This document shows positions 1 through 64,000 of a DNA stretch of 64,000 nucleotides, piece after piece (the stretch's first letter is position 1; every line of letters starts with the position of its first letter). The translations under genes were made by a program, and so were the position numbers. Source of the DNA: a phage; assembly GCA_036930585.1 (NCBI GenBank), contig GCA_036930585.1_3066.1, one strand, 5' to 3'. A model generated the notes under the pieces. That model had not been told where the DNA came from, made no database searches, and saw nothing but the letters and a program-made list of their open reading frames with translations.

Positions 1-524
<524 letters not shown>

Positions 525-551
525 AATAAAATGGGCCTTGCGGCCCACTCC

Positions 552-1054
552 TTAAAAGTATTTTTTAAAACTCATCATAACTTTATCATCAACATCATTA
601 TCAATCTGTGCAACAAGATAAGATGACAGTTCTACTTCTTGTGGCGCTGATTGAACATTATCAGAATTAAGATATTCACGAATCCAAGGATATGGATGTT
701 TAACCGGAGCATCGGTAATTGGGCATGGAAGACCACACTGTTTCATACGAGATACAGTTAAGTAATCAATAAAGCTCCACATGCTATTTGTATTTAATCC
801 AGGAACATCGCCATCTTTAAATAAATGAACTGCCCAATCTTTTTCTTGGCGGTTAACTTCCATGAAAATATCAACTGCTTCTTGTTCGCACTCTTGAGCA
901 ATTTTAACCCATTCATCGCCATCAGTGCCAAGTTGAAGTTGACGAATAATATATTGGGTGCCTTTAAGGTGAAGCTGCTCATCACGAGCAATGAACTTCA
1001 TAATCTTGGCATTACCTTCCATGATTTCCATGTTCTTATGGAAGTTAAAGGTAC
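552..1054 (-). CDS. nrdB: Ribonucleotide reductase small subunit NrdB, exon 2
   Basis: MEIMEGNAKIMKFIARDE... C-terminal half of class Ia R2; joins exon 1 across intron to give ...FYVSFAC|TFNFHKNMEIMEG. Confidence 0.85.
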
Positions 1055-1648
1055 CGTTATGTTCGATTGAGCTCGCTAATTCTCAACCCGTTCTCTTATG
1101 AACTGCTACATATTACTATGCAGACCAGACTATATCACAATCCCAGAGGGATTCTCCCCATTTCGAGTCGCTTGACCCTACGTCCGAAGACTAGTCGTTG
1201 AACCTTGCTTTGCAATTGTCGCCGTGCCATCGTTTATATGTTGATGGTGATAAATCTTTCTTATCACAATATGGACAATTCAATTGAATTCTATTTGGAT
1301 TTAATTTACATCTGTCATTATGTTTTAGATAAAATCCAGGACATTTACCAATGTGACCGCAGAAATCACATGTGATTTCTTTTTGTGCAGGATGGGTCCC
1401 GTTCTTAACCATTTCTAATGTTTTTGCTGATGTTCTTTTCTTATGGTCTTCCATCAGAATCTTTAGGTATAGGTCCGTTAGCATCTATCCAAATTTTTCT
1501 ATAGTTCAATTGTGCATCCTCTTAAAAGTATAATCATATTATACTAATTAAAGGTGCAAGCAAAACCTTGGCTGCTAGTTTTCCTATAAAGGACTTTCCA
1601 GCAATTAAAGGAGTTTTCGATAAACGTTACCGTTTAAAGGCGCATTTT
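1055..1648 (-). mobile_element. Group I intron in nrdB (594 nt) carrying a truncated homing endonuclease ORF
   Basis: Exon 1 ends in U (1649), intron ends in G (1055); splice restores the Cys codon and reading frame of conserved NrdB. Confidence 0.8.
1191..1484 (-). pseudogene. Intron-encoded endonuclease remnant (I-TevIII-like, 97 aa, zinc-finger part only)
   Basis: ORF inside nrdB intron with CxxC...CxxC motifs but no HNH catalytic region. Confidence 0.55.
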
Positions 1649-2324
1649 ACGCAAAAGATACATAAAAACGAATAGCTTCCAATGCATTGATTACATGGAG
1701 GCAAAGATAAAGAGACTTCATTAGTGCTCGTTTAGCTTCGGCTTCTTGTTTAATAGCTCGATTTAAACGAAAATCAGCATCAGGAGATTCTTTAGCTAGT
1801 TCTACAAATTCTTTAGCGTTTTCCCATTCACGGGTTTTAATCAGAACGTCATCATAATAACGTCCAATGGATTCAGCACGTTTCATGATAGCTTCATCTA
1901 ATACAATCTCATCAAATACCTTAGCAGGGTCATTGAACAAGTTACGCATGATATGGGTATATGAACGACTGTGAATAGTTTCGCTAAAAGTCCATGTAGC
2001 AACCCATGTATCAAGGCTTGGATCTGAAAGCAATGGCATAAGTACAGCAGACGGCGCACGCCCCTGGATGGAGTCTAACAATGACTGGTATTTTAAGTTA
2101 TTGATAAATATAGATTTTTGATGTTCTGGGAGCTTGTTAAATTGTGCAGCATCCATCATTAAGTTTACTTCTTCAGGCCGCCAGAAAAATGATAAAGATC
2201 GCTCAATAAGTTCTTCAAATACCTTATGTCGTTGAATATCATAACGTGCAATTCCAAGACCTGAACCGAAGAACATAGGTTCTGTTAAAACATCAACTGG
2301 ATTTGTATTAAAAACTGTAGACAT
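1649..2324 (-). CDS. nrdB: Ribonucleotide reductase small subunit NrdB, exon 1
   Basis: MSTVFNTNPVDV...EAIRFYVSFA; in-frame TAA immediately after 5' splice site. Confidence 0.85.
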
Positions 2325-2376
2325 TAATTTTTCCTCTTAGTTAATAGTTGGTGACTCGTCCGTGAGTCAAATTATA

Positions 2377-4641
2377 TCATAATTTACACGCTGCACAATC
2401 GTCGGCTTTAGGAGTTTCTATTTCATAATCATCAGTACCAGAACCATCACGGGTATTATGATAATAGAAATTTTTAATGCCATAATACCATCCGTATAAC
2501 ATGTCATCAATCATTATTGACATTGGAACCTTTCCTTTTGGAAAAATCTGCGGGTCATAGTATGTATTCGCTGAAGCTGATTGACATACCCATTTCAGCA
2601 TAATAGCTACCTGCGTAAGATAAGGTTTATTACCTTTCTTAGCTAATTTCCACGTATAATCATAGAGGTCTATGTTATGCTCAATATTGGGCACGACTTG
2701 ATTAAAGGAACCCTCTTTTGATTCTTTAACAGAGACTGGTCCACGTGGAGGCTCGATACCGTTTGTACTGTTAGAAACTTGGGAAGATGACTCACATGGC
2801 ATAAGTGCTGATAATGTGCTATTACGGATGCCAAAGAGCTTAAGGTCTTCCCGCAGCGACGACCAGTCACAAACGTATTTTGGAGCTGCGATTTGGTCAA
2901 TCTTTTTATTGTACCAGTCGATAGGTAATTCGCCTCGAGACCAACGAGTGTCTGAATAATATTCGCAAGGTCCTTTTTCTTTGGCGAGCTTAATGGATGC
3001 TTTAATGAGCCCATACTGTAATCTCTCAAATAGTTCATGTGTTAAATCGTTAGCATCTTCGTAAGAAGCAAAGTTACTTGCCAGCCAAGCTGCATAGTTA
3101 GTAACACCTACACCGAGGTTTCGACGCTTTTTAGCTTTTAAAGCTTCTGGAACTGGATATCCTTGGTAATCCAACAGATTATCAAGAGCACGAACTTGAA
3201 CTTCTGCCAATTCATTAATTTTATCTTGGTCTTGCCAGTCAAAATTATCTAGTACGAATGCAGAGAGAGTACACAATCCAATTTCAGCATCAGGACTATT
3301 CACATCATTTGTTGGAATAGCAATTTCACAGCACAAGTTACTCTGGCGAATAGGTGCCTTTTCACGAATAAACGGAGTATAGTTATTCGTATTATCAATG
3401 AACTGCACATAAATCCTTGCCGTTCCTGAACGTTCAGTCATGAGCAATTCAAATAGTTCACGGGCTTTAATACGCTTTTTGCGAATATTAGGGTCTTTTT
3501 CTGCTGCTTCGTATAATTCACGGAAACGGTCTTGGTCTTTAAAATAAGAATAATAAAGCTCTCCACCCATTTCATGCGGACTGAACAAAGTAATGTAATC
3601 ATTCTTTCCGAATCGTTCCATCATTAGGTCATTCAGTTGAACGCCATAATCCATATGACGGATACGGTTTTCTTCTACGCCTTTGTTATTTTTCAAAACG
3701 AGAAGATTTTCAACTTCCAAATGCCAAATAGGATAATAAGCAGTAGCAGCGCCGCCACGAATTCCACCCTGTGAGCATGATTTAACAGCAGTCTGAAAAT
3801 GTTTCCAAAAAGGAATAACACCAGTATGGCGTACTTCACCTGTGCCAATCTTAGAACCTTCAGCACGAATCATACCAACGTTAATACCAATTCCAGCGCG
3901 TTTAGAGATATATTCAACAATTGAAGCAGAAGCCTTATTGATAGACTTCAGTGAATCGCCTGCCTCAATAACAACACATGAACTAAACTGCCGAGTTGGA
4001 GTACGGCAACCAGCCATAATAGGAGTTGGTAATGAAATCTGTCGAGTAGATACCGCTTCATAAAAACGGATAACATGTTTTAATCTATCAACAGGTTCAT
4101 CTTGATGCAATGCCATTCCAATAGTCATAAATGCAAACTGTGGAGTTTCATAAATTTGACCAGTGGTTTTATCTTTAACTAGATATTTTTCTTTTAATTG
4201 CATCGCCCCGGAATAAGTAAATTCCATATCCCGCTCGTGCTTAATTTTTGATTCTAAAAATGTAATTTCTTCTGCTGAATATTTTGACAATAATTCAGGG
4301 TCATATTTACCTTCATTTACACAGTAAGAAATATGGTCAATAAATGAACGTGGTTCATACTGCCCATAAACATGCTTACGAAGAGCAAACATTAAACAGC
4401 GTGCAGCTACATATTGATAATCAGGCTCTTCAACCGAAATAGAATTCGCAGCGGCCTTAATGACAATAGTCTGAATGTCATCAGTTGTCATTCCATCACG
4501 GAGATATGATTTAATATTTTCATATAATTCATAAGGATCTACTGATGTTCCCTCAGATGCCCAAGATAAAACTTTAATAATTTTTTGCGGGTCAAAGCTC
4601 TGAGAAACACCACTACTTTTGATAACATTAATTAATTGCAT
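2377..4641 (-). CDS. nrdA: Ribonucleotide reductase large subunit NrdA (754 aa)
   Basis: 754-aa ORF with class Ia R1 features (C-terminal CxxC, active-site region); length matches T4 NrdA. Confidence 0.95.
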   Translation of the reverse strand: MQLINVIKSSGVSQSFDPQKIIKVLSWASEGTSVDPYELYENIKSYLRDGMTTDDIQTIVIKAAANSISVEEPDYQYVAARCLMFALRKHVYGQYEPRSFIDHISYCVNEGKYDPELLSKYSAEEITFLESKIKHERDMEFTYSGAMQLKEKYLVKDKTTGQIYETPQFAFMTIGMALHQDEPVDRLKHVIRFYEAVSTRQISLPTPIMAGCRTPTRQFSSCVVIEAGDSLKSINKASASIVEYISKRAGIGINVGMIRAEGSKIGTGEVRHTGVIPFWKHFQTAVKSCSQGGIRGGAATAYYPIWHLEVENLLVLKNNKGVEENRIRHMDYGVQLNDLMMERFGKNDYITLFSPHEMGGELYYSYFKDQDRFRELYEAAEKDPNIRKKRIKARELFELLMTERSGTARIYVQFIDNTNNYTPFIREKAPIRQSNLCCEIAIPTNDVNSPDAEIGLCTLSAFVLDNFDWQDQDKINELAEVQVRALDNLLDYQGYPVPEALKAKKRRNLGVGVTNYAAWLASNFASYEDANDLTHELFERLQYGLIKASIKLAKEKGPCEYYSDTRWSRGELPIDWYNKKIDQIAAPKYVCDWSSLREDLKLFGIRNSTLSALMPCESSSQVSNSTNGIEPPRGPVSVKESKEGSFNQVVPNIEHNIDLYDYTWKLAKKGNKPYLTQVAIMLKWVCQSASANTYYDPQIFPKGKVPMSIMIDDMLYGWYYGIKNFYYHNTRDGSGTDDYEIETPKADDCAACKL

Positions 4642-4775
4642 AAGTCCTCAACTTGAAAATCGTCTTTAAACAATCGGTTAACTATATGAGCTATTATATC
4701 ACCATGACACGGCTTTGGTTTACATGTGCATCCTAGCCTCATTCCACGTAAAGGCTCTAAATGTGCTTTAGTTAT

Positions 4776-4958
4776 TTATCCGGATTTAATTCGACGTATA
4801 AAATCTTTTTTGAATAATTCAATGGCAGCCTCCCGGCTGCCAGCATCTTTACCGACGTAATTTCCCCAAAATGTACCACGGTGAATATTAACATCAAAGT
4901 CGGATTTATATTTATTCACTACCTGGCATAGACGGCCCGCGCGGTGATAATTCGTCAT
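4776..4958 (-). CDS. Hypothetical small protein (DUF4326-like core [12 protein letters not shown])
   Basis: 60-aa ORF overlapping the next ORF by 47 nt in another frame. Confidence 0.45.
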
Positions 4959-5175
4959 ATTGTTTTTCCGTTAAAACAGTAATATCATAGTAACAATCAG
5001 AAGAAGTTTTAACTGTAGAAATTTTATTATCAAAATACTCACGAGTCATTTTATGAGTATAATATTTTTTGCCATAAATGATAATAGGCTGATTTGGTCC
5101 TGGAACTTCTAACTCACTTGGGTTAGGAAGTGTAAAAAGAACTACACCAGAAGTATCTTTAAATCGTAAAATCAT
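4912..5175 (-). CDS. Hypothetical protein (87 aa)
   Basis: ORF between td and nrdA; no recognisable motif. Confidence 0.45.
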
Positions 5176-5198
5176 AAATCCTCACAATTAAATTAAAA

Positions 5199-5510
5199 TT
5201 ACACCGCCATTTTTCCTTTCAAGACGCCGTGGGACTGATAATCTTTGAGAACGAAATCTTTAGGCCTGAGTTTAAGAATGTATTCCAATTGTTCTTTAGT
5301 AGAAAGATAGCGGAATTTATAAGGCAATCCGCCTATTACCAGTTCACAAAGCTCTTTAGGTTCACGACGCAAAATTTCTTTACATTGTTCTACGTGATTC
5401 ATATAGATGTGAGTATTACCACCGGAAAATATCAAATCTCCCGGAATAAGATTACACATCTTAGCTACAATATGAACTAACGTAGCATATGATGCAATAT
5501 TAAATGGAAG
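5199..5510 (-). CDS. td: Thymidylate synthase, exon 2
   Basis: LPFNIASYATLVHIVAKMCNL...GGNTHIYMNHVEQ, C-terminal part of ThyA-type TS. Confidence 0.9.
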   Translation of the reverse strand, partial: LPFNIASYATLVHIVAKMCNLIPGDLIFSGGNTHIYMNHVEQCKEILRREPKELCELVIGGLPYKFRYLSTKEQLEYILKLRPKDFVLKDYQSHGVLKGKMAV

Positions 5511-5830
5511 CATTATGTTCAGATAAGGTCGTTAATCTTACCCCGGAATTATATCCAGCTGCATGTCACCATGCAGATCAGACTATATCTTCAACTTGTT
5601 AAAGCAAGTTGTCTATCGTTTCGAGTCACTTGACCCTACTCCCCAAAGGGATAGTCGTTAGGCATTTATGTAGAACCAATTCCATTTATCAGATTTTACA
5701 CGGTAAGTAACTAATCCTGATGAAATTATTAAAGGGTAGTCCTACAATTTAGCACGGGATTGTCTACTAGAGAGGTCCCCCGTTTAGATAGATTACAAGT
5801 ATAAGTCACCTTATACCTAGGCCTCAATTA
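5511..5830 (-). mobile_element. td group I intron, ORF-less (320 nt)
   Basis: Intron starts UAAUUGAGGCC after exon ...UUGGGU and ends ...ACAUAAUG; only the last ~23 codons of an I-TevI-like ORF (..GLVTYRVKSDKWNWFYINA*) remain. Confidence 0.85.
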
Positions 5831-6379
5831 ACCCAAGAAAACATCTACACTGCGTTGATACCATTGTAAATCAAGATAACCATTACGCACATTAAACTGA
5901 TAGAACATATGACAAGGTGGTAATGCCATATATTTAAGTTCAGCTGGATTCCACGCAGAAACAATTTGACGCCTATCACTTGGTAGTTTTTTAATACGAT
6001 CAATAACTTCTATAATTTGGTCTACACCGCCAAAATCGCGCCACTGTTTTCCATAAATTGGGCCAAGTTCACCACTATGGTATCCTAAATCTTTTGCCTG
6101 ATTTTCGTAATTTTCATCCCAAACTGTTTTGCCTTGGATTAACGAATCATGCTGAATTAATCGTAAATCATTGACATTTGTGCTTCCTGATAAAAACCAA
6201 AGTAGCTCAGCAATGCAAGCTTTCCAGGCGAGCTTCTTAGTTGTTACCGCAGGAAAACCTTTAGTTAAATCCCAGCGTAATTTAGTACCGAATAAAGCAA
6301 TTGTTCCTGTGCCTGTTCGGTCATCGGTTTCATAGCCATTTTCAAAAATGTCTTTAATTAAATCTTGGTATTGTTTCAT
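5831..6379 (-). CDS. td: Thymidylate synthase, exon 1
   Basis: MKQYQDLIKDIFENGYETDDRTGTGT... 183 codons; exons 1+2 give 286 aa. Confidence 0.9.
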
Positions 6380-6424
6380 TTAGTACCTTATATAAATTAT
6401 AATACATTTTATGAAGCTAAATAA

Positions 6425-6772
6425 TCAATACGGTTTAGCATCAAATTTTCTCTCAATTTCAGGTGTGAAATATAATTCTTTACCACGTTTGGAAAAGCGA
6501 CCAATAATATGATAATTATTCTCATCAAACATGATATTACCAATATCCATAGCTTTCAACCAAATATCGATATTTCTATCCAGCTTTATGTCAAAATTCC
6601 AATACGGAGAACTATTACCGAAAATACTGCAAGCGGATTCAGTGAAACAACTGCTATAAATCTTGTCTTTAGGAACTACTAATTGATAGACACCTTTAAT
6701 AAACTGAGGACCCTGCCACTTTGGCTGTTTCGTGTCTTTTTCTAATAGAATAGGGTAATAATTAAAATTCAT
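6425..6772 (-). CDS. Hypothetical protein (115 aa) inserted between frd and td
   Basis: Intact ORF filling a ~410-bp gap between frd stop and td start; no recognisable motif. Confidence 0.5.
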   Translation of the reverse strand: MNFNYYPILLEKDTKQPKWQGPQFIKGVYQLVVPKDKIYSSCFTESACSIFGNSSPYWNFDIKLDRNIDIWLKAMDIGNIMFDENNYHIIGRFSKRGKELYFTPEIERKFDAKPY

Positions 6773-6791
6773 ATTTCCGCCACGCGTTATT

Positions 6792-7618
<827 letters not shown>

Positions 7619-7628
7619 ATTATTTTCC

Positions 7629-7871
7629 TTAAACAGACTTTTTCACAATTTTCCAATCAGCTTTAAACTGCTCGACGTCAGAATGGTAAATCCAAAATCC
7701 TGCGCTTTCTCCATCCTCATAAAGAGGGCATCCATCACATTCATCTTCCCATCCCATGTCACGTAAAAGATGTTCAGCTTTTTCAACAAGTTCAGAATCT
7801 TTACCGATGATATTAAAATACCATTTACCTCTAACTTCCGAATCTTTAATGCTCTGACGTTGTAATCTCAT
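7629..7871 (-). CDS. Hypothetical protein (frd.2-like, 80 aa)
   Basis: ORF track. Confidence 0.55.
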   Translation of the reverse strand: MRLQRQSIKDSEVRGKWYFNIIGKDSELVEKAEHLLRDMGWEDECDGCPLYEDGESAGFWIYHSDVEQFKADWKIVKKSV

Positions 7872-7980
7872 TTTATTCTCCTTAGCAAGCTTTAATCAAA
7901 AGATATAAACAAACCAACATAACTGCTGCCATAATATAAGGTGCTAACATTTTCTTTTCTCCATTAGTTTTGATAGGGTA

Positions 7981-8011
7981 ATAGTATCACACTACTACCC
8001 TGCTGTAAACT
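7981..8011 (-). promoter_or_regulatory. T4-type early promoter (GTTTAC -35, 17 nt, TACTAT -10)
   Basis: Minus strand reads GTTTACAGCAGGGTAGTAGTGTGATACTAT. Confidence 0.5.
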
Positions 8012-8411
8012 ACTTTTTGAAAGTTTTTCGCAAAAGTTCAATGATTTCATCTACATTGTTTTCGTCAACAATGCAGTGAATTTTTGTTACGCCAGAAACC
8101 TTGTCTTTGACTTCATCTTCTTCAGAAGTTGGTTCTTTATATTCGCGGAAACAATAAAACTCTTCTTCACTAAGTTCAAAATAATCATCACCCATACCAT
8201 CATCATTATAGATTTCACCATTAGCACAAATGATTTCGGTTACATAATCAAAGCCATCTAAACTTGATATTGATTTAACTTCAAACCAACCACCATTTTC
8301 TTGAATGATGCCGACCATATTAGCATTTGATGAACTAATATCAATGAAAGATTTAATACGGTGTGGATTTAACTCGTATTTTTTGCCGATTTCCATTTTG
8401 ATTTTCCTCAT
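8010..8411 (-). CDS. Hypothetical protein (frd.3-like, 133 aa)
   Basis: ORF track. Confidence 0.55.
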   Translation of the reverse strand: MRKIKMEIGKKYELNPHRIKSFIDISSSNANMVGIIQENGGWFEVKSISSLDGFDYVTEIICANGEIYNDDGMGDDYFELSEEEFYCFREYKEPTSEEDEVKDKVSGVTKIHCIVDENNVDEIIELLRKTFKK

Positions 8412-8441
8412 TTTAATAGGGGCTTAATAGCCCCTTGATAA

Positions 8442-8669
8442 TTATTGTTCAATCATTCCCATGTAAAATTCTGTGTCTTCAGCATCCATACCATCACAAT
8501 ATTCATTAGCCATAAAGCGGGTGAGGTCTTCAAGAGGACCTTCAATAACGATTTGAATACTCCAAAACTTAGAATCTTGCACGCTTGTGATACTAAGTTC
8601 AGGATAACGATTACGAATAATCTCTTCAATATATTCAAAATCAACGATGTCAATATCAACTTTAGCCAT
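8442..8669 (-). CDS. Hypothetical small acidic protein (75 aa)
   Basis: Start moved to ATG 8669 (MAKVDIDIV...) with AAAGAGGAAAACAAT spacer; track N-terminal extension overlaps the upstream promoter. Confidence 0.5.
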
Positions 8670-8712
8670 ATTGTTTTCCTCTTTAATCATCAGCAGTATT
8701 GCCGATAGTTGT

Positions 8713-8743
8713 ATAGTACCATGGAAGAACAAGGATGTAAACA
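8713..8743 (-). promoter_or_regulatory. T4-type early promoter with A/T-rich upstream element
   Basis: Minus strand AAAATTTTTCACAAAACTGTTTACA-17nt-TACTAT. Confidence 0.6.
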
Positions 8744-8760
8744 GTTTTGTGAAAAATTTT

Positions 8761-8791
8761 TAAAATAAAAAAGGGGACCTCTAGGGTCCCC
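8761..8791 (-). terminator. Intrinsic terminator downstream of gene 32
   Basis: GGGGACC/GGTCCCC stem-loop followed on minus strand by UUUUUUAUUUU. Confidence 0.7.
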
Positions 8792-8813
8792 AATTAATTA
8801 GTAATATAATCTA

Positions 8814-9722
8814 TTAAAGGTCATTCAAAAGGTCATCCAGGTCCGTGTCATCAGCACTAGATGAACTGTCAGAGCTTGAGCTCATAAAATCATCTTCAGT
8901 TTTTGTATTGAAGTCATCAACATTGAATGCATCCAAATCATCAGCAACTTTATCAGCTTTCTTAGCAGCAGTTGCAGCGGCACCGCCCATCACAGCAGTT
9001 CCCATAACTTGACCGAATTTAGTGCTCAGTTCTTCAAATGATTTGAATTTATCTTTAGAAGTCATTTCAGAAAGGTCAACCATTTGTTCGAACAGTTCTT
9101 TCTGGAAAGATTCATCGTCAATGTTTGGAATCGCAGATTGATTCAGGAATTTAGATTCGTCGTAGTTACTAAATCCAGAAACCTGTTTAACTTTCAGTAC
9201 AAAGTTAGCACCTTCCCACGGACAAGTTACATCAACCGGAGTTTCACCCATTTCAACATCAACCGCAATCATCGCGTTGATTTTATCCCAGATTTTCTTA
9301 CCGAAACGATATTTAAATACTTTACCTTCGTTTTCTGGAGCAGCTGGGTCTTTTACAACAAGAATGTTAGCCCAGTAAGAAGTTTTACGTTTAACAAGAC
9401 TGTACTCTTTATTGTCAGTGTTGTACAGATCATTTTTACTGATGTATTGACATACTGGGCAAGAATCGTAATCACCGTGGGTAGATGAACATGTTTCAAT
9501 ATACCATTTACCATTTTTCTTGAAACCGTGATTTACAAGAATTGCGAATGGTGCTTGTTCATCATTTTTAGACGGAAGAAAACGAATTACTGCTTGACCG
9601 TTACCCGCATTGTCGAGTTTCAGTTTCCACTCGCCTTTATCTTCAGAAGAAAAACCACCTTTATTTCCAGCCAGTTTAGCCATTTGTGCAGCGAGTTCAG
9701 CAGTAGATTTGCGTTTAAACAT
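8814..9722 (-). CDS. 32: Single-stranded DNA-binding protein gp32
   Basis: [17 protein letters not shown]... 302 aa with acidic C-terminal tail; matches T4 gp32 as recalled. Confidence 0.95.
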
Positions 9723-9800
9723 TTTTATTTCCTTTTTAATTTAATTAACAGTTGGTGCTATGACGATGTATGACCTCATAGCTGGTCAGTGAGATAATTA
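9723..9800 (-). promoter_or_regulatory. Gene 32 mRNA leader: autoregulatory operator (pseudoknot plus unstructured AAUUAAAUUAAAAAGGAAAUAAAAAUG)
   Basis: Sequence GCUAUGAGGUCAUACAUCGUCAUAGCACC... upstream of the gp32 ATG matches the known translational operator. Confidence 0.6.
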
Positions 9801-9805
9801 TAATC

Positions 9806-9813
9806 TATTTATA
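9806..9813 (-). promoter_or_regulatory. Late promoter TATAAATA upstream of gene 32
   Basis: Minus strand TATAAATA. Confidence 0.45.
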
Positions 9814-9821
9814 ATAAGCAA

Positions 9822-10475
9822 TTAATACTTGCAAGATTTCACAGTTTCAATGAAAACATTTTTAGCTTTCTGTGAATCAATATTTAAAATTTTTCTATAA
9901 GCCTTTAACTTTATAGAATAATTATTCCAGACTAAATTATCAGTCTGTTCATCATGTTTATCAATTATATTTAAAAACGAATCAAGCAAGATAAACGTCT
10001 CAAACGAAATTATATTCGATTGAAGTAGTTTAAAAATATAACTTGATTGAACTTTTGGATTATATTCAAAGATTTCTTTAAAAGCAGAAACTTCAACTTT
10101 TTTACTAAAATAGTAAATATTGCGAATATCTTCTTCAAACTTAAATTTAATTTGCTTTAAGCGTCCGATATATTCACGATAAAACACAAGTGCATCGGCG
10201 TCAGAGATGTCACCAATCCAAGCATCCTGGTTAGCAACAAGATTGCTTATAAAGATTAAAGCAAGTTCCTTTAATTTATATTTTTCTGATAACTTCTGGA
10301 AAAAATACTTATCCCTTCGCTTTTGATAAGCGGCATCAGACACCCGCATGCACCAATTATACTTAATTACATCATACTTTCCATTCATATGTTGTTTTAT
10401 CATTAAGTATAATTTATAAACTGATTTACCATCAATATATCTTTCACCACCAGCAGGCATGCGGAGTTTAATCAT
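9822..10475 (-). CDS. 59: Helicase loader gp59
   Basis: 217-aa ORF MIKLRMPAGGERYIDGKS...; length and sequence as T4 gp59. Confidence 0.9.
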   Translation of the reverse strand: MIKLRMPAGGERYIDGKSVYKLYLMIKQHMNGKYDVIKYNWCMRVSDAAYQKRRDKYFFQKLSEKYKLKELALIFISNLVANQDAWIGDISDADALVFYREYIGRLKQIKFKFEEDIRNIYYFSKKVEVSAFKEIFEYNPKVQSSYIFKLLQSNIISFETFILLDSFLNIIDKHDEQTDNLVWNNYSIKLKAYRKILNIDSQKAKNVFIETVKSCKY

Positions 10476-10810
10476 AGTAGAAAATCTAATGTATTAGTTT
10501 TTTCACAACGAACAACAGAAGGACGTAAAAGATTTTCGTCAATAGCTTCTGACTGAATTTTTTCAATTATACCCGAAGGAATAAATTTAGCAAATTGAGT
10601 TTCAGGAATAGAATTTTCTTCCAAGAATGCTGTTGTAGCTTCAAGATAACTCATTCCAAACTCTTCTACCATTTTTTCAATAATAAATCCATTTTCTTGG
10701 CGGTCAAGAAGTTTTGCTATTTCATCCTTTTCTTTCTTAATTGAAAGTTCTTTTTCTGAAAGACCGGTCTCATCGACCGGACGAATATCATTTAGAGAAA
10801 ACTGTGTCAT
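10472..10810 (-). CDS. 33: Late transcription co-activator gp33
   Basis: 112-aa product from ATG 10810 (MTQFSLNDIRP...). Confidence 0.85.
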   Translation of the reverse strand: MTQFSLNDIRPVDETGLSEKELSIKKEKDEIAKLLDRQENGFIIEKMVEEFGMSYLEATTAFLEENSIPETQFAKFIPSGIIEKIQSEAIDENLLRPSVVRCEKTNTLDFLL

Positions 10811-11057
10811 AAAGTTCAACTACCTCTTCGGTTTCAGCTTCAAACACATCACGGTTATCTTTATGATACAAAGCTAATAGACGATTAAACATCTTACCAT
10901 CAACGCCAAGTTCATCTTTGGCACGAATTCGAATATCTTTAATCAGTTCATTATAACCGGAAATTTTCAGTTTATGATCAGATGCTTCTTTAATAAATTT
11001 AGCCAAGTCTTCGCCATGGATAGCTTCATCAAATTCAACCATTTCTTTTTTAGCCAT
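10788..11057 (-). CDS. dsbA: dsDNA-binding protein DsbA (late transcription enhancer)
   Basis: 89-aa ORF MAKKEMVEFDEAIHGEDLAKF... Confidence 0.8.
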   Translation of the reverse strand: MAKKEMVEFDEAIHGEDLAKFIKEASDHKLKISGYNELIKDIRIRAKDELGVDGKMFNRLLALYHKDNRDVFEAETEEVVELYDTVFSK

Positions 11058-11065
11058 TATTCACC

Positions 11066-11983
11066 TCAAAATTCATTAATGCTATTAGTTAATTTAGAAA
11101 GACCCGCTTTTACAAAATATGAATAAATTTTGCCACGCGGTGGTAATTTATATGAATTATAGTAATTCACAATGTTTGAAGCAATATTATCAGGAATATA
11201 ATCAAAATCAATTAGAACTAAATTTTCTTTGTATCGATTATATTCAGATTCGGTGAGAAGCACCTTAGCTTGCTCACGGTCATTAGCAATAGCTTCAACG
11301 ATTGAAGTTTTCATTGAAGGGGTTCGTTCACCTTCAACTTTGGTAAACCAAAAGTCAGAACGTACTTTAACTGAAGCAACGTTATCCTTTTTGTCACCCT
11401 TAAGAATTTTAGTCATACAATCAATTTCAGCAGAACCGCTTTTAATTTTAACCCATTTCTTATGCATCGGTGACCATTGCTTAACATTTGGATATTTGTG
11501 AAGCTGTGTAAAGTCACCATCCGACGAAATGATTAAAATCTTGTGTCCTTCTAAAGAGAACTTTTTAACAAGAACAGCAATATGGTCATCTGCTTCATAC
11601 TTATCAATATCCATAACAATGTATGGCATATAAGCTTTCAATTCATCTATAACTTTATGACTGGATTCAAAATAACCTTCCCAGTCCCAAGTAGATTCTT
11701 CTCGTGCTTTTCCACGGTTTTTCTTATAATAATAAGCGAAATCACGACGCCAGTATCCAGATTTCGCGTTATCAATACACAGTACAATTTTAGTGTATCC
11801 AAGCGTTTTTGCTTTTTTGACATTAAACTTAATTGAGTTCAATATCAAATGACGAACCATTGATAAATTAATTTTTTCTTTATCTGGGAAGTTTACCAGA
11901 GCAGTTGAAAGAGCAATTTGACTAAAGTCAATAAAGCAAATTCCTTCTTTGTAATCTTCATCCAGCATCATTTCTAAATCCAT
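11066..11983 (-). CDS. rnh: RNase H (5'-3' exonuclease, FEN-1 family)
   Basis: 305-aa product from ATG 11983 (MDLEMMLDEDYKEG...). Confidence 0.9.
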   Translation of the reverse strand: MDLEMMLDEDYKEGICFIDFSQIALSTALVNFPDKEKINLSMVRHLILNSIKFNVKKAKTLGYTKIVLCIDNAKSGYWRRDFAYYYKKNRGKAREESTWDWEGYFESSHKVIDELKAYMPYIVMDIDKYEADDHIAVLVKKFSLEGHKILIISSDGDFTQLHKYPNVKQWSPMHKKWVKIKSGSAEIDCMTKILKGDKKDNVASVKVRSDFWFTKVEGERTPSMKTSIVEAIANDREQAKVLLTESEYNRYKENLVLIDFDYIPDNIASNIVNYYNSYKLPPRGKIYSYFVKAGLSKLTNSINEF

Positions 11984-12012
11984 ATGAACCTCGTTCAATT
12001 AGTGAGATTTCT

Positions 12013-12042
12013 ATTATATACCATCCAAATCTTAAAGTAAAC
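12013..12042 (-). promoter_or_regulatory. Early promoter for rnh (GTTTAC -35, TATAAT-like -10)
   Basis: Minus strand GTTTACTTTAAGATTTGGATGGTATATAAT. Confidence 0.55.
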
Positions 12043-12045
12043 AAG

Positions 12046-12053
12046 TATAAATA
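12046..12053 (+). promoter_or_regulatory. Late promoter TATAAATA for gene 34
   Basis: TATAAATA about 35 nt upstream of gp34 ATG, followed by AGGAG SD. Confidence 0.7.
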
Positions 12054-12087
12054 CTTATTATTGAAAACACAATAGGAGCCCGGGAGA

Positions 12088-15000
12088 ATGGCCGAGATTA
12101 AAAGAAAGTTCAGAGCAGAAGACGGTCTGGACGCAGGTGGCAATAAAATAATCAACGTAGCTTTAGCTGATCGTACCGTAGGAACTGACGGTGTTAACGT
12201 TGATTACTTAATTCAAGAAAACACAGTTCAGCAATATGATCCAACTCGTGGATATTTAAAAGATTTTGTAATCATTTATAATAATCGTTTTTGGGCAGCA
12301 ACGAATAATATTCCAAAACCTGCTGGAAATTTTAATAGAATTCGTTGGAAAGCATTACGTACTGATGCCGTATATACAACCGTATCATCTGGACCATATC
12401 AATTAAAATCCGGAGAAGCAATTTCAGTAGATACATCAGTTGGCAATGACATTGAGTTTACTTTACCACCTTCTCCGCTTGATGGAGAAACCGTAATAAT
12501 TCAAGATATCGGTGGAAAACCTGGCATAAATCAGGTTAAAATAAATTCTTCAAATCAGAGTATTGTCAATTTTAGAGGTGAACAGGTACGTTCAGTTTTA
12601 ATGACTCATCCAAAGTCACAGATGGTATTCATTTTTAATAATCGTTTGTGGCAAATGTATATTGCTGATTATAGCAGAGAAGCTGCGATTGTTACTCCAT
12701 CGACTGCGTATCAAGCACAATCTAATGATTTTATCGTACGTAGATTTACTTCCGCTGCGCCGATTAATATTAAACTTCCGAGATTTGCTAATCACGGCGA
12801 TATTATTAATTTCGTCGATTTGGACAAATTAAATCCACTTTATCATACAATTGTCACGACATATGATGAAACAACTTCAGTGCAAGAAGTTGGAACTCAT
12901 TCCATTGAAGGCCGTACATCGATTGATGGTTTCTTGATGTATGATGATAATGAAAAATTGTGGAGATTGTTTGACGGGGATAGTAAAGCACGTTTACGTA
13001 TTATAACAACTAATTCAAATATTCGTCCAAATGAAGAAGTCATGGTATTTGGCGCGAATAATGGAACAACCCAAACAATTGAACTTCAGCTTCCAACTGA
13101 TGTTTCTGTTGGTGATACTGTTAAAATTTCCATGAATTACATGAGAAAAGGCCAAACAGTTAAAATCAAAGCTGCTGGTGAAGATAAAATTGCTTCTTCA
13201 GTTCAATTGCTGCAATTCCCAAAACGTTCAGAATATCCACCTGAAGCTGAATGGGTGACTGTTCAAGAATTAGTTTTTAACGGCAAAACTAATTATGTTC
13301 CAGTTTTGGAGCTTGCTTATATAGAAGATTCTGATGGAAAATACTGGGTTGTACAGCAAAACGTTCCAACAGTTGAAAGAGTTGATTCTTTAAATGATTC
13401 TACTAGAGCAAGATTAGGCGTAATAGCTTTAGCTACACAAGCTCAAGCAAATGCTGATTTAGAAAATTCTCCGCAAAAAGAATTAGCAATTACTCCAGAA
13501 ACATTAGCTAACCGTACTGCTACAGAAACTCGTAGAGGTATCGCAAGAATAGCAACTACTGCCCAAGTGAACCAGGATACTACATTCTCTTTTGCTGATG
13601 ATATTATCGTCACTCCTAAAAAGCTGAATGAAAGAACTGCCACAGAAACTCGTAGAGGCGTTGCTGAAATTGCGACGCAGCAAGAAACTAACGCAGGTAC
13701 TGATGATACTACAATCATCACTCCTAAAAAGCTTCAAGCTCGTCAAGGTTCTGAATCATTATCTGGTATTGTAACCTTTGTATCTACTGCAGGAGCTACT
13801 CCAGCTTCTAGTCGTGAATTAAATGGTACAAACGTTTATAATAAAAACACTAATAATTTAGTTGTTTCGCCTAAAGCTCTGGATCAGTATAAAGCTACTC
13901 CAACCCAACAAGGCGCAGTAATTTTAGCAGTTGAAAGTGAAGTAATTGCTGGACAAAGCCAAGAAGGATGGGCAAATGCGGTTGTAACGCCAGAAACGTT
14001 ACATAAAAAGACATCAACTGATGCAAGAATTGGTTTAATTGAAATTGCTACGCAAAGTGAAGTTAATACAGGAACTGATTATACTCGTGCAGTCACTCCT
14101 AAAACTTTAAATGACCGTAAAGCAACTGAAAGTTTAAGTGGTATAGCTGAAATTGCTACGCAAGTTGAATTCGACGCAGGCGTCGACGATACTCGTATCT
14201 CTACACCATTAAAAATTAAAACCAGATTTAACAGTACTGATCGTACTTCTGTTGTTGCTCTATCTGGATTAGTTGAATCAGGAACTCTCTGGGACCATTA
14301 TACCCTCAATATTCTTGAAGCAAATGAGACACAGCGTGGTACACTTCGTGTAGCTACACAAGTTGAAGCTGCTGCAGGAACATTGGATAATGTTCTAATA
14401 ACTCCTAAAAAGCTTTTAGGTACTAAATCTACTGAAGCACAGGAAGGTGTCATTAAAGTTGCAACTCAGTCTGAAACTGTAACTGGAACGTCAGCAAATA
14501 CTGCTGTATCTCCAAAAAATTTAAAATGGATTGTGCAGAGTGAACCTACTTGGGCAGCTACTACTCTGGTAAGAGGTTTTGTTAAAACTTCATCTGGTTC
14601 AATTACATTTGTCGGTAATGATACAGTCGGTTCTACCCAAGATTTAGAACTGTATGAGAAAAATAGCTATGCAGTATCACCATATGAATTAAATCGCGTA
14701 TTAGCAAATTATTTGCCATTAAAAGCAAAAGCTGTAGATAGTAATTTACTGGATGGTCTAGATTCATCTCAGTTCATTCGTAGGGATATTGCACAAACGG
14801 TTAATGGTTCACTAACCTTAACCCAACAAACGAATCTGAGTGCCCCTCTTGTATCATCTAGTACTGCTACGTTTGGTGGATCAGTTTCAGCAAATAGTAC
14901 ACTAACCATTTCTAATACTGATGGAACAGCAACTCGTCTGATTTTTGAGAAAGGACCTCAAACTGGAACAAACCCAGCTCAAACGATGACAGTCAGAGTG

Positions 15001-15960
15001 TGGGGAAATCAATTTAGCGGGGAATCAGACACAACACGTTCTACCGTATTTGAAGTTAGTGATGAAACGTCTAGTCATTTTTATTCTCAGCGTAATAAAG
15101 CTGGAAATATAACATTTAATATCAACGGTACAGTAACACCGATAAATGTTAATGCTTCAGGAACATTGAATGCAAATGGTGTAGCAACATTTGGTAGTTC
15201 AGTTACAGCCAATGGTGAATTCATTAGCAAGTCTGCAAATGCTTTCAGAGCAATAAACGGTGATTATGGATTCTTTATCAGGAATGATGGCGGCAGCACA
15301 TATTTTATGCTTACTGCATCGGGTGATCAGACTGGCGGATTTAATGGATTACGTCCTTTAGCTATTAATAATGCATCTGGTCAAGTAACTATTGGTGAAA
15401 GCTTAATCATTGCCAAAGGTGCTACTATAAATTCAGGTGGTTTAACTGTTAACTCGAGAATTCGTTCTCAGGGCACTAAAACCTCTGATTTATATACCCG
15501 TGCGCCAACATCTGATACAGTAGGATTCTGGTCAATCGATATTAATGATTCAGCCACTTATAACCAGTTCCCGGGTTATTTTAAAATGGTTGAAAAAACT
15601 AATGAAGTGACTGGACTTCCATACTTAGAACGTGGTGAAGAAGTTAAATCTCCTGGTACATTGACTCAGTTTGGTAACACACTTGATTCACTTTACCAAG
15701 ATTGGATTACTTATCCAACGACCCCAGAAGCACGTACCACTCGCTGGACACGTACATGGCAGAAAACCAAAAACTCTTGGTCAAGTTTTGTTCAGGTATT
15801 TGACGGAGGTAACCCTCCTCAACCTTCAGATATAGGAGCGATCCCATCTGATAATGGAATAATAGGTAATCTTACTATTCGCGATTTCTTGCGAATTGGT
15901 AATGTTCGCATTGTTCCTGACCCAGTGAATAAAACGGTTAAATTTGAATGGGTTGAATAA
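12088..15960 (+). CDS. 34: Long tail fiber proximal subunit gp34
   Basis: 1290-aa ORF MAEIKRKFRAEDGLDAGGNKIINVALADRTVGTDGVN...; internal repeats. Confidence 0.95.
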   Translation: MAEIKRKFRAEDGLDAGGNKIINVALADRTVGTDGVNVDYLIQENTVQQYDPTRGYLKDFVIIYNNRFWAATNNIPKPAGNFNRIRWKALRTDAVYTTVSSGPYQLKSGEAISVDTSVGNDIEFTLPPSPLDGETVIIQDIGGKPGINQVKINSSNQSIVNFRGEQVRSVLMTHPKSQMVFIFNNRLWQMYIADYSREAAIVTPSTAYQAQSNDFIVRRFTSAAPINIKLPRFANHGDIINFVDLDKLNPLYHTIVTTYDETTSVQEVGTHSIEGRTSIDGFLMYDDNEKLWRLFDGDSKARLRIITTNSNIRPNEEVMVFGANNGTTQTIELQLPTDVSVGDTVKISMNYMRKGQTVKIKAAGEDKIASSVQLLQFPKRSEYPPEAEWVTVQELVFNGKTNYVPVLELAYIEDSDGKYWVVQQNVPTVERVDSLNDSTRARLGVIALATQAQANADLENSPQKELAITPETLANRTATETRRGIARIATTAQVNQDTTFSFADDIIVTPKKLNERTATETRRGVAEIATQQETNAGTDDTTIITPKKLQARQGSESLSGIVTFVSTAGATPASSRELNGTNVYNKNTNNLVVSPKALDQYKATPTQQGAVILAVESEVIAGQSQEGWANAVVTPETLHKKTSTDARIGLIEIATQSEVNTGTDYTRAVTPKTLNDRKATESLSGIAEIATQVEFDAGVDDTRISTPLKIKTRFNSTDRTSVVALSGLVESGTLWDHYTLNILEANETQRGTLRVATQVEAAAGTLDNVLITPKKLLGTKSTEAQEGVIKVATQSETVTGTSANTAVSPKNLKWIVQSEPTWAATTLVRGFVKTSSGSITFVGNDTVGSTQDLELYEKNSYAVSPYELNRVLANYLPLKAKAVDSNLLDGLDSSQFIRRDIAQTVNGSLTLTQQTNLSAPLVSSSTATFGGSVSANSTLTISNTDGTATRLIFEKGPQTGTNPAQTMTVRVWGNQFSGESDTTRSTVFEVSDETSSHFYSQRNKAGNITFNINGTVTPINVNASGTLNANGVATFGSSVTANGEFISKSANAFRAINGDYGFFIRNDGGSTYFMLTASGDQTGGFNGLRPLAINNASGQVTIGESLIIAKGATINSGGLTVNSRIRSQGTKTSDLYTRAPTSDTVGFWSIDINDSATYNQFPGYFKMVEKTNEVTGLPYLERGEEVKSPGTLTQFGNTLDSLYQDWITYPTTPEARTTRWTRTWQKTKNSWSSFVQVFDGGNPPQPSDIGAIPSDNGIIGNLTIRDFLRIGNVRIVPDPVNKTVKFEWVE

Positions 15961-15968
15961 GAGGTATT

Positions 15969-17087
15969 ATGGAAAAATTTATGGCAAAGTTTGGACAAGG
16001 ATATGTCCAAACGCCATTTTTATCGGAAAGCAATTCAGTAAGATATAAAATAAGCATAGCGGGCTCTTGCCCGCTTTCTACTGCAGAAGGACCATATGTT
16101 AAATTTCAGGATAATCCTGTTGGAAGTCAAACATTTAGCGCAGGCCTTCATTTAAGAGTTTTTGACCCTTCTACGGGAGCATTAGTTGATAGTAAGTCAT
16201 ATGCTTTTTCTGCTTCAAACAATACAACATCTGCCGCTTTTGTCAGTTTCATGAATTCTTTGTCAAACAATAGACTTGTTGCTATATTAACTAGCGGAAA
16301 GGTTAATTTTCCTCCTGAAGTGGTATCTTGGTTAAGGGGAGCAGGAACTTCAGTTTTTCCATCAGATTCAGTATTGTCAAGATTTGACGTGTCATATGCT
16401 GCTTTTTATACTTCTTCTAAAAGAGCTATTGCATTAGAGCATGTTAAACTAAGTAATAGAAAAAGCACAGATGATTATCAAACTATTTTAGATGTTGTAT
16501 TTGATAGTTTAGAAGACGTCGGAGCTACCGGGTTTCCAAGAAGAACGTATGAAAGCGTTGAGCAATTTATGTCAGCGGTTGGTGGAACTAATAACGAAAT
16601 TGCACGTCTACCAACTTCATCCGCGATAAGTAAATTATCTGATTATAATTTAATTCCTGGTGATGTTCTTTATCTTAAAGCACAACTATATGCTGATGCT
16701 GATTTACTTGATCTTGGAACTACAAATATATCTATTCGTTTTTATGATGCATCAAATGGATATATTTCTTCGACCCAAGCTGAGTTTACTGGGCAAGCTG
16801 GGTCTTGGGAATTAAAAGAAGACTATGTAGTTGTTCCAGAAAACGCCGTAGGATTTACGATATATGCACAAAGAACTGCTCAAGCAGGTCAAGGCGGCAT
16901 GAGAAATTTAAGTTTTTCTGAAGTATCAAGAAATGGCGGCATTTCAAAACCTGCCGAATTTGGCGTCAACGGTATTCGCGTTAATTATGTCTGTGAATCG
17001 GCTTCACCTCCAGATATAATGGTACTTCCTACACAAGCCTCTTCTAAAACTGGCAAAGTGTTTGGACAGGAATTTAGAGAAGTTTAA
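15969..17087 (+). CDS. 35: Long tail fiber hinge connector gp35
   Basis: 372-aa ORF directly downstream of 34. Confidence 0.9.
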   Translation: MEKFMAKFGQGYVQTPFLSESNSVRYKISIAGSCPLSTAEGPYVKFQDNPVGSQTFSAGLHLRVFDPSTGALVDSKSYAFSASNNTTSAAFVSFMNSLSNNRLVAILTSGKVNFPPEVVSWLRGAGTSVFPSDSVLSRFDVSYAAFYTSSKRAIALEHVKLSNRKSTDDYQTILDVVFDSLEDVGATGFPRRTYESVEQFMSAVGGTNNEIARLPTSSAISKLSDYNLIPGDVLYLKAQLYADADLLDLGTTNISIRFYDASNGYISSTQAEFTGQAGSWELKEDYVVVPENAVGFTIYAQRTAQAGQGGMRNLSFSEVSRNGGISKPAEFGVNGIRVNYVCESASPPDIMVLPTQASSKTGKVFGQEFREV

Positions 17088-17092
17088 ACTGA

Positions 17093-17119
17093 GGGAGCCT
17101 TCGGGTTCCCTTTTTCTTT
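17093..17119 (+). terminator. Stem-loop (UUCG loop) plus U-run downstream of gene 35
   Basis: GGGAGCC-UUCG-GGUUCCC then UUUUUCUUU. Confidence 0.55.
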
Positions 17120-17126
17120 ATAAATA
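17119..17126 (+). promoter_or_regulatory. Late promoter TATAAATA for gene 36
   Basis: TATAAATA 24 nt upstream of gp36 ATG. Confidence 0.7.
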
Positions 17127-17149
17127 ATATTAAAATAAAGGGGCATATA

Positions 17150-17800
17150 ATGGCTGATTTAAAAGTAGGTTCAACTGTGGGTGGATCTGTCATTTGGCAT
17201 CAAGGAAATTTTCCATTGAATTCAGCCGGTGACGATGTACTCTACAAATCATTTAAAATATATTCAGAATATAATAAACCGCAGGCAGCTGATAACGATT
17301 TCGTTTCTAAAGCTAATGGTGGTACTTACGCCGGTCCAATTACTATTAATTACGGGGTAAATAGTTATCTTCAATTAAGTAATAATGAAACCCCTATCCG
17401 AATTCGTTCTGATGGCGGCACTGGTAATACTCTTGTAGTTGGTGGCTCTTCTGGCGGTATTAGTTTTAGACCAGCAGGTAGTGAAATCACTACTGGACAA
17501 ATTACTATTACGCCAGAAGGTTTGACAACATTTACCAAAGCTGTAACGGCTCCATCTGTAACTGTTACATCTACTCCTTCCGCAGCATCTGATGTTACTC
17601 GCAAAGATTATGTTGATGGAGCAATAAATACTGTTACAGCAAATGCAAACTCTAGGGTATTACGCTCTGGAGACACTATGACAGGAAATTTAACTGCGCC
17701 AAACCTTTTTTCACAGAATCCTGCATCTCAACCTTCACACGTTCCACGATTTGACCAAATCGTAATGAAGGATTCTGTTCAAGATTTCGGCTATTATTAA
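17150..17800 (+). CDS. 36: Long tail fiber distal connector gp36
   Basis: 216-aa [32 protein letters not shown]... Confidence 0.9.
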
Positions 17801-17808
17801 GAGGACTT

Positions 17809-20754
17809 ATGGCTACTTTAAAACAAATACAATTTAAAAGAAGCAAAACTGCAGGTCAACGTCCTGCTGCTTCAGTATTAGCCGAAGGTGAATTGGCTAT
17901 AAACTTAAAAGATAAAACAATTTTCACAAAAGATGACTCAGGTAGTGTTATAGAATTAGGTTTAAAATATGGAGGAACTATAAATGGGTCTTTAGAGGTT
18001 ACAGAAAATATAACTGGAACTTTAATTGGAAATTCTAGCACAGCTACTAAATTGCAAACACCTAGGAAAATTAATGGTATATCTTTTGATGGGTCAAAGG
18101 ACATTACCTTAACTCCATCTGACATAAATGTCAATAGCACAACATTTATAAAAAATAATGGCGAATTACCTACTGATGCTAATTTAGATACGTATGGGCC
18201 CATTGAAGAATATCTTGGTGTTTGGTCGAAATCTACTTCAACAAATGCGCAACCAGCAAATAAATTCCCAGAAGAAAATGCCGTAGGTGTACTAGAAGTA
18301 TTTGTGGCCGGCCAATTTGCTGGCACTCAGCGTTATACTGTAAGATCTGGTAACGTCTATATTCGTTCCTTATCTGCTAAATGGAATGGCGTCGATGGTC
18401 CATGGGGTGTGTGGCGTAATGTTCAAGCGTCAACTCGTCCACTTTCACAAACGATTGACCTTGATAGCTTGGGAGAATTAGAACATTGTGGCTTATGGCG
18501 AAACAGTTCAAGCGCAATCGCATCATTTGATCGCCATTATCCAGAAGAAGGATCAGCCGCACAAGGATTTTTAGAAATATTTGAAGGTGGAAACTATTCT
18601 CGCACACAGAGATATACGACCAGATTTGGTGTTGTTTATACTCGTTGTCTCGCTGCTGCATGGGATGCTAGTGCACCTAAGTGGGAGGAATGGAAGCAGG
18701 TTGGTCATGGCACACCAGCGACTTTCTATGATGGAGATCTGAATGATTTTAAAACTCCCGGGTTATATAATATTTTAGGCACTGATGCCGTTATTAACTG
18801 TCCTACCGGTGAAGGTTTGCCGACTGTTATTGTTGGTTTGCTGGAAGTTAAACAGCGTGCTTCTGGTGGTGCTATTTTCCAAAAATTTACTACTGCCGGA
18901 ACAGGCGCAACTACTCGCGGACGTATTTTTGAGCGTGCATATACTGATGGTGCGTGGGGTGCATGGAACGAAGTATATACATCTTATTCTCTTCCAATTA
19001 CTTTGGGTATGGGTGGTATTAAAGCTCAATTAGCGGAGTTAGATTGGCAAACCTTTGATTTTGTTCCTGGTAGTATGTTTAGCGTTCCTTTGAACAAAAT
19101 AAAGAACATGCCAGCAAATATGGATTGGGGGACGATTGACGGAAACCTGGTTATGTTTTCCGTTGGTCCTAGTGAACACACTAGCACAGGGCGTACTGTT
19201 CAGGTTTGGCGCGGTACTGTATCCCAGACAAACTACCGTTATTTTGTCGTTCGTGTGTTCGGTAATTCTGGAAATAGAACTTGCACAGTCCGCCGTGTTG
19301 TTCTTGAAGACGGATCACATACTTGGACTGCTCAACAAAACTTTAGGGGATTGCTTAATATCACTGCTGCTGTTAATCTTGGTGCTAATCAGAAAATTTC
19401 ACTTGCTCCAGGAGCATATATTCAAGCCCCTGCTAGCGGTTCTGGTTCTAATACTTACGCAAATCAGAATACTACCATTGCGCCATTATATCAGGCTATT
19501 GACGATTCAAATAAAAACCAGTTTGCGCCAATTGTTAAACAGAAAAATACTGTAAGTAATATCACCTTTGCCACTGGTATGGCTATAGATACATCCGAAT
19601 ATAAGATCATTGCTCAGGGTGATTTATCCGCTGATGGAACAGCAGATGGGTTAAAACAGTGGACTTTCATGCCGTCAGGTTATTTTAAATCTCCAGGGCG
19701 TGTATATGTCGGTGATGCGTTCCTTAATACAGATGGTAATATTGCCGGTTCAATCTGGAAGAAATATAACAATGCGACAAATTTAGATGCTGCCTTGAAT
19801 ACTCGCGTAGGTAAAGGCGGTGATACGATGACAGGTCGGTTAACAATCAATGCACCTAATGATTCTATTGTATTATCAACGACTGCTAGTAATTCTTTGC
19901 ATATTCGTGGTGACATAGACGGGACTGGTAACTGGTATATTGGTAAAGGTGGTGCTGATAATGGATTAGCGTTCTATAGTTATGCTACTAATGCTGGTGT
20001 ATACATTACAAACGCAGGAGATATCTCGCTAAGTCCAAAGGGTGCCGAAACGGCTCAGGTCAATAACGTTCGATTATATATTCATGGTGAACGTTGGACC
20101 GCTAGTCAACCAGGTGATTGGGGCAACCAATGGCGAGTAGAAGCACCAATATTCGTTGATCATGGTTATGTTTCACAGGATTGTTATTATCCTATTCTTA
20201 AAGCAAGAAGCGTTATAGCCAATCAAGGATATAGCACCGCTGTTGACTTTGGTATGCGTCGTATTCCATCACAGTGGGGGCAAGCAATCATTCGTGTCGG
20301 ATCCACGGAGGCTTCTCCTGATGCTGGACACCCACAAGCTGTGTTTGAATTCCATCATGATGGATTCTTTTATACACCAGGAAATGGTAGCTTTAGCGAT
20401 GTGTATATTCGTTCTGACTCCCGTCTCAAGATTAATAAAGAAGAATTAGAATATGGAGCGGTCGAAAAAGTTTGCCGACTGAAAGTTTATATTTACGATA
20501 AAGTTAAGTCTATTAAAGACCGTAGTGTTATTAAACGTGAAGTTGGTATTATTGCTCAGGACCTTGAAAAGGAATTACCAGAAGCTGTATCTAAAGTTGA
20601 AGTTGATGGATCTGATGTTCTGACAATTTCTAACTCTGCTGTGAATGCTCTTTTAATTAAGGCTATTCAGGAAATGAGTGAAGAAATTAAAGAATTGAAA
20701 ACGCCTCTCTTTACTAAAATTGCTCGCAAAATTAGTAAATATTTTAAATTCTAA
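17809..20754 (+). CDS. 37: Long tail fiber distal subunit gp37, T2-like type with C-terminal intramolecular chaperone domain
   Basis: 981 aa; N-terminus [13 protein letters not shown]... conserved; diverges from T4 gp37 after ~50 aa; no His-box tip. Confidence 0.9.
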
Positions 20755-20760
20755 CAACAA

Positions 20761-20775
20761 GGGGGAAATGCCCCC
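20761..20775 (+). terminator. Short GC hairpin between genes 37 and 38 (weak terminator/attenuator)
   Basis: GGGGG-AAAUG-CCCCC followed by UUU only. Confidence 0.3.
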
Positions 20776-20790
20776 TTTGGAGTATAAATT

Positions 20791-21591
20791 ATGGCAGTAG
20801 TTGGTGTTCCTGGTTGGATTGGAAGTTCAGCCGCAAATGAAACAGGACAGCGCTGGATGAGTCAAGCGGCTGGTCAATTAAGATTGGGTGTTCCTTGCTG
20901 GATGAGTCAATTTGCAGGTCGCTCACGAGAAATTATTCACACGCTTGGAGCAGACCATAACTTCAATGGTCAATGGTTCCGAGATAGATGTTTTGAGGCA
21001 GGTAGTGCACCTATAGTGTTTAATATTACCGGAAATTTGGTATCATATTCTAGAGACGTTCCTTTATTCTTCATGTATGGAGATACACCTAATGAATATG
21101 TTCAGTTGAATATTGGTGGCGGCGTCCATATGTGGGGTAGAGGTGGACAAGGTGGATGGACCCATTCCGGCGGAAATGGTAATGGTCAACAAGGTGGTCA
21201 TTGTATTCAAAATGACATCGGTGGACGATTAAGAATTAATAACGGTGGAGTAATTTGTGGTGGAGGTGGAGGTGGAGGTGGTATCGCTTATCGTCCTCAC
21301 TCTGGTGCAAATTGGCAAGATATTGGTGGTGGTGGAGGAAGACCATTTGGCCCAGGAGGAGGCGGAGGTTATTCCGGCGGCGCAGCTTCTTATGATGGCC
21401 CAGGAGGTGGTTACCAATACGGAAATGCTCACTCTGGCCAGGGTGGTGGTGCCGGAGGAAATGGACAAAATGCCTGGTCTGATGGTGGTAAAGTTCTAAA
21501 AGTTGGAGCTGGTGGCGCTGCCGGATATGCTGTTATAGGATCAGCTCCAACATGGCAAAATGTTGGAGTAATATATGGTCCAAGAGTATAA
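20791..21591 (+). CDS. 38: Receptor-recognising adhesin gp38 (T2-type, glycine-rich motifs)
   Basis: 266 aa; [44 protein letters not shown]... with poly-Gly blocks. Confidence 0.85.
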
Positions 21592-21622
21592 TTTTGAATA
21601 AATACCCCTAAAAGGAGGGTCT

Positions 21623-22279
21623 ATGGCAGCACCTAGAATATCATTTTCGCCCTCTGATATTCTATTTGGTGTTCTAGATCGCTTGTTCAAAGATAACGCT
21701 ACCGGGAAAGTTCTTGCTTCCCGGGTAGCTGTCGTAATTCTTTTATTTATGATGGCGATTGTTTGGTATAGGGGAGATAGTTTCTTTGAGTACTATAAGC
21801 AATCAAAGTATGAAACATACAGTGAAATTATTGAAAAGGAAAGAAATGCACGCTTTGAATCTGTCGCCCTGGAACAACTCCAGATAGTTCATATATCATC
21901 TGAGGCAGACTTTAGTGCGGTGTATTCTTTCCGCCCTAAAAACTTAAACTATTTTGTTGATATTATAGCATATGAAGGAAAATTACCTTCAACAATAAGC
22001 GAAAAATCACTTGGAGGATATCCTGTTGATAAAACTATGGATGAATATGCAGTTCATTTAAATGGACATCATTATTATTCCAACTCAAAATTTGCTTTTT
22101 TACCAACCAAAAAGCCTACTCCTGAAATAAATTACATGTACAGTTGTCCATATTTCAATTTGGATAATATCTATGCTGGAACAATAACCATGTACTGGTA
22201 TAGAAATGATCATATAAGTAATGACCGCCTTGAATCAATATGTGCTCAGGCGGCCAGAATATTAGGAAGGGCTAAATAA
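21623..22279 (+). CDS. t: Holin T
   Basis: 218-aa ORF with one N-terminal TM segment and large periplasmic domain; strong AAAGGAGG SD. Confidence 0.9.
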   Translation: MAAPRISFSPSDILFGVLDRLFKDNATGKVLASRVAVVILLFMMAIVWYRGDSFFEYYKQSKYETYSEIIEKERNARFESVALEQLQIVHISSEADFSAVYSFRPKNLNYFVDIIAYEGKLPSTISEKSLGGYPVDKTMDEYAVHLNGHHYYSNSKFAFLPTKKPTPEINYMYSCPYFNLDNIYAGTITMYWYRNDHISNDRLESICAQAARILGRAK

Positions 22280-22552
22280 TTATTTGTTTGTATACATCTC
22301 TAGATATCGATATACACCCTCAAAACCCTCGTTGAATTCGTCGATGAGGGTTTTCTTATCTTCTTGAGTTAATTCAGAAACAATTTTACGGAATGAATTC
22401 TGATTCAACTTTCTACCTTCATGCGTTACTCCAATCTCATTCAGAAATGCAATAAAATTAGCACGATTCTCAACAATATCTTCTCTGGAAAATTTAATCA
22501 AAATAGATGCAACAGTAATAATTTCACGAACTGTATCAATGTTTTTATTCAT
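22280..22552 (-). CDS. asiA: Anti-sigma70 factor AsiA
   Basis: 90-aa ORF MNKNIDTVREIITVASILIKFSREDIVENRANFIAFLNEIGVTHEGRKL... Confidence 0.9.
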   Translation of the reverse strand: MNKNIDTVREIITVASILIKFSREDIVENRANFIAFLNEIGVTHEGRKLNQNSFRKIVSELTQEDKKTLIDEFNEGFEGVYRYLEMYTNK

Positions 22553-22713
22553 TAACTATACCACTCAATTAGTTGACTTTGTTATAATATCATCAGACGC
22601 TTGATTTGTAAACTGGTCTGTGTTATTTTCTTCAAAAATTTTTTCTACGAATTCCTTGAACGACTTACGTTCCTGAGCTACATTATGCTCGATTACTTTT
22701 TCAAGATTATGAC

Positions 22714-22992
22714 TCATTCGAAATAATCTTCAATTTCGTAATCATGGACATAAATCATTATAGTTTTTAATACATCATCAATACTTTTTCCTGGAGCTGG
22801 AATTACGTAAAAATATCCTGCTTTTGAGAGGTCTTTATAAGTTCCAATCAAGAAATCATTATTCTCAAGATGTAACTCTTCAACTAATTCATTGACAATT
22901 GAATGGTATAGGTTTGGTAGAAACTTATATAGCTTTTCTAGAATATCAATTTTGATTGTGTATTGAACCACGGACTGAGAATCAATAATCAT
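22714..22992 (-). CDS. arn: Anti-restriction nuclease Arn (acidic, 92 aa)
   Basis: 92-aa highly acidic ORF in the asiA-motA interval; length matches T4 Arn. Confidence 0.65.
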   Translation of the reverse strand: MIIDSQSVVQYTIKIDILEKLYKFLPNLYHSIVNELVEELHLENNDFLIGTYKDLSKAGYFYVIPAPGKSIDDVLKTIMIYVHDYEIEDYFE

Positions 22993-23069
22993 AGACCTTC
23001 CCCTTATGTTTCTGTTTGCGATTAGATTCTTTAAACGCTTTCTTCTTATCCTTATGGACAGAAGCTTTA

Positions 23070-23294
23070 TTAAAATTGTGTTTTGCGACTAAATTGTTCA
23101 TAGTGCTGAATTACCTCTCTCAAACACTTGCATGTGAATGAAAACTTTTTAGCTACACCACATTCAAATATATGTTCTCTTAAATCACGTGTGTCAGTAT
23201 ATCCCATCTCAACAATAAAATGTCTTATTAGATTTTTATCTTTATCATTGAGCGAATTAAAATAATCGGATTTTGAATTAATTTCCCTGGCCAA
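23070..23294 (-). CDS. Hypothetical protein (74 aa)
   Basis: ORF track. Confidence 0.45.
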   Translation of the reverse strand: MAREINSKSDYFNSLNDKDKNLIRHFIVEMGYTDTRDLREHIFECGVAKKFSFTCKCLREVIQHYEQFSRKTQF

Positions 23295-23574
23295 ATTGAA
23301 TCACCTTCAGTTGACGTTTTAGTTCTTTTATCATTTCTTCGTTCATCGCAATATAAAGATCGCGTAAAGCAGGTTTTAGCATTCCATTTACCGGAGAACT
23401 AAATGGGCATACATAATCTTTTCCTACAAGCTTTTTGGTAAATTCCATATCACAAAATTTAAATGCTGGCTCATTCGCATAAATTCCCCAATTAGTTGAC
23501 ATCATTTTATTGGCATATTCCAATGCCTGAATTTGATTCATAATTCCATCGATTTGAAACTTTTTAATATTCAT
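23278..23574 (-). CDS. Hypothetical protein (98 aa)
   Basis: ORF track. Confidence 0.45.
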   Translation of the reverse strand: MNIKKFQIDGIMNQIQALEYANKMMSTNWGIYANEPAFKFCDMEFTKKLVGKDYVCPFSSPVNGMLKPALRDLYIAMNEEMIKELKRQLKVIQFGQGN

Positions 23575-23768
23575 TAGTAAAGGTCCTCAGAGTAAAGTTC
23601 TTTTTCACTACCACCACGTTCAATACGTACTTGTCCAGCGTAAGTTGCAATAATGATTGCTTCTTCACGTGTCCAATAATTACTATATTGGTCAATAAAC
23701 CCTTGGTCATCATCACAAACTTGTTGAGTAACTAATTGAGGTTTAACTACATCTAAAACTTCGGCCAT
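23574..23768 (-). CDS. Hypothetical protein (64 aa); in frame with upstream 53-aa ORF across a TGA
   Basis: ORF track; frame stays open upstream to the TGA at 23877..23879. Confidence 0.45.
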
Positions 23769-23876
23769 ATCTTTAGAATAATGACGAGCACCTGGAATAA
23801 TAAGAGTTCGTCCATCTTTTAATTTAAAACGGTTGGCTGCGCAGACAATTCGTCGTTGATACTTTTGGTTTTCATC

Positions 23877-24038
23877 TCAATACGCAGTCTGCCAACATAT
23901 TTCAGGAACTTCTTTCAGAACATCTTCTTCCGTATAATTAGTATAACCTGCTGATTTAAATTTTTCGGCTAAACTCTCTGGAGTCTCACGAGATAATGCA
24001 ACGTTTAGCATTTCAAGTCTTTCTTCAAATGTTTTCAT
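23877..24038 (-). CDS. Hypothetical small protein (53 aa)
   Basis: ATG 24038 overlaps upstream stop as ATGA; [11 protein letters not shown]... Confidence 0.35.
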
Positions 24039-24379
24039 TTAAACCATTCCTTAATACGCTGCCACAAAGTTTTCTGATGAGCTTTGTTAACACCAATTGA
24101 ACAAATAACTGATTGAGATTCCTGGAATTCTTTATAATCAGCAAGGTAAATTTCGTAAGCTGCATCCGTAAATGAACTTATCGCTGCCATAAAGTTTTTA
24201 CGTACACCGCCTGGAGCTACTCCATTAGGGAATTCGGAATTTTCGAGAATAATTAAATATAACCCAGCTCTAACTTTAACGATAGTTCCAAGATAAGCCC
24301 CGTGGTACCAGATATCCCACCCCTCTTGAGTGGGTTCTGCACAACGACGAAGTTCATTAACAATTTCTAACTTGTTCAT
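24035..24379 (-). CDS. Hypothetical protein (motA.1-like, 114 aa)
   Basis: ORF track. Confidence 0.55.
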
Positions 24380-24389
24380 TATTTATTCC

Positions 24390-25025
24390 TCACAGTTCAG
24401 ATGCTACAGTGATTACAGCTTCAATGTTTTCTGCCGAGCGTTTAATGTCAAGATACACATTACCGTTTTTAGCGAGTTTACATGACATTCCGATATCAGT
24501 AAATTTCTGAATATGATGTTCCATCATTTTGTATCCAAAAATTCGCATATTTCCATTATTGTTAATTTCAAAATTACGAATTCCGTGAGTGCGTTTTTCT
24601 AAAATAGCAAGATAGTTACTGCGGTAAGTTTCAACCTTTTTAAGAACAAATCCATTTTCATCTAAAAGTTTTAGCATAAGGTCTTTATCTTCTTCCATAT
24701 CGGAAGTAATCTCACGAGCTTTACGAGTTGCTCGTTTTTTCAGTAGTTCAGGAGCATTTTCCTGTGCGTATAAAGTTGCTGCATTTGAAATAATATCCTG
24801 AGCTTCACCAGTAATGATTAATCCATCACCAGATTTCTCCACCAGGCCTTTTTTAATCAATACCCCAATATTACTATTAACTACTGCGTTACCTAAATCT
24901 GGATGCACCTCACGAACTTCTGCGGCTGTAATGAAATCTTTCTTAGCAATGGTAATTAAAATCGCAGCAGTTTTTTCATTCAGAACATCGTTAGAAGCTT
25001 TGATGATGTAAGTTACTTTAGACAT
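24390..25025 (-). CDS. motA: Middle-transcription activator MotA
   Basis: 211-aa ORF MSKVTYIIKASNDVLNEKTAAILITIAKKDFITAAEV... Confidence 0.9.
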   Translation of the reverse strand: MSKVTYIIKASNDVLNEKTAAILITIAKKDFITAAEVREVHPDLGNAVVNSNIGVLIKKGLVEKSGDGLIITGEAQDIISNAATLYAQENAPELLKKRATRKAREITSDMEEDKDLMLKLLDENGFVLKKVETYRSNYLAILEKRTHGIRNFEINNNGNMRIFGYKMMEHHIQKFTDIGMSCKLAKNGNVYLDIKRSAENIEAVITVASEL

Positions 25026-25062
25026 TTTAATCTCCGTTTCAGTTCATTTATTTGATAGTTGT

Positions 25063-25092
25063 ATAGTACCACAGTATGCTTTGGTTGTAAAC
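25063..25092 (-). promoter_or_regulatory. T4-type early promoter upstream of motA
   Basis: Minus strand GTTTACA-17nt-TACTAT with AAAATTTTTCACAAAAC upstream element. Confidence 0.6.
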
Positions 25093-25110
25093 CGTTTTGT
25101 GAAAAAATTT

Positions 25111-25143
25111 TTGAAATAAAAAAGGGAGAGCCGAGGCTCTCCC
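25111..25143 (-). terminator. Intrinsic terminator downstream of gene 52 cluster
   Basis: GGGAGAGCC/GGCTCTCCC stem then UUUUUUAUUU on minus strand. Confidence 0.6.
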
Positions 25144-25148
25144 TAAAA

Positions 25149-25298
25149 TTACTGCATGACTGTGATAACTATCATGATAACACGTTGAATTCCGAACGCA
25201 AGAAGACCTCCTGCTACGGCAGGAACAACACCTAAACCCGCCAGTAAAATGCCACCAGATACTAATGCAGCGCTTGTGATACCAATGAATGGACTCAT
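25149..25298 (-). CDS. Small hydrophobic membrane protein (49 aa)
   Basis: ATGA-coupled to gene 52 stop; MSPFIGITSAALVSGGILLAGLGVV... Confidence 0.4.
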   Translation of the reverse strand: MSPFIGITSAALVSGGILLAGLGVVPAVAGGLLAFGIQRVIMIVITVMQ

Positions 25299-26623
25299 TT
25301 GATTTCCTCTAAATCTTTGGTGTATTCTGTAACTACATCAGTAGTTTTCCAATATTCATTTTCTTCTTTTTTGGCTTTAGCTTCTTCAGCAAGTTTCTTT
25401 GCTTCGTCGGAAGTCATATGAAAAATGTTCATTCCAACTAGTTTATCAACATAAGAAGAATACATATCAATTTTAGAAAGTTCTTCGGTCAGTTCTTTGC
25501 GAGTTTTACCTTGTACAACAATTTCACCTGAAATTACTTTCTTAATGAAATGTGCCTTGGCAAAAGCTAAACGAAATGCTGATTCAGTTTCTTTGATTTT
25601 GTTATCAATTCGTTTTTGGACATAAGTTTTACGAACTTCAACGAAGTCTTTGATTAAATCAACTACATTATCGTAAACTTGCAGCTTTCCTTTCTCATTA
25701 ATGACGGTAATATTCTGGGAACGACGCTCAATCAACCCGAAGTCTTTCATAATTTTTGCATGGCGTTCTTCTTCATTATCGCTCAAAGAGTATTCTTTTC
25801 GGAATTTAACTTTGAAGCCAAAGCCATGCTCACCACAAGCATCATCCCATGTAATGAAGCCTTTATCTTCAAGTGGGTCTAAGATTTTACTCACGTAAGT
25901 TTCACGATCATACTTATATGGAATCTCAGTGATATGCATTTGAGTTCGTGAAGTAAACTTATATGTTCCACGAATTTCATATTGCCCATCAATTTCAACG
26001 ACTTCACCACGAAATTCTGGGAATTCTACCTTCGGTTTAGTTACTTTCTTTCCTTGAAGAGCTTGCAGTACAGCTTTCTTGACAGAAGAAACACTATGAG
26101 GAAGAATGTAAGTTGCATAACCAGTTGCAATACCGGAAACGCCATTAAGAAGAACAGTAGGAATAACAGGCAAATAGAAAGCAGGCGGAATGTGTTCTTT
26201 ATCTTGATGTACCGGAGCATATTCAGTATCTTTATATACGTTATAGAAATTTTTACTTACACGAGCAAAAATATAACGACTTGCTGCTGCCTTTTGGACA
26301 GTACGAGAACCAAAGTTTCCTTGACCGTCTAACAGAGGAAAGTTATTATTCCAAGTGTTAGCCATCAAAGCACCTGCGTCTTGCGCAGAGTTTTCGCCAT
26401 GATGATATCCAAGGTCCGCTACACCGCCTGCGATAGAAGCGAGTTTGTGAAACTTATCTTTATTTCCTCGTGCCAAATCAAGAGCTCGAGCAATAACAAA
26501 TCGTTGAACTGGCTTAAATCCATCAATCATATTTGGAATGGCACGATTTTCAACCGTGTACATAGCATAAGCCAATGCTTCATTATCAATGATACTTTTT
26601 AAATCACGATTATTCAGTTGCAT
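25295..26623 (-). CDS. 52: DNA topoisomerase II medium subunit gp52
   Basis: 442-aa ORF with GyrA-like active-site region. Confidence 0.95.
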   Translation of the reverse strand: MQLNNRDLKSIIDNEALAYAMYTVENRAIPNMIDGFKPVQRFVIARALDLARGNKDKFHKLASIAGGVADLGYHHGENSAQDAGALMANTWNNNFPLLDGQGNFGSRTVQKAAASRYIFARVSKNFYNVYKDTEYAPVHQDKEHIPPAFYLPVIPTVLLNGVSGIATGYATYILPHSVSSVKKAVLQALQGKKVTKPKVEFPEFRGEVVEIDGQYEIRGTYKFTSRTQMHITEIPYKYDRETYVSKILDPLEDKGFITWDDACGEHGFGFKVKFRKEYSLSDNEEERHAKIMKDFGLIERRSQNITVINEKGKLQVYDNVVDLIKDFVEVRKTYVQKRIDNKIKETESAFRLAFAKAHFIKKVISGEIVVQGKTRKELTEELSKIDMYSSYVDKLVGMNIFHMTSDEAKKLAEEAKAKKEENEYWKTTDVVTEYTKDLEEIK

Positions 26624-26627
26624 AAAT

Positions 26628-26768
26628 TTACCATACTAGTGAATGTAGTGCCATAATAACATCAGAAATGAAAAGCACGACTTGAATTAATCCGAACATT
26701 ATTCCGTAATATAATGCTATCAATAAAATAGCAAGGGCTAATGAATAGCCCAAGATTTTCTTAATCAT
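26628..26768 (-). CDS. Small membrane protein (46 aa; possibly ac-like)
   Basis: MIKKILGYSLALAILLIALYYG...; not in track (<60 aa). Confidence 0.35.
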   Translation of the reverse strand: MIKKILGYSLALAILLIALYYGIMFGLIQVVLFISDVIMALHSLVW

Positions 26769-26919
26769 TAGTAGATAACAACACAAATGTTAAATATGCA
26801 CACATACCCTGGGCTAAAGCTTGTGAAAACACACTGCTAGCATCGATACAGATAGTTAAAACACATGCTACTATCCAACAAATAAATGAAATAACTCCTA
26901 ATAATTTTGCGATATTCAT
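26761..26919 (-). CDS. Small membrane protein (52 aa)
   Basis: MNIAKLLGVISFICWIVACVL... with GAGGAAAATATG SD. Confidence 0.35.
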   Translation of the reverse strand: MNIAKLLGVISFICWIVACVLTICIDASSVFSQALAQGMCAYLTFVLLSTND

Positions 26920-26926
26920 ATTTTCC

Positions 26927-27007
26927 TCACTGGCGTCCGAAGACGCCTTTAGTTTTAAGATTATTACGATAGAACTGCATCACGTGTTCGTTGTGGAAAT
27001 TACTCAT
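26927..27007 (-). CDS. stp: Stp peptide (26 aa)
   Basis: Reads [26 protein letters not shown], the T4 Stp sequence as recalled; start overlaps ndd stop. Confidence 0.7.
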
Positions 27008-27465
27008 TAATATGCCTGCAAAACGAATTTAAAATTATCAGCCAACATACGGTTCATTTCTTCAAGTGTTTGATACTCAGAATGATGATTACGAGTAAAC
27101 GCTAAAGCTAGCTGTCCTTTTCCAAATCCCGTCGTCAGAGGTTTCATCTTAGAAGCAGGCAGATAAAATACTGTGTATACCATATTGTTATTTGCAATAG
27201 TACGTGCAAGCTGAGACCGACGTTGACGAATATGACTTAGAACTGCACTGAATCCTTGCTTAGAACGCTGATTACCTACATAAAATCGTGCAGACACGCA
27301 TGGATTACTAAATGGACGACCATCTAATTTACTCACTAAAAAGTAAAATCCAGGTTTAGATAAAAAGTCTTTATGCGGAGTTCCCAAAAACCATTCACCG
27401 TTCTTGATTGTACCAATAACAGTAGCGCCTGCATTATTCAAATCAGTAACAGTCATGTATTTCAT
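27007..27465 (-). CDS. ndd: Nucleoid disruption protein Ndd
   Basis: Start at ATG 27465 ([16 protein letters not shown]...) with GAGGAAA SD; ~151 aa. Confidence 0.85.
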
Positions 27466-27525
27466 ATTAATTTCCTCTAAATTATTTTCTACTCCAAGGC
27501 CGCATGAATACACACGGCCATTAAA

Positions 27526-27741
27526 TTAATCGTCGCAGTCGACGCTCAATTCCCAAAACTCTTCTACGGTATAAGTTTCAGTATCATTTTCAATACAGAA
27601 ACGTTCATTACTGTTATTTGCTAAAGTAGCATTAACTGTCGGTTTCTCGCTAGTGCTCTTAAGAGGTGAAATACGAATTAACTGATCACCGTTATCTAAA
27701 CAGAAAATTTCACCAACTTTTACATCTTTAAAGATTTTCAT
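27526..27741 (-). CDS. Hypothetical protein (71 aa)
   Basis: ORF track. Confidence 0.5.
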   Translation of the reverse strand: MKIFKDVKVGEIFCLDNGDQLIRISPLKSTSEKPTVNATLANNSNERFCIENDTETYTVEEFWELSVDCDD

Positions 27742-27749
27742 AATTCACC

Positions 27750-27860
27750 TCAAGGAATATAAAATCCGAATGCAGTTGTTGACCATCCCATCCAATATGG
27801 GAAATTTGCACCAATGTAAAACATGAGAATATAAAACCAACCGCTCAGCAAATTCATCAT
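27750..27860 (-). CDS. Small hydrophobic peptide (36 aa)
   Basis: MMNLLSGWFYILMFYIGANFPYW...; ATGA-coupled to upstream ORF. Confidence 0.3.
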   Translation of the reverse strand: MMNLLSGWFYILMFYIGANFPYWMGWSTTAFGFYIP

Positions 27861-28075
27861 TTTACACCATTCCAAATTGTTTCAACCACGGATTTTAAAC
27901 CATTTTGATGAATATCAATTCCGACTACCGTCATCAAATAAATTCCAACTACAACTGAACCTAAGGCAAAAATCAGCATGAAAATGAATAAAGCCGGAAA
28001 AATATTATCGAAAAACCATTCAATAAATGTAAAAGCACTGCGTTTACGCTTCATATTTTCCTCACATAAATCCAA
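27857..28075 (-). CDS. Small membrane protein (72 aa)
   Basis: ORF track; two hydrophobic segments. Confidence 0.45.
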   Translation of the reverse strand: MDLCEENMKRKRSAFTFIEWFFDNIFPALFIFMLIFALGSVVVGIYLMTVVGIDIHQNGLKSVVETIWNGVK

Positions 28076-28175
28076 AGTAAACGTTTAATACATTAATCAT
28101 TAAAACGATTGGGAATATACTCAAAACTATTAGTATTATAACTACATTCCATATAGCTTTAACAATCTTTTTCAT
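28062..28175 (-). CDS. Small membrane protein (37 aa)
   Basis: Start moved to ATG 28175 with CGGAGGAACAGAAA SD; track extension overlaps promoter. Confidence 0.35.
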   Translation of the reverse strand: MKKIVKAIWNVVIILIVLSIFPIVLMINVLNVYFGFM

Positions 28176-28203
28176 TTTCTGTTCCTCCGTAGTTGATAGG
28201 GTA

Positions 28204-28233
28204 ATAGTACCACGGAAGAACAGTCTTGTAAAC
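28204..28233 (-). promoter_or_regulatory. T4-type early promoter
   Basis: Minus strand GTTTACAAGACTGTTCTTCCGTGGTACTAT. Confidence 0.5.
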
Positions 28234-28418
28234 AACTTTTTTAAAAATATTCGTAATAAATGTGAATACCAACTACTACTGCCGAAACTTGTGCAACCCA
28301 CCATGCACACGCAATAAGTACAGAATTCAAAATTTTCATAATAACCTCATCACAAAAGTAAATGTTAAACAAATTACTGGAATACTAATTAACCAAACAA
28401 AACACCAACATAATGAAC

Positions 28419-28682
28419 TCATAGTTCAATCTCAACGATTTCCAAGTGTTTTTGTTTTATTGCCTTTTTAACACAATCATGGACTAAATATGACCATGAA
28501 TCATTATATTCTCCATTAACTAATCGTTGGAGATCTTCACGTGATGATAAGTAAGGTTGATCTGATTCCCATTTTGATAAAAATACTGCAGTAAAAATAT
28601 CTCCTTCATCTGTAGTTGAAGTCGTAAATGCAATAAATTCACCGGTAATTTTATGTTTAGCGTAATAAAATTTAAATTTCAT
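28419..28682 (-). CDS. Hypothetical protein (87 aa)
   Basis: Start moved to ATG 28682 (MKFKFYYAKHK...) with GGAGGAG SD. Confidence 0.45.
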   Translation of the reverse strand: MKFKFYYAKHKITGEFIAFTTSTTDEGDIFTAVFLSKWESDQPYLSSREDLQRLVNGEYNDSWSYLVHDCVKKAIKQKHLEIVEIEL

Positions 28683-28709
28683 TTTTACTCCTCCGTAGCT
28701 GATAGTTGT

Positions 28710-28739
28710 ATAGTACCACGGTCCTTGTGGTATGTAAAC
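28710..28739 (-). promoter_or_regulatory. T4-type early promoter
   Basis: Minus strand GTTTACATACCACAAGGACCGTGGTACTAT. Confidence 0.5.
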
Positions 28740-28755
28740 CATTTTGTGAAATTTT

Positions 28756-29313
28756 TTAAATAGAAAGATACCATCCGCTGTAGTTGCTTTTTCTTACAAC
28801 CTTACGAAGGTCTTCTCTGTCACCGATGAACTTCGGAGTGTACTGGATAACACCTGGATGAATTTCTTTAGTGTTGAATATAATTATACAGTCAGCGACT
28901 TGATGATTTAGAATGGGCCCTAGATTTATTCCAGAACCATATGGATACTCTCCGCTGCATCCTGTTGTCACCGAAATCCAACGTGAGTCAGTTTGATGTG
29001 TCTTAACTTCTACACGAAGCCCGCAGTATCTTGGATGCGCCAATACATCCCACGCGTATGTATATGGATCATCGACATCTTCTTGACCTTTATTAACATA
29101 CCCGCTTAGCCAATCTGCTACAAAAAACTCTGCGTATACAGCAATACGACATCTTTCAATAACTTCTGCTTTATCCTGGTTCGGGTTTTGTTTTAAAGAG
29201 TATCTTGCAGTATCAGCAATTTTGACCTTCATTTCGCTAGTCAAGTCACTGTTCGATAGGGTAAATGTCGGAATCTGAAATAGTCTCTGTAAACCCGGAT
29301 TCGTTTTCTGCAT
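28756..29313 (-). CDS. denB: Endonuclease IV (DenB)
   Basis: 185-aa ORF; length and position between ndd and rIIB. Confidence 0.85.
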   Translation of the reverse strand: MQKTNPGLQRLFQIPTFTLSNSDLTSEMKVKIADTARYSLKQNPNQDKAEVIERCRIAVYAEFFVADWLSGYVNKGQEDVDDPYTYAWDVLAHPRYCGLRVEVKTHQTDSRWISVTTGCSGEYPYGSGINLGPILNHQVADCIIIFNTKEIHPGVIQYTPKFIGDREDLRKVVRKSNYSGWYLSI

Positions 29314-29575
29314 TTAGACTTTCCTTTTTACCACTGAGATAAGCGTTATATACTTTAAGAGTGCCGTAATAAATTCGGTCATTTTCATCTAAAGACTCGC
29401 GGTCAAGTTCATCGAGCTCCTTTTTATCCATGACTATAACATCATTACAGTAAAGAAACCCAAGTTTTTCGTGACCAAACTCAAATTTATTACAGTACAC
29501 AATATTAGCGTGATGATTTCCGTGCAGTTTAATCTCTTTTATGTCGGAATCACCGATATTCATATAATAAATCAT
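29246..29575 (-). CDS. Hypothetical protein (109 aa)
   Basis: ORF track; 3' end overlaps denB start in another frame. Confidence 0.4.
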   Translation of the reverse strand: MIYYMNIGDSDIKEIKLHGNHHANIVYCNKFEFGHEKLGFLYCNDVIVMDKKELDELDRESLDENDRIYYGTLKVYNAYLSGKKESLNAENESGFTETISDSDIYPIEQ

Positions 29576-29592
29576 AATTTCTCTTAAAACAA

Positions 29593-29610
29593 AAGGGCCG
29601 AAGCCCTTAT
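29593..29610 (-). repeat. 18-nt hairpin repeat AAGGGCCGAAGCCCTTAT (copy 1)
   Basis: Identical to 29821..29838; GGGC-UUCG-GCCC hairpin followed by U-run. Confidence 0.8.
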
Positions 29611-29611
29611 T

Positions 29612-29806
29612 TTATTTGAATTGTGCAATTCTTTTCTCTAGACATTCAGCATAAGATTTCATTGAGATAAACTGCGAAAGTAACAGTTCTTGCTCAACTG
29701 CATTAACTGTTAGAAACTTTGCGCTTTCTAAAAATTTGCTCAGTGCATTAATTTTGAGCATTAATTGATCGTATTCTTCTTTTACTCGTGCTTGATAACC
29801 TAACAT
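29612..29806 (-). CDS. Hypothetical helical protein (64 aa)
   Basis: ORF track; flanked by identical hairpin repeats. Confidence 0.5.
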   Translation of the reverse strand: MLGYQARVKEEYDQLMLKINALSKFLESAKFLTVNAVEQELLLSQFISMKSYAECLEKRIAQFK

Positions 29807-29820
29807 AATTTTCCTCAGTT

Positions 29821-29838
29821 AAGGGCCGAAGCCCTTAT
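29821..29838 (-). repeat. 18-nt hairpin repeat AAGGGCCGAAGCCCTTAT (copy 2), directly after rIIB stop
   Basis: Exact copy of 29593..29610. Confidence 0.8.
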
Positions 29839-30773
29839 TTAAATTGTTCAGTAACGTCTTCAACTACTTCGTATTGGCAGGTACGCATTTTAGCATCGTT
29901 GTAATCAATCGGAATTGATACTACATCACGCGGATGTACTTTAACTTTTACAACTCGGCTAGTTGAACTGCCAAAGTGACGAATATAAGATTTAGAACAC
30001 ACATGCAGACCACGAGAACAAGTTTGTGTATCATCGTCATTCACACGAGTACGTGGCATTTTAACTACTTTACCCGGACTGTTATCAAAGGTGTTTGAGT
30101 GACAGTCAAAGTAGTTGTCACGAACTACTTTCCAAGCATAGAAGTAACCATCTTCTGTAATTTCAATATCATTTGCTACCAAGAAATCAAAGAGTCGAGA
30201 TACCGCTTTTTGGCTTGGGTTTTCCAGCAGATTTTCCAAGAACGGAAAATAAAATTCAAAGTTTTCACCTTTTTCCATCGAATCGAGAATACGATCAACC
30301 AGACCAGACCGTAATTCGATATTTTGATAGAACAAGCTTCCGCCTTCAATTCGAACATCACCAGAAATATATTTTTCAACAGCGCGACGAACATTAATTT
30401 TTTGTGCCGCTTCTTCCAACTTATCCGCTACAAGCAGATTAAGAATTTCCTGGAAGTTTGAATGAGTATTAGGAGTTGCGTTATAAGTTACACCGTCAAC
30501 AGTAATTGAAATGAATTTTTTAGATGCATTCCAAATAATGTCAGATTTAGCAACTGGAGCAATAGCTACATCGCTATTAACTTTAACTGTAATATCACCG
30601 CTAATAGTAACTTTAGAGCGTTTAGCTTCTTCAGCATTTTTCAAAACACGACGGATTGTGTCAACCGATACACCTTGCCAATCAGCCAATTCCTGTTGGG
30701 TGTAATTACCACTTGAATACAGCTTAACAATTTCAGCTTGTTCGTTTTTGGTCAGGCATTTAATATTGTACAT
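29835..30773 (-). CDS. rIIB: rIIB protein
   Basis: 312-aa ORF MYNIKCLTKNEQAEIVKLYSSGNYTQQELADWQGVSVDTIRR... Confidence 0.95.
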   Translation of the reverse strand: MYNIKCLTKNEQAEIVKLYSSGNYTQQELADWQGVSVDTIRRVLKNAEEAKRSKVTISGDITVKVNSDVAIAPVAKSDIIWNASKKFISITVDGVTYNATPNTHSNFQEILNLLVADKLEEAAQKINVRRAVEKYISGDVRIEGGSLFYQNIELRSGLVDRILDSMEKGENFEFYFPFLENLLENPSQKAVSRLFDFLVANDIEITEDGYFYAWKVVRDNYFDCHSNTFDNSPGKVVKMPRTRVNDDDTQTCSRGLHVCSKSYIRHFGSSTSRVVKVKVHPRDVVSIPIDYNDAKMRTCQYEVVEDVTEQFK

Positions 30774-30784
30774 AATTTTCCTTA

Positions 30785-32962
30785 TTAGGCCGCAAGGGCC
30801 TTCATAGTTTTAGCGATTTGGGAAACTTCATCATCGCTTAAAGAATTGCGATAACCGATGAAGTCGGAAACAATACGGAATTTCTTGGTAAACTCAGCAA
30901 CCATTTTATCACTATTTTTTGAAGCATTACGTGATAATTCATCAAAGAGATTAGTTACTGTCCAGATATCATGACCGATGGTATCTTTTCCACCATTGAA
31001 ATACACACCGCGTAATGAACTAACCATATTACCAAGTCGTGTATATTCTTCAGAAACTTCATCTGTACTGAAGTACTTCATCATAAAATCTAGTTCAGGA
31101 TACTTGATAATTTTATCAATATATCGTTGAGCTGAACTTGAATAACCTACGTACTTATCATAATCTACATCATCAAAAGCATCTACATATAAATCACGCA
31201 GAGTTTCAAAAATACATTGGCACTGACCGAGTTCTTTTACCTTTTTCTGTAAAAGCGGACGAATAACATAAAATTCATTAATGCCAATAAGATTAGCCAT
31301 ACGAATCAAAATATTCATAGATGGATGACAAAGTGATGTAGTACCATCCATAGAGAAAATATCAGAACGATGCATATACGCTACATACCCAGTAATTTCA
31401 TCTGCTTCTGATGTGAGCGTAAATAATTCCTCTTTTTCCCAGCGCCCATCTTTAATTTCAAACTTAAATGCTGTAGCAGCTTTAGGACGAGGAGCTTTAC
31501 TTTTAACTACCTTTGGAATATAGCTTTTAACTAAAGCTTCGATTTCTGACAAATAATGAATGTTAACTTCATCACTTTCAAACATCGCCATAATATCAGG
31601 GAGTAAATCAATCTGCGATTCTACTTCTGGATTAATAAACAGAAGGCGTTCGTTGTGATGAATATTCAAAGTGTTATTAAATTCACTATCATCTAACGCA
31701 TGTGCTAATCCACGGACAATATTAACACGATTTTTAATATTATCAATAACGATATTAATTTTTGTTGCATTAATACCAAACAGACGATAACTTGATGCAA
31801 CGGCTGAAGTTTCATGACTTTGCTTAATGCGCTTCAGTCGAGGGTCAAGATTTACTTCATACACAACTCCTGCATTGCATAACTTACTATCAGGTTCAAA
31901 CATGCTTTGCATCTTCTTATATGACAGATTTTTAGTCGTAAATTTGACTGAATTACTAATCATATAATCTCGAGCAGAATACCCCATCTTCATCAATTCA
32001 CGATATGTATGACGGGGAGATGTGGATTCTTTAAATCGTTTTACATCTTCATTAAATGCTTTCTCACTGAGTTCTTTAACTCGTTCAATAATATTTTTAC
32101 GAGTACGATCATCCAGTGAAAGAGCCTCGCGAGATGGAGCAATATCAAGTGAACCCATTGGAAACTTAATGTAATTCACTTCATTGCGAATGCTTAGCCA
32201 GTTACGGTCTCTAATAACACCATCGATAGGATAAACAATACCGCCATAGATAGCATATAATCCACCACGATCAGGCCAGTATCTTTCTGGATTTACACCG
32301 TAATAGTCATCAAAATCCGGAAAATAATCAATTTCGCGGTCAAGACCATTAATGATAGCCAAATCTTTGAACGGTCGCATGATATAAGAAACTTCATAAG
32401 CAAAGTTTCTAAAGTCTTTTTCTTCAACTGGAACTACGATTTCAATACCAGTTTTATCATCTGGACCCATTTCTTTTACGAATGTAGGTTTAATCTGTGG
32501 GCCATCACCATCCATGTAAGCTACATAACCACGAATTTCACCTTTATGATACGAAGTAATACTAAATGTATCAGTATAACTAAACGGAGATTTAGAACCT
32601 AAACCAAATCCGCCAATAAAGTCATTAGATTCAGCTTTAGATGAACTGAAGTATGAATTATACAACCCAGGAGAATTATCATCACCTTGAATATCAAAAT
32701 CGCTCATACCTGGACCAAAATCTCGACAAACAAATCGCGGATCTAATCGTCCTGGAACTTGAATGATAAATTTTTCAGGATTTCCATTGAGAGCATGGGC
32801 ATCAATCATGTTGGTAATCAATTCACGGACTACTGCGCGAATCTTGTTTGTATACAAATCAGATGACAGAATTTTGAATACTTTAGGAGATGCTGTGATG
32901 CTAAATGCCTTTGATTTAGAACCATTGCCAAGAATTGTTTCTTTTTCAGTGGTGATAATCAT
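30785..32962 (-). CDS. rIIA: rIIA protein
   Basis: 725-aa ORF with GHKL ATPase-like N-terminal region. Confidence 0.95.
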
Positions 32963-32972
32963 AATTTCCTCA

Positions 32973-33176
32973 TTAATTCATATTGCGTTTAATAACTTCA
33001 GCAACTTCTAGTAATTCATCTTTAGTTGCGGTGTCGGATTGAATTTTATCTCTAATAGCCTTAAAGCGGTTTTTAAACTCTTCGGCTTCTCCCATATCGA
33101 AAAAGCGTTGAATGATTCTATATTCTCGATGAACTGCTTTATCAAAAAGTTCTAAATTTACTTTATATGATTTCAT
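32973..33176 (-). CDS. Hypothetical protein (rIIA.1-like, 67 aa)
   Basis: ORF track. Confidence 0.5.
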
Positions 33177-33201
33177 TTCAATATCCTCATTTGCCCAATT
33201 A

Positions 33202-33231
33202 ATTATACCACATCCTTGTGGTAAAGTAAAC
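33202..33231 (-). promoter_or_regulatory. Early promoter (GTTTAC -35, TATAAT -10) inside 3' end of gene 60
   Basis: Minus strand GTTTACTTTACCACAAGGATGTGGTATAAT. Confidence 0.5.
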
Positions 33232-33763
33232 TACTGGCTCATCCATTCTTTACGAAGGTCAGCATTATCTCCCATGAGCATTTCAAAAAGTTCTTTCCAA
33301 TTCTCAGGAAGTTTAACAACATCATATACTGGATTTTGAATCATCTCACGATATTCAGATTTTTCCAAAGAGCCAAGTCCTTTAATATAACGGATGCTAT
33401 GTTTAGGTAGAGCATCTTTGGCACTCTCATATTCAGCGACTGTATAAAACCATTCTTGTTTTTTACCGACCTGAGCGATGATTACAGGAGTTTTGACGAA
33501 GCGAATTCTTCCTTGTTCAAACAGTTCTGGCCAATTACTAAAAAATCCGAGCAGAGAAGGATAAATAGAACCTAATCCAATAATCTCTTAATTATGAGGT
33601 ATTTCTATAGATAGCCCGAAGGCTATCCATCGTGATCTGCGTCTGTCATAATAGCGACATTCGCATAGTTCATTGAAGAGGATTTAATAGAACGACGAAC
33701 ATTGTTCTGCAATTTATATTTTTTCATATCAACGCTAGAAGAATCAATTTTTACAAATTTCAT
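33231..33763 (-). CDS. 60: Topoisomerase II subunit gp60, with 50-nt translational bypass
   Basis: Codons 1-46 (MKFVKIDSS...TDADHDG) end at GGA 33628..33626 followed by TAG; translation resumes at UUA 33575..33573 (LGSIYPSLLGFF...) to stop 33233..33231. Confidence 0.85.
33576..33625 (-). promoter_or_regulatory. Gene 60 coding gap (bypass element): take-off GGA, stop UAG, UUCG-loop hairpin, landing GGA
   Basis: GGA UAG CCUUCGGGCUA UCUAUAGAAAUACCUCAUAAUUAAGAGAUUAUUGGA UUA read directly from the minus strand. Confidence 0.85.
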
Positions 33764-34562
33764 TATACACCTCATAGAACTTTTCATCAGGAATCCAACC
33801 GCGTTTAAATTCATTAAATGCTCGGCCGAATAATTTTGAATTCACAGTTATATTATTAACTGATTTCCATTTAGCAACTCCCGTTCGTTTATAATGATCG
33901 GGGTCATATTTCGTGACGTACCATTCATATAAATTTGGTATTAATTTTACAGCCTCTGGATTTGTCGCTGATTTATTATACCATGGTTTCGCTTTTTCAA
34001 GTTCAGCTGCTTTTGCAGTAGCAGCAACAGTATTTCCAATACCAACTAATTTTTCAGCTTTAATGCGTGGGTCATTAACATGAAGACGAAAAACTTCGCC
34101 TTTTTCATTTTTAAAGCATGTCATGCCTTTAATTCCAGGAAGCTTAACACCTTTATTAACGCCGCACCATTCCTTTGGGTTAAATGATCCTTTAATTAAT
34201 AAGGCGCATTTACCCGATTTAATACTTCTCATTAAAACTTTATTTTTCATAAAGTTTTTTGACCATTCAGATACTGCTCTTTGATGGTAAATTCTAGCAA
34301 TTTCATATAATTTACTAGAACGTAAATATTTTTCAGTGTTTAACATTCTATTCATCGCATATGCCATTTCACGATTACGATGAATTTTATATAGTAGAAA
34401 ATGTGCTAAAAAGTGTTCACGAAAAGTCAGTTTCACCAAATTTTCTTTATCATCAGAACCTCCCATTGATCTTGGAAGGATATGATGAATTTCACCCTTA
34501 AATTTAGAAACGCGGGTTTTACCCCGCGCTATTAAGTCATTATAGATTTTTTCGTAATTCAC
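33744..34562 (-). CDS. mobA: HNH homing endonuclease MobA (272-aa ORF; start uncertain)
   Basis: Free-standing ORF between 39 and 60, overlapping both; HNH-like HH...N...H region (EIHHILPRSMGGSDDKENLVKLTFREHFLAH). Confidence 0.7.
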   Translation of the reverse strand: MNYEKIYNDLIARGKTRVSKFKGEIHHILPRSMGGSDDKENLVKLTFREHFLAHFLLYKIHRNREMAYAMNRMLNTEKYLRSSKLYEIARIYHQRAVSEWSKNFMKNKVLMRSIKSGKCALLIKGSFNPKEWCGVNKGVKLPGIKGMTCFKNEKGEVFRLHVNDPRIKAEKLVGIGNTVAATAKAAELEKAKPWYNKSATNPEAVKLIPNLYEWYVTKYDPDHYKRTGVAKWKSVNNITVNSKLFGRAFNEFKRGWIPDEKFYEVYNEICKN

Positions 34563-36093
34563 CTACTGTTATCCATTTACCATTAATCTGTACTTCATCA
34601 TTTTCATTTACGATAATTGTATCGCCATTTAGTTCGAAAGTAAACCACTCGCCATCTTCTTTTTCTTCAAACGCCTTTTCACCGAGAACTAATCCAGTGA
34701 TTGCGCAAATATCAAACAATTCTTTGTTTTTAAGCATATCAGCATATGACATACCCCAACTGTTGAGAACTTTACCGCGCAATGGATAACCACCATGAAG
34801 TTCTTTATCACGAACATCAATAAGATATCCGATAGCAGAATCACCCTCAGTCAAGAAAAGAGTAGTGTCAGCATCTTTACCGCAAAGATTCGCTTTAATG
34901 TGTTTATGAACCTTAGCTTTAGAAGCCTTTTTAGCTGCTTTAGTTTCTGCTGCCTTTTCTGCCGCCAATTTACGAGCCAAAGCAGCTTCAATAATCGGCA
35001 TTAGAATTGCTTCATTATTTAGAATAGCACGTGAAATCTTTTTAGCATCAAGTTGAATATGACTACGGATTTCACCAAATGGAGAAGTCAAACGCTCTTT
35101 AGTTTGAGAATCAAATCGCATGTTTTTCATATCACGGACAAACATAACGATAGTCAAACATTCTTTAACGCGTGCTTTAGTCACATCAATTTTGAACTTA
35201 CGTTTGATTTGTGGAATAAGGTCTTCACAAATATCATCCATAACACAGTCAATGTGATGGCCACCATTCTTAGTGTGAATGTTATTCACATAAGTTAATT
35301 GACGAAAACCATCCGGTGAACGACCAACCGCAATAGAGCAATTTTCTTGTTCTTGAACGATAGCATGTTCATCATATTGGCGTGCATATTTCTTAAAATT
35401 GCCCTGAACCTTTTTACCATTAAAGGTAAATTGAATATCAGGATAAACTACTGCAAGTGTCTGGAGACGATCTAGTGTAATGTCAAGATAAACTTGGGAC
35501 AGCTCATTAGTTTCAAATGACATAAAATCAGGAATGAAAGTAACACGAGTTCCTTTCCATTTTCCAGGAATAGTTTCCCATGATTTATTTTCCATGCCAT
35601 TTGAACAACGAACTACAATATTATTTTGACCATCACCAGTTTCACCGACAAACATCACAGAAAAAATGTTTGTCAAACTAGAACCAACACCATTCATACC
35701 ACCGGTGACACGTTCTTTATCATCACCAAAGTTACCACCTGCTTTTGGAATAGTCCAGGCAGCAACAGGACCAGGAATTTCTTCACCAGTAGGTGTTTTG
35801 ACCATCGCTTGTGGAATACCGCGACCGTTATCTTCAACTGTTACTTGATTGTTTTTAATAGTAACATTAATTTTATTTGCGAATTTAAACTTAGTACGAA
35901 TACCTTCATCTACTGAGTTATCGATAATTTCATCAATAAGCTTAACAAGACCAGGTACATACTGAACACTTTCCCATTTACCAAACAGAAAGCGCTCATG
36001 CATTTCATTAGCAGAAGAGCCAATATACATGCCGCTACGCTTTTTGATATGTTCAATATCGCTCAGAATTTTAATTTCATTCTTAATCATCAC
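34540..36093 (-). CDS. 39: DNA topoisomerase II large subunit gp39 (ATPase)
   Basis: 517-aa ORF with GHKL ATPase motifs (IDNSVDE, GxxGxG). Confidence 0.95.
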   Translation of the reverse strand: MMIKNEIKILSDIEHIKKRSGMYIGSSANEMHERFLFGKWESVQYVPGLVKLIDEIIDNSVDEGIRTKFKFANKINVTIKNNQVTVEDNGRGIPQAMVKTPTGEEIPGPVAAWTIPKAGGNFGDDKERVTGGMNGVGSSLTNIFSVMFVGETGDGQNNIVVRCSNGMENKSWETIPGKWKGTRVTFIPDFMSFETNELSQVYLDITLDRLQTLAVVYPDIQFTFNGKKVQGNFKKYARQYDEHAIVQEQENCSIAVGRSPDGFRQLTYVNNIHTKNGGHHIDCVMDDICEDLIPQIKRKFKIDVTKARVKECLTIVMFVRDMKNMRFDSQTKERLTSPFGEIRSHIQLDAKKISRAILNNEAILMPIIEAALARKLAAEKAAETKAAKKASKAKVHKHIKANLCGKDADTTLFLTEGDSAIGYLIDVRDKELHGGYPLRGKVLNSWGMSYADMLKNKELFDICAITGLVLGEKAFEEKEDGEWFTFELNGDTIIVNENDEVQINGKWITVGELRKNL

Positions 36094-36143
36094 TTATCCT
36101 CGTTTGGTTTCGGGAATATTATACTCCGGTAATCATAAAGCTA

Positions 36144-36161
36144 AAGGCCCGAAGGCCTTTT
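36144..36161 (-). other. GC hairpin AAAGGCC-CGAA-GGCCTTT between ORF 36160..36429 and gene 39
   Basis: Perfect 7-bp stem; weak U-tract. Confidence 0.4.
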
Positions 36162-36429
36162 ATTTAAAACGAATAGTCGAATCCTTGAAGAATAGTCCAG
36201 AACATACTGTTCCTTCTACTTTCTGCCCAGTAGGTCCAATAGCACGAAATCCAGTACGCTGGAAATCATTTTCAGAGCAACCGAACCAATTATATCCAGT
36301 GATTTCAATATTAGTAAAACCACTTGAAGACAAAACTTTGGTTGCATTATCAGCATCAGTACATCCTATTAAAGACACTGCTAATACTAATGCTGCGATA
36401 GAACGATTAATATATTTCATAATTTTCAC
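36160..36429 (-). CDS. Putative lipoprotein (89 aa)
   Basis: Signal peptide with lipobox LIGC. Confidence 0.5.
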   Translation of the reverse strand: MKIMKYINRSIAALVLAVSLIGCTDADNATKVLSSSGFTNIEITGYNWFGCSENDFQRTGFRAIGPTGQKVEGTVCSGLFFKDSTIRFK

Positions 36430-36797
36430 TTAAATTTAATGGCTTGAAGAAGACTAATAACTCTCAAGCGGCTTCTTTCATCTTTAACTGTAAAGGAAAG
36501 AGGGTCACCAGATTTCATAGTGATAGTGCATTCAAAATCAAAATCTTCGGGAACTTCTTCGAATAGATCAAATTCTTCATCATATATTAGAACATTACTC
36601 TGAAAACTGTGAAGAATTTTTCCGTCATTTCCAGATGCTGTACTAATCATTGTAACGTTATTACCTTTCATATCTTCAACGATAAATTCGCTTGTAGATA
36701 TTACATTACTAATAGAACCATTCCTATAAATAGCAGAAAATAGATATTTCTTTTCTTCACCTTCGCGAATGCGATATTTCTTACCGATTTTAAACAT
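36426..36797 (-). CDS. Hypothetical protein (123 aa)
   Basis: ORF track. Confidence 0.5.
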   Translation of the reverse strand: MFKIGKKYRIREGEEKKYLFSAIYRNGSISNVISTSEFIVEDMKGNNVTMISTASGNDGKILHSFQSNVLIYDEEFDLFEEVPEDFDFECTITMKSGDPLSFTVKDERSRLRVISLLQAIKFK

Positions 36798-36832
36798 AAT
36801 TACCCTTTAAGTAAGTCGTAAAATCCGCCATT

Positions 36833-36976
36833 CACATGCTTAGGGGCAGAGACTAACCGAATAGCAATCCGATGACAATCAGGACATACATCAGTATCTC
36901 TTTCAGAAATTTTCTTGATTTTTTCGTATTCTTTTGCGCAGTCTTTTGATTGACATTTATAATCATAAAGCGGCAT
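36833..36976 (-). CDS. Small zinc-ribbon protein (47 aa)
   Basis: MPLYDYKCQSKDC...CPDCH, two CxxC pairs; not in track. Confidence 0.35.
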
Positions 36977-36978
36977 AA

Positions 36979-37392
36979 TTATTCCTTAAAGTGAGCTTTC
37001 AACATCTGATACAAGGACCATGCCTGTTCATCATTTTCAATAGTAACTTTCATTACAGGGAATTTAGATTGATCAGTTATCGGTGCAGATTCTTCCTGCT
37101 CTTCAGCTGCCTGGTATGGATTTTCAACTTCATTAAAGAATTCAGCTTCATTCGATGAAAGCCAAATAAAATCTTCATCCAAAATATCTTTACCAGAAGA
37201 TAGTACTAAATTTCCAGCAAATGACATAATTTTAATAGGACGCCCAAGAGCATCCACATCTAAAATTTTAAAAGGATGCATGCCTAAACGGCGTGCATAG
37301 ATTCCGTTATCAGTATGGTCTTTAATAAAATTTTCTTGAGCTTGTTTATTTTTAAATTGATACCATTTATTAACTTCAAATTTAATAGCCAT
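36979..37392 (-). CDS. Hypothetical protein (goF/comC-alpha-like position, 137 aa)
   Basis: ORF track; position between 39 and cef. Confidence 0.5.
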
Positions 37393-37610
37393 TAATAAAT
37401 TTCCTTCCAGTAAGTTGTACCATCTTCAGTGATTTCACGAAATACACCGTAAATTGGTTGTTTATCCCCAACCTTTTCATACACATAAACCGAAGTCAAG
37501 TGAGTAAACTTAGCAGTGTGTTCCTTTTGAACTACTACCAAATCTGGATCGAATAACACATCTTCAAATTCATCATTAGTGCAATTCTGAATAATTTTAC
37601 GTTTCATCAT
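37392..37610 (-). CDS. Small protein at cef position (72 aa)
   Basis: ORF track; size matches T4 Cef. Confidence 0.5.
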
Positions 37611-37779
37611 AATTTCCTCATTAATTGAACATTGGAGCGATGCGTTTCAGAAGAGTAGCAGCACCTTTGGCAAATTTTCCATTTTATTCTCCAAGTTGTT
37701 TTCTGTATCAGTAGTTGATATTGATATAGTACCATAATCAACTACTGATGTATATAGTTTTATGAAAAAATTTTAAACT

Positions 37780-38271
37780 TTATGCATAGCGAGCTTTGCT
37801 GTAGTGTTTAATCCAACTTTCAGGAATGACTTTGTATGTTCCTAAAAATACCGCGTTGTATAACTTAACGCCATCTTCTACCCATTGATCAGTAATGTAT
37901 GCACACATAGCGCGAGTACGCCGAGGAAGTGGTTGTCCACCTTCGATAAATTCAAACTCATAAGGAGCAATGAACTTAATAGCTTGACCGAGTTTCCACT
38001 TAAAGTCTACACCTACATGCGAAGTATCAATCGTTTCAATTCCTTTAGCGGGAACAGCTTTCAAAAACGCAGATTCAAGAAATTTCGCGCGAACATAACC
38101 AAACTGAGGTTTAGACTTTCCATCTTTAGGAATGATACGCACTTTTACTTCAGAATCTTCATCTTTAACGCCGTGTTTAAGCTGAATGCTTACAATTTCG
38201 ACCAATTTTCCTGCTGCTTTAGAACGGGATTTATCAGATACACGAGCAATTTCACCAATATTAATAATCAT
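37780..38271 (-). CDS. motB: MotB (DNA-binding modifier of transcription)
   Basis: 163-aa ORF MIINIGEIARVSDKSRSKAAGKLVEIVSIQLKHG... Confidence 0.75.
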   Translation of the reverse strand: MIINIGEIARVSDKSRSKAAGKLVEIVSIQLKHGVKDEDSEVKVRIIPKDGKSKPQFGYVRAKFLESAFLKAVPAKGIETIDTSHVGVDFKWKLGQAIKFIAPYEFEFIEGGQPLPRRTRAMCAYITDQWVEDGVKLYNAVFLGTYKVIPESWIKHYSKARYA

Positions 38272-38316
38272 AGTTATCTCTCACTTGTTAAAAAGATTTT
38301 ATACTCCACAGGACCA

Positions 38317-38345
38317 TTATACTCTGGTCCCAAGAGTTTGTAAAC
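38317..38345 (-). promoter_or_regulatory. Early promoter upstream of motB (GTTTACA-17nt-TATAAT)
   Basis: Minus strand GTTTACAAACTCTTGGGACCAGAGTATAAT. Confidence 0.6.
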
Positions 38346-38347
38346 TA

Positions 38348-38893
38348 TTAATTCAAAATAGCTACCACCGCACTACGAGGTACTACACTAAAATCTCCTG
38401 CATGGACAACGTTCAGAAGCTCAACACCATCTTCAATCCACTGGTCTGTTACCCAACCACAGATAGGATTATCAAAAGGACGACGGATAGACACAGCAGC
38501 ACACAACAGGTCTGTAGGGTCTTGTTCTTCAACTTCTTGGAACAGGATGAACTCATCTTCATAAACCAGGTTTTTCTTTATTTTGTTATTATCTAACCGG
38601 CGACCGTGGATGACGTAAGATTTGTCAAACCACTCACTTTTGGCAAATTCTTCAACAATAAATTCGCCTTCGCCAAAAACATCAGTCAGAGTTTTATGAC
38701 CAGAAATCAAGGCATTAGTTTTAATTTTAGGTTCAACCAGTTTGTAGGTTTTGCCGATTTCAATAGCGGTAGTCATAGTAGGTTCCTTAATTTCCAGTGG
38801 TTTAACAGGGCATACATAAGTACTTACAACGTCAAAATCAATCAGTTTAGCTGCCGGATTCGGTGTGTATTCAGGATTATAATTAAATTTCAT
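38348..38893 (-). CDS. MotB paralog (181 aa)
   Basis: Shares C-terminal motif ..(Y/W)(I/V)TDQW(V/I)EDGV(K/E)L(Y/L)N(A/V)V.. with motB. Confidence 0.55.
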   Translation of the reverse strand: MKFNYNPEYTPNPAAKLIDFDVVSTYVCPVKPLEIKEPTMTTAIEIGKTYKLVEPKIKTNALISGHKTLTDVFGEGEFIVEEFAKSEWFDKSYVIHGRRLDNNKIKKNLVYEDEFILFQEVEEQDPTDLLCAAVSIRRPFDNPICGWVTDQWIEDGVELLNVVHAGDFSVVPRSAVVAILN

Positions 38894-38895
38894 AA

Positions 38896-39393
38896 TTATC
38901 TCATTTCAATAAAATCTACAAGTTCAGCATGGGATTTACGGAACATTACTTGATGCCCGCCAATGATAACTTGGTCATCTGGTACTTCGTATACAGCAAG
39001 ATAAAATCCTTTCGAAGCTAATTCTTCACGCTCTTCTCGTGTGAACCATCTCATCATATCATATTCGCTAGCGAAAGCAAAATGATAAAGAGCTATAAAC
39101 CATCCTGGAATATGATATTCTACTCCAACATAATCTTTCTTGAACTTAGTATTAATTACTATATTAGCGTTTTTAACTAATAGTTTATCTTCGTGTGGTA
39201 AAGGAATTCTTTTATTATCGCTATGATGCATAAAATTAGGTCTGTCATAACCTACGTGTAATAGCCACTCTTCGCTCCATGAATCTATTATACTCCTGTA
39301 CGGCGTTATTTGAACACAAAGATTTCGACGTATTGTTATAGCATCTTCACAATCAAGAATACTAAACGATGATTCAACACGATAAATTTTCAT
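38896..39393 (-). CDS. Hypothetical protein (165 aa)
   Basis: Start moved to ATG 39393 with GAGGATAATAAA SD; track extension overlaps promoter. Confidence 0.5.
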   Translation of the reverse strand: MKIYRVESSFSILDCEDAITIRRNLCVQITPYRSIIDSWSEEWLLHVGYDRPNFMHHSDNKRIPLPHEDKLLVKNANIVINTKFKKDYVGVEYHIPGWFIALYHFAFASEYDMMRWFTREEREELASKGFYLAVYEVPDDQVIIGGHQVMFRKSHAELVDFIEMR

Positions 39394-39420
39394 TTTATTA
39401 TCCTCAGTAGCTATGGTGTT

Positions 39421-39450
39421 ATAATACCACAACTAACCGAGGAAGTAAAC
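39421..39450 (-). promoter_or_regulatory. T4-type early promoter
   Basis: Minus strand GTTTAC...TATTAT. Confidence 0.45.
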
Positions 39451-39456
39451 AACTTT

Positions 39457-40140
39457 TTATCGTTTTGTTGGAAGAGATAGAGGATCGCAATCTTCCTCTG
39501 ATGGAGCATCTTCAAGACCCATAGCATATCGCAAAGCGTACTTCATCATCAGGATGTCTTTCGCACAGTCATGAATAGAATCATGCGCAACGAATCCATC
39601 TAAAGTTCCTTTTGGAAGAGGACACGTGGTCATATCACGAACAAGTAGAAGTGCTTCAATTCTGGTACGAATATCACGCTGATTCCAGAATTTACATGGT
39701 TCTAACTTAAATGTGTCAAGCTCATTCTCAGAAACACCATTAAGACGTTGAATATCACGAATGAGATCGACTAAAATTGGAAAATCAAACGACATTCCAC
39801 GGCACCAGCCTTGAGATTTCCAAGGATCGATATTATGTGCATTGATGTAATCATTAAATTTTGCAATACCATCGATAGTGCTTACATCTTCATCTGATGG
39901 TGCAATATTTTTTCGAGCTTCAGGAGATTGATTCTTCCACCATTCGATAGTGCTTTTAGTAAAAAGACGATGTCCTTTTTGGCTTTTTAAATCAAACTTG
40001 ATTTTAATGCCGCGTGAAACTAATTCATCAAATGTTTCAACTACTTCTGGATTAGGGTCAAAAGCAATTACAGCTAAATCAATAACAGCTGCTTTTTCAC
40101 CACTTCCCATTGTTTCAAAATCTATAATAAAATCAAACAT
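39457..40140 (-). CDS. dexA: Exonuclease A (DEDD-type 3'-5' exonuclease)
   Basis: 227-aa ORF MFDFIIDFETMGSGEKAAVIDLAVIAF... Confidence 0.9.
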   Translation of the reverse strand: MFDFIIDFETMGSGEKAAVIDLAVIAFDPNPEVVETFDELVSRGIKIKFDLKSQKGHRLFTKSTIEWWKNQSPEARKNIAPSDEDVSTIDGIAKFNDYINAHNIDPWKSQGWCRGMSFDFPILVDLIRDIQRLNGVSENELDTFKLEPCKFWNQRDIRTRIEALLLVRDMTTCPLPKGTLDGFVAHDSIHDCAKDILMMKYALRYAMGLEDAPSEEDCDPLSLPTKR

Positions 40141-40382
40141 TAAATTTTCCTTGCTAAATCGCGAATTTGACCTACAGTATAATCTTGAATATAAACTTTA
40201 TTAATAGGTTCATCAATAAATTTTGCCATAGATTCAATATCTTTTTGTATTTCTTCAAGACTGTATACTATCTTTAAAGCTTTTTCGCGAATAGTAATAT
40301 TTTCAGGACCCTGATTTTCTTCAATGACAGCTTTAACATTTGTCATAAGAGATTTAAACTGGTACCAACTCAATTCAATCAT
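40140..40382 (-). CDS. Hypothetical protein (80 aa)
   Basis: ORF track. Confidence 0.45.
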   Translation of the reverse strand: MIELSWYQFKSLMTNVKAVIEENQGPENITIREKALKIVYSLEEIQKDIESMAKFIDEPINKVYIQDYTVGQIRDLARKI

Positions 40383-40635
40383 TAATAATCGCCTTATAAA
40401 GATAGCTAATTTCGCCTAAAATATAATCATTGATTGTAACAGTTTTCACTTCACCACAAAAGAATTCTAACGCAATTAAATCTCGTTCAATTTCTTCTAA
40501 TTGAAGCCTCAACTTACTAGATTCTATTTTTACAGTTTCACGATTTTTGCTATAAGCAATTTCATAAATTTCGCTTACTTTATCTTGAAGAAGATAAAAC
40601 TGATCTTTAGTTATTTCCACGAATAGCTTCCTCAA
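40375..40635 (-). CDS. Hypothetical protein (86 aa)
   Basis: ORF track. Confidence 0.45.
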   Translation of the reverse strand: MRKLFVEITKDQFYLLQDKVSEIYEIAYSKNRETVKIESSKLRLQLEEIERDLIALEFFCGEVKTVTINDYILGEISYLYKAIIND

Positions 40636-40641
40636 ATTTAA

Positions 40642-41961
40642 TCATACATAAAACACATCATAACGACCACGGGTTACACCAACATAAAGAAGTTGTTGAG
40701 CCAATTCAGCATCTGCATAATGAATACAAGGCGTATAAATGAAAGCACGGTCTACAGACATGCCCTGTGCTTTATGGAATGTTGATGCAGGAAGTGCTTT
40801 CACTTTACTAAACTGTGATTTAGCATCCCAAAAATCACTCCACGGGGCTTTTCCGCCTTTATTCCAATTTTTATAAGTTTCTGCCGTTTTACCTAAAAAT
40901 AGGTTAAACTTATACAGTTCTTCATCAGATGAAATTATTTTAATCTTTTCACGATAATATTCATCATCGCCATAAGTTTCTACTGTTAAATCCCAATGAC
41001 GAATTAAGTATTCTCCAGGAACACCACGAGCTTTAACAAACGTCGATGTATACTCTGCTTCTATAATACGAACTAATTGTCCGTTATTAAAAATAATTTC
41101 TGACACAGGCTTTCCATCAATTTTATATGTTTTAATTAATGGTTCCTGCATTACAATAATTTCACCGACAATAAAATCTTTATCAGTTTCAAAAATCTTT
41201 TTACGAATAATGCTATTTAACTTGTCAACAGATTTATTCGTAAATGCCATTACGCGATTTTCAAACAAATCATCTAGTGATTTTACGATTGAAAAATAAT
41301 TTACCATAAAATCGCGTAAAGCGGTATCACCTGTAAATCCACGTACTCCATGCCCGTCAACAATTTTATCATAAATCCACTTACCGTTACGAACGTCAGT
41401 AGCTACATCAATAATAGGAGCATTACTGCGTTTAACTTCAGTAAGTTCACACTGATAAAAATCTTTGTGTGTAAAGAATGGACTGATATAAGCAGTGTTT
41501 TCTCCTGGGTCAACAGGTCTAATTTGCTTATTATCACCTATTCCAATTATAGTACACCAAGGTGGAATAGTTGAAAGCAGAATTTTAAATAGCTTTCTAT
41601 CATACATTGACACTTCGTCGCAGATTAATACCCTGCATTTAGCTAAATCTGGTACTTCCTTCTGTTCAAAAAGAACGTTTTCTTCATACGTAACTGGGTT
41701 AATTTTAAGAATACTGTGAATAGTATTCGCTTCTTTCCCCGACAGTTTTGAAAGAATCTTTTTAGCTGCATGTGTAGGAGCTGCCAAAATGATACCAGTT
41801 TCGCCTGTTGATATTAAAGCTTCAATGATGAACTTAGTAAGAGTAGTCTTACCAGTACCAGCAGGTCCATTAATAGTTACATGATGTTTCTTTTCTTTAA
41901 TAGCCCTCATAACGATGTTAAAGGCATTTTTCTGGCCTTCGGTCAAATCATCAAATGTCAT
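40642..41961 (-). CDS. dda: Dda DNA helicase (SF1B)
   Basis: 439-aa ORF with Walker A GPAGTGKTT and SF1 motifs. Confidence 0.95.
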   Translation of the reverse strand: MTFDDLTEGQKNAFNIVMRAIKEKKHHVTINGPAGTGKTTLTKFIIEALISTGETGIILAAPTHAAKKILSKLSGKEANTIHSILKINPVTYEENVLFEQKEVPDLAKCRVLICDEVSMYDRKLFKILLSTIPPWCTIIGIGDNKQIRPVDPGENTAYISPFFTHKDFYQCELTEVKRSNAPIIDVATDVRNGKWIYDKIVDGHGVRGFTGDTALRDFMVNYFSIVKSLDDLFENRVMAFTNKSVDKLNSIIRKKIFETDKDFIVGEIIVMQEPLIKTYKIDGKPVSEIIFNNGQLVRIIEAEYTSTFVKARGVPGEYLIRHWDLTVETYGDDEYYREKIKIISSDEELYKFNLFLGKTAETYKNWNKGGKAPWSDFWDAKSQFSKVKALPASTFHKAQGMSVDRAFIYTPCIHYADAELAQQLLYVGVTRGRYDVFYV

Positions 41962-42269
41962 CGGAAAGTCCCTGCAATTGGAATACTAACAATACGCCCA
42001 GTATCTAGAATTCGTTGATATAATCTTTGTGTATCTACATCAGGCTTAACATGTTTAACTTCTATTTTATTAAACCAAAACTTGCGTGGAGTCTCAACTA
42101 ATCTTGGAATTCCCTTACCTAAAGCTAATCGATACTGCTCTTTGAGAGTAGTAAAAACTCTATCAGCAATCTCTCTTTCAAAAAACACAGCAGGACGATG
42201 TTCATCAAGTGGAACTGGCGCCGTAAATCCGTCTTTGTCTCGGTAAACTATCGCATATACATAAACCAT
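41958..42269 (-). CDS. Hypothetical protein (103 aa)
   Basis: ORF track; ATGA-coupled to dda. Confidence 0.5.
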   Translation of the reverse strand: MVYVYAIVYRDKDGFTAPVPLDEHRPAVFFEREIADRVFTTLKEQYRLALGKGIPRLVETPRKFWFNKIEVKHVKPDVDTQRLYQRILDTGRIVSIPIAGTFR

Positions 42270-42270
42270 A

Positions 42271-43017
42271 TTATCCTCGGATAAGTTTAAAAATTGAACA
42301 ATTTAGCGGATATCCTCTTTTCAGTTTAAGTTTATCAATAAAAGACAAGTTTTGATACCGCTCTACACCTTGAATAATTTTATCACACATATCATATTGC
42401 ATTTCTGCTTCTGACAGCTTTTTCACAGTTTTCCAATCCGAGCCTTTAAGAAGAACGTTCAATTTAACAACTTCAGCGCCTTCTGCTATACGAGAACCAT
42501 CAATACGTGCTTTAAGTGCTATAATCCTTAGCTTAATGTCAGAGGTCTGTTTTGATTTAGAAAGCTGAGAAATGTGTTCAATTCGGTTTTCACGTTTTTT
42601 CTGTATAGCTTTAATTTGATTATAAGTCTTTTTGATTTTAGCCCATTTCTTTTCATCTAAATTTAGTTTATGAACTTTTTTCGCAGATGAACGACCAATT
42701 CGCAAAGCAAATAAATCACGCTTTTCAATCAACTCTTCTAAAGTATAATCAGAACGAAATGTATTATACTTTTTCTTTACTGCAATAACATTCCCTTTAA
42801 TGTATCCAACGTTATTATCAAAACGTTCTAATGATAATTTCTCTCCTTCAATACGATTATCAAAAGGTTCTCCTGAATAGGCACAAACTTTTTGATCTAA
42901 AATGTTCTTAATGTAATTGAAGTCTAAGTTAAAATCTTTAGAACGTCTTTTTGCAGATGCCTGAGTATGCTCTAGACGACGTTTAATTTTACGAATTTGG
43001 TTATTAGATAGCTTCAT
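42271..43017 (-). CDS. srd: Srd (sigma-like/anti-sigma protein)
   Basis: 248-aa basic ORF between dda and modA. Confidence 0.7.
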   Translation of the reverse strand: MKLSNNQIRKIKRRLEHTQASAKRRSKDFNLDFNYIKNILDQKVCAYSGEPFDNRIEGEKLSLERFDNNVGYIKGNVIAVKKKYNTFRSDYTLEELIEKRDLFALRIGRSSAKKVHKLNLDEKKWAKIKKTYNQIKAIQKKRENRIEHISQLSKSKQTSDIKLRIIALKARIDGSRIAEGAEVVKLNVLLKGSDWKTVKKLSEAEMQYDMCDKIIQGVERYQNLSFIDKLKLKRGYPLNCSIFKLIRG

Positions 43018-43140
43018 ATTTTTCTCACATCTTACGGACGGTTAACTACTTATACTATAACATTTTTACCTTAACTTGTAAACAACTTTATGTAAAAATG
43101 CTTTAAAACTTTCATGGTATAATGAATCTAAGTCCTTCCA

Positions 43141-43743
43141 TTATAGATTAAATCCTTCAAAATCAAGAGTATAGATAGTGTATGTTGAATACTTTTTGTA
43201 CTCATATCTATCTGCAATTCTAAATACACTTCCAGCTGGTATCATTACTTCTTGTTCATCTGAAACTAATTCCATATTACGATAACGATGGCTATCCGGA
43301 AACTTAAAGTTTGGATTGTATTCTTTACAACGTAGAGCTTTTATAGCATACTCCTGGAAATTGAATACCATAGGAGCTTTGAATTCAAAAATAACTTGTG
43401 TGTTATACTCTAAACCGGAAGCAAAATGTAGAGCTATATTTTTATCATATGAAGCTGATACGACTTTATCAAATGTAATAATATCAATTCCTTGATTTAA
43501 TACTCGCTTAGTCTCAGCTGGAACACCTCTCCAAAGAGGTTTATCGTTTGGTTCCAAACGAGATTTGATTATTTCATTTAACCAAATATGGTCATCTGGT
43601 TTATTAGTAATACAATGAATTAAAAGTTCAATTTCAGATAAATTAAACCCTTCAGAAAGTAATTCTTCACGAATAGAAGCACGCACCGATGCATCCATTG
43701 ATTTGATTTTAAAATCTTTTAATTGCATTGCTGAATATTTCAT
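43141..43743 (-). CDS. modA: ADP-ribosyltransferase ModA
   Basis: 200-aa ORF; paralogous to adjacent modB. Confidence 0.8.
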   Translation of the reverse strand: MKYSAMQLKDFKIKSMDASVRASIREELLSEGFNLSEIELLIHCITNKPDDHIWLNEIIKSRLEPNDKPLWRGVPAETKRVLNQGIDIITFDKVVSASYDKNIALHFASGLEYNTQVIFEFKAPMVFNFQEYAIKALRCKEYNPNFKFPDSHRYRNMELVSDEQEVMIPAGSVFRIADRYEYKKYSTYTIYTLDFEGFNL

Positions 43744-44363
43744 TCAACTACCTCAATATCATAAACTTTAAATGTTCCAAATGAATCGTGTAATTTTTCT
43801 TTTGAAATAGAAGTTATTCTATACTTTCCAATTGGAATCATCCATTCTTGTTCACGCACAATCATCATTAAGTTATCAGTACGCTCTGAATCTAGCCCAT
43901 CAGTATCTTCATACGTGTACTTAAACTCAGTATTAGGAGAAGAAAGTATAATATCGCTGATATGGTCAGAATAATTAAAAGCTTTATCAGTTTTTAAGCG
44001 AAATATTATTTCAGTGAAATACTCAACATAAGAAAAACCACATGCTGTGTGCAAACTAGTAGTAAATGAATCTACCCTATTCGTTGAAAACACTTCTCCA
44101 ACTTGTAAATCTTTAATGAGTTCTTTTGTCGATTTTGATATACCACGATATAACTGATAAGGTGATTTAGTTAAATGCTTTTTAACGATTTTATTCAACT
44201 GCCGATGAAGAGCTTCATTCTTTTTAGCTTCCATACATTGCCAAAGAATTGACTGCTCAAAGTCAGTAAATTTTTCACAGACTTTTTTATACATATCATA
44301 TTGAAAATCAACGCTTTCAGCTTTTATAGATAACTGTTCAACATCTGCAAGATTAATAATCAT
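43740..44363 (-). CDS. modB: ADP-ribosyltransferase ModB
   Basis: 207-aa ORF ATGA-coupled to modA. Confidence 0.8.
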   Translation of the reverse strand: MIINLADVEQLSIKAESVDFQYDMYKKVCEKFTDFEQSILWQCMEAKKNEALHRQLNKIVKKHLTKSPYQLYRGISKSTKELIKDLQVGEVFSTNRVDSFTTSLHTACGFSYVEYFTEIIFRLKTDKAFNYSDHISDIILSSPNTEFKYTYEDTDGLDSERTDNLMMIVREQEWMIPIGKYRITSISKEKLHDSFGTFKVYDIEVVE

Positions 44364-44430
44364 GATAGCCTCCGTATACTTCAGAAGCTATCATATCATC
44401 GTTAGAAAGGAAAGTAAACAACTTTTTGAA

Positions 44431-44613
44431 TTATTTTGCCCAGGGAGCCCAAGGCGGAGGGTCAAGATGGTATGAAGCTAGTTCTTCTAGAAGAGCATCT
44501 GGGGCTTCAATTCCATAATTCTGTAATACTATACGGTACTCTTTCTTATAATCACTAGAATCATTCTGGTTATTCGTAGAATGATTATCTTCTAACATCT
44601 CAAATAAATCCAT
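44431..44613 (-). CDS. Hypothetical protein (60 aa)
   Basis: ORF track. Confidence 0.4.
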   Translation of the reverse strand: MDLFEMLEDNHSTNNQNDSSDYKKEYRIVLQNYGIEAPDALLEELASYHLDPPPWAPWAK

Positions 44614-44621
44614 ATTAATTC

Positions 44622-45092
44622 CTAGCGATAAAAACCAAATTGACGATTAGCTTCAATAATCTTTCTTTCTTCTTCGGACATTCTCCAACGTAGTCCAACA
44701 TCAAAATGAGCCCAGACCATCTTAACAAATGCATTTATATCTTTAATATCTTCAATAATGAATGTTTTACTTTTAGAAGGTTGACTCACTAATTTAACTT
44801 TATCATCTTCAAACAGGTCAAAAAGACCATATTCATGAGCTCTTTTATAGCCTTTAATAGTTAAAGCTTCAGAAGAAGAAAACGGTGAATCTGTATTCTG
44901 CAAAATATCTTCAGTATGCTTTATAATTAGAATAACATTTTCTGGATATTTTCTTTCTTTTATATCTTTAATTAAAAAATCCGGATTTTCTGCTAAAGGA
45001 ATAATTAATGAGCATTTTTTACCAAGAGTATTTACTGATTTACCTTCTTTAGACATGAATTCTACTGAATAATGTTTTGCTACTTCAATCAT
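44622..45092 (-). CDS. Hypothetical protein (156 aa)
   Basis: ORF track. Confidence 0.5.
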
Positions 45093-45249
45093 GTGATTTC
45101 CTTTTGCCTACTAATGGACCATCGGGAATTTTGTTTTCCTGGATATATTTCTCATTTTCTTCCATCATTTTACTGCCAATTTTAAGAAGCAAATCCAGTG
45201 CTTCATTTGCTTTTGCTTTAGCCTCTTCTAACGTTATATCTTTGTTCAT
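45085..45249 (-). CDS. Hypothetical small protein (54 aa)
   Basis: [21 protein letters not shown]...; ATGA-coupled upstream; not in track. Confidence 0.35.
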
Positions 45250-45449
45250 GATTTATCACCATAGATGTCTCTCATCAATTTAAGCGCTGAGCGTTCTAAT
45301 TTCTTTTCTTTCTCAGCACTAATCATTGATTTCATCCATTCTTCCGATTCGTTCTGCATTTCTTTATTTGCTTGTTCAACCCAACCATCGTCAATATACA
45401 TTGAGTTTGGTCTATTGAACCATTCAAGAATCTTCTTGGGAGCTTTCAT
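45246..45449 (-). CDS. Hypothetical protein (67 aa)
   Basis: ORF track. Confidence 0.45.
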
Positions 45450-45921
45450 TTATTTTACCTAAAACAATAGTAGGAGCATCGTCAAATTTATGAATTTTTA
45501 GTAAATTTGGATTTAACTTATTCCATAAAGAGGTAATAAAATATGATAGCGCACTTTCGTCCGTAATTATAAATTTATTTCCTTTATCTATTTTCCAATC
45601 ATATATTGAATCATATGAATAGAAGGATAACGGTTTATTATTATAATATGCTTCACTAACATCAATATAGTTAGATTTAGTAAATGCTTGAATTGCCATA
45701 AATGGAGAATTTTGTACAGTTTCAATAATTCCGATCTTTTTAAGTTTTATTTCAACATCTTCTGGAATTGGCATTGAAATAAAATCTTCTACTAGATACA
45801 TGTTATTGTCATATCTTTTATCAATCATTACTGCTACGGTAATTGGAACATCCTTGACAAACGCCATACTAATACTATTGATAGACATTTCAAACAAAAT
45901 TGCTTCCATAATTTTCCTCAA
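45424..45921 (-). CDS. Hypothetical protein (165 aa; mrh-region)
   Basis: ORF track. Confidence 0.45.
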
Positions 45922-46259
45922 TCACAAGATGTAGATGAACAACTAGAATCACAAGAACTTCCACATGAATCACCTGCCCATACGTGAACAGGAACATTTG
46001 TATCATATGAATCAGAACTAGACTGTGTTTTCTGTGCATTAGATGATGTAGTAGGTATTGACCAGCGCCAAGGATTTTTATAATATTCTTGGGCTTCTTC
46101 ATAAGTCATAGTAACTGCTTCTACTGTTCCATCTCCCATATAAACATACTCAACTACAGTTAAAGGAAGGTAGTCATTTGAAATAGGAACTACACCTTCT
46201 CCGGGAGTTGTAGAGAAAAAATCCGTAAAGAAACTTTTAAACCAATTAAAGATAAACAT
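45918..46259 (-). CDS. Hypothetical protein (113 aa, Cys-rich C-terminus)
   Basis: ORF track. Confidence 0.45.
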
Positions 46260-46465
46260 TACAAAAAGCCTCTTTTGAATTCAACTTGCTTCTCACCATA
46301 ATCATATCGAATCTCTGCATTAAATTCAACAGAACCATCTGCGTACATCATAAATGAATGCACAACAACTTCTGTAGACCATGGTTGTAGTTCATATTTC
46401 TTCATTACGTGTCGTGAAATGATAATATCTAAATCTTCATTCGGTTTAATCCAACGATTTAACAT
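46259..46465 (-). CDS. Hypothetical protein (68 aa)
   Basis: ORF track. Confidence 0.45.
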   Translation of the reverse strand: MLNRWIKPNEDLDIIISRHVMKKYELQPWSTEVVVHSFMMYADGSVEFNAEIRYDYGEKQVEFKRGFL

Positions 46466-46493
46466 AGCGCTCTCCTCTATAAGATAATTCTAT

Positions 46494-46523
46494 TATACCA
46501 TACTCATTTTGGAAAGTAAACCA
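46494..46523 (-). promoter_or_regulatory. Early promoter (GTTTAC -35, TGnTATAAT extended -10)
   Basis: Minus strand GGTTTACTTTCCAAAATGAGTATGGTATAAT. Confidence 0.5.
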
Positions 46524-46527
46524 TTTA

Positions 46528-46554
46528 AATGAAAAAGGACTCCCGAAGGAGTCC
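46528..46554 (-). terminator. Intrinsic terminator downstream of soc
   Basis: GGACTCC-UUCG-GGAGUCC then UUUUUCAUUU on minus strand. Confidence 0.6.
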
Positions 46555-46580
46555 TTGAATTATTAACCACCAGTTACTTT

Positions 46581-46808
46581 TCACAAATCTTCGTTTGCAG
46601 CAATCCATTCAGTACGCTGATTTTCTTCATATACAGTAGTATATGCTGCTTTTTCTGAAGGGAACGTCTGGTAATGAGCACCAGAAATTTTGTGAACGTC
46701 AGAATAAAGAGGGAAAGCTACTGAAATTTCCTTTCCTTTAATTTTCTTATTTCCATCTAATTTCTGCTCAAATGTTTTGATATTAACATAACCGCGAGTA
46801 CTAGCCAT
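46581..46808 (-). CDS. soc: Small outer capsid protein Soc, ending at a TGA five to six codons early
   Basis: MASTRGYVNIKTFEQKLDGNKK...AANEDL then TGA; frame continues AAA GTA ACT GGT GGT TAA (KVTGG*). Confidence 0.8.
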   Translation of the reverse strand: MASTRGYVNIKTFEQKLDGNKKIKGKEISVAFPLYSDVHKISGAHYQTFPSEKAAYTTVYEENQRTEWIAANEDL

Positions 46809-46876
46809 GTAATTCTCCTTTTATTTAAATTACATGATTATTTATAATAAATTCTCGCGGCTTTTAAGACGAGCTG

Positions 46877-47392
46877 TTAATAACCTCGGTCTTGACGTTC
46901 AAAATTATGTTTGTTTTTCAAATAATAAAGTTTAAAGATTTCTTCCGCATTCATTCCAAGGCCAGCAAACATATTTAATACGAAATGAAATATATCCACA
47001 AGCTCAAATTTAATTTCGAGCTGATCTTCTGGGGACATTTCATCAATGCGTTTTTCTTGCGCTTCAATATAACGTGCTTTCCATTTTTTCCAAACTGCCG
47101 ATGCATCTTTTTCACCACGTGACATTTCACCAAGAGAAGTCAGAAGTTCGCGGAATTCATCGTCAATGCAGTCTTTTTGTTCACGCATCCAAGAAACAAC
47201 ATCACCGGCAGTTTCTAATTTATCTGGATGATAGCAGTATTCGCGGTCATTTGCTAAACGAATCTGCAGAGATTTCTGCATGTCAAGCATTACCTGCAGC
47301 GGGTCTTTTTCATCACCGAGAATATCCCAATATTCATTTTGAGCTTTATCAGCGCCTTCGATCAGTTGACTACATTCGTTAAAGTAAGCCAT
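46877..47392 (-). CDS. 56: dCTPase/dUTPase gp56
   Basis: 171-aa product from ATG 47392 (MAYFNECSQ...). Confidence 0.8.
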   Translation of the reverse strand: MAYFNECSQLIEGADKAQNEYWDILGDEKDPLQVMLDMQKSLQIRLANDREYCYHPDKLETAGDVVSWMREQKDCIDDEFRELLTSLGEMSRGEKDASAVWKKWKARYIEAQEKRIDEMSPEDQLEIKFELVDIFHFVLNMFAGLGMNAEEIFKLYYLKNKHNFERQDRGY

Positions 47393-47427
47393 TATTTTTC
47401 CTTTCAATTCATTAATAAGTTAAATAA

Positions 47428-48240
<813 letters not shown>

Positions 48241-48342
48241 TCATTTATTGCAGCAAAAAACGAATTATATAATTCTTCATCATATGTATTTGATAGTAAT
48301 ACTAACACGTTTTGCGATAAATATTAATTTAAAGGAGGACAT

Positions 48343-48543
48343 ATGGCACAAAAATTAATGGCACTTGTTAATGCCATCAAAGGTAATAAAAAACGTATAG
48401 CTTTTACTATTTCTGCTATGATAGGAATTTTACTTTGGAATTTTGTTTTATCGCCAGTTGCTATTGCTCATGGTGTTAGTATTCCAGTAGTTACTCTTGA
48501 TACATTCGTAGATCTAGCATTTGCTTTAGTTGGGTTAATTTAA
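48343..48543 (+). CDS. Small membrane protein (66 aa), opposite orientation to flanking early genes
   Basis: AAAGGAGG SD 6 nt before ATG; two hydrophobic segments; stop overlaps gene 61 stop. Confidence 0.5.
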   Translation: MAQKLMALVNAIKGNKKRIAFTISAMIGILLWNFVLSPVAIAHGVSIPVVTLDTFVDLAFALVGLI

Positions 48544-49571
48544 ATCTTGGCATATTTAGATAACCGCATTTTAGCCATTAACCCCTGGGCAATATTATTT
48601 TTCATATATTCCACAATTTGTTCAGGGGTTGCACCTTCCTTTCTAATCATATCATTAACATCTTTTGATTTCCAGGGAGATTTATCCCAAAACATAACCC
48701 TTTCTCCTGCATCAACTAATTTAGTCATTCGCTTGATAGTGTCAGGGTGACGAGGTTCATTATCTAAAACCCACACTCGTCTATCTTTAAATGGAACAAC
48801 TTCTAGGTCTAATTGACCACCCGTAATAGCTATACCATTTTCAATAAAAAGTGAATCTATAGGTCCTTCTAGAACATATACATCACCATCTTTAACTCGT
48901 TCGACTCCATATATTTTTGTTGCCTCAGGATAAGCTTTGATGGTGATATATTTTTGAGGAGCATCTTTCTTTAATGCACGTCCTTGAAAAGACTCAGCTT
49001 TTCCGTTAGCATTATAAATTGGAATAACAAGACGAGGCTCAGGTGTTTCCTTTTTATATGTTCCTGGAGCTATACTATTAACTAATTTAGGCCATTCAGT
49101 TGTAAACCAAAGATATTTCCATTTATCCTTTGGAATACAACGAGCTTTTACATATTTTATAATTGGATGGTCTTCCGCCAATTTATCTAATCTGATGCAT
49201 GACGGAAGAGATTTAATTATTTTCTTCTCAGGTTGTTTAGGAAGTTCTTTAGGTTTTTCTACTGGACGACTTTTACCTTTTTCTTTTCTTATTTCAAAGA
49301 TATACTCACGATATAAATCAGGTTCAAACTCCTTTAAATATATTCCGATTGGTGCATGATAGTTACAGTTATAACAATGAATATTTCCTTCATTATTATC
49401 ATCGCCATAATACCATCCACGGGCTTTATTTTGATCGGTTTTTGAATCTCCACAAACGGGACATCTAAACCGTAATTTAAAAGTTGAACTATTATTTACT
49501 TGTGCGAATTTAGGTAAATGAGCCAATGCACGGTATGCAAACTCATTATCAATCCAAGGTATTGATGACAT
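48540..49571 (-). CDS. 61: DNA primase gp61
   Basis: 343-aa ORF with N-terminal zinc ribbon (CPVCGDS...CYNC) and TOPRIM region. Confidence 0.95.
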   Translation of the reverse strand: MSSIPWIDNEFAYRALAHLPKFAQVNNSSTFKLRFRCPVCGDSKTDQNKARGWYYGDDNNEGNIHCYNCNYHAPIGIYLKEFEPDLYREYIFEIRKEKGKSRPVEKPKELPKQPEKKIIKSLPSCIRLDKLAEDHPIIKYVKARCIPKDKWKYLWFTTEWPKLVNSIAPGTYKKETPEPRLVIPIYNANGKAESFQGRALKKDAPQKYITIKAYPEATKIYGVERVKDGDVYVLEGPIDSLFIENGIAITGGQLDLEVVPFKDRRVWVLDNEPRHPDTIKRMTKLVDAGERVMFWDKSPWKSKDVNDMIRKEGATPEQIVEYMKNNIAQGLMAKMRLSKYAKI

Positions 49572-49573
49572 TT

Positions 49574-49738
49574 TTACTCTTCTTTTTCTTTAGATTCCTC
49601 TTTTTTCTTTTTAGGAATCTGTTCAGGACCTTTATTTACTACAGCGCCTGACGTTGTTCCAGTAGAGATATTTTCAGGACTACCACCTGAATCTCCAGCG
49701 ACCATATCTTCTTTGATAAATTCTTTATATGTTTTCAT
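49574..49738 (-). CDS. Hypothetical protein (61.1-like, 54 aa)
   Basis: MKTYKEFIKEDMVAGDSGG...; TAATATG junction with upstream gene. Confidence 0.45.
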   Translation of the reverse strand: MKTYKEFIKEDMVAGDSGGSPENISTGTTSGAVVNKGPEQIPKKKKEESKEKEE

Positions 49739-49784
49739 ATTAACCTCTATTCATAAAAGCATTAAAAATTTGGTCATCAATAGA
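49736..49784 (-). repeat. 49-bp direct repeat, copy 1 (3' end of the 61.2-paralog plus RBS/start of 61.1)
   Basis: 37-nt perfect match plus 12 nt with 2 mismatches to 50094..50142. Confidence 0.85.
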
Positions 49785-50096
49785 TGGCGCAGTAATATTT
49801 TCTGCATCATTTAGCAAATCATTAATTTCATCAGATAGCATAACACACGTACCTTTATTTCCTGTAATTGTTACTGCACAATTACGAACGTTTTCTTTAT
49901 CAAATTTTAGGTTAATATTTTCATAGTGAAAATCCTTTAATGCCGAATATATCTTTAAAATGAAATTGTCTTTTACTACAATAAACCCAACCTCACTATT
50001 AAAACGCGGTTCATGGAAACTGTAATAAACCTTTTCATCTATAAAATCGTATGAAATTTTTTCCATTTTTAAATATGAAAATTCAGAACTATACAT
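49740..50096 (-). CDS. 61.2-like single-domain paralog (118 aa)
   Basis: Homologous to C-terminal half of 61.2 (…EVGFIVVKDNFILKIY…) and identical last 13 aa SIDDQIFNAFMNRG. Confidence 0.6.
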   Translation of the reverse strand: MYSSEFSYLKMEKISYDFIDEKVYYSFHEPRFNSEVGFIVVKDNFILKIYSALKDFHYENINLKFDKENVRNCAVTITGNKGTCVMLSDEINDLLNDAENITAPSIDDQIFNAFMNRG

Positions 50097-50142
50097 ATTA
50101 ACCTCTATTCATAAAAGCATTAAAAATTTGATCGTCAATAGA
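50094..50142 (-). repeat. 49-bp direct repeat, copy 2 (3' end of 61.2 plus RBS/start of the paralog)
   Basis: See copy 1. Confidence 0.85.
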
Positions 50143-50730
50143 AACTTTTACTTTAGGCTGTTCTTCAAACGGTAATTCATATCCACATATTACAATTTTG
50201 TGATCGATACCAAAATACACAGAAGCAATATGATTAATGATGTTTTCAGTAAAGTCTAAATTAACATCAATATCTTTTTGACCACAGCCCAAAGGATAAA
50301 TAATGCGAGTAATTCGATTATCTTTAACAAATATTCCACCGACATACTCTGTGCTGCGTTTAAAGTTTACACGTTTCCTAAATGAAAAATATTCAGGTTC
50401 TTTATGGGCTCGACTCATAGGGCTTAAAGTGTATTCCGAATATGAAATATCAAATCCTACACCTTCAATATGAGCCAAAGTGTCATGATTAAACCAATTA
50501 TAATCGTATGCCAAATCCATTAAATTGTAATATGTGAAAGGCACCGGATTAACATCATATGTTGTACCTTTAAAATCTGCCCAGGCAACGATTTCGTTAT
50601 CTTTAACAATTACAAAAATTGTGCCAATAAGATATCCACGGTTATTTTCATCGGGCGTTATATTATAACATTGTGCATCAGGAAATTTACCGTATTTAAA
50701 CGGTGGATTTTTGTGCATATAATAAATCAT
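50098..50730 (-). CDS. 61.2: Gene 61.2 protein (two-domain, 210 aa)
   Basis: Two internally repeated ~100-aa domains each with G(I/F)(F/V)VKDN motif; position next to sp. Confidence 0.65.
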   Translation of the reverse strand: MIYYMHKNPPFKYGKFPDAQCYNITPDENNRGYLIGTIFVIVKDNEIVAWADFKGTTYDVNPVPFTYYNLMDLAYDYNWFNHDTLAHIEGVGFDISYSEYTLSPMSRAHKEPEYFSFRKRVNFKRSTEYVGGIFVKDNRITRIIYPLGCGQKDIDVNLDFTENIINHIASVYFGIDHKIVICGYELPFEEQPKVKVSIDDQIFNAFMNRG

Positions 50731-50731
50731 A

Positions 50732-51025
50732 TTATTCGCCTGTGATTTCGGTTACGATATTTTTATTATTGAAGTTTTTATCACAATACAGAACGTAATT
50801 ATACTGCATTACACCACCAGACTTAAGCTGTTTTTGTACTTCAGCTTTCATTTCAGGACGATCACGTTCAACGATATTCATAATATCCGCTTCAATTTGA
50901 GTTTCAACTTCAGTCTGATCTGCAGTCATAGACCATTCGCACAAATCTTTGTCATAACCCGCCATAGCAGGCTGAGCAGCGCAAGAAGATAAAGCAAAAA
51001 TTGCAGCAAAGATAAATTTTTTCAT
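50732..51025 (-). CDS. sp: Spackle (periplasmic inhibitor of superinfecting phage lysozyme)
   Basis: 97-aa ORF with signal peptide MKKFIFAAIFALSSCAAQPAMA. Confidence 0.8.
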   Translation of the reverse strand: MKKFIFAAIFALSSCAAQPAMAGYDKDLCEWSMTADQTEVETQIEADIMNIVERDRPEMKAEVQKQLKSGGVMQYNYVLYCDKNFNNKNIVTEITGE

Positions 51026-51085
51026 GATAATCTCCTCAGTAGTTTATGTTTATATAGTATCTCAATTTCCAACAAAAGTAAATAG

Positions 51086-51343
51086 TTATTTTAAAACTTC
51101 TGCATAATCACATGTTACAAACTGTTTCTCTAACTTGGCGATTTTACGAAAGTATCTTTTGCATTGACGAATCTGTCGCTTTGTAGGGCGCACAGCAAAC
51201 TTAATAAATTCCACTCGACCAAATGGAGGGCTTTCTTCTGCCGGAATATCTAATACTAATTCCCACGTATCCGCAATAAGCGCTTTGAATTGCGTATTTT
51301 TCCTGACGTTATACGGAGTAGGTTTAAATAAAACAATATGCAT
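51086..51343 (-). CDS. 61.4: Gene 61.4 protein (85 aa)
   Basis: Start moved to ATG 51343 (TAATATG junction with dmd, GAGGA SD). Confidence 0.55.
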   Translation of the reverse strand: MHIVLFKPTPYNVRKNTQFKALIADTWELVLDIPAEESPPFGRVEFIKFAVRPTKRQIRQCKRYFRKIAKLEKQFVTCDYAEVLK

Positions 51344-51344
51344 A

Positions 51345-51527
51345 TTATCCTCGGCAATCCACTTCACATACCTTCTTGTCATCAATGAAAGCTTTAACTA
51401 GTGCTTTATTAACTTCAGCATATTGAGTAGTAGCCCATTGAACGTCATCTTTCATCATTGTGGTTTCTTTAGTAAACATGCTTTCATTCTTAAACCACCC
51501 CATAAAAACTACCTTTACCAATTCCAT
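51345..51527 (-). CDS. dmd: Dmd (antitoxin against RnlA/LsoA-type toxins)
   Basis: 60-aa ORF MELVKVVFMGWFKNESMFTKE... Confidence 0.85.
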   Translation of the reverse strand: MELVKVVFMGWFKNESMFTKETTMMKDDVQWATTQYAEVNKALVKAFIDDKKVCEVDCRG

Positions 51528-51555
51528 AACAATCTCCTCATTTAACCAACAAGAC

Positions 51556-51586
51556 TACTATACCATAGTCTTGTCAGCTTGTAAAC
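51556..51586 (-). promoter_or_regulatory. T4-type early promoter upstream of dmd
   Basis: Minus strand GTTTACAAGCTGACAAGACTATGGTATAGT. Confidence 0.5.
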
Positions 51587-53013
51587 TAAAATTTTAATTC
51601 ATTTGCCAAAGCATCTAACTGAGCTCGAGTGGATTCATTTCTTTGATAGCGATTCTGTTCAGCCTGAATCTGTTGTGAACCTGCTACTTCACTCACTTCG
51701 GTTGGAGTAGAATCTTGTTCAATTTCTACCCATTTTTGATTTCCTTTTTGAACACCCATCAAAAACTTATTCCACTTATTCTTATCACCATATCGTGATT
51801 TGATTTGCTTAATGAGTTGCTGTTCAGCAGCTGCTAGCTCCTCTGTTTCAATGACCGCAAGCATAAAATCAGCTGTCGCAGGAAGTCCGGCAGACTCTGC
51901 AATATCGCTCATGTTAACATCAGAAGAATCCCAAGCTTGTTTACCAACCTGTGCCGCAGTCCAAAGAACAGTTTCTGTTTCAACAGCCAAAGCACGCAAT
52001 TCCTCTGCAATAGCTTTAACAGTTGTGTAACTGTTTTCTGAATAAACTCTGATGCGACAAGATTTACAAATACCTAGATAGTCGACAATAATGATTGTTG
52101 GAACAAAATTCTTCTTGAGCTTCAATTCGTTTAAAAGTGATCGAAATGTATTAGCATCTGCTCCACCAGTAGGATACTGTTTAACGATTAAACGGCCGAG
52201 AGTAGATTTCTCACGCCATTTTTCCATTTTTCCTTTATATTCAGCGTAAGAAATATGCCCATCATCAATGTCATCAAGAGAAACATCAAGCATGTTAGCG
52301 TCAATACGCTTAGCACAGACTTCTTCTGCCATTTCCATGGAGATATAAAGAACGTTATGACCAAGCTGTAAATAATCCGCTGCTAATGAACAAAGTCCTA
52401 ATGATTTACCAACGTTAACACCAGCCATTAAAACGTTCAGTGTTCCAGTCTCAGCTCCGCCTTTAGTAATTTTGTTTAGAATTCTGAGTTTAAATGGAAC
52501 CTTACGAGCTTTATTCATATAAGATAGCCAACGTGCTTCGTAGTCATCCATCCAATCATGACCAACGTAGCTATCAAATGAAATTGATAATGCTTGACGC
52601 ATGATATCAGGAATAGCACCTACATCTGGCATTTTCTTATTTCGTTTTTCCGGAGGAAGCTCAGCATTGGTTTGAATTTCGATTATTTTAGACGTAGCAT
52701 TAAACATCGCCCTTTGCTGAACATATTTTTCTGTTTCTTTTATTAACCAGCTGTGGTCTTCCGGAGAATCAACTAGTTTTGAAATAAGTGTTTTTACACC
52801 AGAATATTCTGTTTCAGTAAATGAACTATTTTCTAATGCAACATTTAACGCATTAATAGATGGAACGCTATGGTACTCATTAACATGAGATTTAATTAAT
52901 TTGAATGTATTTTTAGCTGGACCACTTTCAAAATATTCTGAATCCATATATGGCCAAACTTTTGAAAAATAAGCTTGATCAAATATGAGATGAGAAAGAA
53001 TAATTTCTACCAC
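51586..53013 (-). CDS. 41: Replicative DNA helicase gp41
   Basis: 475-aa DnaB-family ORF (Walker A GVNVGKS). Confidence 0.95.
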   Translation of the reverse strand: MVEIILSHLIFDQAYFSKVWPYMDSEYFESGPAKNTFKLIKSHVNEYHSVPSINALNVALENSSFTETEYSGVKTLISKLVDSPEDHSWLIKETEKYVQQRAMFNATSKIIEIQTNAELPPEKRNKKMPDVGAIPDIMRQALSISFDSYVGHDWMDDYEARWLSYMNKARKVPFKLRILNKITKGGAETGTLNVLMAGVNVGKSLGLCSLAADYLQLGHNVLYISMEMAEEVCAKRIDANMLDVSLDDIDDGHISYAEYKGKMEKWREKSTLGRLIVKQYPTGGADANTFRSLLNELKLKKNFVPTIIIVDYLGICKSCRIRVYSENSYTTVKAIAEELRALAVETETVLWTAAQVGKQAWDSSDVNMSDIAESAGLPATADFMLAVIETEELAAAEQQLIKQIKSRYGDKNKWNKFLMGVQKGNQKWVEIEQDSTPTEVSEVAGSQQIQAEQNRYQRNESTRAQLDALANELKF

Positions 53014-53022
53014 ACTTACTCC

Positions 53023-53385
53023 TTAAAAGAATTTAAATTTTTTCTTTGACCTTTTATTAAATGCATCTTGCAGTTGCATTGTAATACATTTTTCTACATG
53101 AGGAGCTAACTCAGCTTTTCTTTCTTGGTCAAGAACAGCAAAGTCCATTACGACTTTTCCATCAACCCAATCTAATTTTGTCACATACACAATGTGTGTA
53201 GAACCATCTTCTAGTTTAATGACAATCTCCTGGATAACATTTTCCATAGCGGATTTAATTATCTTAAGAGATTCATTAAAAAGACGTTCTTTTCTTTCTT
53301 CTTCCCCCTCCGAAGAGGGGGATTCATCGATAATTTCTAGATCTAAGTCTAAATCATCTTTATTCATTAAATTCTTCCATATCAC
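53023..53385 (-). CDS. 40: gp40 (head assembly accessory protein)
   Basis: 120-aa ORF between uvsX and 41. Confidence 0.65.
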   Translation of the reverse strand: MIWKNLMNKDDLDLDLEIIDESPSSEGEEERKERLFNESLKIIKSAMENVIQEIVIKLEDGSTHIVYVTKLDWVDGKVVMDFAVLDQERKAELAPHVEKCITMQLQDAFNKRSKKKFKFF

Positions 53386-54535
53386 TTAACTGCTCGAGGT
53401 CAGTTTCTAAATCAGCAGCTGATTTACTTTTACTTTCTGGAGATTTAAATTTTTCAACCTTTGAGTTAATCAATTCATCAACTTCAGCTTCAACAATTTC
53501 ATTACTATCAATAGCACCTAACTGATAAGCACGTTTAATAGCATCTCGGAATGGTTGATGCTTAAATAAAGGACCCCAGAATGTAGTGCAGTTAGTATCT
53601 TTTGCACGCCAAGATTTTTCTTCGCGAATCATCTCGCCGGTTTCTTCGTCAAGAAATTCACGAGCATACCAACCATTCTTAGGTTTTACTACAAATCCTA
53701 ATTCTAGAGCCATATCTAACAATCCAGAATAAGGATCGATACCACCGTCAAATTTAACATCAATAAAGAATTTACTTTTTTCTTTAACGGTACGAGATTT
53801 TTCTACATTTAGAACAAATTGATACCCCTGAAGATCAGAACCATCTTTAATCTGACGTTTACCGATAATGAATACAGTATCAGCCGAATACATCGGTCCA
53901 GTACCACCTCCCATAACTGTTTTACTAAACATTTCTTGTGTTTCGTATGTATGGTTAATAGCAATACATGGAATATTTTTAGTACTAAAATAGGGAGTTA
54001 CGATACGAAATAAGCTTTTCATTGTTTTAGCTCTAGTCATATCACTAACAACTTTTTCATTTAAAGCATCTTCAGTTTCTTTCTTAGAAGCTAAGTTACC
54101 AAGTGAATCGATAAAAACGACTACCTTTTCGCCGCGTTCAATTGCATCCAATTGATTAACCATGTCAATACGTAATTGCTCAAGTGATTGAACCGGAGTA
54201 TGAATTACTCGTTCTGGATCGACTCCCATAGACCGCAAATAAGCAGGAGTAATACCAAATTCACTATCATAAAACAAACATACTGCATCAGGATATTGAC
54301 GCATGTAAGATGACACCATTGTTAATCCAAAGTTTGATTTAAATGATTTCGATGGACCTGCCAAAATTAACAGACCAGATTGCATACCACCAGTAATTTC
54401 ACCAGAAAGTGCAATATTCATCATAGGAATTTTTGTTCGAACTACATCTTTTTCATTAAAGAATTTAGATGCTGTTAATTCTGCAGTCAATTTAGAAGTA
54501 GAAGCTTTAATCAAACGAGATTTTAAATCAGACAT
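53360..54535 (-). CDS. uvsX: Recombinase UvsX (RecA/Rad51 family)
   Basis: 391-aa ORF MSDLKSRLIKASTSKLTAELTASKFFNEKD... with Walker A GPSKSFKS. Confidence 0.95.
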   Translation of the reverse strand: MSDLKSRLIKASTSKLTAELTASKFFNEKDVVRTKIPMMNIALSGEITGGMQSGLLILAGPSKSFKSNFGLTMVSSYMRQYPDAVCLFYDSEFGITPAYLRSMGVDPERVIHTPVQSLEQLRIDMVNQLDAIERGEKVVVFIDSLGNLASKKETEDALNEKVVSDMTRAKTMKSLFRIVTPYFSTKNIPCIAINHTYETQEMFSKTVMGGGTGPMYSADTVFIIGKRQIKDGSDLQGYQFVLNVEKSRTVKEKSKFFIDVKFDGGIDPYSGLLDMALELGFVVKPKNGWYAREFLDEETGEMIREEKSWRAKDTNCTTFWGPLFKHQPFRDAIKRAYQLGAIDSNEIVEAEVDELINSKVEKFKSPESKSKSAADLETDLEQLSDMEEFNE

Positions 54536-54543
54536 ATAATACC

Positions 54544-55209
54544 TTATAGTAGTGTTCTTGTTCCACGAAATACTTCGAGCATTCTTGCATAAGATTTATT
54601 TGGAAATCCAGCTTCAATTGCTAATTTTTTAAGCTTAATAGCACCGGGTTTTCCAGAGTTTTCCCATATTTCTTTAATCTTTTCAATGTTATCCCACATT
54701 ATTGGGTCACGTTTATGTGATGGTTTATTTCTATTATAACCATATGGATTATTAAGCAAAGCTTCTTTTCGTTTTGCTTTAGTTTCTTCTGACTGCTTTT
54801 TGCCTAGCTGGGCTTTCCGGCAAACATCACTAAATCCAAGATGTTTTGGTTTTCCTTTTTGAGCTTTTGAAATTTTTTCTTTGGTTTCTGATGAAACTCT
54901 ATAACCAATTCTTCTACCACCCTCTCCACCAATTTTTAAATTATAAGTCATAGGATCATTTACCACATCTATTGTTACTAATTCTCTTTCAGCATCACGG
55001 GCTGATTTAAAATCTTTATAAAACCCAAGAATGCTTAAATTAAAATTTTTCTTACCATACTTTTTCTTGGCTTGTGCTAATAAAGTTCCTGATCCCATAT
55101 AACCATCATTTAAATCATCGGTTGAATGAGTTCCATAGTAAATTTTATTATTAACTAAATTAGTTATAACATAAGTATAATTATATTTCTTTTCTTTATG
55201 TCTTTTCAT
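54544..55209 (-). CDS. segA: GIY-YIG homing endonuclease SegA-like
   Basis: Start at ATG 55209 (MKRHKEKKYNYTYVITNLVNNKIYYGTH...); GIY-YIG motif. Confidence 0.75.
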   Translation of the reverse strand: MKRHKEKKYNYTYVITNLVNNKIYYGTHSTDDLNDGYMGSGTLLAQAKKKYGKKNFNLSILGFYKDFKSARDAERELVTIDVVNDPMTYNLKIGGEGGRRIGYRVSSETKEKISKAQKGKPKHLGFSDVCRKAQLGKKQSEETKAKRKEALLNNPYGYNRNKPSHKRDPIMWDNIEKIKEIWENSGKPGAIKLKKLAIEAGFPNKSYARMLEVFRGTRTLL

Positions 55210-55213
55210 GTCA

Positions 55214-56062
55214 TTAATCAACTGCTATTGGATGAATAGCATTAAACTTATGAAATGCTTCTGATTTTTCTTTACGCGAAACACACATGCGAAGAACCTT
55301 TAATGGTTCGTCTTCTTCACCCAACGATTTTCGTTTTTCAATATTAGAAGTTTTCCAACGAGCTTGCTCTGGAAACTCTCTATTGATTTGCTCAAGCGCT
55401 CTATTATGTTTAGAATTACTACGAATTGAACTACACCCGCCAGGAGCTTGTGCTTTTCCAGATACAACCAGATATTTGAACAAGGCCAAATGCGGATAAC
55501 CTTGATTAATTAAATTGAGAAATGCATACATATCTTCGCACAAATCAATTTTTCCATACCCAATTTGTTCTGTCGTAAGTTTTCCGAGGTCATACCATGT
55601 ATTCGTGAATCCATATGAATTTTCACGATAATTACCCCAAGATGAAGTAATTTTAAAAATAGGTAGGCGAGCATGACCGTGATAATACCCGCAATCCATG
55701 GCATCTTCGACGTATTGAATCAATTCATAGAACTGTTCATGAGTCAATTGATTGACTTTATCTACACAGCGACGATCATCTTTCTTTCGCATTGAACTCA
55801 TACGAATAGTAGTATCATCGTCAATCATCCAGATTCGTTGACCTGCATACATATCAGTAATCGCTTTACGAGTACCAGCAATTCCATTAACATCATCAGG
55901 AATAGTTATAATTTTAGCTCTAGAGCCATAAGCGTCATAATAAGCTTTTTCTTCGTGTTCACGTACTACAATATGTGGTTCATAATCAGTCGGAAACATA
56001 TCAAGGGCAGAAACTGCCCCTACGCGTTGATAACTTGGAATTACGAATTGAATCATTTCCAT
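55214..56062 (-). CDS. Glycosyltransferase (GT-A fold, DxD motif) in the beta-gt position; probably T2/T6-type HMC-glucosyl transferase
   Basis: 282-aa ORF with IWMIDDDTTI; unlike the 351-aa T4 beta-gt. Confidence 0.55.
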   Translation of the reverse strand: MEMIQFVIPSYQRVGAVSALDMFPTDYEPHIVVREHEEKAYYDAYGSRAKIITIPDDVNGIAGTRKAITDMYAGQRIWMIDDDTTIRMSSMRKKDDRRCVDKVNQLTHEQFYELIQYVEDAMDCGYYHGHARLPIFKITSSWGNYRENSYGFTNTWYDLGKLTTEQIGYGKIDLCEDMYAFLNLINQGYPHLALFKYLVVSGKAQAPGGCSSIRSNSKHNRALEQINREFPEQARWKTSNIEKRKSLGEEDEPLKVLRMCVSRKEKSEAFHKFNAIHPIAVD

Positions 56063-56793
56063 TCACCGTTATAATCTTTTTTCGCAATATGAGTTTCACC
56101 AGTGTTCCACCAATGGTCAACTAAATAAAACTGATTTTCGTACACATGAAGACTTCCAACGTTCCATATAATAGAACCTGCTTTATATTGCCGCGATGGG
56201 TCGCCTGCATTCAAATCAGATACTAATTTATCTAGTACGTATTTTTGCCAAGCATAATCATTACGATAGCCTGCCCAGCAATCATTGCTTCTCATGCTAA
56301 CAACCGCATTGACTTTCTTATCACGAATCAGGTACTGTACTGTATTAGTACACATGAAATCTGACATACCATCTTTATTGTAGTCAAATTGCATGGATGG
56401 ACGAGTATAAATCATGATACCACGTCGAGAATCAGGATTTTGACCAAGTTCAGCTAAACACATATCATACTGGGCATAGTTATCTTCTGACCAAATAGCC
56501 CAACCATAATTCGAGTTAATTTCGCCTTTAGAAGATGCTACCTGCTGCCAAATCTTTGGTGTTTCACCTGGAATATCTTTAACAAACAAACTCTTAGATT
56601 TATACCATTCAAGTTCACGCTGAATGTATTCATCATTAAGAGCGCCAAAAATAAACGGTTCATCTGCTATAAATGATGCGCCAATAATTTCAATAGTTTT
56701 AACGCCAGTTTTATCAACTACGAAATCTTTTTCCTTTAATGCAAGCCCCAAATGAAGACGGATTTCTTCAACTGTCATAGAGTCACTAATCAT
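56053..56793 (-). CDS. 42: dCMP hydroxymethylase gp42
   Basis: 246-aa thymidylate-synthase-fold ORF MISDSMTVEEIRLHLGLALKEKDF... Confidence 0.95.
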   Translation of the reverse strand: MISDSMTVEEIRLHLGLALKEKDFVVDKTGVKTIEIIGASFIADEPFIFGALNDEYIQRELEWYKSKSLFVKDIPGETPKIWQQVASSKGEINSNYGWAIWSEDNYAQYDMCLAELGQNPDSRRGIMIYTRPSMQFDYNKDGMSDFMCTNTVQYLIRDKKVNAVVSMRSNDCWAGYRNDYAWQKYVLDKLVSDLNAGDPSRQYKAGSIIWNVGSLHVYENQFYLVDHWWNTGETHIAKKDYNGEWK

Positions 56794-56800
56794 TTAAACC

Positions 56801-56950
56801 TCAATTGATACATTCATATTTAACTTGTAACAGTAATAAACCCCACCCTATGATAAAAGTTGGAATCATAAGAGGAACCGTTACACTATAGTATATACTT
56901 ATTATAATCATCAAGATTAAAAGCAACACTGTTATAATTTTGCTTTTCAT
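56801..56950 (-). CDS. Small membrane protein (49 aa)
   Basis: MKSKIITVLLLILMIIISIYYSV...; ATGA-coupled to imm; not in track. Confidence 0.35.
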   Translation of the reverse strand: MKSKIITVLLLILMIIISIYYSVTVPLMIPTFIIGWGLLLLQVKYECIN

Positions 56951-57198
56951 TCCTTCTCTCTGATGATAATTACCTGATTTGGCTGTGCAGACTTTTTAGT
57001 TTCACCCGCAATTGACCAAATAAATGTAATAAACCAACCAATAATTGACCAGTTAAACAGTAAAGATGTGAAAAAGATTCCTACTGTCGATTTTGACCCA
57101 CGCATCAAGGCAATGAACCATGGAAGCATGTATATAATAATAGCCAACACACCTGAAACTAAAACCATAAAAATTGAACCTGCTACTAAAGTTTCCAT
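56947..57198 (-). CDS. imm: Immunity (superinfection exclusion) membrane protein Imm
   Basis: 83-aa two-TM ORF METLVAGSIFMVLVSGVLAIIIYML... Confidence 0.8.
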   Translation of the reverse strand: METLVAGSIFMVLVSGVLAIIIYMLPWFIALMRGSKSTVGIFFTSLLFNWSIIGWFITFIWSIAGETKKSAQPNQVIIIREKE

Positions 57199-57205
57199 GT
57201 TTTCC

Positions 57206-57586
57206 TCACTTAGTCAAATTTTTTACACATGAATTATAAGAATTCACTACATACTCCATCGGAGCATTTTTACCAGTACGCCATTGGTAATTATTAGCCC
57301 AATTAGCCCAAAGCTCGGCGCAGTAGTTTTCAATTTTTTCTTCGCGTGTAATTACATCTGAATTACGATATGCTTGAGCAGATTCATCTGGACGAATAGC
57401 TTCGTCAAAATTCGCCTGCATTTGTTCTACTGTTTGCTTTGGAGCTTCTTTATAACACTTGACATTAGGATTATAAAACTTGCTTGAACAGTTTACAATT
57501 TTTCCTGCATCAGACTGATTTACTACCGGTCCTTGAGCTACACAACCAGTAAGACCTAATGCAATAACCAAAATAGCGATTTTCAT
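57206..57586 (-). CDS. Putative lipoprotein (126 aa)
   Basis: Signal peptide with lipobox LTGC. Confidence 0.5.
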   Translation of the reverse strand: MKIAILVIALGLTGCVAQGPVVNQSDAGKIVNCSSKFYNPNVKCYKEAPKQTVEQMQANFDEAIRPDESAQAYRNSDVITREEKIENYCAELWANWANNYQWRTGKNAPMEYVVNSYNSCVKNLTK

Positions 57587-57596
57587 AATAATTTCC

Positions 57597-57845
57597 TCAA
57601 ATGCAAGTAGTAATTACTCCAGTAGTGCTTATGCAGGTATTACCCATTTGCACACCTAAAGATCCATTTGTATTCACATGAAGATTATCATCAATTTTAA
57701 CTGATATTTTACCATTAGTGTGAATAACGGTGCTAGATTCAATCACAGGTTGAGTATCATTTTCAACACTAACAAATGGAACTGCTGCTAATGCAACTAA
57801 ACAAACTGCTAAGCATCCCATAACAATTTTCATTTCATTCTCCAA
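57597..57845 (-). CDS. Small secreted/membrane protein (82 aa)
   Basis: N-terminal signal-like hydrophobic segment. Confidence 0.45.
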   Translation of the reverse strand: MENEMKIVMGCLAVCLVALAAVPFVSVENDTQPVIESSTVIHTNGKISVKIDDNLHVNTNGSLGVQMGNTCISTTGVITTCI

Positions 57846-57870
57846 ATCCGTATCAGTAGTTGATAGTTGT

Positions 57871-57900
57871 ATAGTACCATAGAAGAACAGGGATGTAAAC
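57871..57900 (-). promoter_or_regulatory. T4-type early promoter (near-identical to copy at 8713..8743)
   Basis: Minus strand AAAATTTTTTCACAAAACTGTTTACA-17nt-TACTAT. Confidence 0.6.
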
Positions 57901-57980
57901 AGTTTTGTGAAAAAATTTTTAGGGAATCCAAAGGGTCCAGAATCATCTCTTTTTCATAAGTATAGATTTATATTACTTGT

Positions 57981-58005
57981 ATGAAAAAGGGACCTGGAGG
58001 TCCCT
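57981..58005 (-). terminator. Intrinsic terminator downstream of gene 43
   Basis: AGGGACC-loop-GGUCCCU then UUUUUC. Confidence 0.6.
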
Positions 58006-58017
58006 AGATTTATTCTA

Positions 58018-60714
58018 TCAGCCAAACAGGAAGTCTAACGAAGCTTTTTCTTCATAGTCCATACCTGCCGATTCACACATACCCGCAAGCGGTTTAACAA
58101 ACGATTTTTGGAACAAAGTTGAGTGGTCAATCCAAGATAGCACATCAGAACGAATTTCTTTTGGAAGTTCTGTACCCGATGGCCAAGCAATGCACTTGTC
58201 ACCAAATGGATTTCCTTCACGTAATGGAAGAACCATTACTTTATTTCCATCCAAAATTGGAGCTACACCCAGACCACTAACAGCTCGACGATAAGTTAGC
58301 ACACCGCGAATATGGAACGGGCATTTAAATCCTGGCCAACCTTTATCATCATATTTCGCTATATCGTTCGCAGTTTTTACTTCAGCAATAACTTTATAGT
58401 CAAGTTGACGATATTCTTTCTCGAAGTTCTTGTAGTATTCTTGGACAGACTCTTCACCTTCTTGAAGAATACGACGAATACTTTCTTCGAGAGCTTCTTG
58501 CACTGCTTTTGGTGTTGAACTCTGCTGAGTTTCCATACCCATGATTTTTAGATGCGGTTCAGCAAATCGTTTATCTTCCATATCATAAACGTTCAGAGCA
58601 TAACGCTTTTTCGCTTTCCAAAATCCACCAACACCCTTTGAACCAAGTGGAGGGCAAGAAATAGCTTCACGGTCCATATGCATCAGATGCTCGCGGTTAT
58701 TCATATAATCACATAACTCACGATATGCAGCATCAATCATAGGTTCCATCTTTTTCTTACCGAACTGATTCATGAATTCAACTAAATCGTTCTGCTCTTT
58801 GAATCGGTCAAGACCAACTTTTTCAATAACTTTATCTACACAAACATATACCGAATCAGTATCACCTGCTGCGATGAAATCTTCACCATTAGTTCCGCAT
58901 ACTTTATTCAGATATTCATTAATTTTACGAGCAATCCACTGAATACCAACTTGGCCGAAAATTGTGATAGCAGTAGCATTTCGCAAATCATAGTAACGGA
59001 AATGAATATTACCAAGAGCACCGTAAAGACTGTTAATAAGAATTTTACGGTTCAGCTGATTTGTGTTAGCAAGTGTAGCTGCTTTTTCACATTCTTCAAT
59101 CAAACTATTGAGAACAGATTCGGTGTAATTCGATAGTTCATTTAAGAAATCATCACTGAACTTAACATATCGTTCAACTTCAGGTTTAGTTGAACAAGAC
59201 CCTGCGCCTTTCATAATAATCTTTTTGATAGCTTCGGCATTCATTTCTTCAGCGAACATTTTCTTTTTCCAGTCTTTACGCTGGAAAAATACTTTAGCGA
59301 TTTCCTTTGGAATGATACCTTCTTGATGCTTATCATACATCCATCCATTCGGAGAACAAGAATATTCATCACTTGGTTTAGGAGCTGTTCCTGCGATATA
59401 TTCATGAATTGGATGAACTTTAAACTGACCACGAATAGTCTCAGGACTAATGTTAACCTGACGAATAATGCTCGGATACAGAGACGTCAAGTCAAAACTC
59501 ATAATATATCGACGAGCAATTGGTTTAGGTTCAAATACGAATGCACCCGGAAAACTCTGTTTAACGTGCGAACCTTGTTGAGGAATAACCTTATGTTCAC
59601 CTTTCAATGAGTTAAAAATAATAGCATCCCAAGTTTTAATAGGACTCATTACACCAGAAAAAGGCATTTTAGCGTAATAAGACATACTTAAAACTAGATC
59701 GATAAACCCGCGAATTTTATCAATTGCTTGAACTGATTCTACGTCAATGATGTTATAACTAATGTATCGTTGATGATTAGTCTCACGAAGTTTATTAATA
59801 GGACCGTCGTATGGTAATTTACCTTTTTTGGTTTCATGTTGAGCAACTGATTCCAAAGAGAATGACGGCAAATTAGTAAAAGCGAATTTCTTGTACAAAT
59901 CTAAATAATCAAGAATAGATACGCCATCAATAGAATAAATTTCTTTGCTACCGTACACATTTTGAATTAGTTTAGATTTTACCCGACCGATTGGAGAGAA
60001 ACGTTTCATACTACGTTCACCGAGAACCATTTTAACACGATTCATGATATACGGAACGTCAAATCCCTCAATATTCCAACCAGTAAAAATAGCAGGTCGT
60101 TTCTGTTCCCAAAGATTAATATATTCCATGAGCATATCACGCTCATTATCGAATGGCATATAAATTACTCGGTCAAGAATTTCTTGAGGAACTTCATCAC
60201 CACCTTCACAGTCAAGCTTAGCAGCTAACTTTGCATCCCATTTTGATACTGAACCGTACATTGAATTCAAAAGGTCGAAAACATAAAAACGATCATCAAT
60301 TGAATCATAATGAGTAATAGCATCAATTTCATATTCTGCTTTCATTGGGTCAGGAAATTTATCACCAGTAACCTCAATGTCACAGTTAGCTACACGAACA
60401 AATTTTCGGTCATAAACAATTTCTGAACCGTATGTATCACTGATATAAGCGAGTTTAAAATCGTTCATACCAAGAGCTTCGAGACCGATGTCTTCCATTC
60501 GCTTCATCCAATCTTGAGCATCTTTCATTGATGGAAATTTTTGAGGAGCACAGTTTTTACCATAGATGTCTTTGTACTTTGACTCTTCCTTACAATGCCT
60601 AAACATAGTCGGAAGATATTCTACTTCACGAGTACGTTCCTTTCCGTTTTCATCAATATAACGTTCAACAATGTTATTTCCGACTGTTTCGATAGAGATA
60701 TAAAATTCTTTCAT
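58018..60714 (-). CDS. 43: DNA polymerase gp43 (family B)
   Basis: 898-aa ORF with exo and pol motifs (DIE, SLYPS, DTDS). Confidence 0.97.
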   Translation of the reverse strand: MKEFYISIETVGNNIVERYIDENGKERTREVEYLPTMFRHCKEESKYKDIYGKNCAPQKFPSMKDAQDWMKRMEDIGLEALGMNDFKLAYISDTYGSEIVYDRKFVRVANCDIEVTGDKFPDPMKAEYEIDAITHYDSIDDRFYVFDLLNSMYGSVSKWDAKLAAKLDCEGGDEVPQEILDRVIYMPFDNERDMLMEYINLWEQKRPAIFTGWNIEGFDVPYIMNRVKMVLGERSMKRFSPIGRVKSKLIQNVYGSKEIYSIDGVSILDYLDLYKKFAFTNLPSFSLESVAQHETKKGKLPYDGPINKLRETNHQRYISYNIIDVESVQAIDKIRGFIDLVLSMSYYAKMPFSGVMSPIKTWDAIIFNSLKGEHKVIPQQGSHVKQSFPGAFVFEPKPIARRYIMSFDLTSLYPSIIRQVNISPETIRGQFKVHPIHEYIAGTAPKPSDEYSCSPNGWMYDKHQEGIIPKEIAKVFFQRKDWKKKMFAEEMNAEAIKKIIMKGAGSCSTKPEVERYVKFSDDFLNELSNYTESVLNSLIEECEKAATLANTNQLNRKILINSLYGALGNIHFRYYDLRNATAITIFGQVGIQWIARKINEYLNKVCGTNGEDFIAAGDTDSVYVCVDKVIEKVGLDRFKEQNDLVEFMNQFGKKKMEPMIDAAYRELCDYMNNREHLMHMDREAISCPPLGSKGVGGFWKAKKRYALNVYDMEDKRFAEPHLKIMGMETQQSSTPKAVQEALEESIRRILQEGEESVQEYYKNFEKEYRQLDYKVIAEVKTANDIAKYDDKGWPGFKCPFHIRGVLTYRRAVSGLGVAPILDGNKVMVLPLREGNPFGDKCIAWPSGTELPKEIRSDVLSWIDHSTLFQKSFVKPLAGMCESAGMDYEEKASLDFLFG

Positions 60715-60720
60715 AGATAT

Positions 60721-60741
60721 TCCTTAGTTTATAGCCCGAGT
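60721..60741 (-). promoter_or_regulatory. Gene 43 translational operator hairpin (gp43 autoregulation)
   Basis: Minus strand GAGCCUAAUAACUCGGGCUAU followed by AAACUAAGGAAUAUCUAUG. Confidence 0.7.
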
Positions 60742-60764
60742 TATTAGGCTCTTGATATATTATA

Positions 60765-60778
60765 CTCCAATTAAGGGG
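60765..60778 (-). other. GGGGC-UUCG-GCCCC hairpin upstream of gene 43 operator
   Basis: Perfect 5-bp stem with UUCG tetraloop; weak U-tract. Confidence 0.4.
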
Positions 60779-60792
60779 CCGAAGCCCCTTGC

Positions 60793-61014
60793 TTAAATTA
60801 GTACTATTTGTCGGGTGAAAATTGTCAATCCATCTGCATTAATTGACTTAACGACCGCGGTAAAGTGTTTTTGTTCTGGGTGAACTAATTTTTGAAATTC
60901 TACCTGAAATTTTAGTTGAAGGTTTTCTGGTAAATCGAAAAGTGTTTCTGTTGCAGAAAGATTATATTTTTCTTTAAGAGACGCCATGTATTCTTGCGGA
61001 GTTATAGCAGTCAT
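60793..61014 (-). CDS. Hypothetical protein (74 aa)
   Basis: Start moved to ATG 61014 (TAATATG junction with regA). Confidence 0.4.
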   Translation of the reverse strand: MTAITPQEYMASLKEKYNLSATETLFDLPENLQLKFQVEFQKLVHPEQKHFTAVVKSINADGLTIFTRQIVLI

Positions 61015-61015
61015 A

Positions 61016-61384
61016 TTAATTACCAATCGTATATTTAGGAACGAGTTTCCATTCATGTTTTTGTTTAAAAGAAATAACTCGGAAATTATTAGTTAAATCT
61101 TTCATAAAAGTTCTTTGACCAGGAACGATTTCAATCAGTCCCCAATCTTCTAACAGCCATGCAATCGAATCACGACGAACTTCATCTTCTTCTGTCATTT
61201 CAACTTGACGGCCATCCATACGAAGCATTTCTTTAAAATGAACGATATAGTATAGTCCTTTTTTCTGAAGAATATGACAGGACTGATACAGAACTTTATC
61301 TTTATTATTAGCAATTCCCATACGAGTCAAAGTTTCTTTTACTTTCAGAAAATCTTCAGGTTTTTTAAGAGTAATTTCAATCAT
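61016..61384 (-). CDS. regA: Translational repressor RegA
   Basis: 122-aa ORF MIEITLKKPEDFLKVKETLTRMGIANN... Confidence 0.9.
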   Translation of the reverse strand: MIEITLKKPEDFLKVKETLTRMGIANNKDKVLYQSCHILQKKGLYYIVHFKEMLRMDGRQVEMTEEDEVRRDSIAWLLEDWGLIEIVPGQRTFMKDLTNNFRVISFKQKHEWKLVPKYTIGN

Positions 61385-61385
61385 T

Positions 61386-61949
61386 TTACCATTCCAATGC
61401 TAGTTTTTTGAGTTGTTTCTGTTCTTTTACGTTCTTAGTCACTTCTTTCAAAAAATCATCCGTGACTAAACCTTTAAGTTCTTTTAATACTAAAGGTAGT
61501 TTTCCATTTTTAGTAAGAATTGATTTATAGTTAATTGCATCATTTGTATTAACTTGATACCGTTTAGCAAGTAACTTAATAATCAATACTTCGGTGGAAT
61601 CTTCAACCAGTTTTGCCCATTTACCATATCTTTTACCACGAGGAACTGCAGCCATTAGATAATTAAAATGAGCTTCATCACTTAATCCAGAACCGATTAA
61701 ATTCATTGCATACACTGCTGGCATGCACTCTGGAAATTGTGATAATGCATTTTCGACCATGAATTTTGAATAATCTTTTTGAGCAATAGAGCATTTAGTT
61801 TTATTATTGATAGCTCCAATTATTTCAAAAAACTCATTTTCAGCTTTTTCTTTAAAAGAATCAGCAGCAGATTGGACAGCTGTCCAATCTTTTGAATACC
61901 AAGCAACTTGATGCTCGTTTAATTGAATATCATCTTCAAATAAGCTCAT
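61386..61949 (-). CDS. 62: Clamp loader small subunit gp62
   Basis: 187-aa product from ATG 61949 ([14 protein letters not shown]...). Confidence 0.85.
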
Positions 61950-61950
61950 A

Positions 61951-62910
61951 TCACTTCCACTGCATTTCACATGCTAATTGAATGAAAAGATAAGCTAGAT
62001 GCAATTCAGTATTAGCTGCAATACCATGATACTGATTATTTTCGCCGACAATTTCGTACATACGAATAATACTCGGTGGAGTTACACGTGAATAGATTTC
62101 TTCGGCAAGTTTACCCACGAACCACGAATAATCGGCTGCATATTTTGGTGCTAAAGCTCTGAGTTGTTTAACATCTTTATTTTTGAGAGACTCAAGAACA
62201 TCATCAATAGCACCACGATCGTTAGTAACCAGTGATAAAATACCAGCATCCAAAACACCTTTAGATGAATAACTATCGAGCTCGCCAATAGTTTTACGAA
62301 AATCAGGAAAATTCTTTTTAACCAAAGCTGCTACAACTTTCATATCAGCTATAGCAATTCCTTCATGCTTACAGATTTCAGTCAATCGACGAATCATCTG
62401 CTTCATCATTTCAATTTTATCTTCATCGGTCGGTTGACCGAACGTAATAACTCGGCAGCGTGACTGAAGTGGTTTAATAATACCATCAATATTATTAGCA
62501 GTAATAATAATACTACAGTTTGAACTATAAGCTTCCATAAAGGAACGAAGATGTCGCTGAGATTCTGCTAAACCTGAACGGTCAAATTCATCAATAACGA
62601 TTACTTTTTGACGACCATCAAATGAAGCGGCGCTGGCAAAATTAGTCAAAGGACCACGAACGAAATCAATTTTACAATCTGAACCATTCACAAACATCAT
62701 ATCAGCATTTACATCATGACACAATGCTTTTGCTACAGTTGTTTTACCTGTTCCTGGAGAAGGAGAATGAAGAATAATATGTGGAATCTTACCTTTACTT
62801 GTAATAGATTTAAAGGTTTCTTTATCAAAGGCGGGAAGAATACATTCATCGATAGTAGATGGACGATATTTCTGTTCAAGAATGTGTTCTTTTTCATTTA
62901 CGGTAATCAT
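61951..62910 (-). CDS. 44: Clamp loader ATPase gp44 (AAA+)
   Basis: 319-aa product from ATG 62910 (MITVNEKEH...); Walker A SPGTGKTT. Confidence 0.9.
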
Positions 62911-62942
62911 AATTTCCTCATTCAAGTTTTAGTGTAAATTAT

Positions 62943-62960
62943 AAAGGGCCGAAGCCCTTT
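62943..62960 (-). other. AAAGGGC-CGAA-GCCCTTT hairpin between genes 45 and 44
   Basis: 17/18 match to the 29593/29821 hairpin repeat. Confidence 0.45.
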
Positions 62961-62961
62961 A

Positions 62962-63648
62962 TTAAAAATCGTGGGTAGAATCAGCTTCAAGAGCTACCAC
63001 ATAATTCGCGTGTTCACCTTCAAATTTAGCAGCACCTTGTTTACCTTTTGCCCAGAGCAGAAGTTTATAATTTCCTGGTTGCATTTTCATATTTGCCATA
63101 TTGATAATGAAATTAAATGTGTTTTCACCATCATAATCACCAAGAGTCAAAGAATATTTAACACGAGTCAAAGCAGAATCTTCTACTTTATTAAAACCGT
63201 TAATTACGATTTTACCTTCTTTTACTGTGATAGCAATTGTATCAATCTGCAGACCGCGAGATACACGCAACAGCTGTTGAAGGTCTTCAGCTTTAATTTC
63301 GGTAACAACAGATGCTACCGGGAATGGAATTGGTTTATTAGGAGCAACTACTGTACTCGGATCGGCTGCTGGCCAAAAAATTGTTGAACGAGCATCAGCA
63401 ATTTTAATATTTCCATCTTCTGACTGAGAAATTTCTGCATCATCATTAACTAGCGACAGAATACCGAGAAAACCGTTCAAATCGTAAATTGCTACATCAA
63501 AATCAATAACGTCAGAAATATTTGCTTCCGCATAAGTTGTACCATTAACTGCGCGAGTCATAATAAATTGACCGGATTTAAGCATAATGCCAGAGTTAAT
63601 AGTAGCGAAATTTTTAAGCAGAGCAGTAGTATCTTTAGACAGTTTCAT
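62962..63648 (-). CDS. 45: Sliding clamp gp45
   Basis: 228-aa ORF MKLSKDTTALLKNFATINSGIMLKSGQFIMTRAVNGTTYAEA... Confidence 0.95.
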   Translation of the reverse strand: MKLSKDTTALLKNFATINSGIMLKSGQFIMTRAVNGTTYAEANISDVIDFDVAIYDLNGFLGILSLVNDDAEISQSEDGNIKIADARSTIFWPAADPSTVVAPNKPIPFPVASVVTEIKAEDLQQLLRVSRGLQIDTIAITVKEGKIVINGFNKVEDSALTRVKYSLTLGDYDGENTFNFIINMANMKMQPGNYKLLLWAKGKQGAAKFEGEHANYVVALEADSTHDF

Positions 63649-63703
63649 GTAATTTCCTTCAATTCAAATGAGATTTAATTTTATAACTAATTTAATAAAG
63701 CAA

Positions 63704-64000
63704 TTAACGATTAAAATCAGCCGCAATTGTTTCCGCAACAATTTGTGCAGCAACAATTAGACGTTCATCTGCATTACCGCAATAATCATCTTCAAGACGT
63801 TCACCACATGAAGTCATAATAAATTTAGCACCGGCGTTTAGGGATTCTGTAGTATGTTTGCGCATTAGTTCAATCCATTTATTACTTACTTCACGATCGA
63901 TAGCTTCATAATACGCATGACGAGCAGGTGCAGATTTAATTTTGTTCTGAATAACTTCCATTGCGTTATCAGAAAGAGACAAAACCCATGCTCGACGAAT
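63704..64000 (-). CDS. rpbA: RNA polymerase-binding protein RpbA, C-terminal part (N-terminus beyond window end)
   Basis: Frame stays open to position 64000; track start at 63982 is a TTG, not the true start. Confidence 0.6.

Follow-up and report, generated by a model that had tools for sequence, protein, structure and literature searches.

In phage T4, the gap between genes 41 and 61 holds dmd, tifA, sp, adfA and 61.1 (61.5 to 61.1), a region termed the 'anti-TA island' by Srikant et al. 2022 (PMC9391042), in which dmd-tifA is driven by an early promoter (PMC9391042). T4 Dmd inhibits RnlA/LsoA during infection, and native single-copy TifA of the T4 type overcomes chromosomal toxIN only, not plasmid-borne toxIN (PMC9391042); the substitutions F41S and F41H raise TifA inhibition (PMC10853763). 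Spackle, the sp product, mediates superinfection exclusion by inhibiting the gp5 lysozyme of T-even phages that attempt to superinfect (PMC7677548). RB69 escape mutants map to AdfA, and the RB69 AdfA R164H allele binds DarT1 (PMC11257639). Binding or neutralization of DarT is described only for RB69 AdfA(R164H) and, upon ectopic expression, for T4 AdfA (PMC11257639, PMC11825919). T4 does not need its own AdfA to withstand DarTG1, a task performed by AdfN/gp30.3, and T2 is described as lacking an adfA homologue (PMC11825919).

Accessory-gene island between genes 41 and 61

The window, a 64,000-nt stretch of contig GCA_036930585.1_3066.1, derives from a Tequatrovirus that is about 98% identical at the DNA level to phages TH09 and JLBYU22. 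The ORF listing places a head-to-tail run of minus-strand ORFs at 49574..51527, between gene 41 (replicative helicase, 51586..53013) and gene 61 (primase, 48540..49571). An initial annotation had described a compact run of small genes upstream of the primase, and the sequence and ORF listing bear this out with exactly the same end coordinates. The genes it named, dmd, 61.4, sp, 61.2 and 61.1, are all present, but its count of five is not correct, as a 118-aa ORF at 49740..50096 was missed and the run comprises six genes. What was established here concerns the identity and spacing of the genes, the promoter motifs, the paralogy and the polymorphism among populations; the biochemical functions come from published work on T4, T2 and RB69.

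The locus, with its five known genes, is very probably this phage's version of the T-even accessory-gene island. Its synteny with annotated T4, T2, RB69, Ec_O157kw and NR1 supports this identity. The arrangement matches the T4 island in its position between genes 41 and 61, gene order, strand and early promoter, with identities of 98.3, 97.6, 92.8, 76.2 and 94.4% for the dmd, tifA, sp, adfA and 61.1 products, respectively. It differs from T4 in carrying the additional 118-aa gene between adfA and 61.1, and in an AdfA N-terminal half that belongs to the RB69-like class rather than the T4 class. Homology searches of the five small proteins matched all of them to dmd, tifA, sp, adfA and 61.1 through Pfam, PHROG, PDB or T4 identity; an NCBIfam scan of all six proteins returned zero matches.

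The dmd gene (61.5; 51345..51527, minus strand) encodes a 60-aa RnlA/LsoA inhibitor by homology, which matches Pfam Dmd (PF17587, 1.8e-45; 153.5 bits, cut-off 27) across residues 1–60 of 60, PHROG 2102, and the crystallised T4 protein, PDB 5hy3_B, 'Antitoxin Dmd', at 9.6e-37. A single substitution, T22 for I22, separates it from T4 Dmd. The Pfam and PDB matches, together with the inhibition of RnlA by Dmd (PMC9391042), agree with its earlier designation as an antitoxin against RnlA/LsoA; by analogy, the protein would bind and inhibit these RNase toxins.

Directly downstream, tifA (61.4; 51086..51343, minus strand) encodes an 85-aa protein from its ATG, assigned as a ToxN inhibitor by orthology to T4 gp61.4 and matching Pfam DUF7279 at 2.2e-20. 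Its central basic cluster K55/R56/R59 is retained; the TifA paper (PMC10853763) lists an RB69 TifA mutant K55A/R56A/R59A, which we read as defective in RNA binding. At position 41 it has the Phe of wild-type T4 instead of the strong-inhibitor Ser or His, making the window TifA a weak T4-type allele that is still a member of the TifA family. With this F41 allele, it may consequently fail against strongly expressed toxIN. As described for its relatives, TifA would bind ToxN together with RNA, trapping ToxN in an inactive ribonucleoprotein.

The sp gene (61.3; 50732..51025, minus strand) encodes the 97-aa Spackle with a 22-aa signal peptide, matching Pfam T4_Spackle (PF25676, 7.6e-46, 155.1 bits) over residues 1–96 and PDB 6x6o at 3e-59; the mature chain 7cn6 aligns with residues 23–97. 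By analogy with T4, this protein would be exported to the periplasm and, when another T-even phage superinfects, would block its gp5 tail lysozyme. The last gene, 61.1 (49574..49738, minus strand), encodes 54 aa with a Lys/Glu-rich C-terminus and matches PHROG 1823 at 2.4e-33, with no match in the Pfam search. A 55-aa homologue occurs in the Gaprivervirus ECML-359, with the N-terminal ~42 aa conserved.

The 61.2 gene (adfA; 50098..50730, minus strand) encodes a 210-aa anti-DarT factor A by homology, matching Pfam AdfA (PF23813) at 2.1e-137 and 455.8 bits (cut-off 27) from end to end, residues 1–210 against profile positions 1–211. The first ~56 aa diverge from T4. Alignment with RB69 and T4 places the N-terminal half in the RB69-like class, one of two allele classes of this half among phage records, and the C-terminal half with T4. 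His167 aligns with R164 of RB69 and with the T4 His. On this likeness, AdfA would bind a DarT-type DNA ADP-ribosyltransferase. An internal duplication of AdfA was considered and is not established, since hhalign comparison of the N-terminal half with the C-terminal half or the 118-aa family gave a probability of only 4–12%. Beyond a VKDNxI hairpin motif and a comparable order of predicted secondary-structure elements, these comparisons show nothing in common.

The roles given in the initial annotation for 61.2 (anti-DarT) and 61.4 (anti-ToxN) are found in the literature under the names AdfA (PMC11825919, PMC9391042) and TifA (PMC9391042, PMC10853763). The label 'counter-defence cluster' is too broad: Spackle acts in phage-versus-phage exclusion (PMC7677548), and 61.1 has no known function. 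Because the functions of 61.2 and 61.4 and the name 'anti-TA island' are already in print, the cluster is as such a published and ordinary one. The sole addition to it is the sixth gene, related to the anti-DarT factor and half as long.

Promoters and gene junctions

Ahead of dmd lies a T4-type early promoter (51557..51585, minus strand) composed of a −35 box TTTACA (51585..51580), a 17-nt spacer and an extended −10 element TG-TATAGT (51562..51557), in accordance with the early promoter first proposed at this site. It is the top sigma-70-like match of the region in the promoter scan (10 of 12 positions, with the upstream TG). Its hexamers and spacer are unchanged in T4, the 58-nt 41–dmd intergenic region differing between T4 and the window by 1 nt downstream of the −10 box. 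A 15-bp hairpin (51544..51579, minus strand) at the 3′ end of gene 41 overlaps the spacer and −10 box of this promoter, folding as RNA at −20.4 kcal/mol (z −4.5 against shuffles). From this overlap we infer a composite promoter/stem-loop of PeSL type. Both the notion of PeSLs and the early consensus of T4/PST, TTTACW-N17-TAYWAT, are drawn from PMC4122927. The 41–dmd gap resembles the PeSL cassettes described for T4-like phages (Arbiol 2010; Comeau 2014, PMC4122927) in presenting TTTACA-N17-TATAGT with an embedded 15-bp hairpin, while departing from the consensus at one position of the −10 box.

The 60-nt gap between tifA and sp likewise fits this consensus, with an early-type promoter at 51054..51082 (minus strand) consisting of TTTACT, a 17-nt spacer and TACTAT. 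It scores 12 of 12 against the T4/PST consensus, compared with 11 of 12 for the promoter ahead of dmd, and falls below the threshold of the generic sigma-70 scan. The site is identical in Ec_O157kw, carries 1–2 substitutions in T4 and T2, and has a possible counterpart in the promoter downstream of tifA mentioned in PMC9391042. The initial annotation had placed the whole cluster under one early promoter and overlooked this second site, which would divide the cluster into two transcription units rather than one. Judged from the motifs and by analogy with T4, the two T4-type early promoters would give early expression of the coupled units dmd-tifA and sp-adfA-118-aa gene-61.1, the latter probably reading on into gene 61. 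The terminator scan of the region found no terminator-like site, and an Rfam scan of 49300..51800 with E up to 1 gave zero matches, indicating no known structured RNA in that interval.

Within these units, the genes are tightly packed. Gaps of 1 nt separate dmd/tifA, sp/adfA, adfA/118-aa ORF and 118-aa ORF/61.1, and all four of these pairs are joined by TAATATG, confirming the stop-start coupling first noticed in the sequence; the 61.1/61 gap is 2 nt. Across the 64-kb window TAATATG is not enriched (21 copies observed against 20.7 expected), with 6 of the 21 copies lying within this 1,954-nt stretch (Poisson P ~6e-5). Genuine stop/start use of the motif occurs six times in the 64 kb, four of them in this cluster. 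Two of the four cluster junctions lie within a 49-nt direct repeat and are therefore not independent.

A half-size relative of AdfA

The sixth gene (minus strand) belongs to PHROG 4122 ('HY01_0032'-like) and encodes a one-domain paralogue of AdfA's C-terminal half. Residues 22–118 match profile positions 113–211 of Pfam AdfA (1.1e-7; 31.9 bits, cut-off 27), the precomputed Pfam label of its homologues is likewise PF23813, and hhalign comparison of the 118-aa family with the AdfA C-terminal half gives a probability of 98.3% (E 2.5e-14). Compared with AdfA as described (PF23813; LeRoux et al. 2022; Johannesman/LeRoux 2025, PMC11825919), the window 210-aa protein aligns end to end with His at the R164 site, whereas the 118-aa protein is alike only in the C-terminal half and tail and lacks the entire N-terminal module, having no counterpart of AdfA residues 1–~100. 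Without the two-module architecture, it is a family relative rather than an AdfA orthologue. The position equivalent to RB69 164 is Asn or Cys, varying by alignment; the Asn-His/Arg pair of AdfA is set against Asn-Cys in the 118-aa protein, and its helix at residues 67–78, equivalent to AdfA 162–173, is divergent. Sequence searches against solved structures returned nothing below E 0.3 for the 118-aa alignment, AdfA or TifA. A 459-aa match (P0024) from the representative search was discarded as a translated tandem repeat.

Homologues of the 118-aa protein were found in 338 phage records, with a length of 117–125 aa and an intact frame in about 300, and are always annotated 'hypothetical', including in T2. 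The gene is present in T2, RB14 and RB18 and absent from T4. Intact homologues in other genera retain the tail at 41–47% identity. The AF2 model (pLDDT 82.8, pTM 0.71) shows one beta-meander/helix domain followed by a tail helix, and a GAGG Shine-Dalgarno sequence lies inside the tail codons of the upstream gene. The intact distant homologues with their tail, the model confidence and the Shine-Dalgarno sequence establish the ORF as a real gene.

A decaying, functionless pseudogene fragment left by partial adfA duplication would account for a match confined to the AdfA C-terminal half, for 3′ ends that agree almost completely over 49 nt, for a G+C (27.2%) below that of every other gene in the cluster and for the absence from T4. 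We consider this origin highly improbable, as the frame is intact across the records and genera described above, AF2 predicts a compact domain with confidence, and T2 carries the gene alone, without adfA. Moreover, identity to the AdfA C-terminal half outside the tail is only 36–40%, which makes the split old, yet the ORF has stayed intact.

As to function, our tentative best guess is that the 118-aa protein may be a toxin-binding inhibitor whose target differs from that of AdfA. AdfN is reported necessary for counter-defence against DarTG1 (PMC11825919), and T2 carries the 118-aa gene without adfA; the 118-aa protein is thus unlikely to be sufficient against DarT1.

A shared tail and a polymorphic slot

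AdfA and the 118-aa protein end in a common invariant tail, SIDDQIFNAFMNRG, encoded within the 49-nt direct repeat. Copy 1 (50094..50142) covers the adfA 3′ end and copy 2 (49736..49784) the 3′ end of the 118-aa gene, each comprising the tail, the stop and TAATATG; the copies are 96% identical (repeat search, family D1). The slot between sp and 61.1 occurs in three states, namely adfA only, as in T4 (approximately 329 records), the 118-aa gene only, as in T2 (approximately 136), and both, as in this window (approximately 158). The T2 locus (sp, 118-aa gene, 61.1) is alike in its copy of the 118-aa gene, which is 97.5% identical and shares the tail and junction, and unlike in having no full-length adfA; ahead of this copy, after the stop of sp, only a 14-nt tail remnant, TAGAGGTTAGTATG, is left. 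In Gaprivervirus/VR-type phages, a 145-aa family (PHROG 8539) occupies the same slot after sp with a TAATATG-type junction and the same C-terminal tail, (S/V)(I/V)DDQIFNAFM(N/K)R(G/D). Foldseek matches this family to the predicted 118-aa model at E 1.8e-4; its body is unlike, at 18% identity, and the family is absent from this window.

The location of the slot between helicase and primase, together with a 61.1 gene that is conserved across genera and stops 2 nt short of gene 61, could mean that the role of adfA, the 118-aa gene and 61.1 lies in replication or in the action of primase and helicase, and not in evading host defence. This is improbable for adfA and the slot, since adfA is found in 13 of 17 Tevenvirinae (PMC11257639) and the slot is polymorphic, unlike core replication genes, and since AdfA(R164H) binds DarT1 and the RB69 escape mutants map there (PMC11257639). 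These points bear on adfA and the slot, and 61.1 could still fit a replication role.

The shared tail admits two roles. It is possible, though we regard it as rather doubtful, that the tail with TAATATG is mainly a DNA-level boundary of recombination cassettes, analogous to PeSL shuffling, and not a functional protein motif, such that AdfA-family modules are swapped, deleted or stacked at the tail DNA. The existence of three slot states and the 14-nt remnant in T2 are in line with such exchange, and crossover between the 49-nt repeats would yield exactly the T4 arrangement; T4 also recombines readily at short homologies (PMC9391042), and T(A/G)ATATG or TAAAATG directly follows every tail-bearing gene found. 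On the protein side, the tail is predicted as an amphipathic helix, is invariant in homologues of 18–47% identity, and is maintained in ECML-359 although its two tails differ at several synonymous positions. Conservation of the protein sequence while synonymous sites vary, together with the predicted helix, indicates that protein-level selection is present. The two roles, protein motif and cassette boundary, are not exclusive. Derivation of the T4 arrangement by deletion of the 118-aa gene was also considered from two synonymous tail differences; this direction is not inferable, because RB69, which has no 118-aa gene, also carries the GATGACCAA variant.

Taken as a whole, these features allow a speculative interpretation in which the slot holds a small, T-even-restricted modular inhibitor superfamily with three architectures, AdfA of ~210 aa, the 118-aa type and the 145-aa type. 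Each member would combine a fast-diverging beta-meander 'specificity' domain with the invariant amphipathic C-terminal helix DDQIFNAFMNRG, and the DNA encoding this helix would in addition contain the next gene's start and ribosome-binding site, supplying homology for cassette gain and loss. The 118-aa protein would then be an anti-toxin factor not described before, directed for instance at a DarT variant or at DarTG2, to which T-even phages have a counter-measure.

The cluster is another instance of a published pattern, in which T-even phages stack small toxin-antitoxin inhibitors beside replication genes. If the modular-inhibitor interpretation is true, T2 would have a member of the AdfA family after all, at odds with the published statement. 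The relatives of the 118-aa protein form a delimited group of anti-defence candidates that can be put to the test, and three of their neighbours in the locus already act in this way. The three-state slot could explain host-range differences among otherwise near-identical therapeutic Tequatrovirus isolates.

Gene order between helicase and primase

The window belongs to a Tequatrovirus (T4-like phage). Its ORF listing and sequence show six minus-strand ORFs flanked by replicative helicase gene 41 (51586..53013) on one side and primase gene 61 (48540..49571) on the other. The dmd gene (51345..51527, 60 aa) is assigned by Pfam (1.8e-45), 98.3% identity to T4 and PDB 5hy3_B (9.6e-37), and 61.4/tifA (51086..51343, 85 aa from its ATG) by Pfam DUF7279 and 97.6% identity to T4. 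Spackle, the product of sp (50732..51025, 97 aa), matches Pfam (7.6e-46), T4 (92.8% identity) and PDB 6x6o (3e-59); its alignment to the mature chain 7cn6 starts at residue 23, which fits a signal peptide of 22 residues. An end-to-end Pfam match to 'Anti-DarT factor A' (2.1e-137) identifies 61.2/adfA (50098..50730, 210 aa), while 61.1 (49574..49738, 54 aa) is placed by PHROG 1823 and 94.4% identity to T4, with no family returned by Pfam. These matches support all five gene identities of the initial annotation, which correctly recognised a real, correctly placed and already published locus, with a mostly correct interpretation. Its outer coordinates, 49574 to 51527, need no correction; its gene count is five where six are found. 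The sixth, a 118-aa ORF (49740..50096) with a partial AdfA profile match, has no counterpart in T4, which carries only five genes here, and is labelled hypothetical or 'HY01_0032'-like in related phages. Phages TH09 and JLBYU22 share 98% identity with the surrounding 2.3-kb stretch, which matches 665 phage records. G+C content dips within 49740..50730: adfA has 31.6% and the 118-aa gene 27.2%, compared with 34-37% for the adjoining genes.

Other phages carry additional genes in this island. RB69 (locus 2093..5399) has a larger 41/61 interval with imm and imm.1 adjoining sp and four extra small ORFs, and in Gaprivervirus ECML-359 (locus 948..3062) a 105-aa ORF lies upstream of dmd while a 63-aa, RB69ORF033c-like ORF follows the AdfA-family genes, making the island a hot spot of accessory genes in general. 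Superinfection-exclusion genes are clustered in the RB69 interval. Beyond gene 61, a plus-strand, convergent 66-aa hydrophobic ORF (48343..48543) overlaps the 3' end of the primase gene by 4 nt; the Ec_O157kw, T2 and KRT47 annotations call it hypothetical or a predicted membrane protein, and T4 carries no annotation for it. The dam methyltransferase ORF (47428..48231, minus strand, 267 aa) ends in an aberrant tail of ~40 residues, and the adjacent frame encodes 31 residues that we take to be the normal T4 Dam C-terminus. Together these imply a 1-nt indel near 47520 within the A-run of TCTAAAAATATAATG, which may be a genuine frameshift variant or an error in sequencing the homopolymer.

The 118-aa gene and its polymorphic slot

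Judged by sequence, the 118-aa gene is an overlooked sixth member of the cluster belonging to the AdfA family. Its product matches the AdfA profile at positions 113-211 only (31.9 bits; Pfam cut-off 27 bits) and aligns to the C-terminal half of AdfA with an hhalign probability of 98.3% (E 2.5e-14). The last 14 residues, SIDDQIFNAFMNRG, are exactly alike in both proteins and are encoded within a 49-nt direct repeat whose copies are 96% identical. Its fold is predicted with confidence by AF2 (pLDDT 82.8, pTM 0.71) as a five-stranded β-meander, helix, strand and helix, after which the shared C-terminal tail makes a terminal helix that packs poorly. It has very few relatives: among 1.84 billion cluster representatives, only three 118-125-aa clusters, AdfA itself and a repeat protein discarded as spurious were matched. 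A structure search against predicted viral structures returns only family members, of 118, 157 and 212 aa, along with a 145-aa protein of the family.

Divergence over the first ~56 residues, which resemble RB69 AdfA, holds the window's AdfA to only 76% identity with T4. The AdfA N-terminal half falls into two classes in phage records, about 255 at >=88% identity and about 230 at 60-65%, and the window's gene thus joins an RB69-class N-module to a T4-like C-module. The AdfA model (pLDDT 71.8) contains two β-meander-plus-helix modules followed by the same tail helix as the 118-aa model; sequence evidence that the modules are duplicates is not significant by hhalign.

The interval from sp to 61.1 exists in three states: adfA only (T4, KRT47), the 118-aa gene only (T2, described as lacking an adfA homologue; PMC11825919), and both (the window, TH09, AR1, Ec_O157kw and NR1). 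Across 50,697 phage records, duplicates included, the AdfA N-half occurs in 487, the 118-aa gene at >=90% identity in about 294 and the adfA/118-aa junction in 158, giving roughly 329 records with adfA alone, 136 with the paralogue alone and 158 with both. The T4 layout is precisely what a crossover between the two 49-nt repeats would produce. In T2, a 14-nt remnant of the tail (TAGAGGTTAGTATG) follows the sp stop and precedes the 118-aa gene, the trace that loss of adfA at short homology should leave. The tail SNPs do not tell in which direction these events ran. A third tail-bearing type, of ~145 aa (PHROG 8539), occupies this slot as well, as seen at the ECML-359 locus and in viral contigs scanned with a degenerate pattern, and T(A/G)ATATG or TAAAATG comes after every tail. 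The tail is kept among proteins of only 18-47% identity while synonymous sites of its DNA differ between copies, so selection acts on it at the protein level. The GAGG ribosome-binding site of the next gene also falls within the last codons of the tail (AGA GGT TAA). In IMG/VR contig 3300010279_000005 an AdfA gene precedes a 119-aa paralogue that shares just 75% identity with the 118-aa copy of the window.

Promoters and gene junctions

The early promoter proposed at 51556..51586 holds up as the best consensus match of the region (TTTACA, 17-nt spacer, TG-TATAGT, 51585..51557), with hexamers and spacer identical to those of the T4 dmd promoter; T4 dmd-tifA is driven by an early promoter (PMC9391042). 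A 15-bp hairpin in the 41-dmd gap (51544..51579, -20.4 kcal/mol, z -4.5 by RNA folding) overlaps the spacer and -10 box of this promoter. In the tifA-sp gap, TTTACT-N17-TACTAT (51082..51054) fits exactly the T4/PST early 'PeSL' consensus TTTACW-N17-TAYWAT (PMC4122927); this agrees with Srikant et al. (PMC9391042), who mention a promoter downstream of tifA. Scans of the region found neither a terminator-like site nor a match to any Rfam family. We infer two early units, dmd-tifA and sp-adfA-(118-aa gene)-61.1, the latter probably reading through into gene 61.

The suggested TAATATG stop-start junction is confirmed at four gene pairs with 1-nt gaps: dmd/tifA, sp/adfA, adfA/118-aa gene and 118-aa gene/61.1. 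Two of these four are not independent, because both sit in the 49-nt repeat. The remaining gaps measure 2 nt (61.1/61), 58 nt (41/dmd) and 60 nt (tifA/sp). Across the whole window TAATATG occurs at chance frequency (21 observed, 20.7 expected); six copies fall inside the 1,954-nt cluster (Poisson P about 6e-5), and of the six genuine stop/start uses over the 64 kb, four lie there.

Anti-defence functions

The anti-DarT and anti-ToxN roles that the initial annotation gives for 61.2 and 61.4 are correct and published. DarTG1 escape mutants of RB69 bear AdfA (61.2) R164H, a variant that binds DarT1 (PMC11257639/PMC11825919), and TifA (61.4) inhibits ToxN (PMC9391042) through binding ToxN and RNA (PMC10853763). 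RnlA is inhibited by Dmd (PMC9391042). Spackle acts against the gp5 lysozyme of superinfecting phages (PMC7677548) and is not a counter-defence protein.

Window AdfA His167, inside helix 162-173 of the model, aligns with RB69 R164 and would represent the DarT1-binding state. An AdfA allele of the IMG/VR contig (~3568..3955) has Asn, neither His nor Arg, at this position (…NINNIASVYF…). T4 AdfA is dispensable against DarTG1, AdfN (gp30.3) being reported as both necessary and sufficient (PMC11825919). Single-copy T4-type tifA beats only chromosomally expressed toxIN (PMC9391042), and window TifA carries Phe at residue 41, the weaker allele, F41S and F41H giving stronger inhibition (PMC10853763).

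The sixth gene, the three-state polymorphism with its invariant C-terminal helix and the second promoter are incremental additions to this island rather than surprises, and they supply a concrete candidate for anti-defence screening.

Follow-up and report, generated by a model that had tools for sequence, protein, structure and literature searches.

The window, the whole 64,000-nucleotide (64-kb) stretch of DNA analysed here, comes from a Tequatrovirus (T4-like) phage. No identical record was found when it was compared with phage records, the best match being 215Ecol030PP at 97% identity over 24 kb. The ORF list and Pfam matches give a minus-strand gene order of 41-40-uvsX-segA-[transferase]-42-imm-43, which is the order of T4 and is also syntenic with T6 and T2. 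The features of the locus, with their coordinates, strand and the basis for each, are as follows:

51586-53013, minus strand: gene 41 helicase (ORF list, Pfam).
Between gene 41 and uvsX, minus strand: gene 40 (ORF list).
53360-54535, minus strand: uvsX, a RecA-like recombinase of 391 aa, a T4-type length (Pfam T4_UVSX_C and RecA, T4 annotation).
53894-54535, no strand: the segA-linked uvsX 5' allele (fixed differences and census).
54544-55209, minus strand: segA, 221 aa, known from T4 as a free-standing homing endonuclease of the GIY-YIG type (SegA identity, Pfam, translation).
55210-55236, no strand: junction, comprising a 4-nt spacer and the 23-nt end of the transferase gene, 20 coding nt plus the stop codon (alignment with T4).
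55214-56056, minus strand: coding sequence of the transferase, ggt/TAGT, 280 aa from the ATG at 56056, with the frame open to an ATG at 56062 (282 aa).
55805-55834, minus strand: motif IWMIDDDTTI, with aspartates D81-D83 (282-aa frame) at 55814-55822 (translation).
56053-56793, minus strand: gene 42, dCMP hydroxymethylase (Pfam Thymidylat_synt; synteny with T4, T6 and T2).
Between genes 42 and 43, minus strand: small membrane ORFs of the imm type (ORF list).
58018-60714, minus strand: gene 43 DNA polymerase (ORF list, Pfam).

Two small hydrophobic ORFs on the minus strand, of 49 aa (56801-56950) and 82 aa (57597-57845), flank imm/imm.1 between genes 42 and 43; similar small hypothetical proteins are annotated between these genes in AR1, JK23 and T2, and the reference T4 record annotates none there. 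A scan for sigma-70 promoters and terminators returned 16 promoter-like sites around the locus against 16.5 expected by chance, and a pattern search for the T4 late promoter TATAAATA found none on the coding strand of 53300-56900.

In the ORF list the transferase is a 282-aa frame with an ATG start (55214-56062, minus strand), which overlaps by 8 nt a 225-aa ORF with a TTG start (54544-55221, minus strand); the PHROG and Pfam matches and the 690 phage records recovered by tblastn identify these as real genes and not chance ORFs. For the transferase, the second ATG, at 56056, is the most likely start and gives a protein of 280 aa, because this ATG forms an ATGA overlap with the TGA stop of gene 42 and because most homologues begin MIQF. 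The protein is the beta-glucosyl-HMC-alpha-glucosyltransferase (ggt or TAGT, PF20691) of T2/T6-type Tequatrovirus phages. The 282-aa translation matched phrog_842, which carries this same name, with an E-value of 1.7e-89, and Pfam PF20691 (TET-associated glycosyltransferase, TAGT) with an E-value of 6.8e-10 and 39.6 bits (curated cut-off 27.5), whilst tblastn recovered it in 690 phage records, 686 with full-length matches and 472 at 95% identity or above. Identities in these searches were 98.2% to T6, 99.3% to AR1 and 98.6% to vB_Eco_CP; over the 280-aa frame the protein is 100% identical to AR1 and 99% identical to T2 and Manna. Relatedness at this level is consistent with the T2/T6-like modification pattern that the initial annotation, made from the sequence alone, had suggested. 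That annotation had also described the ORF as unlike the T4 beta-glucosyltransferase, and so it proved: BLASTP against T4 beta-gt gave no similarity (best E-value 0.28, over 10 residues only), which excludes a T4 beta-gt homologue as the identity of the 282-aa ORF. With T4 alpha-gt and beta-gt as queries, tblastn found neither gene anywhere in the 64-kb window (E > 1).

The DxD motif that had been read in this ORF (IWMIDDDTTI) is present, and its three aspartates, D81-D83, do not vary in any of 11 homologues, which reach down to 37% identity. Comparison with these homologues shows that all invariant family residues are kept in the transferase of the window. A sequence search for a solved structure of a relative returned none at E-values up to 1, the protein was therefore modelled and its fold compared. 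The AF2 model (pLDDT 82, pTM 0.84) places D81-D83 in a loop straight after strand 76-80, the position of the DxD motif in GT-A enzymes, so that the model predicts a GT-A fold carrying an acidic motif of the DxD type, in line with the fold class first proposed for this ORF. The T6 enzyme has likewise been placed in PF20691 and described as GT-A in fold and sister to GT2 (bioRxiv 10.64898/2025.12.06.692756).

In the T6 record MH550421, an in-frame stop (4034-4036) occupies ggt codon 10 of the 280-aa frame (Y-stop-R vs. Y-Q-R), as a result of which the coding sequence is annotated as an N-terminally shortened protein of 261 aa; the stop could have arisen by mutation in the stock or reflect an error of sequencing. 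Broken copies of ggt therefore exist in laboratory stocks or records, and the gene in the window might in the same way be present yet inactive and decaying. We consider this exceedingly improbable, as the frame is intact from its ATGA-coupled start to its stop, none of the invariant residues has been lost and the full 280-aa identity to AR1 is hard to reconcile with decay.

The slot between gene 42 and uvsX is arranged in the window and in related phages as follows:

T4: 42-beta-gt-segA-uvsX.
This window: 42-ggt-segA-uvsX.
T6, T2 and AR1: 42-ggt-uvsX, with no segA and a 77-nt spacer.
JK23: 42-[642-bp ORF; JK23 annotation: site-specific intron-like endonuclease]-ggt-uvsX.
Manna and 215Ecol030PP: the extra 642-bp ORF of the JK23 type, together with segA.

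The transferase accordingly occupies the place of beta-gt in T4, between uvsX/segA and gene 42, as the initial annotation had stated, and TAGT has been reported as syntenic with T4 beta-gt (PMC13390438). Both enzymes glucosylate modified cytosine in DNA, yet they share no sequence similarity and differ in fold (GT-B for the 351-aa T4 beta-gt, GT-A for ggt), and whereas beta-gt is a primary transferase acting on hmC, ggt is a secondary one acting on glucosyl-hmC (bioRxiv 10.64898/2025.12.06.692756). From the T2 and T6 ggt there is no substantive difference: the proteins are 98-99% identical and agree in length (280 aa), in position between 42 and uvsX, in ATGA coupling and in a GT-A fold with the DDD motif, although T2 and T6 lack the segA which follows ggt in the window. 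The mobile-looking 642-bp ORF lies between ggt and gene 42 at 4342-4983 in JK23 and at 4654-5295 in Manna; in the window this position is empty (56053-56056), the two genes overlapping as ATGA.

Phages of other T4-like genera, including CC31, PG7, Moon, Merlin and Klebsiella and Enterobacter phages, encode a TAGT homologue of 62-67% identity adjoining gene 42. In these genera (e.g. CC31, GU323318 22120-24026) a beta-gt homologue with ~49% identity to the T4 protein stands between TAGT and uvsX, both genes thus sharing the slot, and the acceptor of TAGT there is likely to be beta-glucosyl-hmC. The Escherichia Tequatrovirus phages G3F6 and G2540 similarly combine ggt with a beta-gt homologue, 55% identical to that of T4. 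Genes for DNA glycosyltransferases have a general hot-spot in this interval between gene 42 and uvsX.

As to enzymatic activity and the final DNA modification, we infer a pathway of the T2/T6 type. Gene 42, whose presence shows a capacity for hmC synthesis, would make hydroxymethyl-dCMP, leading to hmC in the phage DNA, and a first glucose would be added by an alpha-glucosyltransferase expected a few kb past the end of the window. The T4 a-gt gene lies at 36.6-37.8 kb, which by synteny corresponds to a few kb beyond the window's end, and in the closest relative, 215Ecol030PP, alpha-gt is found ~13 kb further on, at the expected place; the window itself does not contain this gene, and the acceptor of the second glucose is therefore deduced from relatives. 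The GT-A, DxD-type and probably inverting enzyme encoded by ggt would then add a second glucose from UDP-glucose in beta-1,6 linkage, the putative product being gentiobiosyl-hmC, as in T2 and T6. UDP-glucose is an alpha-linked donor, and GT2-like enzymes are generally inverting. An inverting enzyme using such a donor would leave a beta linkage, consistent with gentiobiose, which is a beta-1,6 disaccharide (PMC13390438).

The secondary glucosyltransferase of T2 and T6 makes gentiobiosyl-hmC (bioRxiv 10.64898/2025.12.06.692756), and both alpha-glucosyl- and gentiobiosyl-mdC have been found by HPLC/MS in Tequatrovirus isolates carrying alpha-GT and TAGT (PMC13390438); one of these isolates, CP, appears to be that of the vB_Eco_CP record, matched by name only. 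The TAGT family is diverse, its homologues also occurring alongside a beta-GT or, in some cases, with no recognisable primary glucosyltransferase, which bears on the acceptor specificity of the family (bioRxiv 10.64898/2025.12.06.692756). Taken with the lack of a visible alpha-gt in the window, this diversity would allow the 280-aa enzyme to be something other than a second-glucose transferase, either a primary transferase acting directly on hmC or one that adds another sugar such as arabinose. Such an activity is very improbable for an enzyme 98-100% identical to those of T6, T2 and AR1, given the sugars measured in isolates with the alpha-GT and TAGT pair and the presence of alpha-gt where it is expected in the closest relative. 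A second-glucose transferase is therefore the reading we retain. The extent of the modification is unpredictable from sequence, because gentiobiosyl-mdC reportedly amounts to ~5% in T2 vs. 72% in T6 (PMC13390438) even though the two enzymes are near-identical.

The type of sugar on hmC sets which host defences hit a T-even phage, among them McrBC, GmrSD/BrxU-type enzymes and the Brig1 glycosylase, and the presence of a T6-type ggt in place of beta-gt therefore helps to predict host range and resistance profile. A second glucose would alter the set of host nucleases and glycosylases able to act on the DNA: T6 DNA, with gentiobiosyl-hmC, is not degraded by Brig1 (PMC11078745), and gentiobiosyl-hmC DNA is still targeted by GmrSD-type enzymes (bioRxiv 10.64898/2025.12.06.692756). 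This link between ggt and defence is already established for T2/T6-type phages, of which the window is one more example.

On the other side of the transferase lies the endonuclease, for which the ATG at 55209 is most likely the start; the resulting 221 aa agree with the T4 annotation of SegA, and with this start segA begins 4 nt after the transferase stop and the two genes do not overlap. The initial annotation was right that a GIY-YIG ORF adjoins the transferase, but in calling it SegA-like it understated the case: the protein is identical to T4 SegA at 220 of 221 residues, its DNA is 99.9-100% identical to that of T4 records, and it carries the Pfam domains GIY-YIG (PF01541, E-value 3.4e-9) and NUMOD3 (PF07460, E-value 1.3e-6). 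It is T4 SegA itself. As in T4, the gene is free-standing and lies 8 nt ahead of the uvsX start, and the two phages share the site immediately upstream of uvsX and the same linked uvsX 5' allele, differing in the upstream neighbour, which is beta-gt in T4 and ggt in the window. SegA is described in a review as an active free-standing GIY-YIG endonuclease between uvsX and beta-gt whose target is uvsX (PMC2988022); in the summary given there, site-specific cleavage of uvsX by T4 SegA is credited to Sharma and Hinton 1994. The gene is present in 27 phage records, 18 of them T4-type (beta-gt) and nine with ggt; related records overwhelmingly lack it. Only nine of ~500 related phage records combine segA with ggt, a pairing that is annotated in public genomes.

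The T4 genome retains a trace of ggt at this position. Directly upstream of its segA start, T4 has the sequence GTCATTAATCAACTGCTATTcGATGAA (NC_000866 record, 5237-5263), which aligns with positions 55210-55236 of the window at 26 of 27 nt and consists of the 4-nt spacer followed by 23 nt of the ggt 3' end, namely its final 20 coding nt and the stop codon. Beyond this relic T4 diverges, and ~137 nt unrelated to the window lie between it and beta-gt; at the other end, the match with the window is picked up again in the closing few codons of gene 42. The ggt of T6, which has no segA, ends with the same 23 nt, so the stretch is native to ggt and not a part of the segA cassette. On the simplest reading of these alignments, a beta-gt segment would have replaced nearly the whole of ggt in a T4 ancestor arranged ggt-segA-uvsX. 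Because T4 keeps this 3' relic upstream of segA, the arrangement in the window is probably older than that of T4.

To locate sequence associated with segA, we aligned 2.9 kb of the 41-40-uvsX region from four genomes with segA and three without, and counted the fixed differences between the groups. The 650 nt at 53894-54543 held 136 fixed differences (21 per 100 nt), with just two variable columns among segA carriers and 22 among the segA-less genomes, whilst the 2194 nt at 51700-53893 held a single fixed difference, with 102 and 105 variable columns, respectively. The inner boundary of the divergent allele is sharp, at 53894. Over the 642 nt of the uvsX 5' part (53894-54535) the allele differs by ~21% from the one in segA-less relatives and hardly varies among segA carriers, and in the protein, residues 1-214 of UvsX from the window are 83.6% identical to T6, the rest being 100% identical. 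In a census of the whole phage collection, 29 records carried the allele at 95% identity or above and all 1232 others were at 79% or below, with no donor lineage above 79% identity in the collection. Every segA-positive record has the divergent allele. The exception to the reverse is Salmonella phage SG1 (MF001354, ~1540-1720), which has a T4-type uvsX allele but no segA, switching ~20 nt from the uvsX start to a T6-type start-codon region and 77-nt spacer; SG1 is a recombinant which breaks the otherwise strict link between segA and the allele, and the linkage is not absolute.

The initial annotation had cast the endonuclease as a likely vehicle for exchange of the transferase, and this part of it was not borne out, since segA is tied to the uvsX 5' allele and no segA-linked haplotype exists in the transferase gene. 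Double-strand breaks made by SegA could in principle drive replacement of neighbouring transferase genes: segA directly adjoins the transferase, Tequatrovirus phages differ in the transferases that they carry at this locus, and in T4 the switch point between beta-gt and ggt is only 27 nt from the segA start. The association runs in the opposite direction, however. All 136 of the segA-associated fixed differences of the 650-nt block lie on the uvsX side, where the published cleavage target is also found (PMC2988022), whereas the 843-nt transferase gene, aligned from eight genomes, shows ordinary mosaic polymorphism with no segA-associated site, the single fixed difference falling in the 4-nt spacer outside the gene. 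A near-identical segA cassette is moreover found beside either transferase, in the 18 beta-gt and nine ggt records, and the transferase diversity of the slot extends to phages that lack segA (G3F6, CC31-like genera). We thus regard replacement of transferases by SegA as unlikely.

By these haplotypes segA travels with the 5' part of uvsX and not with the transferase. An endonuclease gene that carries along the adjoining portion of its target is what is expected of a homing element with one-sided co-conversion, and both parts of the homing signature are present, that is, presence/absence polymorphism among relatives and linked flanking divergence at the target gene, uvsX. From this linkage pattern we infer active homing of SegA in natural populations. 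SegA would act as a separate selfish element, cutting the uvsX of segA-less relatives in mixed infections, upon which repair of the break would copy in segA along with ~640 nt of the donor uvsX 5' end, and its spread would be independent of which transferase sits on the other side. The segment at 53894-54535 looks like such a co-conversion tract moving with segA, and the near-invariance of the cassette among carriers points to a homing sweep in recent times, whose donor lineage would lie outside the databases.

We hold it highly probable that the locus combines two separate entities, a ggt/TAGT of the T2/T6 type, which would add the second glucose to give gentiobiosyl-hmC, and T4 SegA as a selfish element targeting uvsX. 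With less confidence, though still as the favoured history, we take the window to preserve the arrangement ancestral to the T4 locus, combined with a recent spread of segA as a ~1.3 kb cassette carrying the divergent uvsX 5' segment. The identity of the transferase, its GT-A fold, its synteny with beta-gt, gentiobiosyl-hmC and SegA are already described in the literature; in the literature examined we found no explicit statement of the replacement of ggt by beta-gt in T4, and the T4 ggt relic, like the segA-uvsX cassette and its sharp edge, is a minor detail that is possibly unreported, of relevance mainly to T4 genome evolution and homing endonuclease research.

Finally, a pattern search located a MotA-box-like middle-promoter consensus (TTTGCTTAA, 12 nt, TATAAT) at 54733-54760 on the minus strand, inside segA and ~200 nt upstream of uvsX. 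The site is a consensus match only and hence a putative promoter, and it would agree with a published proposal in which promoters lying within seg genes help these genes to be retained.
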